In this document: piece after piece, positions 1 to 34,999 of the stretch
Numbering within the stretch: the first letter of the stretch is position 1
Layout: every line of letters starts with the position of its first letter
Translations under genes and position numbers: made by a program
Notes under the pieces: model-generated
The model's input: only the letters and a program-made list of their open reading frames with translations
Databases searched by the model: none
What the model was told of the DNA's origin: nothing
NCBI GenBank assembly: GCA_002748015.1
Contig: PDRH01000025.1
Coordinates: 1 to 34,999, forward strand
Direction of reading: 5' to 3'
DNA from: Bacteroidota bacterium
Lineage (GTDB): Bacteria > Bacteroidota > Bacteroidia > Bacteroidales > CAJPTX01
DNA length: 34,999 bases

Positions 1-435
1 GCGGTCGGAAAGAAAACCCACTATGCAAGCCTCGTCCAGCAGAAGGCAAACGAACTCGGCGTAGGCCATAGGCTACACCTCTACCACCAGGTTAGCACCA
101 AGGACCTCCCGGGCATATTCGCTGGTGCAGAGCTATTTGTATACCCTAGCCGGCTCGAGGGATTTGGCATACCACTCCTCGAAGCGCTCAACGCACGAAT
201 ACCCGTAATCGGCGCAACAGGATCATGCCTCGAGGAGGCCGGTGGCCCAGCAAGCCTCTACACCGACCCGGACGACCCCGAAATGCTCGCCACCCTCATG
301 ACCCGTATCCTCACCGAGAAAGGCCTACGCGAGCACATGGTAGAGCAAGGGCTACAGCACGCCAAGCGCTTCGAGGAGCAACGCCTCGCCAACGACCTCA
401 TAGCCGTATACGAGCAAATCCTAGCACAGCCCTAA
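1..435 (+). CDS. Glycosyltransferase family 4 (GT-B), C-terminal fragment; the 5' end lies outside the window
   Basis: Frame 1 is open from base 1 to TAA at 433-435. It is absent from the ORF track because there is no start codon in the window. The translation ...AELFVYPSRLEGFGIPLLEALNARIPVIGATGSCLEEAGGPASLYTDPDD... carries the typical GT4 C-terminal EGFG...E motif. Confidence 0.8.
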   Translation, partial: AVGKKTHYASLVQQKANELGVGHRLHLYHQVSTKDLPGIFAGAELFVYPSRLEGFGIPLLEALNARIPVIGATGSCLEEAGGPASLYTDPDDPEMLATLMTRILTEKGLREHMVEQGLQHAKRFEEQRLANDLIAVYEQILAQP

Positions 436-446
436 TCCTTCCCCCA

Positions 447-2393
447 ATGAAGCGCTTCCGGCTAACCCTAGAGTACCTACTCGGGGTGCAACTACTCGGA
501 CTCATCGCCCTATCCCTATTCCGGACCGTCGAATACATCCACCTACACCACATGGTGCAGGAGCAGGAGGCCTCCGTCGCCAGGGCATTCCTACACGGCC
601 TCTGGTTCGACAACGTCATCGCATGCTACCTCATGCTGCTACCCCTAGCCGTCCTGGGGCTAACCGGAGCCCTCGGCAGCTATAGCCGAACCCTAAGGCG
701 CGGCGCCAGCCTCTGGTTCTGCATCCTCTACCCCATTGCCTTCGTCTTCTCTGCCGCCAACATACCCTACTTCGAACACTTCGTCAAGAACATCAACTCC
801 GGCGTACTCGAGTGGGCCGGCTACCTCGGCACCACCGCCGGCATGCTCCTGCAGGAAACCTCCTTCCTCGTATGGATAGCCCTCTACCTCCTGGTCACCC
901 TGGCCTTCATCTGGCTCATGCGACGCCTACGACGGCGCTACGACCAGCGCATGGCCAGCGCACGGAAAAACCGCCACCCCCGCACCACCTGGCTTCAGCG
1001 CGGCGCAAGGGCATCGATGGCCCTCCTCCTCATCGGCATCTGCGTCCTCGGCATCAGGGGACGAATCGGCACTACCCCCATCCGCGCCAGCACCGTCTAC
1101 TACTGCAACGACACCTTCCTCAACCAGCTCGGCATAAACCCCGCATTCAATTTCCTCTATAGCCTCAAGGAGGACCACAAGAGCCAGAATGCGCGCATAG
1201 CCCTCATGGACGATGCCAAGGCCCTCAGGCTCGCCCAGCAGGAATACCGAGTACCCAATTCCACGGACAGCATCCACCCCCTCCGGCGCCACATCAGCAA
1301 CCCCGGCGAAGTGCAACGCACCAACGTCGTCCTCATCCTCATGGAGAGCATGTCCGCCAACTACCTCAAGCGCTTCGGACAGCAGAAAAACCTCACCCCC
1401 AACATCGATAGCCTTTACAACGCATCCCTCGCCTTCACCAACTTCTACTCCACCGGCATACACACCAACCAGGGCCTAACCGGACTACTCTATAGCTTCC
1501 CAGCCCTCCTCAAGCGAAACATGATGAAGGGCATCGTCCCCCGAAAAGTCAGCGGCCTACCCACGGTACTCGCCGAGAACGGATGGCAAACCCTCATATT
1601 CATACCCCACGAAGCCCAGTACGACAACATGAACGCCTTCCTGCGCAACAACGGAATGGAACAGGTCTACGAGCAGGCCGACTACCCCAGCGAGGAAATC
1701 GTCAGCAACTTCGGCGTACCCGACCACTACCTCTTCCAGTATAGCATAGAAACCCTACGCCAGAAGGCCAAGGCCGACAAACCCTTCTTCGCCACCATCC
1801 TCACCGTCAGCAACCACGAACCCTTCGTCATACCCGACTGGTTCAAGTCCCAGTACACCGACCCCAAGGACCAAATCGTAGCCTACGCCGACTGGTGCAT
1901 CGGCGATTTCCTCCGCAAGGCCCAGAAGGAAGCCTGGTACGACAACACCATCTTCGTCATCTGCGCCGACCACGGCATACTCGTCGACGGCAACATCGAC
2001 GCCGAAATGCCCCAGAGCTACAACCACATCGCCATGCTCATGCTCGGCAAGGGCATACAGCCACGCCTATACGCTGGCCTCGGCATGCAGGAGGACGTAA
2101 TGCCTACCCTCCTCGGCATGCTCAACATCAGCTACACCTACGACGGCTTCGGCGTAGACCTCCTCAGGACCAAGCGCAAGCGCGTATTCTACGTGGCCGA
2201 CGAGCAGGTCGCCGCGCGGGACAGCACCCACGTCAACGTATACTCCTCCACCCTCGACCGCTCCTTCCGCTACCACACCACACCCAACGGAGGCCTCACC
2301 CTCGCCGACAGCTGCCGCCCCGCCTTCGACTCCCTAGAGCAGTACAGCCGCGCCATGACGCAGGCCGCCCAGTGGGTATTCCTGCACGACTAG
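447..2393 (+). CDS. LTA-synthase-family membrane protein (N-terminal multi-TM region plus sulfatase / alkaline-phosphatase-superfamily domain)
   Basis: Track ORF 225..2393. I place the start at ATG 447 (MKRFRLTLEYLLGV...) because 225-446 overlaps the upstream GT4 gene and encodes Arg/Pro-rich junk. There are hydrophobic helices in the first ~250 aa, then NVVLILMESMSANY, TVSNHEPF and ICADHG sulfatase-domain motifs. Confidence 0.85.
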   Translation: MKRFRLTLEYLLGVQLLGLIALSLFRTVEYIHLHHMVQEQEASVARAFLHGLWFDNVIACYLMLLPLAVLGLTGALGSYSRTLRRGASLWFCILYPIAFVFSAANIPYFEHFVKNINSGVLEWAGYLGTTAGMLLQETSFLVWIALYLLVTLAFIWLMRRLRRRYDQRMASARKNRHPRTTWLQRGARASMALLLIGICVLGIRGRIGTTPIRASTVYYCNDTFLNQLGINPAFNFLYSLKEDHKSQNARIALMDDAKALRLAQQEYRVPNSTDSIHPLRRHISNPGEVQRTNVVLILMESMSANYLKRFGQQKNLTPNIDSLYNASLAFTNFYSTGIHTNQGLTGLLYSFPALLKRNMMKGIVPRKVSGLPTVLAENGWQTLIFIPHEAQYDNMNAFLRNNGMEQVYEQADYPSEEIVSNFGVPDHYLFQYSIETLRQKAKADKPFFATILTVSNHEPFVIPDWFKSQYTDPKDQIVAYADWCIGDFLRKAQKEAWYDNTIFVICADHGILVDGNIDAEMPQSYNHIAMLMLGKGIQPRLYAGLGMQEDVMPTLLGMLNISYTYDGFGVDLLRTKRKRVFYVADEQVAARDSTHVNVYSSTLDRSFRYHTTPNGGLTLADSCRPAFDSLEQYSRAMTQAAQWVFLHD

Positions 2394-2656
2394 GATTTAC
2401 CCCACTTGCTCGACTCCAGCGGGGCATTCCGGAAATCACCCGTAAGAAGCTCTGCCTCCAAATACGAGAACACATAGCCAGCACTCTGGTAGTACAACCC
2501 CGTCTCCACATCCATCACCTTATCGAGTACCTGCGAGGTATACAGAGCATCCATCGCCCCCGAAATACTATAGCCCAAACGCTCCACCAGCAGAGCTATC
2601 AGGTCTGCAGCCATATCCTCCTGCATGCGAGCAATCTCCTTTGATGTAAGCCTCAT
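2390..2656 (-). CDS. DUF3791-like small protein
   Basis: 88-aa ORF, MRLTSKEIARMQEDMAADLIALLVERLGYSISGAMDALYTSQVLDKV... Its ATG (2654-2656) overlaps the TGA of the upstream DUF3990 frame (ATGA). This is the typical Bacteroidales partner of DUF3990. Confidence 0.65.
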   Translation of the reverse strand: MRLTSKEIARMQEDMAADLIALLVERLGYSISGAMDALYTSQVLDKVMDVETGLYYQSAGYVFSYLEAELLTGDFRNAPLESSKWGKS

Positions 2657-3142
2657 TGTAGCACTAGCATTTCTACGGCACGCGCAGTGCCAAAATAGTA
2701 CTGATACGTTACGCCTTTGGCGTACTGCAGCTTTCGCACAAGCGCATCTACATCTTGCTCGCCCTCCAAAAAACTACGTATCTGCAACGAGACCCAATCA
2801 TCAGCTATAGGTCCATAAACCACATCATAGCCATGCTCGGGCGACTCCCTCGTTTACATCCCTATTCTCCGCAACAAAGCGAGCCCAAGCCGCACTGTAC
2901 CCCTCAAATATCAAACAATTCAGATCCCCGGAAGAAAGCAGCCTCTCATCGAAGGAAAAACATGTAACCTCCGGAGTCCCTTCACCTGCTAACGCAAATA
3001 CCCGCTGGGCCATTCGCTCTGCTTGCCTACGATCTGCCGTTAGATAAAATCCACGCCCAAAATCCTTAAAGGGCTTCGAACATGCCAAATCTACCACCTC
3101 TACCCGCACATTAGAACCGTGGTAGAGCTGCATAACCATCAT
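2653..3142 (-). pseudogene. DUF3990-family protein, interrupted by a frameshift
   Basis: The N-terminal frame (track ORF 2825..3142: MMVMQLYHGSN...FGRGFYLT...FVAENRDVNE) stops at 2825. A second frame opens at ~2855 and reads ...SPEHGYDVVYGPIADDWVSLQIRSFLEGEQDVDALVRKLQYAKGVTYQYYFGTARAVEMLVLQ* to TGA at 2653-2655. ATG to that stop is 490 nt, which is not a multiple of 3. The shift lies near the C/G run at 2843-2853. Confidence 0.65.
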
Positions 3143-3365
3143 ACATTAGAAAGCCACCATGCCGCTGGCAAATCACGCTCAAATCGCTAAGAACCTCCGC
3201 AAAGGAAAGCGTATGGAGAACCTCATAGTGCTCCTCCACGTAGTCCATGCCCCCAAACCGCTTGAGATACAGATATGCACGCCCGGGCGCAAGACCATAG
3301 AGCTTAGCAAACTCTGAAATCAACGCCACCATGTACCGAATTCGCCCCACCTGTTCACGCTCCAT
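3111..3365 (-). CDS. DUF3791-like small protein (second copy)
   Basis: Track ORF 3111..3407. The start is placed at ATG 3363-3365 (MEREQVGRIRYMVALISEFAKLYGLAPGRAYLYLKRFGGMDYVEEHYEVLHTLSF...) because a TAnnTTTG box lies at 3397-3404. The 3' end overlaps the DUF3990 start by 32 nt. Confidence 0.6.
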   Translation of the reverse strand: MEREQVGRIRYMVALISEFAKLYGLAPGRAYLYLKRFGGMDYVEEHYEVLHTLSFAEVLSDLSVICQRHGGFLMYDGYAALPRF

Positions 3366-3396
3366 AGGCCAGCCCCCATTTGAATTACAACCTTTG

Positions 3397-3404
3397 CAAA
3401 GGTA
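3397..3404 (-). promoter_or_regulatory. Bacteroidota sigma-A -7 box (TAnnTTTG)
   Basis: The minus strand reads TTTTTGTACCTTTGCAAAGG; TACCTTTG lies ~30 nt upstream of ATG 3365. Confidence 0.4.
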
Positions 3405-3416
3405 CAAAAATAACGC

Positions 3417-4526
3417 CTACCCTCCGAAGTACACCCCCACCACCCGCTCAAAGAACCTCTCATAGGTCAAAAGCCCCTCGAAGTACACCCTACCCGCGCG
3501 CCCCATAGCCTCACGCCGACCCGCATCCGCCAGGAGCTCCCCTATGGCATGCGCCAGAGCCTCCGCATCGCCTGGCGGCACCAGCACCCCGGCCTCCGAT
3601 GACACGATCTCCCCCTGCGCACCACCGTTGCTAGCTATCTGCGGCTTGCCGGCCGCCAGGTAGTCCATGCAGGAGAGCGGACAGGCCTCCCGCGCCAGCG
3701 AGGGGAGCACCCCTATATCCGCCTGTGCCAGGTAGGGGAAGACCGGCGATTGGAAGCCCAGGAAATCCACCCGTCCAGATAGCCCCTGTCGCTCTATCTC
3801 CGCTCTTAACCCGCCTACGTACCCCTCATCCCCGCTACCCAGCAGGAAGAGATGGTAATCATCAGCCTGCAGCAAGCCCAGAGCCTCTATCAGCACATGG
3901 AGACCCTTCTCCTCGCATAGCCGCCCATGCGACATCAGGATAGGCCGACCAGCAGGAACACCATACTCCCGCCGCAACTCGGGCGCATCAAACGCCCCTT
4001 CCGGAAGGAATACCCCATTATGAACTACAGAATGCGGCCCATCAAAAGCCCCCACCCCCGATAGGAACACCGACTGCGCCAACTCCGACACGAAGATGAT
4101 GTGGTCCAGCTGCCTATACAGCCAGCGGTAGTGCGGCGACTTCTTCCCCCGCTTCACCAGGTGGCGCGTCAGGATTATTCTGCAACGCCTATGCCCCGCA
4201 ATCCGCCGGGCCAGCGCCGCCGTGAAGGCCGTCTTGAAGTTGTGCGCATGGAGTATCACCCCCTCCTCCGCACGCAGTAGACGCGCCAGGGCCACCGCGC
4301 TCCTAATGTCTAATAGCCCTTTCAGGCCAAGAGTATGCACCGGTGTTCCCAGCTCCTGCAGCCGCTCCACCACGGCAGGATAGGGCGCGGCTACAAGCGT
4401 TACACCGTAGCCCTCTGCTAGCAAACGCCGGGAGAGATCGTAGGCGTACTGCTCCCCCCCGCCCCAGCTCGGGTTGGCCACCAGCTGGAACACCCGCCAG
4501 CTACCACTCCCCACGCTCACGCCCAT
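3417..4526 (-). CDS. Glycosyltransferase family 4
   Basis: 369-aa ORF with ...NPSWGGGEQYAYDLSRRL... at the N-terminus and a GT-B C-terminal half (LGFQSPVFPYLAQADIGVLPSLAREACPLSCMDYLAAGKPQIASNGGAQGEIV). ATG 4526 overlaps the GT2 gene by 26 nt; an alternative GTG at 4491-4493 (VFQLVANP...) avoids the overlap. Confidence 0.85.
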   Translation of the reverse strand: MGVSVGSGSWRVFQLVANPSWGGGEQYAYDLSRRLLAEGYGVTLVAAPYPAVVERLQELGTPVHTLGLKGLLDIRSAVALARLLRAEEGVILHAHNFKTAFTAALARRIAGHRRCRIILTRHLVKRGKKSPHYRWLYRQLDHIIFVSELAQSVFLSGVGAFDGPHSVVHNGVFLPEGAFDAPELRREYGVPAGRPILMSHGRLCEEKGLHVLIEALGLLQADDYHLFLLGSGDEGYVGGLRAEIERQGLSGRVDFLGFQSPVFPYLAQADIGVLPSLAREACPLSCMDYLAAGKPQIASNGGAQGEIVSSEAGVLVPPGDAEALAHAIGELLADAGRREAMGRAGRVYFEGLLTYERFFERVVGVYFGG

Positions 4527-5262
4527 CTATTATCTTCGAGACTATCATGAACTGGTAGCTCGCTTCCATCAGCGCCTTGATCAGCCCGGCACGCCCATCC
4601 CGTATAGCCCCCTTCAGGAAGTAGATCTTGAAGAAGCGGAACAGCGGACGGTAGAACAAAGCCCCAGTCCCGTAGCGTTTCTCCCTACGGCGGTAGGCAT
4701 CGTTATCCGTATACCGGCACATCTTCACCCACTGCTCCGCTACGGTCTCGTCCACCACATGCAGCAGGGCCAGATCCCTACGCTTTCGTGGCATGTACTC
4801 CACCCGCCCATCTATCTGCGGCATGGAGTGAATGGTAGGCGGCCAGTCCGCCACCTCCCGCCGGAAGAAGCGCAGTATGTAGTCCGGGTAGTAGCAATGC
4901 ATGAAGCGGCGCATGAAGAAATTCTGGCGCGCAAGCCAAAGCCCATCCGGGCAGGCATCTCCCCCCGCCAAGCTATACAGGTACTCACGCAAGGCCGCCG
5001 GCACCACCTCATCAGCATCTATCACCAGCACATACGGGTGTGAAGCCGACTGGATGGCGAAGTTCCGCGCCGGCTCCGGAATGGTGTGATTACCCTTCGG
5101 AAAGGTAACCACCCTGCAACCGTAGCGCGCCGCTATCTCCCGCGTCGAATCCGTCGATTCCATATCGCAGATAACGACCTCATCGAAGTCCACCACCGAG
5201 TCGAGCGCCTCGGCCAGGTAGCACTCCGCATTGTAGGTATTAATTACTACCGAAATCTTCAT
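4501..5262 (-). CDS. Glycosyltransferase family 2
   Basis: 253 aa. MKISVVINTYNAECYLAEALDSV...VICDMESTDSTREIAARYG...VLVIDADE is the GT-A fold signature, including the DxD-like DAD. Confidence 0.85.
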   Translation of the reverse strand: MKISVVINTYNAECYLAEALDSVVDFDEVVICDMESTDSTREIAARYGCRVVTFPKGNHTIPEPARNFAIQSASHPYVLVIDADEVVPAALREYLYSLAGGDACPDGLWLARQNFFMRRFMHCYYPDYILRFFRREVADWPPTIHSMPQIDGRVEYMPRKRRDLALLHVVDETVAEQWVKMCRYTDNDAYRRREKRYGTGALFYRPLFRFFKIYFLKGAIRDGRAGLIKALMEASYQFMIVSKIIDGRERGEW

Positions 5263-5294
5263 CCGCCCATCGCTATGGCTAAACGCCCATGGTA

Positions 5295-5340
5295 CAAAAA
5301 ATGCCAGCCCGCAACGCAGTCTCCCGGGTCGCAGGCTGGC
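5295..5340 (-). terminator. Possible intrinsic terminator after valS
   Basis: The minus strand reads GCCAGCC...(24-nt interior)...GGCTGGC followed by ATTTTTTG. The outer stem is 5303-5309 / 5334-5340 and the T-run is the complement of 5295-5300. Confidence 0.4.
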
Positions 5341-5360
5341 ACAAGCTCATTTCGCACGGG

Positions 5361-7982
5361 CTACAGCCCCAGCTGGCCCTTCAGCGCGCTGATCTTCGCC
5401 TCCGCATCCGCCAGCTTACGACGCTCAGCCTCTACAACCGCCGCCGGAGCATTGTTCACAAAGCGCTCATTCGAGAGCTTCTTCAGCACTATATCCCGGA
5501 AGCCCTCATTATACTCCAGCTCCTTCTGCAGCTTGGCACGCTCCTCCTCCTCGTCCACCAAACCCGTCAGCGGCACGAAGAACTCCGTACGCCCCACCAG
5601 GAAGGACGATGCCCCATCGGGCGCACCCTCAGTTGCAGACAGCTCGCCGATGAAGCCCACGCCCCGCACGATATCCGCCCCCTGCTCCGACAGGCCCAGC
5701 TCCCCGCGGTAGAGCAGCTGCAGCGGCGCCTTAGGCGAAAGCCCCTTCGACTGGCGCACCGCCCGAACGCTCGCCACGATGTCCTTTATCCGCGCGTACT
5801 CCGCCAGCAGCTCCGCGCTCGCCGGCTGCACCTCCGGCATGGGCTGCACCATCAGGCTCTCCTCCTCGCGCCCGCTGCCCAGGTGGTGCCACAGCTCCTC
5901 CGTGATGAAGGGCATGAAGGGGTGCATCGCCGTCAGCAGCGTGTCGAATAGCCCCTGCACCTGCGCCAGCGTCTTCCCATCTATCTTCTCCCCGTAGGCC
6001 GGCTTCACCATCTCCAGCAACCAGGCCGAGAAATCATCCCAGAACAAGCGGTACAAATCCACCAGCGCCTCGGATATCCGATAGCCCTCGAAGTTCACCT
6101 CAACGCTGCCCAACACCTCATGCATCCGCGCCTCGAATAGCTCCACCGCCCGGGCAGATGCCGCCGGCTGCGCCTTCCCCTCGTCCACCTCCCAGCCCTT
6201 CACCAGGCGGAAGGCATTCCATATCTTATTGCAGAAGTTACGCCCCTGCTCGGTCAATGCCTCGTCGAACAGCAAATCGTTGCCCGCGGAGGAGCATAGC
6301 AGCATACCCACGCGCACACCGTCAGCACCGTACTTGTCCATCAGCACCAGCGGGTCCGGGCTGTTGCCCAGCGTCTTGCTCATCTTCCTATGCTGCTTGT
6401 CGCGCACTATGCCCGTTAGGTACACATTCGAGAAGGGCTTCTCCCCCTTGTACTCGTAGCCCATCATTATCATGCGCGCCACCCAGAAGAAGATAATCTC
6501 CGGCGCAGTAACCAAATCGTTCGTCGGGTAGTAGTACTTTACCTCCTCGTTCTCCGGGTCCAGGATACCGTTGAACAGCGACAGCGGCCACAGCCACGAC
6601 GAGAACCACGTATCCAGCACGTCCTCATCCTGCTTCAGGTCCTCCACCTTCAGCGACGGGTCGCCCGCCAGCTCCTGCGCCAGCGGCAAGGCCTTCTCCA
6701 CGCTCTCGGCCACCACGTAGCGCCCATCCGGCAGGTAGTAGGCCGGAATCCTATGCCCCCACCACAGCTGCCGCGAGATGCACCAGTCATGCACATTCTC
6801 CATCCAGTGGCGGTACATCCCCTGGAACTTCGGCGGAATCAGCGCGATATCCCCGCCCAGCACCGCCTCCAATGCGGGCTTCGACATCTGGTCCATGCGC
6901 AGGAACCACTGCGTCGAGAGCTTCGGCTCGATCGCCACATACGTCCGCTCGCTGAAGCCAACGCTATGCACGTAGTCCTCCACCTTCTCCATCAGGCCCG
7001 CATCCTCCAGATCCTGCACTATCTGCTTGCGCACATCGAAGCGGTCCATGCCCAGGTACAGGCCAGCCGCCTCATTGACCGTTCCATCATCGTTGAAGCA
7101 GTCGATGGACGGCAGGTTATGCTTCAGCCCGATGTTGTAGTCATTGATATCATGCGCCGGCGTAATCTTCAGCGCCCCCGTCCCGAACTCCAGGTCTACA
7201 TACGGGTCGAAGATCACCGGCACCTCCCGGTTCACCAGCGGCACTATCACCTTCTTGCCCTCGAGGTCCGCCCGCCGCGGATCCTTATCGTTCAGGCACA
7301 CGGCCACGTCCCCCATGATGGTCTCCGGGCGTGTCGTTGCCACAATCAGCGATGCATCCGAATCCACCACCCTGTAGCGCAGGTAGTAGAGCTTGCCGTC
7401 CACCTCCTTGTGCACAACCTCCTCATCCGAGAGGGCCGTCTGCGCCTTCGGATCCCAATTCACCATCCGCACCCCCTTGTAGATCTTCCCTTTGTTGTAG
7501 AGGTCGCAGAACACGTGGATCACGCTGTCCGACCGCACCTCGTCCATCGTGAAGGCCGTACGATCCCAGTCGCACGATGCCCCCAGCCGCTTGAGCTGCT
7601 CGAGGATGATACCCCCATGCTCATCCACCCACTCCCACACATGCTCGAGGAACTGCTCGCGCGTCAGCGAATTCTTCTCTATCCCCTTGCCGCGGAGCCG
7701 CTCCACCACCTTCGCCTCCGTGGCGATGGAGGCGTGGTCCGTCCCCGGCACCCAGCACGCATTGTACCCCTTCATCCGCGCGCGCCGGGTCAGCACGTCC
7801 TGCAGGGTGTTGTTGAGCATATGACCCATGTGGAGGATACCCGTCACGTTCGGCGGCGGAATAACTATGGTGTAGGGGGTTCGCCCATCCGGCACGGAGT
7901 GGAAGTAGCCCCTCTCCATCCAGGTCTGATACCATCTATCCTCTATGGCGCGCGGTTCGTACTTCGTCGAGAGCTCTTGCAT
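5361..7982 (-). CDS. valS: Valine--tRNA ligase
   Basis: 873 aa. Class-I HIGH motif ([16 protein letters not shown]), KMSKS ([10 protein letters not shown]), the editing domain and a C-terminal coiled coil ([21 protein letters not shown]). Confidence 0.97.
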
Positions 7983-8002
7983 TGATCGTCTATCTATCTA
8001 AG

Positions 8003-8038
8003 CCACAATGGCCCCACGGCGGAGTGAGGCCATTGTGG
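8003..8038 (-). other. Stem-loop (11-bp perfect stem) between the upstream gene stop and the valS start
   Basis: CCACAATGGCC (8003-8013) pairs with GGCCATTGTGG (8028-8038) around a 14-nt loop. No clear U-tract follows on the minus strand. Confidence 0.3.
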
Positions 8039-8064
8039 TGTGAAATTAATAATGGGGTTCTGTG

Positions 8065-8913
8065 CTATCGCTTATTCAGCCGCTTGAAGTCCTTCTTCAG
8101 CAACCCATCGCCCTTCTTGCTCGAGTAGTTGTGGTAGTCGAAGTAGTACATCCTGTCATCCCCTGCCCCCAGCAGCGCCTTGTACACGCGCGCCTTCGTC
8201 AGATGGCCCTCCGGCCCCACCTTGTGCAGGTACACCACATCCGTACGCTTTTCCTTGATGGCCTTCCGGATATCCTCCTTCGACACGATCCGCACCTTCC
8301 CCTTGTAGTACTTCCGGATCTTCGACACGCTGTTCACCTTCGAGGTCAGGTCCGACTTCACCAGCCATAGCTCCTTACCCTTGAGGCTCGGCAAATCCTT
8401 GTTGTAGATCAGCAACGGATTCTTCCCTATCTGCTCCGGGTGCTTCTGGAGGTACAGGATATGATGCTGCGCAAAGCGGAGTAGGCCCTCCAGCTTGTAC
8501 GCCCAGCTGTCCTGGTCCGAGCTCGCGTAGCCCAGGGGCATGGAGGCCAGCTCCGGCATGGCGTTCAGGTCGTCAGTCTTCGCCCCCCGCACGATTACCA
8601 TGAACTTGTAGGGCGCCTTGATCTTATCCTCCGGGAACTTGAACTTCATACGGATGATGAAGGACTTGTCCGGGTCATGGCGCATCTGCTCGAACTGCTG
8701 GTAGTTGATCACCTGGAAGGGCGTCAACGTCCACGACTGCCGCACGGCATCCGGCATCTTGAAGTTCCACTCGCTCATCTGGTTCTTGTGCAGCACCAGG
8801 TAGGTCGTGGATTTCAGGAAGGCATCGATGTCCGCCTTCGTCGTCGCGCGGGCCACCCCCACGCTCAGCAGCGCGAAGGCCAGCGCCATAAGGCCATAGG
8901 TAAATCGTTTCAT
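8065..8913 (-). CDS. Hypothetical secreted protein (signal peptide)
   Basis: 282-aa ORF with a signal-peptide-like N-terminus (MKRFTYGLMALAFALLSVGVARA|TT). The rest is Lys-rich and I recognise no family. A TAACTTTG box lies upstream. Confidence 0.6.
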   Translation of the reverse strand: MKRFTYGLMALAFALLSVGVARATTKADIDAFLKSTTYLVLHKNQMSEWNFKMPDAVRQSWTLTPFQVINYQQFEQMRHDPDKSFIIRMKFKFPEDKIKAPYKFMVIVRGAKTDDLNAMPELASMPLGYASSDQDSWAYKLEGLLRFAQHHILYLQKHPEQIGKNPLLIYNKDLPSLKGKELWLVKSDLTSKVNSVSKIRKYYKGKVRIVSKEDIRKAIKEKRTDVVYLHKVGPEGHLTKARVYKALLGAGDDRMYYFDYHNYSSKKGDGLLKKDFKRLNKR

Positions 8914-8956
8914 AGGAACTCTACATTTACAGGTTCAGTGCAGTGGCTTGCACCCA

Positions 8957-8964
8957 CAAAGTTA
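8957..8964 (-). promoter_or_regulatory. -7 box (TAnnTTTG)
   Basis: The minus strand reads GCTAACTTTGTGGG, ~45 nt upstream of ATG 8913. Confidence 0.35.
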
Positions 8965-9077
8965 GCATTTTTTCCACACTGCGCACATCTCCCCCAGCTC
9001 GGGCCAAGGGGGGGACGTAGCGAGCCACCCACTCATCAAAAGCCTAATTACTAGTAATCAAGAAGCTAGGACAGACA

Positions 9078-9848
9078 TCAGGTCTTGAGCACCTCGCAAT
9101 GCCCATGCGGCCATCCACCCCTCTCGCCCCCAGCGTTAGCTACACCATCCACACCGCCCAATGGCCTCAGCGCGGCCCCCGTCGCCCTGCTCCCCCCGCT
9201 AGCCCCACGCCCCTTCGCCACGTACACATATAGGCTAGCCCACCTGGACTTCCCCTTCACCTCAACTGTATAGTACGCATGCAATGCCCCGCTAGCCGCC
9301 CACTTCGGAATGCTAATCCGCACAGCCTCCCCCCTCTTCGGCGCATCGAAACCCACGTGCAGCGTACGCCCAGCCCCAGCTGAATGCACCGCCATCCTCA
9401 CCCGCCTCGTCCCCCGCGGCAAACCCTTGGGAAAGCCCACGACCATCTCCCGCCCATTCCGCTTCACCTCCATGGGAAATGCCTCCAGCGAGTTCCCCTC
9501 GGACAGCTTAACATTCTGGTAGTCAATTTCCCATCCACCCTTCCCCTTCCTCATCCCCGACTTCAGCAGCTCCCCCAGCGCTACGTGGTAAGCCCCCACC
9601 GCCCTGCTCTGCCACCCCGGCCTATTGGTCATCCTGGGCTTAAATCCCCGCGATACCATCGGTTGCATCTGGCAGAGGAAACGGCTCGCCACGGCCAGCT
9701 TATTCCTATTGGCCTGCTGGCACTCCGTCCGGGGATTACGGATTTTCTCGGCACGATCACGGACGTACATCCGCTCCTCCCTTACTACGTATACAACGGG
9801 GTTCTGCTTGCTCCAGTACTTCGGGCGCACGGGGGTAATTTGGGCCAT
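9078..9848 (-). CDS. Hypothetical protein, DUF6266-like
   Basis: 256-aa ORF. The N-terminal segment ...YVRDRAEKIRNPRTECQQANRNKLAVASRFLCQMQPMV... resembles the NPRT-x-x-Q...R-x-KF/L signature I associate with DUF6266. The C-terminal ~45 aa is a Gly/Ala-rich low-complexity tail. Confidence 0.45.
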   Translation of the reverse strand: MAQITPVRPKYWSKQNPVVYVVREERMYVRDRAEKIRNPRTECQQANRNKLAVASRFLCQMQPMVSRGFKPRMTNRPGWQSRAVGAYHVALGELLKSGMRKGKGGWEIDYQNVKLSEGNSLEAFPMEVKRNGREMVVGFPKGLPRGTRRVRMAVHSAGAGRTLHVGFDAPKRGEAVRISIPKWAASGALHAYYTVEVKGKSRWASLYVYVAKGRGASGGSRATGAALRPLGGVDGVANAGGERGGWPHGHCEVLKT

Positions 9849-10193
9849 GGGCTAATTGATTGGTGGTAATGGTTATACGCATACCGTTTGAAAAGGTTTG
9901 CGCTTGGGTAATACCCTACCCTTCTCCCTCCATCGCCACAGCCCCCGCTCCGAATTTGCGCTAGGGGAAATACGGAGCGGCTGGCCATGCGAACACGGGA
10001 TGCTACAGGGGGGACGGCAGGAACGACGTGCACGGGGATGCCTACATCCCTACCATTTGCAGATAAATGTGCGCATGATGAATGCCTGTAAAAATGCACC
10101 TTCTATACTATTGGTCAGCTACTTAGCTATGGGCTACTCTGCACCCAGCTTCCCCCTCCCAGAGGTCTAGCATAGGAACAGGCGGCATTGACC

Positions 10194-10224
10194 ATGCCCT
10201 ACCCCCAGCGCTGGGGTAGGGCAT
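10194..10224. repeat. Near-perfect 31-nt palindrome / hairpin
   Basis: ATGCCCTACCCC-C-AGCGCT-GGGGTAGGGCAT has 12-bp arms around a self-complementary AGCGCT core, with one bulged C. It lies in the 461-bp divergent intergenic region. Confidence 0.7.
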
Positions 10225-10280
10225 AGTCAAAACTAAACTACGTACGCCCGGCACCCTTACGGGCTACCAGGCGTTTTTTG

Positions 10281-10288
10281 TACCTTTG
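10281..10288 (+). promoter_or_regulatory. -7 box (TAnnTTTG)
   Basis: GGCGTTTTTTGTACCTTTGCC, 22 nt upstream of ATG 10310. The track start at 10286 is a TTG inside this box. Confidence 0.5.
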
Positions 10289-10309
10289 CCTGAAATAGGA
10301 GGAGGTATT

Positions 10310-11959
10310 ATGGCGATAGAGAAGGGTAAATTCCCCAACACGACGGCGAGCTTTGAGAAGATTCGCGAGCATGAGATGTACTATGTGGACAAGACTGCGA
10401 AGCTATGGCAGCTGGCCAACCGTTCCGAAGTGGTCTTCCTAAGCCGCCCCCGTCGCTTCGGGAAGAGCATGCTGCTGGATACCATAGGCTGCTACCTGGA
10501 GGGGCAGAAGGAGCTCTTCGAAGGGCTCAAGCTCTACCCGCTAGAGGAGTCCATGGGGGAGAAGGCCTGGGCCAAGCACCCCGTGCTGCGCTTCGACTTC
10601 AGCGGCATAAGCGCCCTCACACCAGCGGCCATGGGGGAGATGCTGCACGTGCGGATCAGCGGCACCCTGCGAAGACTCGGGCTACCCACGCAGGGGAAAG
10701 ACGCCCCGTACAGTATATACGAGGTGATGGAGCTGCTCCATGAGGCCACCGGCCAGCGCGTCGTCGTGCTAATCGATGAGTACGACAGCCCTATACTCGA
10801 TGCGCTGGTGAAGGGCGATACCGCACTTCTGGAGGATATCAAGGCCTACCTCCGCAGCCTCTACAGGGCGCTCAAGTCGGCAGACCGCCACCTCCGCTTC
10901 CTCATGGCCACGGGCGTGAGCCAGGTGCGCCAGGTCGGCCTCTTCAGCGGCTTCAACAACATCGAGGACATCAGCTTCGACCCGGATTTCAGCACCATCT
11001 GCGGCATCAGCGAGGAGGAGATTCACGAGTACCTCCCCGAGCAGCTCGCGCACATGGCGGCGAAGAATGGCCTGACGGTGGAGGAGCTGCTGGTCCAGCT
11101 CAGGTATAAGTACGACGGCTACCGCTTCTCCGAGAACGAGGAGCATGTCTACAACTCCTTCGGGCTGATCAATGCGCTGAAATCCTGCCGCCTTGAGAAC
11201 TACTGGTCCAGGACTGGAACAGCCAGCAGCGCGGATAAGCTGATACCGCGCTACAATGCGCTGGGAGTGCTGCACCTCGATGGGGTGCTAAGGGCAAGTA
11301 TAGATACTCTTTCCCGCTTCAACTTCGAGCATAGCGACCCCCTGGGCTTCCTCTACCAGTCGGGCTATCTGACCATCAAGGGCATGGACGATGATGGGGA
11401 CTTCCTTCTGGATTTTCCGAACAAGGAGGTGCGCGAGAGCATCATGGAGATCCTCGCCCCCCGAACCCTCGGTATAGCGCAGGAGTACGAATACCGAAGC
11501 CGCAACAGCGACCTGGTGAAGGCCCTCAAGGGTACGGACATCAAGACCCTTGAAGTGTGCATACAGGCCCTGCTCGCCAGCCTCCCCTTCGACCACGAGA
11601 GGCAGGATAGGGAAGATGCCCAAAAGGTCTGGGAGCTGCGCGAGGCGCGCTACCGCGATGCGCTCCACCTCATCTTCGCTGGGGTACGTAGCGACGTTCG
11701 CGTGGAGCAGATCGGGGCGGGGGGCATTTCGGATGTGGAGATCATCGGCGCAAAGATGATAGTGATCATCGAGCTAAAGATGAAGCGGAACGGAATGACC
11801 GCAGGGAAGGCGCTGGCCCAGGCCCTGGGGAATGGCTACCCCGACAAGCATAGCGGCGGGGAGAAGCCCGTGTGGGCTGTGGGCGCAGTAATCGGGGAGA
11901 AGGCGCAGGTAGAGTGGATGGAGGAGTGCGTGTGGGAGGGTTCTAGCCAGGAAAGGTAG
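10310..11959 (+). CDS. AAA-ATPase-like N-terminal domain fused to a PD-(D/E)XK nuclease-like C-terminal domain (Bacteroidales 'predicted AAA-ATPase / DUF1703' family)
   Basis: MAIEKGKFPNTTASFEKIREHEMYYVDKTAKLWQLANRSEVVFLSRPRRFGKSMLLDTI... contains a Walker-A-like RRFGKS, then VVLIDEYDSPI (Walker B). The C-terminus has ...GISDVEIIGAKMIVIIELKMKRN..., a D...E-x-K nuclease core. Confidence 0.8.
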   Translation: MAIEKGKFPNTTASFEKIREHEMYYVDKTAKLWQLANRSEVVFLSRPRRFGKSMLLDTIGCYLEGQKELFEGLKLYPLEESMGEKAWAKHPVLRFDFSGISALTPAAMGEMLHVRISGTLRRLGLPTQGKDAPYSIYEVMELLHEATGQRVVVLIDEYDSPILDALVKGDTALLEDIKAYLRSLYRALKSADRHLRFLMATGVSQVRQVGLFSGFNNIEDISFDPDFSTICGISEEEIHEYLPEQLAHMAAKNGLTVEELLVQLRYKYDGYRFSENEEHVYNSFGLINALKSCRLENYWSRTGTASSADKLIPRYNALGVLHLDGVLRASIDTLSRFNFEHSDPLGFLYQSGYLTIKGMDDDGDFLLDFPNKEVRESIMEILAPRTLGIAQEYEYRSRNSDLVKALKGTDIKTLEVCIQALLASLPFDHERQDREDAQKVWELREARYRDALHLIFAGVRSDVRVEQIGAGGISDVEIIGAKMIVIIELKMKRNGMTAGKALAQALGNGYPDKHSGGEKPVWAVGAVIGEKAQVEWMEECVWEGSSQER

Positions 11960-11993
11960 GACTCGGCGTAATTCGATGGGCAGATAAAAGGGC

Positions 11994-12001
11994 TATCTTT
12001 G
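11994..12001 (+). promoter_or_regulatory. -7 box (TAnnTTTG)
   Basis: GGCTATCTTTGCGC, ~80 nt upstream of the yihY ATG at 12080. Confidence 0.4.
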
Positions 12002-12079
12002 CGCAGCGCATCCGGGTGGAGGGGTGTAAATGTGGCGGGCAGGCGCGCATAGGTTAGCACGAGCAGAAAAAGTAGCATA

Positions 12080-13435
12080 ATGGCAAAGGAAGGCATAGGT
12101 ACACGCTTTCGACGATGGTACGGGGCGGCAGCCGGCTTCATACGGCATGAGGTGTGGAGCGTGGAGCGCGAGGCCTTCTCGCGGGGGCGGTACCGGCTGG
12201 TCATCGCTCTTCGGATTGCACTCCTGACGTTCCGGGGCTTCAGCGAGAAGCGGGTGCAGCTGCGGGCGACGGCGCTGACCTTCTACTCGCTCATGTCGCT
12301 GGTGCCGGTGATCGCGCTGCTCTTCGGCATAGCGAAGGGCTTCGGGCTGGAGGGAATGCTCAACGATATCCTGCGCGAGAAGCTGGCCCCCTACCCGGAG
12401 GTCTCGGCGCAGATTATCTCCTTCTCCGATTCGCTCCTGGGTCGCACGGGCGGGGGGCTGATGGCGGGGGTCGGGGTGGCGGCGCTGTTCTGGTCTGTTG
12501 TCAAGGTTTTCTCCAACATCGAGCGTAGCTTCAACGCCATCTGGCAGATCGACACGCCGCGGGCATGGGTGCGTAAGTTCAGCGACTACCTCTCGCTGAT
12601 GCTGATCGCTCCGGTGGTGCTGATCCTGAGCTCCTCGGCCAACCTGTACCTTCGAACGATGCTAAATGCGGGGGTGGACGATGCGCAGCTAGTACACCTG
12701 GCCAAGACAGGGATGCTGCTGGCGCTACGGGCATTGCCCTACGTGCTGGTGCCGCTGCTGTTCGCACTGCTCTACCTGCTGATGCCCAACACGAAGGTGA
12801 AGTTCAGCGCCGCGCTGGTGGCGGGAGCAGTGGCCGGGGTGGGCTTCGTGGGGCTGCAGTGGGGCTACCTGTACTTCCAGTTCGGGATGTCGAGCTATAA
12901 CGCCATCTACGGGAGCTTTGCCGCCTTCCCGCTCTTCCTGATCTGGATGCAGCTCAGCTGGATGATCGTGCTGCTGGGGGCAGAAATATCGTTTGCGGTG
13001 CAGAATGTGAAGCTGTTCGAGTACGAGAAGGAGACGCGCAACCTGAGCGTGCGACGAACCAAGGAGCTCTCACTGCTGCTGCTGCATACGCTGGTGGTGC
13101 GCTTCGAGGCGGGGGAGCTGCCGCTGACGAGCCACGAGCTGGCCGAGCAGCACCACCTGCCGCTGCGGCTAACGCACCGCCTGCTGCGGTGGATGGTGGG
13201 GGCGGGGCTGGTGTCGCGGGTGGAAGCCGAGGAGGGAAAGACGGTGGCCTACCAGCCGGGCATATCGGTAAACCGGCTGACAGTGGGCTGGGTGATGGCG
13301 GCCTACGAAACCTACGGGGAGACCGTACCCGCTGAAGGGGAGGTGCTGCACGAGATAGAGCGGCTGTACGAGGAGGAGGTGAAGGTGGATGGGGTGAAGA
13401 GGGTTGGGGATATTGGGCTAGATGGCGACCTTTAG
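12080..13435 (+). CDS. yihY: YihY/BrkB-family inner-membrane protein with a C-terminal winged-helix-like extension
   Basis: 451 aa. ...LRATALTFYSLMSLVPVIALLFGIAKGFG... and ...YGSFAAFPLFLIWMQLSWMIVLLGAEISFA... are the family hallmarks, with about 6 TM helices. Confidence 0.85.
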   Translation: MAKEGIGTRFRRWYGAAAGFIRHEVWSVEREAFSRGRYRLVIALRIALLTFRGFSEKRVQLRATALTFYSLMSLVPVIALLFGIAKGFGLEGMLNDILREKLAPYPEVSAQIISFSDSLLGRTGGGLMAGVGVAALFWSVVKVFSNIERSFNAIWQIDTPRAWVRKFSDYLSLMLIAPVVLILSSSANLYLRTMLNAGVDDAQLVHLAKTGMLLALRALPYVLVPLLFALLYLLMPNTKVKFSAALVAGAVAGVGFVGLQWGYLYFQFGMSSYNAIYGSFAAFPLFLIWMQLSWMIVLLGAEISFAVQNVKLFEYEKETRNLSVRRTKELSLLLLHTLVVRFEAGELPLTSHELAEQHHLPLRLTHRLLRWMVGAGLVSRVEAEEGKTVAYQPGISVNRLTVGWVMAAYETYGETVPAEGEVLHEIERLYEEEVKVDGVKRVGDIGLDGDL

Positions 13436-13939
13436 GGTCTTGAGCATTTCAACTGGGGTAGTGCAAGGGACTCTATACGCTTCGCAAACATCGGGTATCT
13501 TTATATTTGTCCTAGAGTTTGGGCTGCTAGCCTCATACGTAACGAGGGTATGGCCTTGATCTTTGGCGTAGGCAATTAACCAGATATCCGCATTTGTGTC
13601 TTTTTGAAACGTGTCTATTGCGGTTGTTCGGTAAAATTGCTTTCCACTGCTATCCTTGATATTCAGCGCCCATGAAATAAGCTCTTGGATAGTGCGAAGT
13701 ATAGATGGTGTTTTTGTATCCTTAAAAAAGTCACTTGGTAGAGCCTTCGTTACTAGGTCGTTGAGAAAGGGATCTTCCCCCTCATAATACAGAAGTTCCC
13801 TTTTAACTACATCTATGCTTATTATATCTCCCTGCTTCGCAAGGTGCTCAAGCTCCTTCCAATACGAAGGGAATACCTCCATAGGATAGTGCACTCGTTT
13901 AGAGGTTATGAAGATATTAGTATCCAGCAGATATTTCAT
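13418..13939 (-). CDS. DUF4411-like PIN-domain protein (putative nuclease/toxin component)
   Basis: 173 aa. It begins MKYLLDTNIFITS (PIN motif 1), with later acidic positions in ...DIISIDVVKRELL..., ...NADIWLIAYA... and ...TLVTYEAS. The ATG overlaps the upstream gene stop (ATGA, 13936-13939). Sampled 60-nt lines are 42-48% GC. Confidence 0.7.
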   Translation of the reverse strand: MKYLLDTNIFITSKRVHYPMEVFPSYWKELEHLAKQGDIISIDVVKRELLYYEGEDPFLNDLVTKALPSDFFKDTKTPSILRTIQELISWALNIKDSSGKQFYRTTAIDTFQKDTNADIWLIAYAKDQGHTLVTYEASSPNSRTNIKIPDVCEAYRVPCTTPVEMLKTLKVAI

Positions 13940-15075
13940 ACCCCTAGCTTTTCGATGTATGTATCGTAGGTTTTTCCCCTCAGCCCCATGAGGCGATAGG
14001 CATCGCGATGGGAGAGGTGGTGGTTCTGCACTGCAGAATCGACGAAGCGAGAGAAGGAACGCCCGATCCTCTTGATGGCAGTAGGATAGAATGACCCACC
14101 TTTTTGGGATTTTGGTTCGGCCGCCAGTTCTATACGCTGTTCCCGATAGTTTTGAAAGTATCGCTCCAGCTTCTCCCGATCAATGTGTCCGACCTCAAAG
14201 GCGCGGCGTGCCATGGCAATTGTGCTCACCCGAAAATGCGTGGCCGCCTTCTCTATGCTATGCCCTTCTGAGAAGTACTGCCTTACCATCCCTTCTGGCA
14301 TCAGAAGCTCTACGGCCACCAGATCGCACATCCGCTCGGTAGGATCGCTTGCGGCATCGGTAACCATGGCATTATTATCATGGGCGGCACTGCGGCCCAT
14401 CCATATATGGGCGAGTTCGTGGGCGAGGGTGAAGAGATTGGCCACAGGAGCGTCGCGCGCATTCAGGAAGATGAACGGGGCGTAGCGGTCGGAGAGCGCA
14501 AATCCACGGCACTCCTCAACGCTGATAGGGCGTCCCGTGCTATTGCCAACTATCCCGTTGGAGGAGATGAATATATTCTGCTGCTCGCATTGCTCCACCA
14601 GAAAACCTAGGGCCTCGCGCGCCCCCCTGTGCCTAAGCTGCCATCCCGCAGGTATCTTCAGGACTTCACGAATGGACGCGATGGCCTCCGCGTGGGTCGT
14701 CGAGCTCCCTACGAAGGGTAGCGGGGCAAATCCGAGCTCCAGCTCCATGTACTCTGAAAGCCAATCCTGGCGGAGCTGTAAAAGTTGAATGGTATCGTAC
14801 ACATTGAGGCTTGGCGCCTTGTGGGTAGCCTTCGCGCCCCGGAAATAGGGCATTGCCAAACTCTCATCTGGGGGAGAATCTCCGAGGAGCACCAACGGAT
14901 TGACGTGCAAGCGATCGGCAAAATCCCTTAGCTGCGCATAGGTCGGCTTCCTACTGCCCTTTACCCACTCCTGCCACTTTTCGTCCTTGGCTAGGAACTC
15001 TTCCAGCTCGTAGCCCGCCCGGTCTATTGCCCAGCGAAGCATATCAGCGGAAATGTGGTCAAGATAGGTTGCCAA
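13936..15075 (-). CDS. ImmA/IrrE-family (COG2856-type) zinc metallopeptidase with an N-terminal XRE-like HTH region
   Basis: 379 aa. It carries HEXXH in FTLAHELAHIWMG followed by ...CDLVAVELLMP.... The N-terminus, ...LRWAIDRAGYELEEFLAK...TYAQLRDFADRLHVNPLVLL, resembles a degenerate XRE HTH. Confidence 0.8.
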   Translation of the reverse strand: MATYLDHISADMLRWAIDRAGYELEEFLAKDEKWQEWVKGSRKPTYAQLRDFADRLHVNPLVLLGDSPPDESLAMPYFRGAKATHKAPSLNVYDTIQLLQLRQDWLSEYMELELGFAPLPFVGSSTTHAEAIASIREVLKIPAGWQLRHRGAREALGFLVEQCEQQNIFISSNGIVGNSTGRPISVEECRGFALSDRYAPFIFLNARDAPVANLFTLAHELAHIWMGRSAAHDNNAMVTDAASDPTERMCDLVAVELLMPEGMVRQYFSEGHSIEKAATHFRVSTIAMARRAFEVGHIDREKLERYFQNYREQRIELAAEPKSQKGGSFYPTAIKRIGRSFSRFVDSAVQNHHLSHRDAYRLMGLRGKTYDTYIEKLGV

Positions 15076-15109
15076 GACGTGAAGCTTTTTGTCACCAATA
15101 GGATTTGGG

Positions 15110-15117
15110 CAAAAGTA
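15110..15117 (-). promoter_or_regulatory. -7 box (TAnnTTTG) for the ImmA-DUF4411 operon
   Basis: The minus strand reads CGCTACTTTTGCCC, ~35 nt upstream of ATG 15075. Confidence 0.4.
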
Positions 15118-15294
15118 GCGAACTCGACTATGCTACGCAAATTGCGCATGAAAAAAATGACAACTAAAAAGCACTATAAAGTAATCCAACGCTCTGTAAG
15201 TAGCAAGCAGAAACGTCCATGGTCTACAGCTTGCTCTTGCATCCCAAAACATGCAATTTTGCCGTCCACCTCTTGCACCTCCGGAATAAATGTA

Positions 15295-15302
15295 TACCTT
15301 TG
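15295..15302 (+). promoter_or_regulatory. -7 box (TAnnTTTG) for ffs
   Basis: TGTATACCTTTGTGG lies immediately upstream of the 5' helix of the SRP RNA. Confidence 0.5.
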
Positions 15303-15304
15303 TG

Positions 15305-15411
15305 GCGTGGGTAAGTCTTATGCGACTAGCTCCCCGTGAAACTCCCCAGGGTCGGAAGGCAGCAAGGATATCGGGTTGTAGCAGTGCGACATAAGTAGCT
15401 TGCCCACTTTT
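15305..15411 (+). ncRNA. ffs: Small (4.5S-type) signal recognition particle RNA
   Basis: The conserved domain-IV core CCCCAGGGUC-GGAA-GGCAGCAAGGA...GGGUUGUAGC resembles E. coli CCAGGUCAGGUCC-GGAA-GGAAGCAGCCAAGG...GGGAUGUAGC. The terminal helix pairs GTGGGTAAG/CTTGCCCAC and CTTATG/CATAAG. A T6 run at 15408-15413 follows. Ends are accurate to about 5 nt. Confidence 0.8.
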
Positions 15412-15484
15412 TTGTGCGCTAAGGTTTCGTAGGGGAGAGCCGGTCGGCCCACAGGGGGAAAGCGGGGGGAACGGCGTTTTTTGC

Positions 15485-15492
15485 TACCTTTG
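15485..15492 (+). promoter_or_regulatory. -7 box (TAnnTTTG)
   Basis: GGCGTTTTTTGCTACCTTTGTGC, ~22 nt upstream of ATG 15514. Confidence 0.5.
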
Positions 15493-15513
15493 TGCTACAC
15501 AAAAGAGCAAGGA

Positions 15514-16452
15514 ATGCCAGCCATGTCCAGATACGTCAACCCCTTCACCGACTTCGGTTTCAAGCGCCTCTTCGGTGAGGAACCCAGCAAGGATCTACTC
15601 ATCTGCTTCCTGAACGAGCTGCTGCGTGGGACGCAGGAGATTAAGGACCTCACGTACCTAAAGACCGAGCAGCTGGGGGATACTCGCCTAGACCGCAAGG
15701 CCATCTTCGACCTGTACTGCGAGAACGAGAAGGGCGAGAAGTTCATCGTGGAGCTCCAGAAGGCGCGCCAGGCCTTCTTCAAGGATCGGACGATCTTCTA
15801 CTCCACCTTCCCCATCCGGGAGCAGGCGATGCCGAACGACTGGGACTTCCGCCTGCGCCCGGTCTACACGATAGCCATCATGGACTTCATCTTCGAGGAG
15901 CGGGAGCAGTATGCAGACATCTACCGGCATGACATCCAGCTGCGGCACGGGGTTACTAAGGAGGTTTTCTACGACAAGCTGACGTTCATCTACCTCGAGA
16001 TGCCGAAGTTCAACAAGGAGGAGGAGGAGCTGGAGACGGACTTCGAGAAGTGGCTCTACGCCTTCAAGCACTTGAGCGAGCTGGATAGCGTACCGGAGCG
16101 GCTGAAGGGGCTGATGTTCGAACGCTTCTTCGCTCGGGCGGAGATAGCCCAATTCAACCGCAATGAGCTGCGGTCGTACGAGAATAGCCTGAAGGTGTAC
16201 CGCGACTGGAAGAACGTGCTGGATACGGCGCACGACGACGGCTACAAGGAGGGGAAAGAGGAGGGCTTTGAAAAGGGCTACGGGGAGGGGATCGAGAGGG
16301 GAATGCAAGAGGGGATCGAGAAGGGTATAGAAAAGGGTAAGCTGGCAGAACGTAGCGAGATGGCCAAACGGCTACTTGCAAAAGGCTTCAGCATTGAGGA
16401 GGTGGCGGAGCTGAGTGGCCTGTCTGCCGAGCAGGTGGCGAGCTTGGCCTAA
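15514..16452 (+). CDS. Rpn-family / PD-(D/E)XK 'putative transposase' nuclease
   Basis: Track ORF 15481..16452. The start is placed at ATG 15514 (or 15523): M(PA)MSRYVNPFTDFGFKRLFGEE...DRKAIFDLYCENEKGEKFIVELQKA (D...E-x-K core). The C-terminus has EG-x-EKG repeats (EGFEKGYGEGIERGMQEGIEKGIEKGK) and an HTH-like tail (FSIEEVAELSGLSAEQV). Confidence 0.8.
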   Translation: MPAMSRYVNPFTDFGFKRLFGEEPSKDLLICFLNELLRGTQEIKDLTYLKTEQLGDTRLDRKAIFDLYCENEKGEKFIVELQKARQAFFKDRTIFYSTFPIREQAMPNDWDFRLRPVYTIAIMDFIFEEREQYADIYRHDIQLRHGVTKEVFYDKLTFIYLEMPKFNKEEEELETDFEKWLYAFKHLSELDSVPERLKGLMFERFFARAEIAQFNRNELRSYENSLKVYRDWKNVLDTAHDDGYKEGKEEGFEKGYGEGIERGMQEGIEKGIEKGKLAERSEMAKRLLAKGFSIEEVAELSGLSAEQVASLA

Positions 16453-16635
16453 GCTTCTTCGGCTTATTCCATTTCGCTACCTGTATACCGGGGCTGGCGT
16501 GAGAGCTAGTTCGTTGGTGCTAGCAAAGCGAAAGAACGCTATGCCTACGGGCCTATATGCCTGGTATAAGGGGGTGCAATGGCCGGGGGGCGGCAAACCT
16601 GGCTAACAGGTATAGGAGTACATGAATTCCCCTAT

Positions 16636-16674
16636 AAAAAAGCATGGCCTCCACCCGAGGGGTAGAAGCCATGC
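16636..16674 (-). terminator. Intrinsic terminator downstream of tRNA-Cys
   Basis: The minus strand reads GCATGGCTTCTACCC-CTC-GGGTGGAGGCCATGC (about 15 bp including G:U pairs) followed by TTTTTT. Confidence 0.6.
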
Positions 16675-16683
16675 CACTCTCTG

Positions 16684-16754
16684 AGGTACCTAGCGGAGTC
16701 GAACCGCTGTACTCGGTTTTGCAGACCGATGCCTAACCACTCGGCCAAGGTACC
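16684..16754 (-). tRNA. tRNA-Cys (anticodon GCA)
   Basis: The minus strand reads GGTACCT-TG-GCCG-AGTGGTT-AGGC-A-TCGGT-CTGCAAA-ACCGA-GTAC-AGCGG-TTCGACT-CCGCT-AGGTACC-T. The cloverleaf has a 7-bp acceptor stem, a GTTCGA-type T-loop and anticodon loop CT-GCA-AA. No CCA is encoded. Confidence 0.9.
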
Positions 16755-16768
16755 CTGCTGGAACGCCG

Positions 16769-16776
16769 CAAAGGTA
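16769..16776 (-). promoter_or_regulatory. -7 box (TAnnTTTG) for tRNA-Cys
   Basis: The minus strand reads CCTACCTTTGCGGCGTTCCAGCAG followed directly by the tRNA 5' end. Confidence 0.45.
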
Positions 16777-16998
16777 GGACGTTTTTCCGAAATACAAAAC
16801 CCTGGGGCGTATTGCGGGGCAATTACATAGCAAGTTTACCCCTATTCTAGATACCCGCTCGGCATTCTGGGCATGCGCCAGGACGCTAATACACCAAATT
16901 GATGTAATTCTACTGCTGATACCGAACAATGAGACGGGCTAAAGCCAGAAAATGGGCAACTTTTTTGCATAGCGTTTGCCTATTAGCTTTCTTTTACA

Positions 16999-17006
16999 TA
17001 CATTTG
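16999..17006 (+). promoter_or_regulatory. Possible -7 box (TAnnTTTG)
   Basis: TACATACATTTGCAC, ~110 nt upstream of ATG 17119. Confidence 0.3.
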
Positions 17007-17118
17007 CACTTAAAGATGAGGTGACAGACGGCAGTAGAGTGCTTTCTATCGGGTTTCAGACTCCTAGAAGTGGGTTCCGAGCCGTGTCTGCAAATGTAAA
17101 CAGTAAATAAGGAGAACT

Positions 17119-20100
17119 ATGAGACGAATACGCTATTCATTACTACTGCTGGCCACCCTGCTGGTGGTTCTTACCCCCGGGGCGTGGGCCACGGAGATAA
17201 CAATAGGCCCCATTACGTATGAGATTGTTGGGAATGAGGCGCACGTTAAGAAGTGGGATCAGAACAGCACGGAGACTAGCTTCACTATCCCTGGCGTGGT
17301 GGATGGGGACAAGACCGTCACGAAGATTCTGGACAAAGCGATTATCTCTAATAAACTGACGTTCCTGTACATCCCCGGCACAGTTAAGCATATCGGGAAT
17401 CAGGCCGTGAATTGCGATAAACTGGGCGAGATATCGCTCAACGAGGGGCTGGAGAGCCTGGCCGATGAGGCCTTCTACCCGTCCAAGCTGACGGAGGTGT
17501 GGCTTCCGGCCTCCGTGAAAGAGATCGGCTATGACCCATTCCATTCAAGTGTACTCACGAAGATAGACGTGGCGTCGGGCAATACGCACTTCAGCGAGTA
17601 CAATGATGATGGGGTACTCTACAGCAAGGATTTGTCCCGGCTGATACAGTACCCCGCGGCCAAGGCGGATGCATCGTACACGCTCCCCTCGGCAACTCGC
17701 ACCATCGGGAGATACGCCATGGCGAATGCTAAGCTTGAGGCGCTCACGCTCAACGAGGGGCTGGAAAAGATCGAGAAGAAGGGGCTATTCTGGATGAGGA
17801 ACTTAACATCGCTTAGCCTCCCCTCCACGCTGACGACGCTGAAATGGCAGGCTCTTAAGCGATGCCTCCGGCTCGAGAACCTCCACATCGGCAAGGGGCT
17901 TTCCGCGATAGGCAACGAGGTGTTCTCTGATTGCAACCGCCTGCAGCAGTTCACGATAAATGCAGAGAATCCGAACTACACGGTAGAGGATGGGGTGCTC
18001 TACAACAAGCAGCTGACGCGGCTGATCAAGTATCCCGCCGGGAAGACCAACACGGAGTACGAGATTGTCAGTACGACAAAGAAAATGGATGGTGGTGCCT
18101 TCATGGGGAATACGCATCTCCAGCGGGTGGTGATCCCGGAGGGATGTACAAGCGTGAGCTTGAAACTATTCATGCAATGCAGCGCACTGGAGGAGTGCAC
18201 GCTCCCCTCGACCATCACTAGCATCGGCCAGTTCGCTTTCTGGGGAACTAATATCACCTCGCTTACCATCCCGGCCGGTATCAAAAGCCTCGACACGCAT
18301 AATATCGGATTGAACAAGACGACGGAACTGACGATACTGGCACGGGATCCCGCCACAATAACGACAGTAAATAATAATAGCTTCACTCTGACGATGATTC
18401 AGAAGTGTACGCTCAAGGTTCCCTACGGGTCGAAGGGGCTCTACGAAGCCCATCCGACCTTCAAGCTCTTTGAGAATGTAGGGCAGGGCATTGTGGAGCT
18501 ACCCGAGGTGAAAGTGGCTGAGGTTAGCTTTGACCTGGGCGACGAGGTGGACATCACGGTGGGCGAGGAGAAGGCCCTACCGACGACCATCAACCCCTTG
18601 AATGCGGACAACAAGAACCTCTTCTGGAAGTCGAGCGATACGAACGTAGCGACCGTAACCCAGGAGGGCAAGGTAAACGGCGTGTCGAAGGGGGATGCGA
18701 CGATAACCGTAACGGCCACCGGTAGCTCGGTGGAGGCGACGTGTACGGTGCATGTCCTGGACAACGTCATTGCCGTTACGAGCGTTACGGTTAGCCCCCA
18801 GGGGGAGACCATCTACGTAGGGGATCCCCTGCAGCTTACAGCCACAGTAGAGCCGAACAACGCCACGGGGGCAAGCTCGGTGGTGTGGACGAGTGCGGAC
18901 GAGAGCGTTGCTACGGTGAATCCCACCACCGGCCAGGTGACGGGGGTCGGACACGGCTCGACGGACATAACGGCAACAGCAGGCGGGGTGAGTGGCACTA
19001 CGACGGTTAACGTCAGGATCTTCAACTCGGTACTCGGCTTCGCCATAACGCCGACAGTGCTGCAGCTGGCCGTCAACGGCGAGGAAACGCTCATGCCAGT
19101 CTTCACACCGAGTAATGCGACTAACCAGAAGGTCAGCTGGGCCAGCTCGGATGCCAGCATTGCGAGCGTGGACGATGCGGGGAAGGTTACGGCCAAGCAA
19201 GAGGGTACGGCCACCATCACCGGCACGACTGAGGATGGCGGGCTACAGGCCACCTGCGCTGTTACCGTAGGCGACAAGATAACGAACATCACCCTCGTTC
19301 CAGCAACGAAGACCCTGAAGGTGGGTGAAGATGTGGCGGTGAGCGCAGCGGTAGAACCCGCCACCTCAACAGCCAAACTCCTTTGGAACAGCTCGGATGC
19401 GAGCGTTGCGACGGTTAGTGTAGACCCCAACGATAGCCACCTGGCCAACATTAAGGCCGTGGGCGAAGGGGAGTGCGACATCACGGCCAGCTCACCGGAC
19501 GGAACGGTTGCTGGTACATGCCACATAGTGGCCGAACCTGTGGCCGTAACGGGCATCAACATCACCCCGGAAACCTACGAGCTACAGGTGGACGAGACCG
19601 CCACCCCAACGGTAAGCATCGAGCCGAGCAATGCTACGAATAAAGGGGTAAGCTGGTCTGTCGCCCCAGCCGGCCTGGCGAAGGTTACCGGCGGGAAGAT
19701 TATCGCAATGAGCGCGGGGACTGCGACCCTGACTGCGACCACGGAGGATGGTGGCTTCACGGCCACTTGCACGGTAGAGATTAGCGACAAGCCAACAGGC
19801 TGGGTAGATGTAGATGGCGTTTCGCTGGACGCCACGGCCCTGGAGATGAAGGTGGGCGAGGAGAAGAGCCTCGTGGCTACCGTAGAGCCCGAGGATGCCA
19901 GCGACAAGACGGTAAGTTGGGAAAGCGACAATGAGGACGTAATCACCGTGGATACGGAGGGCAAGCTTACGGCCGTGGGTACTGGTACGGCGATTGTTAC
20001 CGTGACCACGAAGCATGGTATGCAGACGGCGGAATGCACGGTGAATGTATATGCGGCAACCCCTGTGGAGAGCGTTTCGCTGGATGCGACCAGCCTGGAG

Positions 20101-20583
20101 CTAAAGGTAGGCGAGGAGAAGAGCCTCGTGGCTACGATAGCCCCGGAAGATGCTACCATCAAGACAGTAAGCTGGGCCAGCAGCGACGAGAGCGTGGCCA
20201 CCGTGGATGCGAGCGGTAAGGTCGTTGCTGTGGCGGCCGGTACGGCGACGATTACGGTTACCACAGTAAGCGGTGCGAAGAGCGCCGACTGTACGGTAAC
20301 GGTGGCTACAATAGAGGGGGAAACACCTATAGTAGACAAGAAAGGGATGCCCGTAGAGCTAGCTCAGGGCAAGCGGATTACGGTTACGCCCAACCCGGCC
20401 GGGGGCACGATTAGCGTCGAGGGCCTTGAGGCCGGTGTAGAGGTCTGCGTATATAGCGCGATGGGGCAGCTGATGATGCGCCAGGTTCTCGCTCCGGCTG
20501 GGAGGATGGACATCAGCCAGCTGGCGCCGGGCCTCTACGTGCTACGTGCCAATGGGGCGGCGGTACGCTTCGTCAAGCAGTAG
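17119..20583 (+). CDS. BspA-like surface protein: signal peptide, BspA-type leucine-rich repeats, 7 Big_2 Ig-like domains and a T9SS C-terminal sorting domain
   Basis: 1154 aa. Signal peptide MRRIRYSLLLLATLLVVLTPGAWA. Residues ~25-460 are LRR_5-type repeats (...L..I.IP..V..IG..AF..C..L...). Seven repeats of ~85 aa follow the pattern V.V.P....L.VGE...L.A.V.P..A.N..V.W.SSD..VATVD..GKVTAV..G.A.IT.T. The C-terminus ...ISQLAPGLYVLRANGAAVRFVKQ is Por_Secre_tail-like. Confidence 0.9.
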   Translation: MRRIRYSLLLLATLLVVLTPGAWATEITIGPITYEIVGNEAHVKKWDQNSTETSFTIPGVVDGDKTVTKILDKAIISNKLTFLYIPGTVKHIGNQAVNCDKLGEISLNEGLESLADEAFYPSKLTEVWLPASVKEIGYDPFHSSVLTKIDVASGNTHFSEYNDDGVLYSKDLSRLIQYPAAKADASYTLPSATRTIGRYAMANAKLEALTLNEGLEKIEKKGLFWMRNLTSLSLPSTLTTLKWQALKRCLRLENLHIGKGLSAIGNEVFSDCNRLQQFTINAENPNYTVEDGVLYNKQLTRLIKYPAGKTNTEYEIVSTTKKMDGGAFMGNTHLQRVVIPEGCTSVSLKLFMQCSALEECTLPSTITSIGQFAFWGTNITSLTIPAGIKSLDTHNIGLNKTTELTILARDPATITTVNNNSFTLTMIQKCTLKVPYGSKGLYEAHPTFKLFENVGQGIVELPEVKVAEVSFDLGDEVDITVGEEKALPTTINPLNADNKNLFWKSSDTNVATVTQEGKVNGVSKGDATITVTATGSSVEATCTVHVLDNVIAVTSVTVSPQGETIYVGDPLQLTATVEPNNATGASSVVWTSADESVATVNPTTGQVTGVGHGSTDITATAGGVSGTTTVNVRIFNSVLGFAITPTVLQLAVNGEETLMPVFTPSNATNQKVSWASSDASIASVDDAGKVTAKQEGTATITGTTEDGGLQATCAVTVGDKITNITLVPATKTLKVGEDVAVSAAVEPATSTAKLLWNSSDASVATVSVDPNDSHLANIKAVGEGECDITASSPDGTVAGTCHIVAEPVAVTGINITPETYELQVDETATPTVSIEPSNATNKGVSWSVAPAGLAKVTGGKIIAMSAGTATLTATTEDGGFTATCTVEISDKPTGWVDVDGVSLDATALEMKVGEEKSLVATVEPEDASDKTVSWESDNEDVITVDTEGKLTAVGTGTAIVTVTTKHGMQTAECTVNVYAATPVESVSLDATSLELKVGEEKSLVATIAPEDATIKTVSWASSDESVATVDASGKVVAVAAGTATITVTTVSGAKSADCTVTVATIEGETPIVDKKGMPVELAQGKRITVTPNPAGGTISVEGLEAGVEVCVYSAMGQLMMRQVLAPAGRMDISQLAPGLYVLRANGAAVRFVKQ

Positions 20584-20624
20584 GTGTAGCAACTGACTAG
20601 CGGTCTATCTAGACCACAATGCAA

Positions 20625-20657
20625 CGCCCCGAGGTTCAGGCCTCGGGGCGTTTTTCG
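20625..20657 (+). terminator. Intrinsic terminator
   Basis: ACGCCCCGAGG-TTCAGG-CCTCGGGGCGT (11-bp stem) followed by TTTTT. Confidence 0.8.
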
Positions 20658-20678
20658 TCTGCTCCCCCCTTTTTCATT

Positions 20679-20686
20679 ACCTTTGC
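20679..20686 (+). promoter_or_regulatory. -7 box (TAnnTTTG) for purE-rsmA
   Basis: TTTTTCATTACCTTTGCGCC, ~47 nt upstream of ATG 20733. Confidence 0.45.
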
Positions 20687-20732
20687 GCCAGAATATCAAC
20701 TCCCCACCCCCAAACGGAAAGCAAGAAAGAGC

Positions 20733-21260
20733 ATGAGCAAATCCAATCTGAAGCCCCGCGTATCGATTATCATGGGTTCAACCTCCGACTTCGGTGTAAT
20801 GCGTAAGGCCGCCGAGTTCCTCGACGAGCTGGAGGTTCCCTTTGAAATAAACGCCCTCTCTGCACACCGCACCCCGGAGCTGGTGGCCGAGTTTGCCCGT
20901 ACGGCTGAGGAGCGTGGGGTACAGGTCATCATCGCCGCCGCCGGGGGAGCCGCCCACCTACCGGGGGTAATTGCCGCCCAGACCGTACTTCCCGTCATCG
21001 GGGTGCCCATCCGCTCTTCGAACTCTGTAGTGGGGCTGGATTCCATCCTCTCCATCCTGCAGATGCCATCGGGCATACCGGTTGCCACGGTGGCCATCGA
21101 TGGTTCTACCAACGCCGCCATCCTGGCCTGCGAGATGATCGCACTGGCTGACCCGGCTATCCGGGCCAAGGTGCATGCGTACAAGAACCAGCTGGCCGAG
21201 AAGATAGAGAAGGCGAACAGGGATCTGGCCAGCGAGGAGTTCAAGTTCCGCTGCAACTAG
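20733..21260 (+). CDS. purE: 5-(carboxyamino)imidazole ribonucleotide mutase
   Basis: Track ORF 20619..21260. The start is placed at ATG 20733 because the upstream part covers the terminator and promoter. MSKSNLKPRVSIIMGSTSDFGVMRKAAEFLDELEVPFEINALSAHRTPE...AGGAAHLPGVIAAQTVLPVIGVP are PurE signatures. Confidence 0.93.
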   Translation: MSKSNLKPRVSIIMGSTSDFGVMRKAAEFLDELEVPFEINALSAHRTPELVAEFARTAEERGVQVIIAAAGGAAHLPGVIAAQTVLPVIGVPIRSSNSVVGLDSILSILQMPSGIPVATVAIDGSTNAAILACEMIALADPAIRAKVHAYKNQLAEKIEKANRDLASEEFKFRCN

Positions 21261-21271
21261 CAAAAGGGTAA

Positions 21272-22168
21272 ATGGCGAAGTGGCAGCTCGGGGACGACCC
21301 GAAGTGGAACGATAAGGGCCGAAAGCAGTCCGTACAGAAGAGCAAGGCGCAACGGGAGGGTAAGGGGACGAGACGGACGGAGGTCCGGGCGAAGAAGCAA
21401 CTCGGCCAGCACTTCCTGAGCGATGAGACCGCAGCGCAGACCATTGTAGACCGCCTAGAGGGGCTAGGGGAAGGGTCTATAGTGGAGATAGGCCCGGGGA
21501 TGGGGGTAATCACCCACGGGCTGCTGGCTCGCTTCGGGGAACGACTACACTGCCTGGAGCTGGATAGGGAGTCGGTGGACTACCTACGCGGCCGGCTACC
21601 CGAGCTTAGCCCCCGCCTGCATGAGGCGGATTGCCTGAGCTTCGACCTCAATGCCCTACCCGGAGGGGTTAGCGGCATGGCGGGCAACCTCCCCTACAAC
21701 ATCTCCTCGCAGATACTGTTCCAGGTGTACGACCATCGGCAGTCAGTGCAGGAGTGCGTATTCATGCTGCAGCGCGAGGTGGCCGAACGGATAGCCGCTA
21801 CGCCAGGTGGACGGGAGCGTGGCATCCTGTCGGTGCTGCTGCAGGCCTACTACGACATCTCCTTCGTGCTAACGCTACCACCCGAGGCCTTCACGCCACC
21901 GCCGAAGGTGCACTCGTCGGTCATCTACATGCGACGGAATACGGTAGAACGGCTTGCGTGCGACGAGTCGCTCTTCAAGCAGGTGGTAAAGGCGAGCTTC
22001 AGCCAGCGACGGAAGACCCTTAAGAACTCGCTCTACGCCGGATTACCAGCGGTGCAGAGAAAGCCGGGCTTTGATGGTCTCCCCTACCTGGGGCAACGGG
22101 CAGAAACACTCTCCGTGGAGCAGTTCGTGGAGCTAACCAACGCTGTGAAAGGGGTTATAGGGGGCTAG
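21272..22168 (+). CDS. rsmA: 16S rRNA (adenine1518/1519-N6)-dimethyltransferase
   Basis: ...KKQLGQHFLSDETAAQTIVDRL...VEIGPGMGVITHGL (SAM motif)...GNLPYNISSQILF... There is a ~40-aa basic N-terminal extension if ATG 21272 is used. Confidence 0.9.
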   Translation: MAKWQLGDDPKWNDKGRKQSVQKSKAQREGKGTRRTEVRAKKQLGQHFLSDETAAQTIVDRLEGLGEGSIVEIGPGMGVITHGLLARFGERLHCLELDRESVDYLRGRLPELSPRLHEADCLSFDLNALPGGVSGMAGNLPYNISSQILFQVYDHRQSVQECVFMLQREVAERIAATPGGRERGILSVLLQAYYDISFVLTLPPEAFTPPPKVHSSVIYMRRNTVERLACDESLFKQVVKASFSQRRKTLKNSLYAGLPAVQRKPGFDGLPYLGQRAETLSVEQFVELTNAVKGVIGG

Positions 22169-23298
22169 GTGAAGAGGCGCTCCCTGAGCCAAACTCGTAG
22201 GAGAGGGTCACAGATGAATACCGCGCCGCTCTGCTGGTCTATGAGCTCCTTGCCCAGCAGAGCGCCCTTCACACGGCTGACGTTGGCCGATGATCCCAGG
22301 CGATAGGCCTCTATCAGTTCACGCTTTGCGAGGCCTTCGGTGTGCCCATCAAGCACCGCCTTGAGGAAGTTCAACTGGTAGCTACTCAATCCTTCTGTCT
22401 GCTTCTCGAAGAGGGGGGAGTTCTGCTCTAGCAAGCGCTGTAGGGCCGCCTCAAACTGCTCTTCGGTGGCAGTTTCCTGCGTCTGCACCCATACCAACCA
22501 GGCGAGCTGCTGAACGTAGGAGGAATGCCTATCGACCACCTCGGCGATACGGGATGCTAAGGCTGAGGGAATTGATTTCCCTGTCTTCTGAAAGCGTAGA
22601 CATATGTAGTCCACCCAGTCCTGGGCTGGTATCCTCTCGAGGTGGAGGGTATCCCCGAACTTGTAGAACGGTAGATCGCTCTTCTCAAAGAGCTCATGCA
22701 TCAGGTGCTTCCGGCTACCAAACAGGCAGTAGCTCGTGGACTGCTGGAGCTGCCATACGCTACGTAGGCGCTTCTGGAAGGCCATAGCATCCCTGAACTC
22801 GCCGATTTGCTGGAACTCGTCTATGCATACGACTATGCGGCAAGCCTTGCGCTGGGCTATCTTCTCTGGCAGATTGAGGACATCCTCGGCGAGTGGCTGC
22901 TCCCCCTTAAAGTCTAGGGCCAGAGTTACGTCCATGCCGCCCCCATCGCCGAGGGAGAGGCTAGGGCTAAGACGAGCGAGGAAATCCTTAGCGTGTGCGA
23001 AGTACTCCTCCAGGCGGTTGGCCGTCTGCTTGAGGACAGCCCTTGCGAACTGCCGGTAGAAGTCCTCCTCGTCGCGGCAGGAGAATATGTCGAGGTATAC
23101 CACAAGCAAATCGGACGACTGGGCCTGCTCCACCGCTCGCCGGACTAGGGAAGTCTTGCCCCACCGCCTGGGGGATATGAGTATGGTGTTGATCCCGTGC
23201 CTGAAGTTGGTAAGAAGGTGGGCTGTTTCCTCCACGCGGTCTGTAAAGTTCTCCCCAGAGGCAGATGTCCCAAAGACGAAAGGTCGTGCTACTTGCAT
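22165..23298 (-). CDS. ATP-binding protein, Arch_ATPase/ATPase_2-type AAA+ with a C-terminal winged-helix-like region
   Basis: 377 aa. FVFGTSASGENFTDRVEETAHLLTNFRHGINTILISPRRWGKTSL (Walker A) and IVVCIDEFQQI (Walker B). It shares a CTAG double stop with rsmA. Confidence 0.75.
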   Translation of the reverse strand: MQVARPFVFGTSASGENFTDRVEETAHLLTNFRHGINTILISPRRWGKTSLVRRAVEQAQSSDLLVVYLDIFSCRDEEDFYRQFARAVLKQTANRLEEYFAHAKDFLARLSPSLSLGDGGGMDVTLALDFKGEQPLAEDVLNLPEKIAQRKACRIVVCIDEFQQIGEFRDAMAFQKRLRSVWQLQQSTSYCLFGSRKHLMHELFEKSDLPFYKFGDTLHLERIPAQDWVDYICLRFQKTGKSIPSALASRIAEVVDRHSSYVQQLAWLVWVQTQETATEEQFEAALQRLLEQNSPLFEKQTEGLSSYQLNFLKAVLDGHTEGLAKRELIEAYRLGSSANVSRVKGALLGKELIDQQSGAVFICDPLLRVWLRERLFT

Positions 23299-23322
23299 AT
23301 TGCCTGGTTTTTATTGGCTGGG

Positions 23323-23330
23323 CAAAGGTA
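23323..23330 (-). promoter_or_regulatory. -7 box (TAnnTTTG)
   Basis: The minus strand reads GCTACCTTTGCCCAGCC, ~25 nt upstream of ATG 23298. Confidence 0.45.
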
Positions 23331-23343
23331 GCTAACAACTTTG

Positions 23344-23365
23344 TTAGTAACAAGCGTGTTACTAA
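23344..23365. promoter_or_regulatory. Perfect 9-bp inverted repeat (operator-like, or a terminator for the upstream remnant)
   Basis: TTAGTAACA-AGCG-TGTTACTAA, ~15 nt upstream of the -7 box of the ATPase gene and 15 nt downstream of the pseudogene stop. Confidence 0.35.
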
Positions 23366-23379
23366 ACAATCCTTCCAGT

Positions 23380-24096
23380 TTATGGTAGCATGGACTCCAA
23401 ATCTACGCTAAGCGCAAGGGACTGCCCCTCATCCAGAAAGCGCTGAACTACTGCGGGCATCCCCCCCACGACCACGTACAGGCGGAAGAGCTTTAGGAGC
23501 TTGCTATGAATAGTCTCATCGACCCTTTGCCTCTCCTCCCACGCCTTCCTAACAGTCTGGATGACCGCCTCGCCAAGGCCGACAGCCCAGAGGAACTCCT
23601 CAAAATCTAAAGGGTGTATCTGGCGCACAGGCATGTAGCCCACGGGGACAGAGCGAATGTCCTTGAGTAGCACCCCGAGCAGCGAGCCGCTCAGCACGTA
23701 TCGGTAGCTCCCCTCGTCGACAAGGAACTTGATGGCGGTAACGACCTCGGGGCATTCCTGCCCCTCGTCGATGAAGATGAGCGTGTTGCCGGGTATAAGC
23801 TCCTGGGTGGTGAAGGCAGAAAGCCGCAGGAGAATCTCGCGGGCGCTCTTGGGGCGCTGGAAGATGGCCTTGGCCTCGGGGGCCTCCAGAAGGTTTAGCT
23901 CGATGAAGCTCCCATATTTGGCCCTGCCGAAGCGACGGATAGCATGGGTCTTGCCGGTCTACCTGGCACCGCTGATGAGGAGCGCCTTCGTATCAGAGGC
24001 TAAACACCCTTTAAGTAGCTATCTATCTTTCGTCTAAGCATTGGGCTGTCCGCTTTTCCAATGCAAAACTAGGCCCTTTTGTCCGCTTTTCCAAGG
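23380..24096 (-). pseudogene. AAA_14/DUF4143-type ATPase remnant (nonsense codon in Walker A, degraded 5' end, 3' half missing)
   Basis: The minus-strand frame reads ...KALLISGAR*TGKTHAIRRFGRAKYGSFIELNLLEAPEAKAIFQ...LIFIDEGQECPEVVTAIKFLVDEGSYRYVLSGSLLGV... into track ORF 23380..23697. TAG replaces the usual Gln codon of GARQxGKT. It ends after ...GGMPAVVQRFLDEG... with no DUF4143 domain. Confidence 0.7.
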
Positions 24097-24116
24097 TTCT
24101 TGGGGCGTGTACAGGG

Positions 24117-24728
24117 CTAAATCCCCAGCGATAGCCCCACGAAGAAGGGCACGGCGAAGGTCAGGCATACGCCGTGGTAGATGGAGACGATGGCGTACTC
24201 GGGCGAGGTGGCCCTCACTATGAATGGTAGGGTCGTATCCATGCTATTTGCCCCCGCTGCGCAGATGGGTGATACCGGGCCGAAGAACCAGGATATGGGG
24301 GTAGCGAAAATCATGGTGGCCAGCTCGCGCATGATGTTGCTCAGGAGGGCGATAGCCCCCAGAATGGTAGAGTAGCTATTGCTAATCATGACGCTCGATA
24401 GGCTATAGTACCCGAGGCCGCTCGCCACAGCGAGTACCTCCCGCACGGAGAGCTCTGGCACGAGTGGCATGACCACCATCACGCCGAGGAAGGTACCCGT
24501 AAGCGTAACCAGCGGCAGGAGTAGCATCTTCCAGCCCATCTGTCGTACGCGCAGGAGGGTGTCCGTATCGCTCCCGACGACCATCCCCACGAGGAACAGC
24601 AGGGCGTAGAGCGCCCAATCCGTTAGCTGCGGATCGAGCAACCACGCGGGCATCTCCCAGTTGGCACTCAAAAATAAGCCCCCCAGGAAGGGGAGCAGAA
24701 AGCTAGTGCTCGCCAGAAAGTTCTTCAT
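24117..24728 (-). CDS. LysO-family (DUF340) transporter, large subunit/segment
   Basis: 203 aa, polytopic, with ...VASGLGYYSLSSVMI... and ...AAGANSMDTTLPFI..., which are LysO-like motifs. Confidence 0.75.
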   Translation of the reverse strand: MKNFLASTSFLLPFLGGLFLSANWEMPAWLLDPQLTDWALYALLFLVGMVVGSDTDTLLRVRQMGWKMLLLPLVTLTGTFLGVMVVMPLVPELSVREVLAVASGLGYYSLSSVMISNSYSTILGAIALLSNIMRELATMIFATPISWFFGPVSPICAAGANSMDTTLPFIVRATSPEYAIVSIYHGVCLTFAVPFFVGLSLGI

Positions 24729-24759
24729 CCAGTTCTACTATTATCCCTCCGATTTCAAG

Positions 24760-25068
24760 CTAGACCTCATCGTCATCCACCATGTGCGGGTCGCAGGTCC
24801 TGAGCCTCAGCACAAAGCGAGCAAAGAGCCAGGCCATCGCCCCGCTGCCGAGCATGGCCCCGATGGTAAGGATGGTGGCCGTGAGGCCGAACGCCGGTAG
24901 CCTGTCGAATAGCTCCCTATCCGCCCCGATGGAGAGACCGAGGGTAAAAAGCAGCATGTAGACCGCCCAGCTAGACACCAAGCCCGCAACCTTTATGGCC
25001 TGCCTAAAGCGGCGGAGAAGATAGCCAACCGCCATCCCACCGACCATCATGGCGATGAGTACTACCAT
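24760..25068 (-). CDS. LysO-family (DUF340) transporter, small N-terminal segment
   Basis: 102 aa with 3 TM helices (MVVLIAMMVGGMAVGYLLRR...LFTLGLSIGAD...). This split arrangement with the downstream 203-aa gene is common in Bacteroidota. Confidence 0.7.
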   Translation of the reverse strand: MVVLIAMMVGGMAVGYLLRRFRQAIKVAGLVSSWAVYMLLFTLGLSIGADRELFDRLPAFGLTATILTIGAMLGSGAMAWLFARFVLRLRTCDPHMVDDDEV

Positions 25069-25952
25069 AGGGATGAACCGTATTGACCATCCCTCACCAT
25101 CACTGCAAGGGCCTGCTCCACCACAGGTCTATCGTCGGGATAGGTTACCCCACACCACTGCGCCGAAGAGGCTAAAACACGGCACGCGCCTACCCCCTGG
25201 GATATTCCAGAGTACACCGCGCTAGGGATGTAGCTCTCCCCCTTGAGCCCCGGGTCACCATCCCTAAAGAAGCTCTGCACGAAGCTATCAAGCGAGGTGA
25301 GGAAATCGGGCGTGAAGCCCCAGCAATTCATCGAGACGACAGTATCCTCTGCCAGCGACCGACCGCTATCGAGGTCAACAATCCCGTCCCCCTGGCGAAC
25401 GATCTTCGTATGCTCCTCTATGCCCTGGAGTAGCCCCTCGGCATCTGACGTACACACGCCCCGAGAGACATGCCCCGCTTCCGAAAGGGTTCGCCCTAGC
25501 TCGTAGCCCACCATGCACCACTCGCCTTCTTTACGCTCCCCATTGAGATATTCGCCAAGCGCGCGGAAGGCGTCCGCCCCGTAGAAGTCATCTGCATTAA
25601 TCACGGCGAAGGGCTGCGAGATGGCTTCACGGGCGCACCACACCGCATGGGCAGTTCCCCAGGGCTTTATACGCTCTGCTGATACTGAAAAGCCCTCGGG
25701 CACATCATGCAACTCCTGGTATACGAGCTTATAGTTCAGGTCCTCCGGGAAGCGCGACAGCACGTGCTCCCGGAAGTCGGCCTCTATATCGTGCCTTATG
25801 ACGAAGACGAACTCATCAAAGCCATTGCGCAGGGCATCATGCACGGAGTACTCCAGTAGCACCTCGCCATTCGGGCCTACGCCCGCCATCTGCTTCAAAC
25901 CGCCAAAGCGGGACCCCATGCCCGCCGCCAATACCAGTAAGCTTGCTCCCAT
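25062..25952 (-). CDS. Sugar-phosphate nucleotidyltransferase family protein
   Basis: 296 aa. The N-terminal LLVLAAGMGSRFGGLKQ is the G-x-G-x-R nucleotide-binding loop, followed by ...FAVINADDFYG.... It overlaps the downstream gene by 7 nt. Confidence 0.8.
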   Translation of the reverse strand: MGASLLVLAAGMGSRFGGLKQMAGVGPNGEVLLEYSVHDALRNGFDEFVFVIRHDIEADFREHVLSRFPEDLNYKLVYQELHDVPEGFSVSAERIKPWGTAHAVWCAREAISQPFAVINADDFYGADAFRALGEYLNGERKEGEWCMVGYELGRTLSEAGHVSRGVCTSDAEGLLQGIEEHTKIVRQGDGIVDLDSGRSLAEDTVVSMNCWGFTPDFLTSLDSFVQSFFRDGDPGLKGESYIPSAVYSGISQGVGACRVLASSAQWCGVTYPDDRPVVEQALAVMVRDGQYGSSLW

Positions 25953-26141
25953 AATTATACTGCTCTAGAGTGGTGGATAAACCGTAACGCCCCCCTACCA
26001 AACCCCACCATCCTCCCCAATTGGGAGCGCGAAGATATCTATTCCCTAGCGACTTTCCCAAATCAACTCCTCATGCGCAAACAACAGGCTATAGTACTTG
26101 TTAATAGGGTGTCTTAATTGGCAACCATAAGCTAGCCTATC

Positions 26142-26984
26142 ATGCGATACCGAAGCCACGCTCTATCCCCCTTCCGCCAGCTCCTAGTCCTGGGAATCTT
26201 CCTCCTGGGCGCCATCAGCCTAGCCGTATTTGCCCTAATCCTACTCCGGGCTATGGGCCTCTACGGGAGCGACTCGCCCGTGGTAAACCTCCTGATTCAG
26301 GCCTTCTATACCCTATGCATCTTCCTGGTCCCCGCCCTCCTGTGGGCCTACGTCGCCCGGAAGCAGGAGTACCGCCCCTTCTCCCTGGCGCTGCCCCCCT
26401 GGCCCATTGGTACTGTTGCCCTCCTGCTCCCCCTCCTGGCCATGCCCGCCGTGGAGCTACTAACGGATATCAACCACCTCATCCCCGCCAGCGACTGGTT
26501 GACCAGCCTAGAGGCCCGCGTAGAGCAATCTACCCTCAAGATGCTCTACATAGAGTCCCCGCAACGCTTCATACTCAACATCTGCGTTGTAGCACTTATC
26601 CCGGCCATCGCCGAGGAGTTCTTTTTCCGGGGCGCCCTGCAGCATATTCTAGTCCGCTTTATCCGTAGACCACACTACGCCATCTGGCTCACAGCGATAA
26701 TCTTCGCCCTGGTGCACATGCAGCTCCTGAGCCTCCTGCCCCGCATACTACTGGGAGCGGTGCTCGGCTACATCTACTACTACTCGCAGACGCTCGTTTC
26801 ATCCATAGCCTACCATTTTGCGAATAACCTGCTCGCCGTAGTAGCCTATTTCTACGCTGCGAAGAACGGGATAGCACCAGAAAGGCTACAGGAGATGTCG
26901 ATACACTGGATACTCGGACTGGTATCCCTCGCCGCTATTCTTGGCGCGATGTACCTGGTGCGAAAGGTTGCTCGCAGACGGTAG
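26142..26984 (+). CDS. CPBP-family intramembrane glutamic endopeptidase (CAAX protease-like)
   Basis: 280 aa, polytopic, with motifs EEFFFRGALQ, FALVH and YHFANN. Confidence 0.85.
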   Translation: MRYRSHALSPFRQLLVLGIFLLGAISLAVFALILLRAMGLYGSDSPVVNLLIQAFYTLCIFLVPALLWAYVARKQEYRPFSLALPPWPIGTVALLLPLLAMPAVELLTDINHLIPASDWLTSLEARVEQSTLKMLYIESPQRFILNICVVALIPAIAEEFFFRGALQHILVRFIRRPHYAIWLTAIIFALVHMQLLSLLPRILLGAVLGYIYYYSQTLVSSIAYHFANNLLAVVAYFYAAKNGIAPERLQEMSIHWILGLVSLAAILGAMYLVRKVARRR

Positions 26985-27203
26985 CATAGAGCCATCCCGC
27001 AGCAAGCTACCTAGGCAAAGTCTACCAAGCAAGTTTGCATTCTAAGTTAGCCCCATCGCTCTCAAATGGGCTGATCTTAGACCGCTTGCATGCGGGTAAA
27101 CCAGTAAATATTCTCTAGATTGACAATATCTAGCCAGTAAGCCACGGCGCAAGACATTTGCCAGGCCCACCTCCTTCGCCCGCAGTGCAAATAAGGAGGA
27201 GAT

Positions 27204-28490
27204 ATGCAGCTATCCAACCAAACTATCCAGTAGACGTCAGAGCAGCACCTTGCCCGCACACAGCCGATTCCCTACGCACCGATAGCCTTTGAACTGTTAG
27301 AGGGTGCTGTCCTCTACACGCACGATGGTCGGCGCTTCATTGACTTTCTGTCGAGTGCCTGCTCGGCCAACCTGCGGCATGGCAACTGCCAAATAGCAGA
27401 GGCTGTGGGCGCGCAGATGGGGCAACTTGCCCAGGATGCTGTCGCCTACTTTAATACGGCACCCGCCGTACTGCTGGCCGAAAGACTCTGCAACCTAGCC
27501 CTGGTGGCGAAGAGAACAAGGCCCTCCTGGGCAACTCGGGGGCAGCTGCAATCGACGGTGCGGCGAATCTGGCCAGGGGGTACACCGGGCTGGGCAAAAT
27601 TATCTCCATGGTGGGGGCATACGACGGTAGCACCTTCAGCGCAGTCCCCCTCTCAGCCCGAAGCCTCAACATACGAAGACGAATAGGAGCACTCATCCCT
27701 GAGGTATTTCACTCCACCTACCCGGATAGGCGCATAGCTGGGAAAGCTGCATCGCCGAGATGAAGCATGCCCTTGCCATGTACCTCGACCCGAAGGAGTT
27801 CACCACCATAGCGATAAAGCCAATCGCCGGAGACCAGGGGTTAGTTCCCCCCAAGTAGAGTGGGTCAGGGCGCTTCGCAAAATCGGTGACGAGCATGGCA
27901 TCCTGCTCATAAGCGACGAGAGCCAGATGGCACTCTGCCGAACGGGCTACAGGTTCGCCATGGAACGCTTCGGCGTGGAGGCCGACCTCTACGTACTGGG
28001 CTAATCGGTAGGCGGTGAACTTACCCTTGGGGTCATCCTGGGCAGAAGGGAAATCTTGGATAGCCTTGCTACGCCTGCACACGTGTTCACCCTATCCGCC
28101 TGCGCTTCAGTATGCGTAGCAACCCTGAAGAACCTAGAAATCCTCCAGCGCATAGACTGCAACAGGCTCTCGCGGAAAAAGGGGGGAATACCCCAAGAAG
28201 GGCTTAATGCGTCTACGTGAGCAACTCGACTTTACGGACGACGTACGCAGCTACAGGCTTTGCATAGGGGGTGATACCATCAACCCGACTAACGACGCTA
28301 GACCCGATAGGCACTGCGAAAATCTGCTATACCTGCCTCCAACGAGGGGTGCTACTCATCTTCCTCAACGGCTCTACCCTACGAGTACCCCCCCCTGGTG
28401 GTAGAGTTTGCGGAGATGGACGAAGCCCTGGGGGCGATAGGGGGGCTATGGCCGACCTTGCAGGGGGGAGAATTGGCAACGAGGTGCTAG
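27204..28490 (+). pseudogene. Class-III PLP-dependent aminotransferase, heavily decayed
   Basis: After AAGGAGGA, ATG 27204 reads MQLSNQTIQ*... Recognisable homologous segments then occur in three alternating frames: DGRRFIDFLSSACSANLRHGNCQIAEAV; NSGAAAIDGAANLARGYTG..KIISMVGAYDGSTF; IKPIAGDQGLVPPK*EWVRALRKIGDEHGILLISDESQMALCRTGYRFAMERFGVEADLYVLG*SVGG; LRVPPP; PLVVEFAEMDEAL. There are at least 3 in-frame stops and at least 5 frame changes. Confidence 0.8.
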
Positions 28491-28621
28491 AGGAGATGCA
28501 GGTTGGGTGATCCGAGCAGGAGCAACCCTGCGCCACGTACAAGAAAAGAGAATTACAACAAAGCAACCGCAGGTGAATCGCCTACCTAGGGAAAGGTTGC
28601 AAATCTAGTCAGCCAAGCCCG

Positions 28622-29260
28622 CTAGATCATGCAGCTCACCCCGACGCTAAGCACCGGTTTGGCCAGTATAATGAGGAAGGTAGGTGATATCTCGACGTTT
28701 ATCCCCCAGTGCTCATTGAACATGTAACGGAAGCCACCGTAGAGATCCCCAGTCGGGAAGATGCCGCTATCCCAGAGGTCATTGGGCCAGAAGAGCATCG
28801 CTCCCAAGACCAGGCCACAATACACCGTTGCCTTCCGAGCCACCTCACCATGTAGGGAAAGCCTGACACCAAGGCTGCCGAAGAGGGGATTAACGCCAAG
28901 GTAGGGGCCAAGGCCAAACGTCCAGTTCTTCTTGCGTCCAAAGGCTACAACCCCGCAGTCGTAGCTCAGGGCCACCTGACCCGTAAGGAACTTAAGCCCT
29001 ATATTCGCACCGAGCAAATGGCTACCCTTCCCGAAGTGGCCATCGCCCATCGCCATGCCCGGAGCTACTTGCGCCTGGGGGATGGTCTCCTCCTCCTTCG
29101 TGGCGGGAATCGCCTTTGCCTTCCCACGGGCTGCAGGAGCACCAGCCTCCTTCACCGTACGATGAGGGGCAGCCTTCCGCCGGGCCGCCTGGGCGGTGGG
29201 CGACACCACCAGCAAGACCAAGCTACAGATAAGAGCCTTCAGGAGCTTATTCATAACCAT
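28622..29260 (-). CDS. Hypothetical secreted protein, possibly a small outer-membrane beta-barrel
   Basis: 212 aa. Signal peptide MVMNKLLKALICSLVLLVVSPTAQA, then a basic/Ala-rich linker, then Gly/aromatic alternating segments (GLKFLTGQVALSYDCGVVAF...WTFGLGPYLGV...LYGGFRYMF). Confidence 0.5.
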   Translation of the reverse strand: MVMNKLLKALICSLVLLVVSPTAQAARRKAAPHRTVKEAGAPAARGKAKAIPATKEEETIPQAQVAPGMAMGDGHFGKGSHLLGANIGLKFLTGQVALSYDCGVVAFGRKKNWTFGLGPYLGVNPLFGSLGVRLSLHGEVARKATVYCGLVLGAMLFWPNDLWDSGIFPTGDLYGGFRYMFNEHWGINVEISPTFLIILAKPVLSVGVSCMI

Positions 29261-29391
29261 ACCCTTTCATTCAGCTTCATTTCGCAGAGTAATCCACCCC
29301 AAAGATGGCGAAATTCCCCCAGAAGAGCAAGACGCAGCATGCGAACGTTCATAGCCCTCCAGATACGCTAGTGCTATTGCGCGGCAACGAT

Positions 29392-29421
29392 CCGTCGGCA
29401 TAGCGGCTCGCCGCATGCCTA
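29392..29421. repeat. 30-nt hairpin repeat, copy A (inverted relative to copy B)
   Basis: CCGTCGGCATAGCGGCTCGCCGCATGCCTA. Its reverse complement matches 34519-34548 at 28 of 30 positions. Confidence 0.75.
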
Positions 29422-29450
29422 AACAGCCAAACGGCGCCATGCTTTCACAC

Positions 29451-29479
29451 AAAAAATGCCAGGCTTATGCCTGGCATTT
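29451..29479 (-). terminator. Intrinsic terminator after the lipoprotein triplet
   Basis: The minus strand reads AAATGCCAGGC-ATAA-GCCTGGCATTTTTTGTG, a GC-rich 8-11-bp stem plus a T6 run, 17 nt downstream of the stop at 29496. Confidence 0.75.
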
Positions 29480-29495
29480 CATCCTTGGGAAATCC

Positions 29496-29990
29496 TCAAG
29501 GACTATCCGGTATGACATACACCCTTTCGAGCGTCCAAACGGTCTCGTAGTCGTCCTGCCAACCGCTATAAGTATCCATACCGCTAGCCCTATCGGCCAC
29601 CTGCCGGGCCTGATAGTCATTGACCAAGAGCAAATACTCAGCGCTACGCTCTATCCGCCCCATCGCCACCCAAACATCTCTATTGCCCTGGTCAGCCGCT
29701 CGTAGCATCAGCACATTGCGCTCTATCTTGGCTTTCTCCTCATGCACCACCCAACCGAGCGCCATGTACGAATGCTCACGGAGGTAACCATCCCTGAACT
29801 CAAGGTAGGGCACATGCGGTATATGCTCTGCGGGCGAAGCGCTCGTCCGCACGTGGCTCACCACCCGCCAGTAGCCCGACAGCTCCGACAGGTCGGTTGA
29901 CCAACCATCCCCCGACTTCTGACACCCCGAGAGACCTACCGAAAGTAGCCCCAGAAGGGCCAGAGACACATACCGCGCTACACCGCTCAT
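29496..29990 (-). CDS. Lipoprotein, paralog A of a tandem triplet
   Basis: Track ORF 29496..29999 starts at a TTG; ATG 29990 gives MSGVARYVSLALLGLLSVGLSGC|QKS (lipobox). It shares G-x-W-x-V, LG/MG-x-(V/I)E and W-x-LE-x-V-x-IP segments with the two upstream genes. Confidence 0.6.
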   Translation of the reverse strand: MSGVARYVSLALLGLLSVGLSGCQKSGDGWSTDLSELSGYWRVVSHVRTSASPAEHIPHVPYLEFRDGYLREHSYMALGWVVHEEKAKIERNVLMLRAADQGNRDVWVAMGRIERSAEYLLLVNDYQARQVADRASGMDTYSGWQDDYETVWTLERVYVIPDSP

Positions 29991-30003
29991 ACCATACAAT
30001 CAG

Positions 30004-30528
30004 CTAGTTCAATAGCTTGCTGGGAATCTCGTCCACCTTCTCAAGCTCCCAAACCTGCTCGAAGTCCTTACCGGCCTCCTGGGCCGCTTCCTCCGACTCC
30101 TGACTACCCTCTAGCCCATTGGCCTTCCGGGCCACAGCCCGCGCATGCGCATCCACCGTCAGCTTACGCTTACCCACACCCGCACGCTCCACGCTCCCGA
30201 GGGGCATCCACGGCGAGAGCTTACCGAGCTTCTCTGAGCGATAGAGTAGCACCCCGTCCTTCACGTCGGCATCAAAGGTGGGCTTCGCCCAGGCTACCCC
30301 CATGGTATGGTACATGGTCATCGTCTCATCATCCAGCACGATGTACTTCACCGTGCTGGCATCAACACTCCCTATAGGACTAGTCCGCGTGCACTTCTTC
30401 ACCTCCCACTTGCCCTGCATCTTTGCCAGGGTTATCGCCTTCTCCACCTCGTCCTTATCGCAGGCCGTAAAGCCCAACACCAGCAGGCTCAGGGCCACTA
30501 GCGAAAGACCCCTTACTATTCTCTTCAT
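30004..30528 (-). CDS. Lipoprotein, paralog B
   Basis: Track ORF 30004..30546 starts at a TTG; ATG 30528 gives MKRIVRGLSLVALSLLVLGFTAC|DKDE. Also ...QGKWEVKK...PLGSVERAG...QVWELEKVDEIPSKL. Confidence 0.6.
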   Translation of the reverse strand: MKRIVRGLSLVALSLLVLGFTACDKDEVEKAITLAKMQGKWEVKKCTRTSPIGSVDASTVKYIVLDDETMTMYHTMGVAWAKPTFDADVKDGVLLYRSEKLGKLSPWMPLGSVERAGVGKRKLTVDAHARAVARKANGLEGSQESEEAAQEAGKDFEQVWELEKVDEIPSKLLN

Positions 30529-30590
30529 CCTTATTCTCCTCACCAATTTAAACGGTAAAAAACGGGGCTACCGAAGCAGCCCCGCCAATC

Positions 30591-31139
30591 CTACTCCTCC
30601 TCCGACTCAGCCTTCTTCTCCGGCTTCTCGGGTATGGTAGCTTTCACAAGGTAGAACTTCGTGTTCACGAAGAAATCGAGCAGGCCCTGACCAGCCTCCT
30701 TGTATTCATTCCCCTCCGTCTCCTTCGTTATACCATTCTTCTGCGAAACCTTCTCCAGCACCTTCGAGTCCACCGTAACCAACAGCTTCTCCCCCTCTAC
30801 GGCCACGTGGCCCAGCGCCACCCAGGGAGCCTTATCCGTATTCAGCTTGTAGAATACCATGTCGCCATCTATCTCTATCGTGGCGTTTGCAATGCTCCAC
30901 ACACCCATCATCGAAGGCCGGTACAGCATGAGCTTATTGCCATCGATCTTGTAGTAATCGTAGAGCTCGTAGTTCTTGAGGGTTTCCATCTTGCTGCCCT
31001 CCGGTAGCATCTTCTGCCACTCGCCCTGTATCTCGCTCTCGCTAATGGTCGCCCCATCATCATCCTTCGAGCAGCTCGCAAACCCAACCAGCAGCACTCC
31101 CGCCACCAGCAGCATCATCCATTTATTCAATCCCTTCAT
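30591..31139 (-). CDS. Lipoprotein, paralog C
   Basis: Track ORF 30591..31169 starts at a GTG; ATG 31139 gives MKGLNKWMMLLVAGVLLVGFASC|SKDDD. Also ...QGEWQKM...ALGHVAVEGEKLLV...FYLVKATIPEKPE. Confidence 0.6.
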   Translation of the reverse strand: MKGLNKWMMLLVAGVLLVGFASCSKDDDGATISESEIQGEWQKMLPEGSKMETLKNYELYDYYKIDGNKLMLYRPSMMGVWSIANATIEIDGDMVFYKLNTDKAPWVALGHVAVEGEKLLVTVDSKVLEKVSQKNGITKETEGNEYKEAGQGLLDFFVNTKFYLVKATIPEKPEKKAESEEE

Positions 31140-31174
31140 AGTATGTCCTTTCTTTCTTTTGTTAGACACTTACC

Positions 31175-31903
31175 CTATGCGCACTTCGCGCTATCATCAT
31201 CCATAATCCGCAGGCGCATTCTGACCTTCTGGCGGTCAATGGAGGCCTGCCCCTCCAGCCTTCGTAGCACCTGCGCCGTGAGGTAGACCTCAAGCCCCCC
31301 CTGCCGCCCAATGCGCTCCCACTCCTCGCGCTCGCCGCTCCAGAAGCGGGAATGCACATCCCTCCCCTCCATCCAGGCGTAGGGGAGATCTATCCCCAGC
31401 GTCAGCGCCAGCAGCTCCAGCCCCACGTAGCTCCGCCGCCCAGCCCCATGCCGCCAGAGTTCCAGCGTGTCGAGGTGCGGGAGTGCCCAGGGCTTCATCC
31501 CCGCAATATTCATCACGGGGGGAATTGCAAGGCCATTGGCCACCAAGCGCTTGGCGAGGTAGGGAAAATCGAAGGACTTACCGTTGTGCGAGCAGATGCG
31601 CAACCCGCTCTTCGCCTTGCTAAGGCTATCTACCACCCGGAGAAACTCCCCGAGAATCGCCACCTCATCCCCCACCCAAGAGCTAATGCGGAACTCCTCC
31701 TGCACCCCATCCCCAAGATGGTAGCCAAGCGACATACCCACTATTCGTCCAAACTCGGCGTAGAGCGCAGAGCGGTCATAGGCAACCTCCTCCTCCCGCC
31801 AGGCATTCCAATCGCCCCAAAGGCGCTGGTAGTCCAGGGAGGCCTCCTCCAGCGACCTATGGCGGCCAGCCGTTGCAAGCTCTAGGTAGAGTACATCTCT
31901 CAA
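31175..31903 (-). CDS. RNase-H-fold 3'-5' exonuclease, PolB-exonuclease-like
   Basis: 242 aa with a TTG start. ...ICSHNGKSFDFPYLAKRL... is Exo II-like and ...LPYAWMEGRDVHSRFWSG... is Exo III-like. The N-terminal VLYLELAT occupies the position of the usual (F/L)DIET Exo I motif. Confidence 0.65.
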   Translation of the reverse strand: MRDVLYLELATAGRHRSLEEASLDYQRLWGDWNAWREEEVAYDRSALYAEFGRIVGMSLGYHLGDGVQEEFRISSWVGDEVAILGEFLRVVDSLSKAKSGLRICSHNGKSFDFPYLAKRLVANGLAIPPVMNIAGMKPWALPHLDTLELWRHGAGRRSYVGLELLALTLGIDLPYAWMEGRDVHSRFWSGEREEWERIGRQGGLEVYLTAQVLRRLEGQASIDRQKVRMRLRIMDDDSAKCA

Positions 31904-31938
31904 GGTATTATCATCTTTAGGGTATGAGCTACCTACAG

Positions 31939-32583
31939 CTAGGGGGCCAAGCGCTCAAGCTGCCACTCGCCATTGAAGAGCGTATACTGCAACCTATCGT
32001 GGAGGCGGCTCGGACGCCCCTGCCAGAACTCCACCACCTCGGGGGCCAGGCAGTAGCCCCCCCAGTTCGTCGGGCGCGGAATCTCCTGGCCGTTGTACTC
32101 CTCCTGGAAGTCCGACTGCAGGGTATCGAGGTACTTACGGCTTGGTATCACCTGGCTCTGCGGACTCGCCCACGCCCCCAGGCGGCTCTGCGGATCGCGC
32201 TGTGCAAAGTACCTATCATTCTGGGCATCATCCAGACGCTGCGCCTGCCCCTCAACGCGCACCTGCCGCTCCAGCGCGGGCCAGTAGAACACCGCCGAAG
32301 CGTAGGGATTCTGCAGCAGCTGACCGCCCTTCTTGCTCTCGTAGTTCGTGAAGAAGTACAGCCCCCGGGCGTCCAGGCGCTTAATCAGCACGATACGCGC
32401 GCTGACCCGACCCTGAAAGGTACTCGTGGACAGGCACATAGCCGTCGGAGAAACCTCCGGTAGGGCGATCGCCTTGCGCAGCCAATCGGACAGCTGCTCC
32501 AGAGGATGGGCCTTCACCTCACCCTCCGATAGCGAACCGCTACCGAACTCTACCGGAACACTCGTGTAGTCTTCACCCCGCAT
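31939..32583 (-). CDS. pdxH: Pyridoxamine 5'-phosphate oxidase
   Basis: 214 aa. ...RIVLIKRLDARGLYFFTNYESKKGGQL...AVFYWPALERQVRVEG...FWQGRPSRLHDRLQY... with the typical ...ERLAP C-terminus. Confidence 0.92.
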   Translation of the reverse strand: MRGEDYTSVPVEFGSGSLSEGEVKAHPLEQLSDWLRKAIALPEVSPTAMCLSTSTFQGRVSARIVLIKRLDARGLYFFTNYESKKGGQLLQNPYASAVFYWPALERQVRVEGQAQRLDDAQNDRYFAQRDPQSRLGAWASPQSQVIPSRKYLDTLQSDFQEEYNGQEIPRPTNWGGYCLAPEVVEFWQGRPSRLHDRLQYTLFNGEWQLERLAP

Positions 32584-32647
32584 GGCAACACCTCCCGTAA
32601 CATTACTAAGATAAACAGTGCGAAGGTAAAAAATAATCCCTAAAGTA

Positions 32648-34468
32648 TCAAATCCTAAAGTGGCTTATGATGTCCTTAAGACGCTCGCCAGAGGCGGTCA
32701 GCTCCTGGCTGGTGGACGCTAGCTCCTGGCTGGTGGACGCATTCTGCTGCGAGATACTATTGAGCTGGACAATGGCGCTATTCACCTGCTCCACCCCGCT
32801 CTTCTGCTCCGTGCTGGCCGCCCGGATCTCGCTCACCAGCGCCGACGTCCGTTCTATCTCTGGGACGATCGCCTCCAGGCTGCGACCAGCATCCATCGAG
32901 AGCGAGGTCGTGCGCGCCGAAAGCTCCAGAATCTCCACGGCGGCCTCCTGGCTACGCTCGGCCAGCTTACGAACCTCCGCCGCCACCACCGCAAAACCAC
33001 GACCATGCTCACCAGCCCGCGCCGCCTCCACCGCCGCGTTCAACGCCAGAATATTCGTCTGCGCGGCAATCTCGCTGATGATGGCAATCTTCTCGTTAAT
33101 CAGCCGCGTCGAATCCACCGCCCCCACCGCCTGCGAACTGACCAAACGTACCTCCTGGGTCGCACGATCAGACTTGGCCTCGGTCACCCGCGCATTCTCC
33201 TCATTCTGCTCCACGTTGGCCACAATCTCCCCCATCGTCGAGCCAATCTGCTCGGCCGACACCGCCTGCTGCCGCGCCCCCGCAGACATCTGCAGCGAGG
33301 TGCTATTCATCCGCAGACTCGCCTCCAGCAGGCTGTCCGCATTGCCGCTTATCTCGTTGACGATGCCCCGCAGCTGCTCCACCATAGTCCCCAGGGAAGC
33401 CGACAGGAGGCCTATCTCATCCTCCCGCTCTATCCTAACATCCACCTCGCCGTCCAGCCGCCCTTCAGCCACCAGCCGCAGTGCCCCCGACACCCGCCGT
33501 AGCGGCACCGAAATCCGCCGAGAAGCGTACCACACCAGGAACAATGTCGCCAAGAAAATCGCCAATCCAAAGCCTACCATCAGCAGCCGAGCCTCATTGA
33601 TACGCCCGGTGAACTCATCCACCGGCGCCTGTAGCCCTAGCCCCCAGCCCGTCAGCGGCATATTCGCATAGCCCGTCCCGAAGTCCCGACCATCCCACTT
33701 GAACACGCTATAGCCTTCAGCCCCCGGCTCCAGCATCATACGCTCCACCGCGGCCACCTTACGGAACACCGGATCGGTCTTCGCCACCTCCGCCGAATTC
33801 CAACGCTCCGTCACAAAATGATAATCCGCCTCCAGGCTCTCCGCTATAACATTCCCCGACCGACCAATGATGAAGCTATGCCCTGTTTTCCCCGCCCCTA
33901 TATCTGCAATCTTCTCGCTGAGCCAATGGGCATCCACGCACACATTAATCGCCCCGACTATCACCCCGTCCTGCTTCAGCGGCGCGCTGAAGGCCACTAT
34001 CAAATTCTCCGTCAGGACATCATCGAAGGGCTCCGAGGCCAGCCGCTCACCCGCCATGGCCACCTTCCACCACTCCTGGTGCGCACAGGGAAACGTTCCC
34101 CCATCATGCAGGTATCCATTCCCCTCCGTATCGGCCAGGCTGATATATACCAGCCTGTCCGACTGGTAGATCGCATACAGACGGTCTATCCGCTCACCCC
34201 AGCTCAGGCTATCGTTGTACAGGAACGGCATGTTGCTCATACCCTCAATCACCTCGAAAAGCCCCAGCACCCGCACCTCCACCAGCTTCGCCGCAATCGC
34301 CGCCTTATCCGACAGCTCATTGCGCACCTGCTCGTGCACCGAAACGCGCGCCGAGCGAACCGCCAGCGAAGTCATCACAATCAGCGAAAGCGAGAGTAGA
34401 CCACCGAACACCAGCATCAACCGTAGCCCCACGGACCGTATTGACAGCCCCCTTCTTCGTAGCTCCAT
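32648..34468 (-). CDS. Methyl-accepting chemotaxis protein (TM1, dCache-like periplasmic domain, TM2, HAMP, MCP signalling domain)
   Basis: Track ORF 32648..34582. The start is placed at ATG 34468 ([37 protein letters not shown]) because the extra 38 aa are encoded by the hairpin repeat. HAMP: [21 protein letters not shown]...[18 protein letters not shown]. Signalling hairpin tip: [41 protein letters not shown]. Confidence 0.85.
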
Positions 34469-34518
34469 CAGCAAGAACTTTATTGTACCCCTATTCGGCT
34501 TATCGCTACTCGCTACTC

Positions 34519-34548
34519 TAGGCATGCGGCAAGCCGCTATGCCTACGG
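34519..34548. repeat. 30-nt hairpin repeat, copy B
   Basis: TAGGCATGCGGCAAGCCGCTATGCCTACGG. The internal hairpin is GGCAT-GCGG-CAAG-CCGC-(T)ATGCC. It lies in the MCP 5' leader. Confidence 0.75.
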
Positions 34549-34669
34549 GCTGCTTACGAGCCACTGCGCCAAACAGGAGCATTTGTATCGAATGGGTAGC
34601 CCGTAGCGGCCGCCAGCTCGCCGCACCGCAATAAACCGAATTGGGGGGTGTTTTAGCACTCCGTGTCTA

Positions 34670-34677
34670 CAAATATA
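34670..34677 (-). promoter_or_regulatory. -7 box (TAnnTTTG), candidate MCP promoter
   Basis: The minus strand reads GGATTTTGTATATTTGTAGAC. This would give a ~195-nt leader to ATG 34468. Confidence 0.4.
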
Positions 34678-34794
34678 CAAAATCCTAGACATGGCCAGCA
34701 AGCCAGCCCCGGCAGTACCACCCCAAAAAGGGGCAAATCCACACCGCCCACCCCACCCAGCAACCCGCTGACAGCCGCCTACCCCCCATTCACC

Positions 34795-34830
34795 AAAGAA
34801 CCCCCTGCAATCGTCAAATCGCAGGGGGTT
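34795..34830 (-). terminator. Probable intrinsic terminator for the edge gene
   Basis: AACCCCCTGC (34799-34808) pairs with GCAGGGGGTT (34821-34830) around a 12-nt loop. On the minus strand it is followed by CTTTGG, a weak U-tract. Confidence 0.5.
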
Positions 34831-34869
34831 GCCGCATACCAAGGCCCACCAAAGGGCAGCTATCGGGGG

Positions 34870-34999
34870 CTACCTGCGCTTCTTCCCGCTACGAGACGAG
34901 GGCTTCTTCGCCCCCTTCTTACGCTTCGCCCCCTTGCTGGATGAACGTTTGCCCTCCGAACGGTGCGAGACCTTCGCTGGCTGGCTCAGGTCCACCGGC
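34870..34999 (-). CDS. 3' end of an unidentified gene with a Lys/Arg-rich tail; the 5' end lies outside the window
   Basis: The minus frame is open from the window edge to TAG (complement of 34870-34872): ...PVDLSQPAKVSHRSEGKRSSSKGAKRKKGAKKPSSRSGKKRR*. A terminator hairpin follows. Confidence 0.4.
   Translation of the reverse strand, partial: PVDLSQPAKVSHRSEGKRSSSKGAKRKKGAKKPSSRSGKKRR

Follow-up and report, generated by a model that had tools for sequence, protein, structure and literature searches.

A probable chromosomal toxin-antitoxin module of the VapBC52 kind, with a protease-containing antitoxin, in a Bacteroidota genome

Introduction

The association between HTH-DUF955 fusion proteins and DUF4411 proteins was described computationally by Makarova et al. 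(2009; PMC2701414), who named Rv2515c, and again by Matelska et al. (2017; PMC5499597), who placed DUF4411.1 genes downstream of such fusions. Both studies were computational and gave no mechanism; together they predict a three-component toxin-antitoxin (TA) system, HTH-DUF955 (COG2856) plus DUF4411.1, which combines a regulator, a protease and a nuclease.

The experimental counterpart comes from Mycobacterium tuberculosis, in which Rv2514c is toxic and is rescued by Rv2515c (Akarsu et al. 2019; PMC6504116). Structures of this pair, VapB52/VapC52 (Rv2515c/Rv2514c; PDB 9VZY and 9VZZ), were reported by Singh et al. (NAR 2026; PMC13273310), who described a 1:2 antitoxin:toxin complex and tRNA cleavage. 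In that study VapB52 binds the toxin chiefly through its N-terminal domain, its middle domain has IrrE/PprI and PrpR as structural neighbours, and its C-terminal domain occludes the toxin active site. Self-cleavage of VapB52 depends on single-stranded DNA (ssDNA) and the HEXXH motif, and C229 is a fourth zinc ligand on a "cysteine switch" loop that auto-inhibits the protease. Mg/Mn-dependent RNase (tRNase) activity has been shown only for VapC52, and the evidence that VapBC52 confers resistance to phage D29 comes solely from overexpressing the toxin (PMC13273310).

Several other systems share parts of this architecture. RosmerTA (RmrT/RmrA; Millman et al. 2022; Ernits et al. 2023, PMC10440598), whose anti-phage function has been demonstrated, uses an ImmA-like Zn-peptidase, often fused to an HTH, as its antitoxin, and ImmA/Rosmer antitoxins are reported to form a hub with many partner toxins, PIN-like ones included (PMC10440598). 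The Rosmer toxins that have been characterised, one of which depolarises the membrane, are not PIN nucleases, and the gene order is often toxin-first. CapP/CapH (CBASS), ImmA/ImmR (ICEBs1) and IrrE(PprI)/DdrO (Deinococcus) each combine an M78 zinc protease with an adjacent HTH motif; their activation is tied to DNA damage or ssDNA, and the protease cuts a separate Xre-type repressor, resulting in de-repression. Finally, canonical VapBC modules pair a PIN toxin (PF01850) with a small antitoxin of the RHH, AbrB or Phd type.

Results

The pair examined here lies in a window of 34,999 nucleotides, the whole stretch of DNA that was analysed (contig PDRH01000025.1 of the Bacteroidota assembly GCA_002748015.1), and consists of the following features.

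13936..15075, minus strand: antitoxin gene, encoding a 379-aa HTH/Peptidase_M78 protein (ImmA/IrrE, COG2856), homolog of VapB52 (Rv2515c); identified from the ORF, Pfam, PADLOC, PDB profile match and Foldseek
13418..13939, minus strand: toxin gene, encoding a predicted 173-aa DUF4411 PIN-like nuclease, homolog of VapC52 (Rv2514c); identified from Pfam, conserved acids, AF2, Foldseek and PDB profile match
13936..13939, minus strand: ATGA stop/start overlap (translational coupling), read from the sequence
15110..15117, minus strand: putative Bacteroidetes-type -7 promoter box TACTTTTG (TAnnTTTG), read from the sequence

This architecture is identical to that of the three-component system predicted in 2009 and 2017, and the antitoxin-first overlapping operon of two genes is shared with VapBC52. 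Both the 173-aa ORF opening with MKYLLDTNIFI and its overlap with the antitoxin gene are exactly as a preliminary description of this DNA, made from the sequence alone, had given them. The antitoxin ORF starts with TTG; NCBI annotates the protein from M12 (368 aa), and the N-termini of the family align with the TTG start.

The promoter box claimed for the pair is likewise present, reading 15117..15110 on the minus strand and lying 35 nt 5' of the TTG. The motif is over-represented in the window (25 copies against 8.3 +/- 2.7 expected, a number reached in 0 of 100 shuffles), and further copies directly precede ffs, tRNA-Cys and yihY, which makes a promoter role for the box credible. The sequence around the promoter contains neither an operator-like palindrome nor a repeat, so autoregulation is unsupported; a scan for sigma-70 promoters and terminators performed at chance level and was uninformative.

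Both flanking genes were correctly named in the preliminary description. Downstream, the convergent yihY/BrkB gene (12080-13435) overlaps the 3' end of the toxin gene by 18 nt at its own 3' end; upstream of the antitoxin gene lies ffs, the Bacteroidales small SRP RNA (15302-15409; 95.6 bits). The module here lies between housekeeping genes, outside any defence island, and no separate Xre repressor, integrase, CBASS or element genes were found beside the pair in the window. Mobile-element cargo was considered for this window and rejected, as a sister genome shows synteny at this site and no integrase is present.

Within the antitoxin, six features were delimited, all on the minus strand.

14878..15075, minus strand: N-terminal five-helix Xre-like domain, aa 1-66 (AF2 helices, alignment to the VapB52 N-terminal domain)
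14839..14844, minus strand: FR motif, F78 R79, in the linker joining the N-terminal domain to the protease (conservation, alignment to VapB52 DFRR, low pLDDT)
14200..14493, minus strand: Peptidase_M78 catalytic domain, aa 195-292 (Pfam envelope, conservation, alignment to VapB52)
14407-14421, minus strand: zinc motif HELAH (H219, E220, H223; aa 219-223)
14335-14337, minus strand: E247, third zinc ligand (conservation, alignment to VapB52)
13939..14118, minus strand: C-terminal helical tail, aa about 320-379 (AF2, conserved motifs)

The HEXXH zinc site noted earlier in the 379-aa ORF is present, and the protein matches Pfam Peptidase_M78 (5e-17, 62 bits, cutoff 22). Residues H219, E220, H223, E247 and C250 are invariant among 193 antitoxin sequences, and H219, E220, H223 and E247 align with HEFVH...E of VapB52. 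IrrE/PprI gave the best Foldseek fold matches (prob 1.0), with PrpR also matched; the VapB52 middle domain has these same two neighbours (PMC13273310). Among PADLOC models capP scored best (4e-17), followed by 13 RmrA models (1.3e-12 to 1.4e-4) that cover mostly the peptidase core, two of them spanning aa 39-312. Homologs of the protein number more than 2600 and are about 375 aa long; it is not a member of the NCBIfam spr1629-family antitoxins (33.7 bits, cutoff 335).

The suggestion of an XRE-like N-terminus held in part. The AF2 model has five helices between aa 10 and 64 (10-19, 24-28, 32-39, 46-56 and 60-64), the region aligns with VapB52, and Foldseek returned weak matches (BswR, 3bs3 and DdrO); no Pfam HTH matched it at E<=1. 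By analogy with VapB52 (PMC13273310), this domain would be the one that binds the toxin. It is followed by a disordered linker (aa 73-91, AF2 pLDDT <50) bearing the FR motif, which aligns with DFRR of VapB52 and in which R79 is present in 193/193 antitoxins and F78 in 185/193 (96%). Given self-cleavage in VapB52 (PMC13273310), this motif is probably the self-cleavage site. The C-terminal tail has low AF2 confidence in isolation (pLDDT 33-52), with helices at 339-350, 356-362 and 368-376, and keeps GGxFY, KR and AY motifs; like its VapB52 equivalent (PMC13273310), it may plug the toxin active site.

For the toxin, the earlier proposal of a PIN-like protein was upheld by both profile and structure. 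Pfam DUF4411 (PF14367), a family of 7109 clusters at 50% identity, matched at 2e-40 (138.6 bits, cutoff 23.5), with aa 3-171 covering profile positions 1-157 of 159. In the Foldseek search of the PDB with the AF2 model (pLDDT 94.1, pTM 0.89), the top 50 matches were all VapC, PIN or HARP (prob 1.0, TM (target) 0.6-0.7), among them VapC2, VapC of Shigella, FitB and M. tuberculosis VapCs. Five acidic residues (D6, E48, D118, E136, D150) do not vary among 23 toxin sequences and align with D, E, D, E and D of VapC52. The PIN fold and the N-terminal Asp motif are shared with canonical VapC toxins; however, this toxin belongs to the DUF4411 branch, with an IKIPD motif, and its antitoxin, an enzyme of unrelated fold, has four to five times the size of those in canonical VapBC.

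Sequence and profile searches against VapBC52 (9VZY) aligned nearly the full length of both proteins. The antitoxin matched 9vzy_A at E 1.5e-14 alone (aa 9-351) and at 7.5e-16 with a profile (aa 7-349), a span that takes in the N-terminal domain, the middle domain with protease and HTH, and the beginning of the C-terminal domain; the toxin matched 9vzy_D at 1.6e-7 alone and 1.8e-18 with a profile. The two systems have in common (i) an antitoxin of about 380-415 aa with an N-terminal Xre-like domain, an FR linker, an M78 protease that bears HEXXH and is accompanied by an HTH, and a C-terminal tail of helices, and (ii) a PIN toxin of the DUF4411 family in which all five acidic residues, D6 among them, are the same. 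They differ in phylum (a Bacteroidota MAG versus Actinomycetota) and in a short insertion in the window toxin relative to VapC52 (NIKDSSGKQ, aa 93-101). Because identity is very low and the relationship is detectable only by HMM, mechanistic details may not transfer from VapBC52.

We collected related loci with the antitoxin alignment, and in 75 of the 78 testable ones a DUF4411 gene lies directly downstream on the same strand, its ORF abutting or overlapping that of the antitoxin (the gaps are approximate, as ORFs were taken stop-to-stop). The neighbourhood is near-obligate. The closest toxin relatives are also paired with an antitoxin gene. The pair occurs on plasmids of other phyla too, and plasmid copies in Gammaproteobacteria (RefSeq) have an identical 4-nt overlap. 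A large Bacteroidota clade accounts for 573 confirmed matches among species-representative genomes. Sequence identities of the partners co-vary (r=0.87), which indirectly supports binding between antitoxin and toxin, and the window pair falls on the line (toxin identity 36.0% observed versus 35.5% expected from antitoxin divergence).

These data bear on the idea of an ImmA/ImmR- or IrrE/DdrO-like switch, in which the protease substrate would be a separate repressor of a mobile element or stress regulon. The DUF4411 protein would then serve as an accessory nuclease and not be a toxin in need of neutralisation. The M78 domain, the IrrE/PprI fold matches and the top PADLOC match to capP would all suit such a switch, as would one relative (L086) that sits amid HTH_3, Peptidase_S24, WYL and primase genes. 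However, the window pair, with ffs and yihY as its neighbours, has no adjacent Xre repressor, integrase or element genes; only the two-gene unit is conserved across the 75 of 78 loci; and partner co-evolution, together with the solved 1:2 complex of the homologs, indicates direct binding. We regard this explanation as very unlikely. Unlike in CapP, ImmA and IrrE, substrate and protease appear to be fused here in one protein that would directly neutralise the toxin.

The toxin gene is AT-rich, as the preliminary description had observed (GC 0.425, versus 0.56 for the antitoxin gene and 0.63 for yihY), and its GC3 is 0.45, whereas the genome has 0.72-0.89. GC drops sharply, by 13 points, at the antitoxin/toxin junction. 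A recent swap of the toxin cassette was rejected as the source of this drop, since toxin divergence matches the prediction from antitoxin divergence. In the syntenic sister genome the toxin is truncated, having lost the catalytic N-terminal 100 codons, and the antitoxin is intact; such loss beside an intact antitoxin fits a costly toxin, as expected. The low GC3 and the truncation at the same site could also be taken as signs of a decaying or silent remnant, with an AT-rich, rare-codon toxin that is poorly expressed and a locus nearing the loss seen in the sister genome. Against this, both ORFs are intact, the catalytic, zinc and FR residues are all retained, the promoter box and coupling overlap are preserved, and toxin identity is what antitoxin divergence predicts. 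We consider a remnant the most improbable of the explanations weighed here.

One departure from VapBC52 is at antitoxin position 232, equivalent to the Zn-binding C229 of VapB52. The residue there is Phe in most Bacteroidota relatives (188/193), Ser in 3/193, His in 2/193 (the window antitoxin and one other, P0032) and Cys in 0/193. As the cysteine-switch residue is not conserved, auto-inhibition, and perhaps the trigger, may differ from VapB52. The missing switch, which in VapB52 and CapP links activation to ssDNA, is one of the points in favour of a RosmerTA-style defence system, in which the Zn-peptidase antitoxin would sense a phage protein or other infection cue, not ssDNA, and in which release might proceed without FR self-cleavage, e.g., by degradation or titration of the antitoxin. 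Such a system would also fit the 13 RmrA matches, the reported pairing of the ImmA/Rosmer hub with PIN-like toxins (PMC10440598), and the type I RM, GmrSD or AAA_21 genes carried in some flanks of relatives elsewhere; in a census of 130 flanking proteins, made without a background control, RM, GmrSD and AAA_21 genes accounted for 2-3 proteins each and the rest were housekeeping, so that just a minority of loci adjoin RM or other defence genes. Yet no PADLOC family, RmrT included, matched the toxin at E<=1, the top-scoring structural homolog of the antitoxin is VapB52, and the FR motif argues for self-cleavage. We consider a RosmerTA-style system unlikely.

Discussion

The preliminary description assigned the HTH/M78 protein to the antitoxin or sensor position and the PIN protein to that of effector, an arrangement that has experimental backing in the homologous Rv2515c/Rv2514c (PMC6504116, PMC13273310). 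Its statement that the pairing lacked experimental characterisation is out of date, given predictions in 2009 and 2017, toxicity and rescue in 2019 and a structure in 2026 (PMC2701414, PMC5499597, PMC6504116, PMC13273310). We conclude, with a probability of roughly 80%, that the pair is a chromosomal type II TA or abortive-infection module of the VapBC52 (Rv2515c-Rv2514c) kind. The data show that both proteins are homologous to the chains of the solved complex; they also show the PIN fold, the conservation of catalytic, zinc and FR residues, the near-obligate pairing and the co-evolution of the partners. The pair is an ordinary, though divergent, member of an already known pairing and does not constitute a new class of system.

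If the neutralisation geometry, the self-cleavage and its ssDNA trigger carry over from VapBC52, and with them the tRNA targets and the role in phage defence, the module may work as follows. A single promoter, at the TAnnTTTG box, would drive a translationally coupled bicistron, and the 379-aa antitoxin would bind a dimer of the 173-aa DUF4411 PIN nuclease through its N-terminal Xre-like domain, with its C-terminal helices plugging the active site. [quoted passage not shown] The free PIN toxin would cleave RNA, most likely tRNA loops, and so arrest translation in the cell and in any infecting phage. By this analogy, phage defence is a probable function of the module.

A variant of the VapBC52-like reading, which we consider rather improbable, is that the Bacteroidota branch, and especially the His232 variant, has a different mode of auto-inhibition and a different trigger in place of the cysteine switch and ssDNA, and that the GC break may mark either an exchange of toxin cassettes or deliberate throttling of the toxin by rare codons. 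If the trigger has indeed been replaced, an unchanged chassis, with its PIN toxin gated by a protease, would respond to another cue of infection or stress.

For this organism, two genes annotated as "hypothetical / ImmA-IrrE" on the contig become a named TA or defence module. For the family, the recently characterised architecture of VapBC52, in which a protease antitoxin that cleaves itself controls a PIN tRNase, would be extended from Mycobacterium to a large Bacteroidota clade. All 193 antitoxins keep the zinc site and the arginine of the FR motif, whereas the cysteine switch is not conserved, which offers a testable point on how these antitoxins stay inactive.

Identity of the gene pair

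The window spans the whole of one 34,999-bp contig from a 'Bacteroidetes bacterium' MAG. In two of its minus-strand ORFs the preliminary description saw a PIN toxin module gated by a protease. That reading proved correct: in PDB sequence searches both proteins matched the two chains of a single entry, 9VZY (9VZZ is the toxin alone), which is the VapB52-VapC52 complex of M. tuberculosis, Rv2515c/Rv2514c (NAR, June 2026; PMC13273310). The antitoxin matched 9vzy_A (E = 1.5e-14 alone; 7.5e-16 with the family profile, aa 7-349) and the toxin matched 9vzy_D (E = 1.6e-7 alone; 1.8e-18 with the profile, nearly full length). From these matches we infer that the pair is a divergent VapBC52-type member (COG2856-Xre plus DUF4411), of a kind already characterised experimentally. 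ORF calling and inspection of the sequence recovered both ORFs, their stop/start overlap and the HEXXH zinc site as first described.

Features of the gene pair
13936..15075, minus strand: antitoxin ORF, 379 aa, TTG start
13418..13939, minus strand: toxin ORF, 173 aa, N-terminus MKYLLDTNIFI
13936-13939, minus strand: ATGA overlap joining the antitoxin and toxin ORFs
antitoxin aa 219-223, minus strand: HELAH
15117-15110, minus strand: TACTTTTG box, 35 nt upstream of the antitoxin TTG

The NCBI antitoxin protein begins at Met12 (368 aa), whereas translation from the TTG at 15075 (region 15042-15075) yields 379 aa; the N-termini of homologs (MATARIDINND..., MRTEVNINANM...) line up with the TTG start. 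The TAnnTTTG box assigned to the pair is a reasonable promoter, because ffs, tRNA-Cys, yihY, and other genes are directly preceded by further copies, a placement that also makes the motif usable as a promoter marker on this contig. It is three-fold enriched in the window (25 copies against 8.3 expected, a count reached in 0 of 100 shuffles), and a motif scan placed boxes directly 5' of genes at 15295-15302, 16769-16776, 11994-12001, 10281-10288, and 8957-8964.

Over its full length the toxin matched Pfam DUF4411 (2e-40), and the only PDB folds resembling its AF2 model (pLDDT 94) were VapC/PIN toxins and the PIN-like HARP RNase P, confirming its PIN-like identity. Residues D6, E48, D118, E136, and D150 are invariant in an alignment of 23 DUF4411 relatives. 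The antitoxin matched Pfam Peptidase_M78 (5e-17). The XRE-like N-terminus proposed for it held in part: five helices make up the N-terminal domain of the AF2 model (pLDDT 74), but the Pfam search of this protein gave no HTH match. Beyond this domain come a disordered linker (aa 73-91), then a protease/HTH core that is modelled confidently and whose fold resembles IrrE/PprI and Mtb PrpR in a structure search, and finally a C-terminal tail of low confidence. Against PADLOC models, the antitoxin matched capP (4e-17) and many RmrA models, while the toxin had no match.

The pairing had been described as lacking experimental characterisation, a statement that is out of date given the 2009-2026 literature on COG2856-Xre/DUF4411 pairs. 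COG2856-Xre fusions, with Rv2515c named, were tied to PIN and RelE toxins by Makarova et al. in 2009 (PMC2701414), and DUF4411.1 genes were placed downstream of HTH-DUF955 fusion genes by Matelska et al. in 2017 (PMC5499597). Toxicity of Rv2514c and its rescue by Rv2515c were reported with TASmania in 2019 (PMC6504116). VapC52 is a PIN tRNase whose dimer is bound by one large VapB52; the N-terminal domain of VapB52 is essential for binding, its C-terminal domain occludes a VapC52 active site, and M. smegmatis overexpressing VapC52 is protected from phage D29 (PMC13273310). More broadly, ImmA-type antitoxins form a defence-linked hub with PIN-like toxins among their partners (RosmerTA, Millman 2022; NetFlax, Ernits 2023, PMC10440598).

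Conservation of the pairing

The antitoxin alignment was used to scan species-representative genomes, where at least 573 matches were confirmed; an HMM derived from the toxin alignment then scored all ORFs of the best 80 loci. Among these best 80 of at least 573, a DUF4411 ORF was present in 78; 75 of the 78 loci with at least 450 nt of sequence after the antitoxin gene have it immediately 3' of that gene and in the same orientation, abutting or overlapping it, so that the two families are indeed conserved neighbours. Antitoxin and toxin identities correlate across 2485 locus pairs (r = 0.87) and the window pair falls on the regression line (toxin identity 36.0% observed, 35.5% expected), which argues that the two proteins are cognate, co-evolving partners. 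The pair forms a divergent branch: its identity to the related clade is ~41% (antitoxin) and ~36% (toxin), compared with ~60% and ~55% within that clade. The nearest toxin relatives (46% and 34% identity) are likewise preceded by M78 genes.

The DUF4411 profile covers 7109 clusters at 50% identity. Its genes occur on 29 plasmids of several phyla and in two phage records; on the two plasmids inspected, the pair has the same 4-nt overlap and lies beside other TA modules. In a Prolixibacteraceae MAG (OY761460.1; locus L060, 3232-6241), the place of DUF4411 after the antitoxin homolog is taken by an unrelated 368-aa protein whose N-terminus has a hydrophobic segment, and a classical 125-aa PIN ORF lies just upstream; partner replacement may have occurred there. 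Another M78-DUF4411 pair (GCA_003259765.1; locus L086, 2076-10340) lies amid HTH_3, WYL_2, Peptidase_S24, and Toprim/DnaB-like primase-helicase genes, a context that looks like a prophage or mobile element.

Genomic neighbourhood

The module is surrounded by valS, two unknown genes, an AAA-ATPase_like gene, yihY, ffs, a PDDEXK_2 (Rpn-like) gene, and tRNA-Cys, with no defence island or evident mobile element around it in the window. Both yihY and ffs were confirmed as neighbours; yihY/BrkB is convergent with the toxin gene and their 3' ends overlap by 18 nt.

Neighbouring features
9078-9848: DUF6266 gene, between yihY and the valS-side genes
10286-11959: AAA-ATPase_like PF09820 gene, in the same segment
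15302-15409: Bacteroidales small SRP RNA (ffs)
15481-16452: PDDEXK_2 gene (Rpn-family recombination-promoting nuclease/putative transposase), just past ffs and kept in the sister genome
17119-20583: 1154-aa surface protein with BspA-type LRR repeats, seven Big_2 domains, and a T9SS C-terminal sorting domain

The PDDEXK_2 ORF as listed contains a TAnnTTTG box (15485-15492), which points to an ATG further downstream as the gene's true start.

A related genome, GCA_002754885.1, carries the module at the same site, in flanking DNA that is 80-83% identical. There (PDWJ01000120.1; locus L081, 6001-7348) the antitoxin P0032 is intact (66% protein identity) with an altered C-terminal tail, and the toxin gene is cut down to its last 70 codons, the deletion of the first ~100 having taken D6 and E48 with it. 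The two genomes diverge in content between yihY and the valS-side genes (8972-12074 in the window, 8697-9806 in L081), the sister genome having a DUF8237 gene in place of DUF6266 and PF09820; this segment is a variable spot adjoining the TA module.

Where a locus offered enough sequence around the pair, we also took up to two proteins from either side, 130 in all, and surveyed their families. The commonest families were type I RM methylase (3), specificity subunit (3), GmrSD (2), and AAA_21/AAA_15 (2), and most proteins were housekeeping; as the census has no background control, the defence association it offers is suggestive at best.

A GC step within the operon

Base composition of the module and its flanks
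toxin gene: GC 0.425, GC3 0.45
antitoxin gene: GC 0.56, GC3 0.645
host flanks: GC ~0.60, GC3 0.72-0.89

As first noticed, the PIN gene is AT-richer than its flanks, and within the operon (13418-15075) the step lies exactly at the ATGA junction. The antitoxin-minus-toxin difference is 0.135, compared with 0.009 +/- 0.016 (maximum 0.048) in 71 other pairs, placing the window pair ~8 SD outside their range; in the sister genome, the difference runs in the same direction. Since hosts of the family are mostly low-GC (median flank GC 0.39), it is the toxin that looks 'native' and the antitoxin that looks ameliorated in base composition. Recent cassette swapping is an unlikely source of the step, because toxin and antitoxin diverged together. 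Possible explanations are (i) unequal amelioration, (ii) rare-codon throttling of the toxin, or (iii) old recombination at the gene junction.

Putative self-cleavage and switch residues

VapB52 undergoes ssDNA-triggered, HEXXH-dependent self-cleavage, proposed to occur at an 'FR' motif of the linker, which releases its N-terminal domain; in the inactive protein, zinc is coordinated by a 'switch loop' cysteine, C229 (PMC13273310). Across 193 aligned antitoxins, R79, H219, E220, H223, E247, and C250 are invariant and F78 is kept in 96%. The FR motif and catalytic site are thus common to VapB52, the window antitoxin, and its relatives, whereas none of the 193 has a cysteine at the Cys229 position, which is occupied by Phe in 188, by Ser in three, and by His only in the window antitoxin (His232) and its closest relative. 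The putative self-cleavage site and the catalytic site are therefore family-wide, but the cysteine switch is not, and the activation logic of this family may differ from that of VapB52. This logic is the single point of real mechanistic uncertainty, and the features that merit follow-up are just two: the missing cysteine switch and the GC break within the operon.

What the first reader, a model, noticed from the sequence alone, without database searches (positions are those of the whole stretch)
32648..34677. Orphan dCache-HAMP methyl-accepting chemotaxis protein in a Bacteroidota-type context
The ORF has the full MCP architecture: two TM helices bracketing a ~270-aa Cache-like sensor, a HAMP domain, and the near-invariant signalling tip [31 protein letters not shown].

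Everything else in the window points to Bacteroidota (T9SS CTD, TAnnTTTG promoters, gene families). That phylum generally lacks flagella and Che pathways. No cheA, cheW, cheY, cheR or cheB gene is visible in the 35 kb, and the neighbours are pdxH and an unrelated edge gene.

The signalling module after HAMP is also short, about 240 aa. This could be an MCP repurposed for a non-flagellar output such as gliding or gene regulation, or a horizontally acquired orphan.
Basis: partly seen in the sequence, partly recalled or inferred. Interest (0 to 1): 0.6.

Follow-up and report, generated by a model that had tools for sequence, protein, structure and literature searches.

The report
Chemoreceptor of a flagellum-less Bacteroidales chemosensory pathway
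The gene is a real, intact chemoreceptor, but it is not an orphan: it is one of about 24 receptors serving a complete chemotaxis-type signalling pathway in a bacterial lineage that has no flagella or type IV pili, so what the pathway steers (most likely gliding) is the open question.

Summary
The ORF is real. It is a 606-aa receptor (window 32648-34468, minus strand) built as TM1, dCache_1, TM2, HAMP and a 34-heptad (34H) signalling hairpin. It has methylation-type motifs and no CheR-tethering pentapeptide.

"Orphan" is refuted.
- The 69%-complete, 1.44-Mb MAG holds about 24 MCP genes. All 22 complete ones have a 34H-length C-arm.
- It has one STAS-cheY-cheA-cheW-cheR-HK-cheD-cheB operon.
- CheA is single-copy and 68-74% identical in 12 of 13 sister genomes. 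All 13 carry MCPs.
- CheA occurs in 54 of 151 sampled genomes of the order.

The non-flagellar part of the reading holds.
- FlhA was found in 0 of 151 genomes of the order.
- FliM was found in 0 of 14 genomes of the genus.
- No flagellin was found in the MAG, and no PilB/PilT ATPase in the genus.
- GldJ, GldD, GldM and GldB (T9SS/gliding) genes are present.
- CheA is almost confined to GldJ-positive genomes (51 of 53).

My reading is that this is a routine, native receptor of a multi-receptor, non-flagellar Che pathway. The output is unproven, and control of gliding is the most likely candidate. A conserved, unannotated ~600-aa helical protein lies next to CheA in at least 26 genomes and is the most novel item.

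First-stage notes of this scan flag the same "orphan MCP in Bacteroidota" pattern in at least seven other genomes.

The parts
32648..34468 (-). MCP coding sequence: 606 aa from the ATG at 34468 (Met39 of the longest ORF), stop codon at 32648-32650
   Evidence: ORF. Domains. Start codon from comparison with orthologous contigs L087/L088 and from the 606-aa length of the homologue in sister genome G004. Gene callers chose Met56, giving 589 aa.
34358..34426 (-). TM1 (residues ~53-75 of P0001)
   Evidence: Kyte-Doolittle 19-residue windows score above 1.6.
33635..34339 (-). Periplasmic dCache_1 sensor (residues 82-316)
   Evidence: Pfam PF02743, E 7.9e-22. AlphaFold model with pLDDT 89. Foldseek matches to Tlp3, PctA, Mlp24 and CtaA ligand-binding domains. 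The pocket motif reads H-Q-E-W-W where paralog L090 has R-K-R-P-W-Y.
33524..33589 (-). TM2 (residues ~332-353)
   Evidence: Hydropathy.
33368..33523 (-). HAMP domain (residues 354-405)
   Evidence: Pfam PF00672, E 4.2e-9. It aligns with Tsr HAMP.
32651..33367 (-). 34H signalling hairpin (residues 406-644). The tip Glu525 codon is at 33008-33010. Methylation-type motifs lie at Q439, 593, 599, 613, E620 and E627. There is no C-terminal pentapeptide.
   Evidence: Pfam PF00015, E 2.6e-31. The alignment with E. coli Tsr (6s1k) shows 7 fewer residues in each arm and ends at Tsr residue 517. Arm lengths are 119 + 119 residues and the motifs are listed.
34670..34677 (-). TAtaTTTG Bacteroidota-type promoter-like box of the MCP gene
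   Evidence: The same box plus the following TAGACACGGAGTG..TAAAA is conserved in L087/L088.
34469..34652 (-). Repeat element of ~180 nt inserted in the 5' leader, with a 30-nt hairpin core at 34519-34548
   Evidence: It is absent from the orthologous leaders. There are 60+ partial copies on more than 40 contigs of the same genome.
31939..32583 (-). pdxH, 64 nt downstream on the same strand. Its position next to the MCP is kept in the orthologous contig.
   Evidence: Pfam PNPOx_N and PNP_phzG_C. L087 has the MCP followed by pdxH.

Best explanation
The gene encodes a functional transmembrane chemoreceptor of the 34H class.

**Proposed mechanism.** A small molecule binds the periplasmic dCache_1 domain. 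This is probably not a canonical amino-acid site. The signal passes through TM2 and HAMP to the hairpin tip. There the receptor, together with about 23 paralogs that have other sensors, controls the genome's single CheA-CheW complex. CheA phosphorylates a single-domain CheY. CheR, CheB and CheD adapt the receptor at Glu/Gln pairs.

**Origin.** The pathway is native and vertically inherited in this genus, and it works without flagella or type IV pili.

**Output.** The most likely output is modulation of T9SS-driven gliding, meaning speed or reversal of surface movement.

**Shown:** the receptor architecture, the pathway genes, conservation across the genus, and that flagellar and pilus genes were not found.

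**Inferred:** that this receptor signals to that CheA, that the motifs are methylated, and the gliding output.

**Odds.** I put about 0.9 on "native receptor of the non-flagellar Che pathway". I put about 0.4 on the whole statement including the gliding output.
For: **Receptor.**
- Domain architecture and fold.
- The signalling half aligns end to end with Tsr.

**Uniform receptor set.**
- 22 of the 23 MCPs with a complete signalling domain end 120-122 residues after the tip, and none has a pentapeptide. The exception (C36) carries a long C-terminal extension.
- The methylation consensus recurs at fixed positions among the 23: -80 in 16, -73 in 11 and +68 in 13.

**Pathway.**
- Operon cheY-cheA-cheW-cheR-HK-cheD-cheB on contig C67.
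- CheA is single-copy and 68-74% identical in 12 of 13 sister genomes.
- MCPs occur in 13 of 13 sister genomes, at 3-27 matches each.

**Native gene.**
- TAnnTTTG box and pdxH synteny are kept in an ortholog that is 81% identical in the sensor.
- A genome-wide repeat element sits in its leader.

**No flagella or pili found.**
- FlhA in 0 of 41 and 0 of 151 genomes.
- FliM in 0 of 14.
- No flagellin.
- No T2SSE ATPase over the cut-off in the genus.

**Gliding/T9SS genes.**
- GldJ-like genes at E 1e-105 to 1e-138 in all 14 genus genomes.
- GldD and GldM over the cut-off, and GldB just under it.
- Across the order, 51 of 53 CheA-positive genomes are GldJ-positive, against 70 of 97 CheA-negative ones. 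Fisher one-sided p = 1.4e-4.

**Many receptors, one kinase.** Twenty-one scanned receptors carry varied sensors: dCache_1 in 5, sCache_2, dCache_2 or Cache_3-Cache_2 in one or two, and none recognised in the rest. By established knowledge, many diverse receptors on one kinase is the pattern of taxis systems. Single-receptor Wsp- or Pil-Chp-type systems look different.
Against: - No gliding has been observed. The organism is an unnamed MAG.
- GldD is nearly universal in the order (133 of 151) and GldJ is common (122 of 151). Both also occur in many CheA-negative genomes, so their presence does not show gliding.
- SprB repeats were found in only 2 of 5 genus genomes, and no giant SprB-like adhesin was seen.
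- The CheA-GldJ association is between related genomes and may reflect shared loss in reduced, host-adapted lineages.
- The operon also carries a STAS protein and a sensor-less histidine kinase. These hint at a partner-switching or phosphorelay output instead.
- No link between Che proteins and the gliding motor is described in the papers I could search.
- The MAG is 69% complete, so absence within it rests on its relatives.
Confidence: 0.4

Rival explanations
1. The receptor and pathway are the same, but the output is not motility. CheY-P, or the sensor-less histidine kinase in the operon, acts through the STAS protein in a partner-switching or phosphorelay circuit. That circuit would set gene expression, secretion or surface properties, making this an "alternative cellular function" system.
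For: - A STAS gene lies directly upstream of cheY in the sister genomes, and a fragment of it is present in the MAG.
- A soluble DHp + HATPase kinase without a sensor lies between cheR and cheD in every operon examined.
- Che1 of Shewanella, which has a STAS partner, is linked to RpoS control (abstract of PMC9855816, seen).
- No motility organelle has been shown to be present.
Against: - About 24 receptors with varied sensors feed one CheA. By established knowledge, known non-motility systems use one or a few dedicated receptors.
- There is a free-standing single-domain CheY and a full CheR/CheB/CheD adaptation set.
- CheA is almost confined to GldJ-positive genomes.
Confidence: 0.35
2. The Che system and its receptors are a decaying remnant with no current function.
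For: - One sister genome (G004, 74% complete) shows no CheA and only 3 MCP matches.
- An insertion lies in this gene's leader.
Against: - 23 of 24 MCP frames are open.
- CheA is kept at 68-74% identity in 12 genomes.
- The whole operon is intact in three sister genomes.
- Receptor numbers are high for genomes of about 2.2 Mb.
- Between Met39 and Met56 the ortholog differs mainly by synonymous changes.
Confidence: 0.05
3. The gene is a recently acquired horizontal orphan, or the contig is mis-binned from a flagellated organism.
For: - Outside the genus, the best matches to the signalling half are in Methylococcaceae and Spirochaetaceae MAGs, at 42-47% identity.
- The gene's GC is 60.5% against 57-58% for the contig and genome.
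Against: - The same contig carries a T9SS-tail protein and Bacteroidales-type families.
- It has a TAnnTTTG box and a repeat element shared with more than 40 other contigs.
- Own-genome paralogs are as close or closer, at 40-50% identity.
- Estimated contamination is 0.54%.
- The che operon is conserved across the genus.
- CheA is closest, at 46% identity, to CheAs in MAGs labelled Paludibacter and Draconibacterium. The spirochaete MAG gives 41% full-length and the Methylococcaceae MAG 43% partial.
Confidence: 0.03
4. It is an ordinary flagellar or type IV pilus chemotaxis system whose motility genes are simply missing from draft assemblies.
For: The MAG is 69% complete and fragmented into 142 contigs.
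Against: - FlhA was found in 0 of 148 genomes that are at least 90% complete across the order.
- FliM was found in 0 of 9 high-quality genus genomes.
- No T2SSE ATPase scored over the cut-off in 13 genus genomes.
- The control genomes gave the expected hits in every one of these searches.
Confidence: 0.03

Closest known systems
E. coli Tsr/Tar (36H transmembrane MCPs; PDB 6s1k, 8c5v, 1qu7)
   Same: Same layout of TM, sensor, TM, HAMP and hairpin. The tip is nearly identical. The two align over the whole cytoplasmic part (E 3e-40). Glu/Gln pairs lie at positions matching Tsr Q297, E304, Q311 and E493.
   Different: Each arm is one heptad shorter (34H, not 36H). The sensor is dCache rather than a four-helix bundle. 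There is no flexible tail and no NWETF pentapeptide. The host has no flagella.
34H receptors of F8-class systems (P. syringae PSPTO_0912; Methylomicrobium alcaliphilum F8; PMC11253619, PMC7184735)
   Same: Same rare heptad class with two TM segments. The nearest signalling domains outside the genus come from Methylococcaceae MAGs, where the receptor lies on the same contig as a CheA.
   Different: Those hosts are flagellated and have one 34H receptor beside many 40H ones. PSPTO_0912 carries a pentapeptide. Here every receptor is 34H and none has a pentapeptide. The class of this CheA could not be assigned with the tools at hand.
dCache_1 ligand-binding domains of Tlp3, PctA/B/C, Mlp24, CtaA and McpH
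   Same: Same predicted double-Cache fold (Foldseek E about 1e-13, TM 0.6-0.78).
   Different: Sequence identity is 11-19%. Where paralog L090 has R-K-R-P-W-Y, this protein has H-Q-E-W-W. From memory, that motif carries the carboxylate-binding Arg of amino-acid sensors, so an amino-acid ligand is unlikely. The ligand is unknown.
Che genes reported in 'Candidatus Bacteroides periocalifornicus' (Torres et al. 2018, PMC6275135)
   Same: [quoted passage not shown] Sister genome G005 (about 2.5 Mb, about 50 contigs) may be that organism.
   Different: The identity of G005 is not shown. The paper read the che genes as "flagellar assembly proteins" implying motility, and did not note the lack of flagellar genes, the receptor class or the operon partners.
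Frz (Myxococcus gliding/twitching) and Pil-Chp (type IV pili) chemosensory systems
   Same: Che-type pathways that steer surface motility without flagella.
   Different: Those use one dedicated receptor (FrzCD, PilJ) and act on different motors. Type IV pilus ATPases were not found here. No homology to their outputs was tested.

Membership tests
Methyl-accepting chemotaxis protein (PF00015) | Signalling domain with a conserved hairpin tip | tested here: met
   109 bits against a cut-off of 34.6. Aligns with Tsr at E 3e-40.
Methyl-accepting chemotaxis protein (PF00015) | Glu/Gln pairs fitting [ASTG]xx[EQ][EQ]xx[ASTG], and actual methylation | tested here: inconclusive
   Motifs are present at Q439, 593, 599, 613, E620 and E627, and recur at fixed positions in the paralogs. 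CheR, CheB and CheD are present. Methylation itself cannot be tested here.
dCache_1 sensor | Double PDC fold between two TM helices | tested here: met
   Pfam E 7.9e-22. Model with pLDDT 89, and Foldseek hits to dCache ligand-binding domains.
dCache_1 amino-acid sensor subfamily | Conserved R-x-W-Y pocket motif (recalled from the literature, not re-read here) | tested here: not met
   H-Q-E-W-W stands where paralog L090 has R-K-R-P-W-Y.
34H heptad class | 17 heptads in each arm of the hairpin | tested here: met
   119 + 119 residues. There is one 7-residue deficit per arm against 36H Tsr. The class-specific HMMs of MiST were not available.
Pentapeptide-bearing MCPs | C-terminal NWETF-like CheR/CheB tether on a flexible linker | tested here: not met
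   The protein ends at the position of Tsr residue 517 with ...SHFRI.
Orphan MCP (no cognate pathway) | No CheA or CheW in the genome | tested here: not met
   A cheA-cheW operon lies on C67.
Flagellar (F-class, functional sense) chemotaxis system | Flagellar export apparatus, switch and filament genes present | tested here: not met
   FlhA in 0 of 151 genomes, FliM in 0 of 14, and no flagellin in the MAG.
F8 phylogenomic class | CheA, CheW, CheB and CheR match the F8 class models | not testable with these tools
   There are only indirect hints: 34H receptors and Methylococcaceae-like signalling domains (PMC7184735).
Tfp chemosensory class | Type IV pilus machinery present | tested here: not met
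   No T2SSE (PilB/PilT) match over the cut-off in 14 genus genomes.
ACF (non-motility) chemosensory class | A dedicated receptor and a non-motility output encoded in the cluster | tested here: inconclusive
   STAS and a sensor-less HK in the operon speak for it. About 24 dispersed receptors and a free CheY speak against it.
T9SS gliding apparatus | GldB, GldD, GldH, GldJ, GldK-N, SprA/E/T plus a SprB-type adhesin, and observed gliding | tested here: inconclusive
   GldJ, GldD and GldM are present and GldB scores just under its cut-off. SprB repeats were found in 2 of 5 genomes. GldH, GldK/L/N and SprA/E/T were not searched. The phenotype is unknown.

The most novel reading that the evidence does not exclude
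This receptor belongs to a uniform 34H receptor family that steers T9SS-driven gliding. It would do so through a Che pathway that also includes a conserved, unannotated ~600-aa helical protein ("X", C-terminus DDxLELF), a STAS protein and a sensor-less kinase. That would be the first molecular route for chemotaxis in gliding Bacteroidota, a group whose model species (Flavobacterium johnsoniae) has, by my recollection, no Che genes.
Probability: 0.3. Interest if true: 0.75.

Novelty: new member of a known kind. Interest (0 to 1): 0.42.

Why it matters
On its own the gene is an ordinary chemoreceptor, and the "orphan" puzzle dissolves once the whole genome is read.

The context is what deserves attention.
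- About a third of sampled genomes of this order carry CheA, and none carries a flagellar export gate.
- This small-genome genus packs up to 27 MCP matches into about 2.2 Mb.
- The pathway has conserved partners of unknown role: protein X, a STAS protein and a sensor-less kinase.

If the output is gliding, these genomes offer a direct way to ask how gliding Bacteroidota sense gradients.

There is also a practical lesson for the scan. "Orphan MCP in Bacteroidota" notes are recurring, with at least seven others on record. They should be checked against the whole genome before being scored as anomalies.

Tried and rejected
- **Naming the organism.**
  - Scans of genome contigs and metagenome contigs with the MCP returned only distant relatives.
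  - No sequencing run was listed.
  - The link to 'Ca. Bacteroides periocalifornicus' therefore rests only on genome size, contig number and GC.
- **Protein X as a CheZ homologue.**
  - The [FY]QDxxxQ-like motif and the acidic ...LELF tail looked like CheZ.
  - hhalign against E. coli CheZ aligned only that motif, with a gap (probability 0.14%, E 0.41).
  - Pfam CheZ does not hit X or the genus genomes.
  - The model of X (pLDDT 77) is a long all-helical bundle with no meaningful PDB match (TM below 0.3).
  - Homology rejected. Function is open.
- **GldD as a marker of gliding.** It is nearly universal in the order (133 of 151), so it was dropped as a discriminator.
- **SprB repeats.** Found in 2 of 5 genomes, which is inconclusive.
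- **Donor lineage from a signalling-domain tree.** Not built. Own paralogs (40-50% identity) and foreign 34H receptors (42-47%) are equally distant, so a tree of this conserved domain would not resolve an ancient transfer.
- **Literature.** Seven searches found no paper on Che control of Bacteroidota gliding. Wuichet & Zhulin 2010 is not held.
Full report
**1. The observation**

The longest open frame runs 32648..34582 on the minus strand and gives 644 aa.

- Pfam finds dCache_1 at residues 82-316 (E 7.9e-22), HAMP at 354-405 (E 4.2e-9) and MCPsignal at 463-628 (E 2.6e-31).
- Two hydrophobic segments, at about 53-75 and 332-353, bracket the sensor.
- An AlphaFold model of residues 72-338 (pLDDT 89, pTM 0.84) matches solved dCache ligand-binding domains of chemoreceptors such as Tlp3, PctA/B/C, Mlp24, CtaA and McpH (Foldseek E 1e-13 to 1e-11, TM 0.6-0.78).
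- The window carries no che gene. Its other genes are of Bacteroidales type: a BspA-LRR/Big_2 protein with a weak T9SS tail, DUF6266, AAA-ATPase_like and PDDEXK_2.
- TAnnTTTG boxes are three times over-represented, at 25 against 8.3 expected.

**2. Gene limits**

Two contigs from another assembly (GCA_002754885.1 and run SRR6011892) encode an ortholog that is 81% identical in the sensor and is also followed by pdxH. In those contigs the same box, plus TAGACACGGAGTG..TAAAA, lies about 35 nt upstream of the ATG that corresponds to Met39. From Met39 to Met56 the protein is kept through synonymous changes. The homologue in sister genome G004 is also 606 aa.

I therefore place the start at 34468, giving 606 aa. 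Gene callers chose Met56, giving 589 aa.

In the window, a ~180-nt element (34469-34652) sits between the box and the ATG. Its 30-nt hairpin core and longer versions recur more than 60 times on more than 40 contigs of the same genome. This also marks the contig as native.

**3. The gene is not an orphan**

The window is contig C39 of a 1.44-Mb MAG with 142 contigs, 69% completeness and 0.5% contamination. That genome holds 25 MCPsignal matches in about 24 genes.

Contig C67 carries, on one strand:
- a STAS fragment at the contig end
- cheY
- cheA (Hpt, dimerisation domain, HATPase and CheW domains)
- cheW
- cheR
- a 315-aa soluble histidine kinase core
- cheD
- cheB, cut by the contig end

Only two CheW-domain matches exist, so no CheV was found.

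In three sister genomes the full operon reads X-STAS-cheY-cheA-cheW-cheR-HK-cheD-cheB. CheA is single-copy and 68-74% identical in 12 of 13 sister genomes. All 13 have MCPs, at 3-27 matches each in about 2.2 Mb.

**4. Receptor class**

Against E. coli Tsr (36H), the protein lacks 7 residues in each arm and ends exactly where the Tsr bundle ends, at residue 517. The arms measure 119 + 119 residues, which is 17 + 17 heptads. This is the 34H class, a known minor class (PMC11253619, PMC7184735). The "short" module is not a truncation.

Of the 23 MCPs of the genome with a complete signalling domain, 22 end 120-122 residues after the tip. The remaining one (C36) carries a long C-terminal extension (C-arm 358 residues). 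None has a pentapeptide.

The methylation consensus recurs at fixed distances from the tip among the 23: -80 in 16, -73 in 11 and +68 in 13. This receptor has motifs at Q439, 593, 599, 613, E620 and E627.

Sensors differ among the 21 receptors scanned: dCache_1 in 5, other Cache types in one or two, and none recognised in the rest.

In this receptor's pocket the sequence is H-Q-E-W-W, where a paralog has R-K-R-P-W-Y. From memory, that motif marks amino-acid sensors, so I do not expect an amino-acid ligand.

This particular sensor is rare. Only one other protein shares it in the word-indexed search. In sampled sister genomes the best full-length match is 39% identical.

**5. Motility apparatus**

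| Gene family | Result |
|---|---|
| FlhA | 0 of 41, then 0 of 151 genomes of the order (148 at least 90% complete) |
| FliM | 0 of 14 in the genus |
| Flagellin | none in the MAG |
| PilB/PilT-type ATPase | none over the cut-off in the genus |
| CheZ, CheX | none in five genus genomes |
| GldJ-like | E 1e-105 to 1e-138 in all 14 genus genomes |
| GldD, GldM | over cut-off |
| GldB | just under cut-off |

Control genomes gave the expected hits in each search.

**6. How routine this is in the lineage**

In 151 genomes drawn across the order:

| Feature | Genomes |
|---|---|
| CheA | 54 |
| GldJ (E <= 1e-50) | 122 |
| GldD over cut-off | 133 |

Fifty-one of 53 CheA-positive genomes are GldJ-positive, against 70 of 97 CheA-negative genomes. 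The one-sided Fisher p is 1.4e-4. The two exceptions are a fragmented assembly that does hold a GldJ fragment and a marginal CheA hit.

Related genomes are not independent. Joint loss in reduced host-adapted lineages could produce the same pattern, so I treat this as suggestive only.

CheA of the MAG is 46% identical to CheAs in MAGs labelled Paludibacter propionicigenes and Draconibacterium orientale. This is closer than to a spirochaete MAG (41%, full-length) or a Methylococcaceae MAG (43%, partial).

[quoted passage not shown] It read them as flagellar (PMC6275135).

**7. Mechanism**

Shown:
- an intact receptor with a native promoter-like box
- a complete pathway with an adaptation set, conserved in the genus
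- a uniform receptor class that fits a single kinase
- no flagellar or pilus genes found

Inferred:
- this receptor signals to that CheA
- it is methylated
- CheY-P acts on the gliding machinery

I favour gliding (about 0.4 for the full chain) for two reasons. Many diverse receptors on one kinase, with a free CheY, is the design of taxis systems. The only motility-related machinery present is T9SS/Gld.

The main rival (about 0.35) is a non-motility output through the STAS protein and the sensor-less kinase in the operon. Decay, recent transfer, mis-binning and hidden flagella are each unlikely, as set out under the rivals.

**8. Protein X**

An unannotated ~600-aa protein precedes STAS-cheY-cheA. 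A profile of it finds matches in 32 of 151 genomes. All 32 are CheA-positive, and in at least 26 the match lies within about 2-4 kb of the CheA hit on the same contig.

It has invariant motifs, including ..LQ[YF][QH]DIIRQK[MI]EHIQ....YTMxSEHxIHD.. and a C-terminal DDxLELF.

Its resemblance to the CheZ active-site motif and CheY-binding tail is not supported statistically. Its predicted fold is a long helical bundle without a PDB match. It is the least understood and most novel part of the system.

**9. Verdict**

The gene is a new member of a known kind. Its "orphan / horizontal acquisition" idea fails, and its "non-flagellar output" idea stands, untested.

First-stage notes of this scan flag the same pattern in at least seven other genomes. 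That fits the 35% CheA frequency found here.

Noticed in passing
L086:5885-7732 (+), L085:5894-7870 (+), L084:6144-7940 (+); alignments A1 and A4: An unannotated ~600-aa all-helical protein ("X") lies upstream of STAS-cheY-cheA. It is found in 32 of 151 genomes of the order, all of them CheA-positive and mostly adjacent to cheA. It has invariant motifs and a DDxLELF tail. CheZ homology is not supported, and there is no structural match.
   Followed up: partly
window 34469-34652; also G000 contigs C4 (~3278-3808) and C129 (~5812-6085): The MCP leader holds a ~180-nt repeat element whose 30-nt hairpin core recurs more than 60 times in the MAG. On C4 the copies are spaced 126 nt apart (5 copies) and on C129 about 72 nt apart (4 copies). 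This could be a REP/MITE-like family or a repeat array.
   Followed up: partly
L016:1108-2055 (-) (G000 contig C67): A 315-aa soluble histidine kinase core (coiled coil, DHp and HATPase, with no sensor domain) lies between cheR and cheD. It is conserved at 65-69% identity in three sister operons.
   Followed up: partly
L017:493-9170 (+) (G000 contig C111): A second methylation-type cluster without CheA: CheR, GAF protein, CheR-like, CheB without a receiver domain, GAF protein, GAF-PAS-PP2C phosphatase, DUF6272 and SiaC. It resembles the CheR/CheB-plus-phosphatase-switch operon noted earlier in this scan.
   Followed up: no
G000 contig C36:1716-4130 (+) (L157): One MCP carries a ~238-aa extension after the end of the 34H bundle, ending ...DSDYESF. 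All the others stop at the end of the bundle.
   Followed up: no
whole MAG G000 and sister genomes: Receptor density is very high for small genomes: about 24 MCP genes in 1.44 Mb here, and up to 27 matches in 2.2-2.5 Mb in sisters G010 and G012. Sister G004 (74% complete) shows only 3 MCP matches and no CheA.
   Followed up: partly
window 32651-34417 versus 32651-34468: Public gene calls start this MCP and its ortholog at Met56 (589 aa). That cuts off the conserved cytoplasmic N-terminus and the first residues of TM1. Met39 (606 aa) fits the conservation better.
   Followed up: yes
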